Shown here piece after piece: positions 1 to 7,701 of a stretch of DNA of 7,701 nt. The notes under the pieces were generated by a model that saw only the letters and a program-made list of their open reading frames with translations, was not told the DNA's origin and made no database searches. Location: assembly GCA_964504055.1 (NCBI GenBank), contig CAZDCU010000005.1:1-7701 (forward strand). Reading direction: 5' to 3'. Every line of letters starts with the position of its first letter. Position 1 is the stretch's first letter. This DNA is from an uncultured Methanomassiliicoccales archaeon (lineage in GTDB: Archaea; Thermoplasmatota; Thermoplasmata; Methanomassiliicoccales; Methanomethylophilaceae). The position numbers and the translations under genes are program-made.

Positions 1-2394
1 TGCTGTCGGTACATCAACGAATGTGAGTATGGTGACAGATGATGAGTATTTTTCAGTGTATTTCTCACTGTTCTCTTTGGCGGCAACCTTACCTTCTGCG
101 CCTGATTTCAAAGGTGCAGCATCTGCTGTCGAAGCACGTGTGTCCACGATAGTTCCGGCAGTGTTGTCGATTGCGTATTTTTCACCTGTTGCGGATACGA
201 TCGTCGAAGTTCCTGAAAGCGTTATGCTTCCTTTGTTAGTCAGATCTCCGGCAAGGGTAACACTCGTACCGCCCGTGACCTCCATGGTCACATCTGCGCC
301 GAGTTCTCCCGAAATGCTGATTGCATCACCGGAAACCGTAACGGTAACTCCGGAGTATTCTCCGCTTGCTGTTACAGCTGTACCTGCGATGATAAGCGAA
401 CCGCCTGTGACAGTAAGACCGTCGGTTCCTGCTTTCAGACCGTTGGCGACGAGTTTGTTGTCCGCAGGTCCTTTGACTGTACCCGTGAGTACTGCACCTG
501 CTTCGAGCTTAAGTGAACCTTTGGCGGCAAGTGTAAGCGCTTTATCGTTGCTTACTGTCAAAGTCTTGTCCGCAGAGACTGTGAGAACCATGTTCTTGCT
601 GATGGTTGCATCATCTGCGAATGTGAGGTTGTTTTTCAACAATATTTCCACTTTGCCAGTAGGTGTTTTTCCGTCCAGATCTTTTGTGACAAGAGCGAAG
701 TTGCTCTCAGAGTACCAGTATTTCCAGCTGTTGCTCGATGTCGTGAAGGACATTTCGATTGCAGCGCCGGTGTAATCTACGGTAGCTGAAGCACTGTTCT
801 CGGTGTAAATCATACCGCTGAATGTACCTGTAACTGTCACTTTGTTCTCTGTAGATGCAACGGTTCCGTAGTCGACATTGACTCCTCCCCATCCGCAGTT
901 CTCAGTGGCACAGTTGTTCATAGAAACGGTGGATTTGTTTACAATAACACCGACGGCGTTGACGTTCTTGACCGTTACACCGTCCAATGCGACTTTTGCA
1001 GAGCCGTAAATGTTGATTCCGTGTTTGGCAGCTGATTTTCCGTCGATTGTAAGATTCTTGACTGTGACATTTGAACATGCATTGATTCCGATGACGTTGT
1101 ACCTGGTGCTGTTGTCGTCACCGTAGGTCCAGGAATCGGCGCATGTGATTGTCTTGTTGTTACCGTTGATTACTACACCATGAGTGATGTTCTCGAACAG
1201 CATTGTACCGGTTGTTCCGTCTCCGGCAGGAGTGATTGTAAGATCCTTCAGAATCTCGATTGTTACATCGGATGTTGCTGCGTTGGCTGCTGCAACTGCA
1301 TCTGCAAAGGTGTTGTAGTATTTGTCTCCGATTTTGGCCTCGAAACTGTCTTCGGCAGTCTTGAAAACTCCGTTGTCCAATGTGAAAGTCTTTCCTTTCA
1401 GATTGTATGCATTGATTTCAAGTTCAGTGTTTCCGACAGCGAATTTCAGACCTGTCATTTCAGTGACTTTAGTCAGTCCGTTTCCGAAGGAAATCTTCGT
1501 CAAAGCTTTATTATTTTCACAAATTGCATCGTCATAAATCCTCACTACGGAATCAGGAATCACTAAAGACGTAATCTTTTCGCTGTATGCCAACGAATAA
1601 TCCCACAGTGTGGTCACATTAGAAGGTATTGTATATTCGCCGGTTTTTCCGGGAGGACAAAGAATCAGTACAATGCCGTATGCTTTCCTAAAGGAATTCT
1701 CAGTAGTGATGACAGACCCATCTACTGATGTGTAATCCGCCTGTCCTTCGGTGACTATAATCGTAGTCAAATTAGGACAATGTGCAAAACAATTATTGAT
1801 GTCTATTCCCTTAGCATCATCACTTGCATTAGGCAGAGTAACAGAGACTAAATTATTACAATCATTAAATGCACTGGTGTAAATTTCGATCACATCGGAA
1901 AGAACCGTATATGAGTCCCCCTCCTTTGCAATAGGATACTGTATAAGCGTTTTCTTGTCGTAACTGTAAAGAACATTGTCGACTGAGACCAAACTTGTAT
2001 TGCCTTCATCTACGGTAATTGTCTTCAGAGAAGTACAACCGTCGAACGCGGAGAAACCGACAGTTTTCACAGTTTTGGAAATACTTATTGATTCAAGTTT
2101 GGAAAAATTGTGGAAAGCCCAGTTACCGATGTGGGTAACTTTGTCTCCGAGGACTACCGATGTAGCAGTGTCCTTGTAGCTGTCCCACGGAGTGGTGTCG
2201 GTCTCCAAGTAATTATCCATACAGCCTGTTTCCGACCCGATAATCGTAAGTGTTCCGGTTTTGGAATCGAAAGTAAATTCGTCGTTGGAATCATCGGCCG
2301 ACGAATCACCGACATCTGAAATAATGTACGCACATGCGACTACCGCAAGCGCAGCCACAATAAATGCGAACATAAACCTCATGTTATTTTTCAT
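1..2394 (-). CDS. Adhesin-like secreted or cell-surface protein, N-terminal 798 codons; the 3' end lies beyond the left edge. Lipobox-type signal peptide, BspA-type leucine-rich repeats, then a parallel beta-helix-like region.
   Basis: My manual reverse-strand translation from ATG 2394..2392 gives 798 codons to position 1 with no stop. The ORF is absent from the supplied track, presumably because no stop lies in the window. The N-terminus MKNNMRFMFAFIVAALAVVAC has a basic n-region, a hydrophobic core and a VVAC lipobox-like motif. Residues ~65-330 show the BspA/LRR_5 pattern (TPWDSY..VTHIGNWAFHNFSKLESISISKTVKTVGFSAFDGCTSLKTITV..VLYSYDKKTLIQYP..IYTSAFNDCNNLVSVTLP). Residues ~355-500 look like the start of a beta-helix (KIGDKYYNTFADAVAAAN..VTIEILKDL.., NVTVKNLTIDG, GINIYGSAKVALDGVTVKNVNAVGVIVNKSTVSMNNC). 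The C-terminal part is rich in T/V/G/S beta-strand repeats. GGGGTGA lies 8 nt upstream of the ATG. Confidence 0.85.
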   Translation of the reverse strand, partial: MKNNMRFMFAFIVAALAVVACAYIISDVGDSSADDSNDEFTFDSKTGTLTIIGSETGCMDNYLETDTTPWDSYKDTATSVVLGDKVTHIGNWAFHNFSKLESISISKTVKTVGFSAFDGCTSLKTITVDEGNTSLVSVDNVLYSYDKKTLIQYPIAKEGDSYTVLSDVIEIYTSAFNDCNNLVSVTLPNASDDAKGIDINNCFAHCPNLTTIIVTEGQADYTSVDGSVITTENSFRKAYGIVLILCPPGKTGEYTIPSNVTTLWDYSLAYSEKITSLVIPDSVVRIYDDAICENNKALTKISFGNGLTKVTEMTGLKFAVGNTELEINAYNLKGKTFTLDNGVFKTAEDSFEAKIGDKYYNTFADAVAAANAATSDVTIEILKDLTITPAGDGTTGTMLFENITHGVVINGNNKTITCADSWTYGDDNSTRYNVIGINACSNVTVKNLTIDGKSAAKHGINIYGSAKVALDGVTVKNVNAVGVIVNKSTVSMNNCATENCGWGGVNVDYGTVASTENKVTVTGTFSGMIYTENSASATVDYTGAAIEMSFTTSSNSWKYWYSESNFALVTKDLDGKTPTGKVEILLKNNLTFADDATISKNMVLTVSADKTLTVSNDKALTLAAKGSLKLEAGAVLTGTVKGPADNKLVANGLKAGTDGLTVTGGSLIIAGTAVTASGEYSGVTVTVSGDAISISGELGADVTMEVTGGTSVTLAGDLTNKGSITLSGTSTIVSATGEKYAIDNTAGTIVDTRASTADAAPLKSGAEGKVAAKENSEKYTEKYSSSVTILTFVDVPTA

Positions 2395-2402
2395 TTCTCT
2401 AT

Positions 2403-2409
2403 TCACCCC
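2403..2409 (-). promoter_or_regulatory. Shine-Dalgarno-like ribosome-binding site for the surface-protein gene
   Basis: The minus strand reads GGGGTGA, one mismatch from the GGAGGTGA core, followed by an 8-nt spacer (ATAGAGAA) and ATG at 2394. Confidence 0.55.
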
Positions 2410-2494
2410 TAAATACTAGTCATCATTTCGATGATATCTAGATGAATAACAAACGAACAGCATACCACGTATAATAAGTGTACCCATAAACCGA

Positions 2495-2512
2495 TTTTTT
2501 GCGCGCAAAAAA
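2495..2512. repeat. Perfect 18-bp palindrome TTTTTTGCGCGCAAAAAA in the divergent intergenic region; the A-run continues to 2514
   Basis: Read directly: T6 (2495-2500), GCGCGC (2501-2506), A8 (2507-2514). Both flanking genes point away from it, so it is not an ordinary terminator for either. Confidence 0.8.
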
Positions 2513-2590
2513 AACGCCCGTTCTCAGACAGAGAAATCCGGGTGCGGACACGGTACGACGCCCGCATACAGTTTCAGACACTCAAAGTTA

Positions 2591-2598
2591 TTTAAATA
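2591..2598. promoter_or_regulatory. Archaeal-type TATA box candidate TTTAAATA, itself palindromic so orientation is undetermined
   Basis: It matches the TTTAWATA archaeal TATA consensus and is preceded by the A-rich AAAGTTA (BRE-like). It could serve the minus-strand surface-protein gene through a long leader, or act as a second promoter for the RHH gene. Confidence 0.4.
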
Positions 2599-2614
2599 CA
2601 ATTAACTTAATTGT
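2598..2614. promoter_or_regulatory. Perfect 17-bp palindrome ACAATTAA-C-TTAATTGT; candidate operator between two TATA-like boxes
   Basis: Read directly: arms of 8 nt around a central C. It lies immediately upstream of the TTTATATC box of the RHH gene. RHH regulators typically bind palindromic or repeated operators at their own promoters. Confidence 0.5.
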
Positions 2615-2619
2615 AACGA

Positions 2620-2627
2620 TTTATATC
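2620..2627 (+). promoter_or_regulatory. Archaeal-type TATA box (TTTATATC) for the RHH gene, preceded by BRE-like AACGA
   Basis: The box centre is ~26 nt upstream of ATG 2650, and no Shine-Dalgarno lies in between (TTATAATTGTCTGTCGGGC). This geometry fits a leaderless transcript. Confidence 0.55.
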
Positions 2628-2649
2628 TTATTATAATTGTCTGTCGGGC

Positions 2650-2814
2650 ATGGCGAACAGAGAGAAGAAGGTGTCACTGAGTGTAACATTACCGCGTGAG
2701 ATGATCGAATATCTCGCATCCAAAGTCGACTCCCGTGAATTCGCAAGCTATGCCCACGGCATAGAGCTGTGCATCAGAAGGTACAAAGAAAACGAAGAAA
2801 AGAAAACCAGATGA
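2650..2814 (+). CDS. Small ribbon-helix-helix (CopG/MetJ-type) DNA-binding protein, 54 aa
   Basis: Manual translation gives MANREKKVSLSVTLPREMIEYLASKVDSREFASYAHGIELCIRRYKENEEKKTR*. It is too short to appear in the ORF track. The basic N-terminus, alternating beta-strand (VSLSVTL), P/S helix cap, helix 1 (REMIEYLASKV) and helix 2 (SYAHGIELCIRRY) align position for position with the CopG pattern KKRLTITLSESVLENLEKMA..SKSAMISVALENY. It has its own TATA box at the correct spacing. Confidence 0.7.
   Translation: MANREKKVSLSVTLPREMIEYLASKVDSREFASYAHGIELCIRRYKENEEKKTR
2786..2806 (-). terminator. Candidate archaeal oligo-T termination signal for the minus-strand hydrolase/HdrD-like transcript
   Basis: The minus strand just downstream of the stop at 2816 reads ..GGTTTTCTTTTCTTCGTTTTCTTTG.., with three T4 runs within ~30 nt. 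These are the complement of the Lys/Glu-rich tail codons of the convergent RHH gene. Confidence 0.3.
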
Positions 2815-2815
2815 A

Positions 2816-3778
2816 TCAGCGGATCGGATTCTTATGGAATTCCGATGTTGTCCTGTCTCCCGCGGCAAGACAGACCAATTCCGCTATGTACAGCACAGGT
2901 ACACCGTTTTTGTATCCGTCGTATCTCGCGAAACACGACGGACATCCGACTATCACTGCATCGGCATCTTTCATCGAATCCTGCCTTTCTTTCATCACTT
3001 CTTCGGATATTTTCGGTACCGCTTTTCCGCAGCATCCCTGTTCGGTATCTTCGATGATACATCCGCATGCTTCTACGATTTCGTCGAACATCTTCTTCTG
3101 ATGTCTCAGACCGCATCCGGGCATTGAAGCCACTCTGAGTTTCACTCCCGGCAGTTTCTTAATTTTCTCAATGTTTCTGTGTAACGGCTCGATGATGTGC
3201 TCTGTTTCGCAGACGGATGCCATTTCATCCCTGCATCCGGGGCATATGTTGTACATCCTGCCGGTGAAATCGATTTTGGAATGTTTGATTTCGTTTCTTT
3301 CGGAATCTGTCATAGACCTGAACGGTATCGGATACGTACAGCATCCGCCGTCGAATCTCTTTACGTGAATTCCTGTCAATTCCAATGCTTTCGCTGCGGA
3401 ATATTCCAGAAAAGGTGCGGATGAAACAGTCAGACATCCGGGCATGAGAACATCGTCGGAATCTTCACAGTACGGAGGTACCGGAACAGTACCTCCCTCC
3501 GCAGGAGGGAGATTGTATCCCGTTTTGTAATAAACATCTGGCACTTTCACATTACCTGCAATACATGCGGCGTACATCATGACCTTCTTCGGTACCGTAT
3601 GCTCGCATACATCGTTACATAATCCGCAGGTAAGACATCCTTTCGCTTTGGAAAGGTCGCCCTGCATAACGGCAGTGGGATCGCATCCGCCGTGACGGTG
3701 GGATGTACAGACTTCCCTGCATCTTCCGCATCCGACGCATAACGACATCAGATCGGCGATGTCTTTACGGCAGTCCAT
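2816..3778 (-). CDS. Fe-S oxidoreductase of the HdrD/GlpC/LutA type: N-terminal 2x[4Fe-4S] ferredoxin-like motifs plus two CCG cysteine-rich domains, 320 aa
   Basis: Two CxxCxxCxxxC motifs (CVGCGRCREVC, CLTCGLCNDVC) and an HdrC-like DPTAVMQ segment. Two CCG-type modules of C-x27-30-CC-x30-31-CxxC: PGC..GGCCTYP..CPGC and PGC..QGCCGKA..CPSC. The start lies 2 nt after the upstream gene's stop, with GAGGG ~12 nt upstream. Confidence 0.8.
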   Translation of the reverse strand: MDCRKDIADLMSLCVGCGRCREVCTSHRHGGCDPTAVMQGDLSKAKGCLTCGLCNDVCEHTVPKKVMMYAACIAGNVKVPDVYYKTGYNLPPAEGGTVPVPPYCEDSDDVLMPGCLTVSSAPFLEYSAAKALELTGIHVKRFDGGCCTYPIPFRSMTDSERNEIKHSKIDFTGRMYNICPGCRDEMASVCETEHIIEPLHRNIEKIKKLPGVKLRVASMPGCGLRHQKKMFDEIVEACGCIIEDTEQGCCGKAVPKISEEVMKERQDSMKDADAVIVGCPSCFARYDGYKNGVPVLYIAELVCLAAGDRTTSEFHKNPIR

Positions 3779-3780
3779 GG

Positions 3781-4332
3781 TCAGAATTCCCTCGTTATTG
3801 TATCCACATCGGAAATAACCGCACCGTAGACTTCCTTGAGATACTTCAGACCTGCCTGATAATCTTCTTCCGTAAAAGAATCCACTCCGTCTGTGGGAAC
3901 TATGATATTGTATCCTCTGTAGTAAGCGTCAGCCGCAGTGTGGCGTACGCACATGTGTGCGTGCATTCCCGTAAGAATTACAGTATCCACATTCAATTCT
4001 CTGAGAAGCATTTCCAAATCCGTACCGTAGAATCCGCTGTATCTCCTCTTCGGTACGATATAATCTCCTTCTTCGGGTTCCAATTCGGGAATGACTTTTG
4101 CGCCTTCGGTGCCTGCAATCGCGTGATCTCCCCAGAGCTTCAGCTCGTGGTCTATTCCCTTAATGTGGGCATCGTTGGAGTAAATCACGGGAACGTTGTT
4201 CTTCCTTGCTTCTTTGATTAATTTCATCAGCGGAGGAATAATCCTCTGTGCACGGTCGCATTTCAGCGAACCGGTGACGAAATCGTTCAGCATGTCCACG
4301 ATGATGATTGCCTTCTTACCGCAGTCTCCCAT
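3781..4332 (-). CDS. Isochorismatase-family cysteine hydrolase, nicotinamidase (PncA)-like, 183 aa from the preferred start
   Basis: Catalytic-triad context: IIIVDMLNDF (Asp), PKRRYSGF (Lys), LTGMHAHMCV (Cys). SNDAHIKGIDHE and LWGDHAIAGTEGA resemble the nicotinamidase metal-site and WPxHCxxxxxGA motifs (E. coli PncA: SQDWHPANHGSF, FWPDHCVQNSEGA). The track ORF extends to 4416, but those 28 extra residues overlap the upstream gene and look non-coding. ATG 4332 (MGDCGKKAIIIVD) sits ~26 nt from a TATA-like box. Confidence 0.75.
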   Translation of the reverse strand: MGDCGKKAIIIVDMLNDFVTGSLKCDRAQRIIPPLMKLIKEARKNNVPVIYSNDAHIKGIDHELKLWGDHAIAGTEGAKVIPELEPEEGDYIVPKRRYSGFYGTDLEMLLRELNVDTVILTGMHAHMCVRHTAADAYYRGYNIIVPTDGVDSFTEEDYQAGLKYLKEVYGAVISDVDTITREF

Positions 4333-4354
4333 AAACGGTGCTAAGGGCGTTGCG

Positions 4355-4362
4355 TTATTATA
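4355..4362 (-). promoter_or_regulatory. TATA-like box (minus strand TATAATAA) for the hydrolase/HdrD-like pair
   Basis: The box centre is ~26 nt upstream of ATG 4332, with no Shine-Dalgarno in the intervening ACGCAACGCCCTTAGCACCGTTT. Confidence 0.45.
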
Positions 4363-4376
4363 GGTTAACGGGGGCG

Positions 4377-4397
4377 GTGATGTCCGCAGGACATCAC
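4377..4397. repeat. Perfect inverted repeat GTGATGTCC-GCA-GGACATCAC (9-bp arms)
   Basis: Read directly. It overlaps the TGA stop (4394..4396) of the flavodoxin-like gene and lies ~14 nt upstream of the TATA-like box of the next gene. Confidence 0.8.
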
Positions 4398-4897
4398 TGT
4401 CCCGAATACCATTCAATCAACTGTTTCAGATTCTTTTCGTCAACAAGATTCTTCCCGACGGTAACCATCTCAAGTGCCAGTTCTTCTTCCGGTGTTTTAT
4501 TCTCAATGGATTCCAACTGCAGAACCATCTTCTTCAGAACGGGTTTCATGACAAATTTGTAGTAACCGTGAAGTTTCGAAGGATCGAATCCGCCCTGTAC
4601 GGTGAATACGGGAATATCTTCGGGAATCTTATCTTTCCTTCTGATATCTTCAGTCTGAGAACCCGTAAATCCCATGCACACACCGCAGACCGCTTTCACT
4701 GTGTACTTGGAATAAGCTTTGTCATATCCTTTCACGGAACCCGCTGCGACCCATCCGAGATAGATAATTTCACTCTTTTTGGAAATCTTCTCTTTTCCGA
4801 GAGGGTACACAGGAAGAGAAATCTTCTCACCGAGTATTTCCGCATACTCTTTCGTGAATCCCGTGTTTGAAGTGTAAAGAACCGCGGATACTGCCAT
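4394..4897 (-). CDS. Flavodoxin-like domain protein, 167 aa
   Basis: The N-terminal strand and phosphate-binding loop pattern AVLYTSNTGFTKEYAEIL matches the flavodoxin [ST]xTGxT motif. This is followed by IIYLGWVAAGSV and VFTVQGGFD strands, typical of short Flavodoxin_4/5-type proteins. There is no Shine-Dalgarno, and a TATA-like box lies ~23-25 nt upstream. Confidence 0.65.
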   Translation of the reverse strand: MAVSAVLYTSNTGFTKEYAEILGEKISLPVYPLGKEKISKKSEIIYLGWVAAGSVKGYDKAYSKYTVKAVCGVCMGFTGSQTEDIRRKDKIPEDIPVFTVQGGFDPSKLHGYYKFVMKPVLKKMVLQLESIENKTPEEELALEMVTVGKNLVDEKNLKQLIEWYSGQ

Positions 4898-4916
4898 AAT
4901 GTGTCATTGATAACTG

Positions 4917-4923
4917 ATTATAT
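4917..4923 (-). promoter_or_regulatory. TATA-like box (minus strand GGATATAATC context) for the flavodoxin-like gene
   Basis: It is centred ~23-25 nt upstream of ATG 4897. The intervening CAGTTATCAATGACACATT lacks a Shine-Dalgarno. Confidence 0.4.
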
Positions 4924-4930
4924 CCGCATA

Positions 4931-4955
4931 TCGGAGCGGGCGGAGCCCGCTCCGA
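4931..4955. repeat. Perfect GC-rich 25-nt palindrome or hairpin TCGGAGCGGGC-GGA-GCCCGCTCCGA
   Basis: Read directly: 11-bp arms with a 3-nt centre. It starts 4 nt downstream of the ATPase stop (4959..4961) and ends ~7 nt upstream of the TATA-like box of the flavodoxin-like gene. No U-run follows it on the transcript. Confidence 0.8.
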
Positions 4956-4958
4956 ATA

Positions 4959-5702
4959 TCACAGAACTTTGGAAAGGAATTCTTTCAGGCGTGCGTTCTG
5001 CGGGTTGCCGAATAACTCCGAAGGAGTGTTCTCTTCCGCAATCACACCGTCGTTGATGAAGAACACACGATCGGAAATCTCTCTTGCGAATCCCATCTCA
5101 TGTGTAACGATAAGCATCGTCATACCTTCTTTGGCCAAATCCTTGATTAAAGAAAGTACCTCACCGACCATTTCCGGGTCCAATGCGGACGTAGGCTCGT
5201 CGAATAACATCACATCCGGATTCATAGCCAGCGCACGGATAATTGCGATACGCTGCTGCTGTCCTCCGGACAGTCTCTGCGGACGCTGGTCCGCTTTATC
5301 CGATAAACCGATTCTTGCAAGCAGTGCTTCCGCTTTATCCGATGCTTCCTCTTCCGTCATAAGTTTTAACTGAGTCGGTGCTAACATGATGTTCTTCTTC
5401 ACCGTCATGTTCGGGAAGAGATTGAACTGCTGGAACACCATTCCGATCTTCTGACGGATTTTATTCACATCCACGCCTTTGGCAGTAATCTCGGTACCTT
5501 CAAAGAAAACAGAACCGCCCGTAGGCTCTTCGAGAAGATTCAGAGAACGCAGGAACGTGGATTTACCGCATCCGGAAGGACCGATAATGGAAATTACCTC
5601 CCCTTTCCTTATCTGCGCATCGATTCCTTTCAGAACTTCATGTTCGCCGAAAGATTTGCGGAGATTTCTTACTTCAATCAGTACATCCGAATCAGATTGC
5701 AT
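4959..5702 (-). CDS. Polar amino-acid ABC transporter ATP-binding protein (GlnQ/ArtP-like), 247 aa
   Basis: Walker [11 protein letters not shown]-loop [12 protein letters not shown] signature [15 protein letters not shown], Walker [14 protein letters not shown]-loop IVTHEM. The start overlaps the permease stop by 11 nt, and GGAGG lies 10 nt upstream of the ATG. Confidence 0.93.
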
Positions 5703-6390
5703 TTGCGTTCAGCCTCCTTTCAAGTCTGTGCACCAATGCGGTGAGTGCCATCACCATAATCAGATAAATCAATGCAATTCCGAGCAACGGAACCATTGCC
5801 TGATATGTGAACGACATGATAATTTCGTACGATTTCGTTAATTCGACAACACCGATTACGCCGCAGATAGACGTCTCCTTCAGAAGACTGATTCCTTCGT
5901 TACACAATGCGGGAAGAATATTCTTCACCGCCTGCGGTAAGATGACCGTTGTCATCATCGCACCGAAGGACAGTCCCAAACTTCTCGCAGCCTCGAACTG
6001 ACCTGTAGGTACTGCGTTGATACCGGAACGTACAATCTCCGCAACGTAGGCTGCGGAGTTTAAACCGAATGCAAGTGAACCTGTTATCAGCGGGTTCACT
6101 CTGAATCCGATTACGTTCGGCGTAAGCACGACGAGGTAGATGATAAGAAGTTGAACCATCACAGGGGTACCGCGTATTACCGTAATGTACGCCTTGCAGA
6201 TGATGTTGAGGATCGGCAGTTTTCCGTTTTTATCGTGGATTGTTCTTACGGTTGCAATCAGTACACCCAAAATCAATCCAAGAATCAGCGCCATCACCGT
6301 GAGGATAATGGTGTTTTCAAGACCCTGCAATACGTACTCCCAACGGTCGTTGTAGATGAATGCATTGTAGATATCGTCCCACAAAGACAT
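5692..6390 (-). CDS. Polar amino-acid ABC transporter permease (His/Glu/Gln/Arg/opine family), 232 aa
   Basis: Multi-pass hydrophobic protein with the EAA-loop region [31 protein letters not shown] and the [10 protein letters not shown] motif typical of this permease family. GAGGAGAGG Shine-Dalgarno lies upstream. Confidence 0.9.
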
Positions 6391-6417
6391 CGAATCTGCC
6401 TCTCCTCATTGTTTTAT

Positions 6418-7245
6418 TCAGGCTTTTGTGATGATGACCTGCACCGATGTCTTATAGGGGTCGGTGAAATCTACATTCGCTTTCCTTTCATCGGTAACTG
6501 TCATACCTGCCGCAATGACATAGTTTTCTGATTCATCGCTGACCTGAATCTGACCGATGAGTGCATTGAAATCCATACTCTTGACTACAAGCTCCATCTT
6601 GAGCTTTGAAGCAATTGCCTGCATAATGTCAACATCCATTCCGACAATTGTTCCGTCTCCGTTGTCATTGAAGTATTCATAGGGCGGGAAATATGCTTCT
6701 GTAATCATATTGAGTTTTCCGCCGGTGTAATCCGTGTCCTCCCTAACGTACTTCTCTCCGACTCCGTCTTCGTAGTACTTTATAATTTTTTCAAGTGTAC
6801 CGTCACCCTTAATCTCTGCCAATGCACCATTTACTTTGTCGAGAAGGGTCTTATTATCTTTCTTAACCGCAATTGCATAATCCTCTACAGCGAAATTTGT
6901 GTCAAGAATCTTCAGTCCGCTGTTCTTCGCAACAAATGTCTTTGCAGGCTGGTCGTCAATGATAACACAATCGACATGTCCCTGATTCAGTGCATCTATT
7001 GCGAATGCTCCAGAAGTGTAAGCCTTGACATCAGTGTTACTACTCAGCTTACCGTCTTCTATATACTGGCGGGCGAATGTCTCTCCAGTGTATCCTTTCA
7101 CAACACCGACAGTGGCTCCGTTGAGATCTTCGAAATTCTCAATCTTCTTTGAACTGCCTCCGTTGTTCATTGCGAGTGCAATACCGACCGCAGCAACGAT
7201 TACTACAACAACCGCTGCAATTGCGATGATCTGTTTCTTCTCCAT
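6418..7245 (-). CDS. Amino-acid ABC transporter substrate-binding protein (family-3 type) with an N-terminal membrane anchor and apparently circularly permuted domain order, 275 aa from the preferred start
   Basis: The track ORF extends to 7371, but GGAGG (7258..7254) lies 8 nt before ATG 7245 and 2 nt before ATG 7251, and the hydrophobic anchor (QIIAIAAVVVVIVAAVGIALA) starts right after MEKK. The first 40 residues of the ORF look non-coding. Family-3 motifs are all present but in swapped order; see finding 1. There is no lipobox Cys. Confidence 0.85.
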   Translation of the reverse strand: MEKKQIIAIAAVVVVIVAAVGIALAMNNGGSSKKIENFEDLNGATVGVVKGYTGETFARQYIEDGKLSSNTDVKAYTSGAFAIDALNQGHVDCVIIDDQPAKTFVAKNSGLKILDTNFAVEDYAIAVKKDNKTLLDKVNGALAEIKGDGTLEKIIKYYEDGVGEKYVREDTDYTGGKLNMITEAYFPPYEYFNDNGDGTIVGMDVDIMQAIASKLKMELVVKSMDFNALIGQIQVSDESENYVIAAGMTVTDERKANVDFTDPYKTSVQVIITKA

Positions 7246-7303
7246 TGTCATTTCCTCCGAAATGGAATTGGCCCATATTGGAAAATAATACGTATAAGGG
7301 TTG

Positions 7304-7374
7304 TCAGACCGCCCCGTAATGAAAACAACAGGGCGTCTGAAACCCGACATCCGTATGCCGTCTTCAGACATACG
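7304..7374 (-). promoter_or_regulatory. Structured intergenic leader or promoter region with three overlapping inverted repeats upstream of the ABC operon
   Basis: TCAGAC(C)GCCC 7304..7314 pairs with GGGCGTCTGA 7331..7340 (10 bp, one bulge). GTCTGAA 7335..7341 alternatively pairs with TTCAGAC 7363..7369. CGTATG 7352..7357 pairs with CATACG 7369..7374. An AT-rich TATA-like stretch at 7281..7297 lies between these repeats and the Shine-Dalgarno. Confidence 0.4.
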
Positions 7375-7389
7375 AATCGTAGAGTTTAA

Positions 7390-7701
7390 TCACTCGCGGA
7401 TAAGTTTTTTACCGTCCGAGAATGCCCTGCCCACTTTGCCTTTTATCTCAAGGTAGTCGTGGTTTAAGCCGTCGTACACGATGGGTCTGAGTTTGGACAC
7501 ATCCACCTTCCCGTCGGTCAGAATCGATTCGTCGACGGATACGTTGACAATCTTTCCGATAAGCTCTTCGTTTTCGTAGCTTTTGACGGTACATTCGACG
7601 GACATCTTCAGTTCCTGAATAATCGGAGCGTCTACGAATTCGCTCTTTACTGCGGTGAATCCCGCTTTCGCGAACTTGTCTTTTACGTCGTTTCCTGAAA
7701 C
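7390..7701 (-). CDS. Flavin reductase-like (FMN-binding split-barrel) protein, C-terminal 103 residues; the 5' end lies beyond the right edge
   Basis: The reading frame stays open from 7701 through the track's ATG at 7605: VSGNDVKDKFAKAGFTAVKSEFVDAPIIQELKMSVECTVKSYENEELIGKIVNVSVDESILTDGKVDVSKLRPIVYDGLNHDYLEIKGKVGRAFSDGKKL. This matches the C-terminal half of flavin-reductase-domain proteins (SG.DVDKF...G.T...S..V.AP.I.E....LEC.V......IG.IV....DE..L...G..D..KL.P..Y....Y...G). Confidence 0.7.
   Translation of the reverse strand, partial: VSGNDVKDKFAKAGFTAVKSEFVDAPIIQELKMSVECTVKSYENEELIGKIVNVSVDESILTDGKVDVSKLRPIVYDGLNHDYLEIKGKVGRAFSDGKKLIRE

Follow-up and report, generated by a model that had tools for sequence, protein, structure and literature searches.

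GlnBP, HisJ, LAOBP and the domains of GlnPQ are standard models for ligand closure, importer coupling, ancestral reconstruction and biosensors. In canonical family-3 amino-acid-binding proteins (GlnBP, 1GGG/1WDN; LAOBP; HisJ; T. maritima ArgBP; AncQR, 4ZV1) the chain passes through the N-terminal part of lobe I, hinge 1, lobe II, hinge 2 and the C-terminal part of lobe I, an order referred to below as A-B. The hinges of GlnBP comprise residues 85-89 and 181-185, its small domain spans residues 90-180, and its ligand contacts include G68, T70 and R75 (PMC7400645). In GlnPQ (6H30) the binding domains are fused N-terminally to the permease, with GlnP in A-B phase (signal-A-B-A-B-TMD), and the canonical B-to-A linker of 14 amino acids, with 11 more in homologues, is flexible (14-25 amino acids; PMC8025302). 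In ionotropic glutamate receptors (iGluR) and GluR0 the order is S1-channel-S2, with the channel inserted between.

Natural circular permutation is already known in other families of binding proteins. Treponema pallidum Tp0684 (MglB-2) is a glucose-binding protein with a circularly permuted chain, classed as 'Type Ic / Cluster Bc', that binds and closes, is tethered, occurs in treponemes and Gram-positive gut commensals and is encoded in an operon with a permease and an ATPase (PMC4990184). OpuAC relative to ProX, molybdate-binding proteins and CysB make up a circular-permutation family (Lo & Lyu 2008, PMC2395249), in which the type II (two-crossover) folds of OpuAC and ProX are permuted relative to each other, as detected from structure only. 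Judging by titles that PMC7683729 cites, the AncQR-based arginine FRET sensors include artificial, man-made circular permutants. The protein described here, encoded by an uncultured Methanomassiliicoccales archaeon, is an independent and new instance of natural permutation, as it belongs to a different family and lacks homology to MglB-2 and to OpuAC/ProX; its listed PDB matches are all of family-3 type. The literature searched, which covered few subscription journals, held no earlier description of a natural permutation in family 3, in agreement with an earlier note on this DNA that knew of none.

The window (the whole stretch of DNA analyzed, 7,701 nucleotides) contains the gene on its minus strand at positions 6418-7245, encoding 275 amino acids plus a stop, as delimited by the open reading frame and its start, the PF00497 match and split PDB alignments. 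The ATG of the start MEKKQ lies at 7245-7243 and the stop codon at 6420-6418. This start is common to the orthologues P0004, P0012 and P0016, and a Shine-Dalgarno-like GGAGG, read directly from the sequence (7254-7258, minus strand), is found 8 nt upstream of it. Residues 1-32 (7150-7245, minus strand) form a predicted N-terminal membrane anchor or signal segment, identified from a modeled helix, alignment and dN/dS, and consist of KK, a 21-residue hydrophobic helix and NNGGSS. AlphaFold2 (AF2) places the helix at residues 7-24 with low pLDDT, and the dN/dS of the segment is 0.04. In the alignment, relatives from Clostridia carry a lipobox (L-x-[AG]-C), whereas the anchor of the archaeal clade is free of cysteine. 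An A-L-A motif that follows the hydrophobic segment could be a candidate signal-peptidase site, and the membrane tether is thus a prediction.

Behind the anchor, the halves of the family-3 fold appear in reverse order. Segment B (residues 33-158; 6772-7149, minus strand) runs through the greater part of lobe II (33-118), hinge strand 2 (119-123; 6877-6891, minus strand; domain limits from PMC7400645) and, at 124-158, a strand and two helices with which lobe I is completed. It is followed by a B-to-A connector (159-176; 6718-6771, minus strand), which bridges the canonical C- and N-termini across lobe I. Segment A (177-275; 6421-6717) contains the lobe I part (177-263; 6457-6717, minus strand), aligning with GlnBP 4-84 and carrying the alpha-carboxylate site G247/T249/R254 and the aromatics F186 and Y189. 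The last 36 nucleotides before the stop (6421-6456, minus strand), which align with GlnBP 85-96, encode hinge strand 1 (YKTSV, 264-268) and a lobe II β-strand (QVIITKA, 269-275) that leads to the new C-terminus; in the AF2 model these form one unbroken strand at 265-274. The limits that the earlier note had given for B, connector and A proved exact to the nucleotide.

The PF00497 profile matches the protein with 98.9 bits (cut-off 26.4, E 2.5e-28), which places it in family 3 by the curated threshold, and does so in two non-collinear stretches. The NCBIfam models split as the earlier note had foreseen, with positions 119-248 of TIGR01096 falling on protein residues 31-157 and positions 27-117 of the GlnH model on residues 178-274. 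In PDB sequence searches, residues 33-157 align with GlnBP 99-219 and LAOBP 105-232, and segment B as a whole also with AncQR 107-228, while residues 177-275 align with GlnBP (1ggg) 4-96 and AncQR 6-104. The E-values of these matches (1e-28 to 1e-67; best 4e-67, with profile) exclude chance. The sole collinear PDB match among those listed is the L. lactis GlnPQ tandem SBD1-SBD2 (6h30), of which the protein covers the second half of SBD1 and the first half of SBD2. The canonical order was found in none of the listed comparisons. Among the best 60 of 92 PDB matches no solved chain shows the B-A order, and no dedicated model for this order is present among the NCBIfam matches of the protein. At the level of sequence alignment, these split matches bear out the proposal of a natural circular permutation of the family-3 amino-acid-binding fold, with B before A. 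The NCBIfam equivalogs GlnH, ArtJ/ArtI, HisJ/ArgT, TcyJ/FliY and EhuB were considered for assigning a substrate class and rejected, the scores being far below the cut-offs; even the best scorers, TIGR01096 (114.5 bits, cut-off 256) and GlnH (89 bits, cut-off 303), stay under their equivalog thresholds, and every match is split or partial.

The C-terminus of the protein aligns with GlnBP residue 96 and the mature N-terminus with approximately GlnBP 99. By alignment, the cut is located in a loop within lobe II, past the first strand of this lobe and between the positions of GlnBP 96 and 99. As the cut falls after the first lobe II strand, both hinge strands are kept, and both crossovers can indeed be aligned (residues 264-268 and 119-123). 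The earlier note had instead let the chain end at the first crossover, leaving a single hinge strand; this part of its interpretation has to be given up. Compared with the canonical connectivity, the roles of the lobes are exchanged: a single stretch of chain forms lobe I, and two separate stretches form lobe II. The end point is identical in 42 of 42 aligned B-A proteins.

Residues G247, T249 and R254 correspond to GlnBP G68, T70 and R75, F186 corresponds to GlnBP F13, and D97 is part of an IDxxP motif. All five are invariant across the 42 B-A proteins, as are P100 and Y123 which, like D97, belong to segment B. The conserved alpha-amino-acid contacts of family 3 (G68/T70/R75, the lobe II aspartate and F13) are thereby all found in the sequence, and the claim that ligand-contact residues had been retained stands.

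The position of the cut recalls the glutamate receptors, whose chain appears to be interrupted at the corresponding loop of lobe II (D2). The S1 model PF10613 hits the last 50 residues, a weak match of 24 bits that ends within approximately 3 positions of the protein C-terminus. In an EhuB-GluR0 chimera, EhuB was opened at K132/N135 (bioRxiv 2021.01.27.428399), which by EhuB profile alignment lies a few residues past the aligned end of the protein. These profile coordinates suggest that the EhuB and iGluR sites correspond to the one used here. In relatives fused to a transmembrane domain (BA-TMD), the S1-like segment A is followed by the membrane domain, much as M1 comes after S1 in the receptors. 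However, the receptors keep S1 before S2 and have a channel inserted, whereas here the order is reversed and nothing is inserted.

An AlphaFold2 model of the protein reached a pLDDT of 88.9 and a pTM of 0.80, with pLDDT values of 93-97 in the connector. In Foldseek searches of the PDB, which were sequential only, the best TM-score was 0.46, a low value as expected of a permutant; the packing considered here is that of the AlphaFold model. The second-best sequential match was OpuAC (2B4M; TM 0.43, identity approximately 11%), a protein of PF04069 and not PF00497. For a relative of architecture B-A-B, the A-B2 part matched canonical proteins at TMt 0.6-0.73. The AlphaFold confidence, together with homology, suggests that the permuted halves pack as the two lobes of the fold. 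In a mean-field direct-coupling analysis of 279 non-redundant BA units (Meff 184), aimed at contacts of the C-terminal strand with lobe II, the top coupled pairs were gap artefacts at indel positions, which bear neither for nor against such contacts.

It could be argued that B of one chain pairs with A of another, so that the protein would work as an obligate dimer or oligomer with swapped domains and not as a monomeric Venus flytrap: proteins of this fold often exchange elements, such exchange has been reported for engineered, circularly permuted constructs of ribose-binding protein (PMC10601554), a B-A-B relative is modeled with an unpaired B1, and the monomeric packing of the present protein is that of the AlphaFold model. 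We consider such swapping improbable, as the connector, fixed in length and modeled with high confidence, sets A beside the lobe I elements of the same chain, every unit in the (BA)n-TMD fusions has a connector of its own, and the permuted binding protein of T. pallidum is monomeric (PMC4990184). The connector, which the earlier note had called an acidic linker, is of conserved length and confidently modeled, unlike a floppy linker: across 401 B-to-A junctions in proteins of BA phase it measures 20-21 amino acids (range 17-32), and the A-to-B junctions vary from -3 to 44 amino acids. Proteins in AB phase show the opposite pattern, with fixed A-to-B and variable B-to-A junctions. The contrast between fixed and variable junctions indicates that the BA phase is genuine.

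The gene is far from the one-off as which the earlier note had treated it and belongs to a very large B-A clade. All 16 close orthologue clusters (56-99% identity) are full length and have the B-A order, which is also found in 83 of the 120 best homologues, and relatives occur in at least 587 bacterial and archaeal species genomes. Genes in BA phase were present in 80 of 80 loci fetched, nearly all from Clostridia, with the permease and ATPase following or fused. B-A genes are either stand-alone or permease-fused as (BA)n-TMD, and some relatives carry 2-7 B-A domains in tandem on the transporter. In the BA-P, BABA-P and BABABA-P proteins, B directly follows the signal peptide and A directly precedes the permease. 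An exchange of the N- and C-terminal halves that is conserved throughout a clade, as is expected of natural permutants, is thus observed, and the check for homologues that the earlier note had asked for turned out in favor of the permutation.

Selection on the gene is evident from a dN/dS of 0.26 overall (0.35 in segment B, 0.26 in segment A), in line with the earlier note's view of a functional protein and not a scrambled pseudogene. The collinear match to half of each GlnPQ domain and the frequency of tandem-domain relatives would be compatible with the gene being the decaying remnant of one that encoded A-B-A-B domains in tandem, in which case the half-domains would not fold together or yield a working protein, yet we regard this as very unlikely: dN/dS is low in both halves, the ends are identical and the ligand residues invariant in the 42 aligned proteins, 78 of the 80 loci retain an intact, syntenic operon, AF2 returns one compact unit (pTM 0.80), and the BA-P fusions have no space for the missing halves. 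Errors of assembly or gene calling are a hardly credible source of the B-A order: although the metagenomic contig of the window is short and possible chimeras exist among the relatives (P0029 and P0084 have identical N-termini and then diverge; A-B-A and b-A-B forms are seen), a 99%-identical protein and orthologues recur in NCBI, ENA, JGI and Logan assemblies, the gene order of the operon is repeated on an independent, orthologous 54-kb archaeal contig (also carrying L44e and diphthamide synthase genes), and the Clostridia isolates Acetitomaculum ruminis DSM 5522 and Parasporobacterium paucivorans DSM 15970 have collinear B-A genes.

The binding protein gene is directly accompanied by transporter genes, and the operon is intact, as had been noticed earlier. 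A PAAT-family ABC permease of 232 amino acids, the sole permease gene of the cluster, is encoded at 5692-6390 (minus strand; PF00528, 67 bits; TIGR01726, 76.2 bits, cut-off 42.2). Next to it, a GlnQ-like ABC ATPase of 247 amino acids is encoded at 4959-5702 (minus strand; PF00005, 133.8 bits), with a start that overlaps the permease stop; its best NCBIfam match is GlnQ (311.8 bits, short of the 379 bits set for the equivalog). Members of the PAAT family are expected to be encoded with a permease of PAAT type and an ATPase of GlnQ/HisP type, and in 78 of the 80 loci fetched the permease follows the B-A gene or is fused to it. The extracellular binding subunit, the product of the one permease gene and the GlnQ-like ATPase would together constitute a polar-amino-acid ABC importer.

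The protein is thus very probably the membrane-tethered binding subunit of a PAAT-type importer and a true family-3 permutant that keeps both hinges. Its chain would start at a surface loop of lobe II, build most of this lobe, pass through hinge strand 2 and add a strand and two helices; the fixed connector of approximately 20 residues would then lead to the canonical N-terminus, from which the chain would form the remainder of lobe I and return through hinge strand 1 to end in the strand still missing from the lobe II sheet. With both hinges preserved along with the amino-acid site between the lobes, binding of an alpha-amino acid by lobe closure and its delivery to the permease should be expected from the sequence. 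Both chain ends would adjoin on lobe II, which places the anchor on this lobe, as the earlier note had concluded; the relatives probably have their next domain, or the permease, attached on lobe II in the same way.

The protein resembles the canonical family-3 proteins in both halves, ligand contacts, partners and hinges, but differs from them in the order of the halves, in having its termini in a lobe II loop, in the connector of approximately 20 amino acids, and in a tether on lobe II instead of lobe I. Permuted and canonical forms are approximately 60% similar (NJ-derived similarity). The relatives share with GlnPQ the N-terminal fusion of binding domains to the permease, singly or in tandem, but are arranged as signal-B-A-(B-A)n-TMD; the protein in the window is unfused. 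MglB-2 belongs to another class (type I / cluster B sugar binders) without sequence homology, and its permutation moved three N-lobe strands and made a fourth crossover, whereas the number of crossovers is unchanged here.

The permuted architecture most likely originated from tandem A-B-A-B domains by a shift in reading phase, with loss of the leading A and the trailing B, and the ancestor was likely a tandem of the GlnPQ type. Relatives of 1.5 domains (B-A-B) exist. Many metagenomic examples consist of a near-identical canonical A-B block on differing N-termini, and the possibility that all B-A-B proteins are assembly chimeras was rejected for P0022, which is identical and has the same neighbours in seven independent sequencing runs, so that at least this lineage is real; the AF2 model of P0022 has low global confidence (pTM 0.48). 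In a rough, subsampled NJ tree, canonical A-B and B-A proteins interleave, so that there may have been more than one origin and the change may have run in either direction between AB and BA. Gut Clostridia are the probable source of the gene in the archaeal clade. As a tentative proposal, somewhat short of probable, B-A domains may form a large unnamed topological class of cluster F amino-acid-binding domains that predominates, within the searches made here, in the top-scoring multi-domain importers with 3-7 tandem domains on one permease, coexists and interleaves with A-B and B-A-B/A-B-A forms, has its lobe II breakpoint at the channel site of glutamate receptors and has passed from Clostridia to methanogenic archaea. 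If this is true, the coexistence of A-B, B-A and 1.5-domain forms would be a living stepwise record of permutation by duplication and deletion.

Canonical, permuted and possibly intermediate forms are here all extant at high similarity, which is rare. A natural permutant with both hinges and with both ends on lobe II offers a test of how connectivity and the position of the tether affect folding, closure kinetics and docking to the permease, and its site of permutation is a naturally validated place for inserting a reporter or fusing a partner. Adjacent termini, giving one hanging point per domain, may also explain the B-A phase in long domain arrays. Databases and pipelines treat B-A proteins as ordinary; the split matches conceal the topology, which affects hundreds of gut-bacterial transporters.

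A protein encoded nearby shares 67% identity with one from Ca. Methanomethylophilaceae, which, together with the L44e and diphthamide synthase genes of the orthologous contig, points to a Methanomethylophilaceae-like archaeon as host. Elsewhere in the window, the region 900-2800 was considered as a gene-free region and rejected, being covered by an open reading frame of at least 805 amino acids that runs past the left end.

The permuted gene is encoded on the reverse strand, with the ATG at 7245–7243 (MEKKQ...) as its most plausible start and the ORF ending at 6418, which gives a protein of 275 aa. This start is favored by a GGAGG sequence at 7258–7254, located 8 nt upstream, and by the same start residue in the orthologues. 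The frame remains open for 42 further codons (7246–7371, reverse strand), and several database gene calls (P0002, P0003, P0121) run from the upstream ATG and comprise 317–319 aa; this extension lies outside the conserved permuted protein. Segment B, the C-terminal half of the canonical family-3 fold, covers residues 33–158 (nt 6772–7149) and is followed by a connector (residues 159–176, nt 6718–6771) and by segment A, the canonical N-terminal half (residues 177–275, nt 6421–6717), all on the reverse strand and exactly where the earlier note had placed them.

As that note had predicted, the family profile splits into partial matches. Pfam SBP_bac_3 matches the permuted protein in two stretches with 98.9 bits (cut-off 26.4), and among the NCBIfam models, residues 31–157 are matched by the LAO model's C-terminal half (profile 119–248) and residues 178–274 by the GlnH model's N-terminal part (profile 27–117). 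Two PDB sequence searches, of which the best 60 of 91 and the best 60 of 92 matches were examined, align residues 33–157 with GlnBP 99–219 and LAOBP 105–232, and residues 177–275 with GlnBP 4–96 and AncQR 6–104. All of these listed matches are split or partial, except for the tandem SBD1-SBD2 of L. lactis GlnPQ (6h30), with which the permuted protein is collinear from the latter half of SBD1 into the first half of SBD2. From these split profile and PDB matches, the B-then-A order is real and far beyond what chance would give.

Length and order are kept in 16 orthologous clusters (90% identity) that are 56–99% identical to the permuted protein and originate from NCBI, ENA, JGI and Logan assemblies; the 120 best homologues comprise 83 B-A, 33 B-A-B, one A-B-A and only three A-B proteins. 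One orthologue lies on a 54-kb contig with the gene order of the window (binding protein, permease, ATPase, 167-aa ORF, isochorismatase-family gene, CCG/Fe-S protein). Compared with this orthologue, dN/dS (Nei-Gojobori) is 0.26 overall; segment B has a value of 0.35, segment A of 0.26 and the anchor of 0.04. The conserved order and the dN/dS of 0.26 support a natural and, by prediction, functional permutant, and we regard the gene as neither an artefact nor a pseudogene. The 54-kb contig also encodes ribosomal protein L44e and diphthamide synthase, and the neighboring Fe-S protein of 320 aa shares 67% identity with a protein named from a Candidatus Methanomethylophilaceae archaeon, indicating that the window derives from a gut or rumen archaeon of Methanomassiliicoccales type. 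The anchor is hydrophobic and lacks a cysteine in the archaeal clade, whereas bacterial relatives carry a lipoprotein box.

The large domain of GlnBP comprises residues 5–84 together with 186–224, and its small domain is made up of residues 90–180, the two being connected by hinges 85–89 and 181–185 (PMC7400645). In the alignment, the mature permuted protein begins at a residue corresponding approximately to GlnBP 99 and ends at one corresponding to GlnBP 96. Hinge 1 (residues 264–268, YKTSV, with Y264 invariant) and hinge 2 (residues 119–123, AVEDY, with Y123 invariant) are both present, and the C-terminal QVIITKA represents lobe II's first strand. The permutation cut is thereby placed, at the level of sequence, in the loop after this strand. 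With both hinges retained and the cut inside lobe II, the earlier idea that the lobes are joined by a single hinge strand is unsupported. Lobe I is predicted to be one contiguous segment (residues 124–263, connector included), and lobe II to consist of the N-terminal residues 33–118 and the final seven residues. The new N- and C-terminus would adjoin on lobe II, as both derive from one short loop.

An AlphaFold2 model built with a 42-sequence alignment has a mean pLDDT of 88.9 and a pTM of 0.80, with low confidence confined to the anchor (residues 1–29); the connector has a pLDDT of 93–97, and a continuous strand (residues 265–274) closes the model, from which we infer the three-dimensional packing. 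Sequential Foldseek searches with this model gave no match above TM 0.46, the top matches being the GlnPQ tandem, OpuAC and LysR effector domains, whereas a control search with a B-A-B relative recognized full-length GlnBP, ArgBP and AncQR (TMt 0.6–0.73, E ~1e-26).

The ligand-contact residues are retained, as had been noticed earlier. G247, T249 and R254 align with G68, T70 and R75 of GlnBP, which contact the alpha-group (PMC7400645), and A246 and F186 with GlnBP A67 and F13; these five residues and D97 of the IDxxP motif are invariant across 42 B-A proteins. The ligand is likely an alpha-amino acid. None of the NCBIfam equivalogs reaches its cut-off with the permuted protein and all scores are far below, so a specific amino acid is not assignable.

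The permutant is not unique: a scan with one genome per species identified at least 587 relatives, and BA-phase genes, in which B leads, are present in all 80 loci kept from it. Nearly all of them belong to Lachnospiraceae, Oscillospiraceae, Ruminococcus, Roseburia and Blautia, with Acetitomaculum ruminis DSM 5522, Parasporobacterium paucivorans DSM 15970 and Kineothrix sp. MSJ-39 as cultured carriers. The BA-phase gene stands alone in 57 loci, with permease and ATPase downstream in all but two, and forms an in-frame fusion with the permease in approximately 22, including B-A-B-A-permease (locus L022, 1685–4006) and B-A-B-A-B-A-permease (L026, 4282–7401) proteins. In a library of 50%-identity representatives, 3028 clusters reach E ≤ 1e-30 against the B-A profile; the best 149 include 111 regular BA-phase proteins, 84 of them permease fusions, counts that are not a census since the ranking favors BA-phase and multi-unit proteins. 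The fusions carry one (4), two (5), three (48), four (23), five (2), six (1) or seven (1) BA units, the largest being P0141 with 2009 aa. ABC permeases with two to seven BA-phase domains in tandem were thus observed (P0141, P0143, P0152, L022, L026); in the literature found, only the two-domain GlnPQ is described. In one Ruminococcus genome (L063, 8348–10681, reverse strand), a canonical A-B operon adjoins a convergent BA-permease operon, so that a single genome holds both topologies; this BA-permease gene appears split into B and BA-P by a frameshift or stop.

In BA-phase proteins, only a few residues separate the signal peptide or lipobox from the start of B, and A directly precedes the stop or the permease, leaving no room for missing half-domains; we consider the B-A phase genuine on this pattern. 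The B-to-A junction measures 20–21 aa (interquartile; range 17–32; n = 401) and the A-to-B junction 5–10 aa (interquartile; range −3 to 44; n = 122) in BA-phase, compared to 10–91 aa (range; n = 15) and 1–3 aa (interquartile; n = 50), respectively, in AB-phase. These lengths are consistent with GlnPQ, in which SBD1 and SBD2 are joined by a flexible linker of 14 aa that has 11 additional residues in homologues (PMC8025302). Together, this indicates that, within the permuted unit, the connector is an intradomain element.

The permutation may have arisen through duplication followed by truncation, a route with which the collinear tandem match and the (BA)n arrays agree. Proteins with 1.5 domains (B-A-B, approximately 390–404 aa) were observed as P0022, P0018–P0047 and at L083 (6001–7170). 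P0022 is identical on contigs of seven independent sequencing runs (L084–L090) with constant neighbors as far as the contigs extend (LuxS upstream; B-A-B followed by permease and ATPase), so this form is real in at least one lineage. In its AlphaFold model, which has a low pTM of 0.48, A pairs canonically with the second B and the hinge strands of the first B are unformed; the A-B2 part of P0022 is up to ~90% similar to free-standing canonical proteins. A rough, weak NJ tree interleaves canonical A-B with B-A proteins at ~60% similarity, and suggests that their interconversion may be repeated or recent. A-B-A and b-A-B architectures also occur (P0043, P0046, P0049, P0053, P0055), as do metagenomic protein pairs with long identical stretches and divergence at conserved motifs; P0029 and P0084 share their first 195 N-terminal residues and then diverge. 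These forms may be recombinants of permuted and canonical paralogues, or assembly chimeras. The archaeal B-A clade is small, and B-A proteins of Clostridia are closest to it (44–49% identity); transfer of the gene from bacteria to the archaeon would be the simpler reading.

Natural circular permutation of ABC binding proteins is already known, and the family-3 case is a further variant. It occurs in T. pallidum MglB-2, where it is also shared with Gram-positive gut bacteria and tentatively tied to tethering (PMC4990184), and likewise in the set of OpuAC/ProX, molybdate-binding protein and CysB (PMC2395249); engineered permutants are cited for AncQR-based sensors in PMC7683729. For family-3 amino-acid binders, our incomplete coverage of the literature yielded no published description of natural permutation; no structure with B-A order is among the PDB matches listed (best 60 of 92), and no dedicated NCBIfam model among the matches of the permuted protein. 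The rearrangement sits in a heavily studied family and is unexpectedly common. The glutamate-receptor S1 segment (PF10613) matches residues 226–275 (6421–6570) weakly, with 24 bits and below the cut-off of 30, and stops at profile position 112 of 115, at the C-terminus. In a functional EhuB-GluR0 chimera, EhuB was opened at K132/N135 (bioRxiv 2021.01.27.428399), close to the aligned end of the permuted protein in the EhuB profile alignment. Based on these coordinates, the breakpoint appears to match the glutamate-receptor channel loop (S1/M1 junction).

Elsewhere in the window, a reading frame (1–2415, reverse strand) stays open for at least 805 aa and runs off the left end; its product combines a signal/anchor at the N-terminus with BspA-type leucine-rich repeats (LRR_5, E 4.9e-23) and an adhesive domain of pectate-lyase-like type, and looks like an adhesin-like surface protein. 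Downstream of the ATPase and on the same strand, 2816–4897 (reverse strand) contains three genes, encoding a flavodoxin-like 167-aa ORF, for which no family scores above cut-off, a hydrolase of the isochorismatase family (PF00857, 164 bits) and the 320-aa Cys-rich CCG/4Fe-4S protein. Their order is kept in a 68%-identical archaeal locus (L081, 10365–12426), and they may belong together functionally and so give a hint of which compound is transported.
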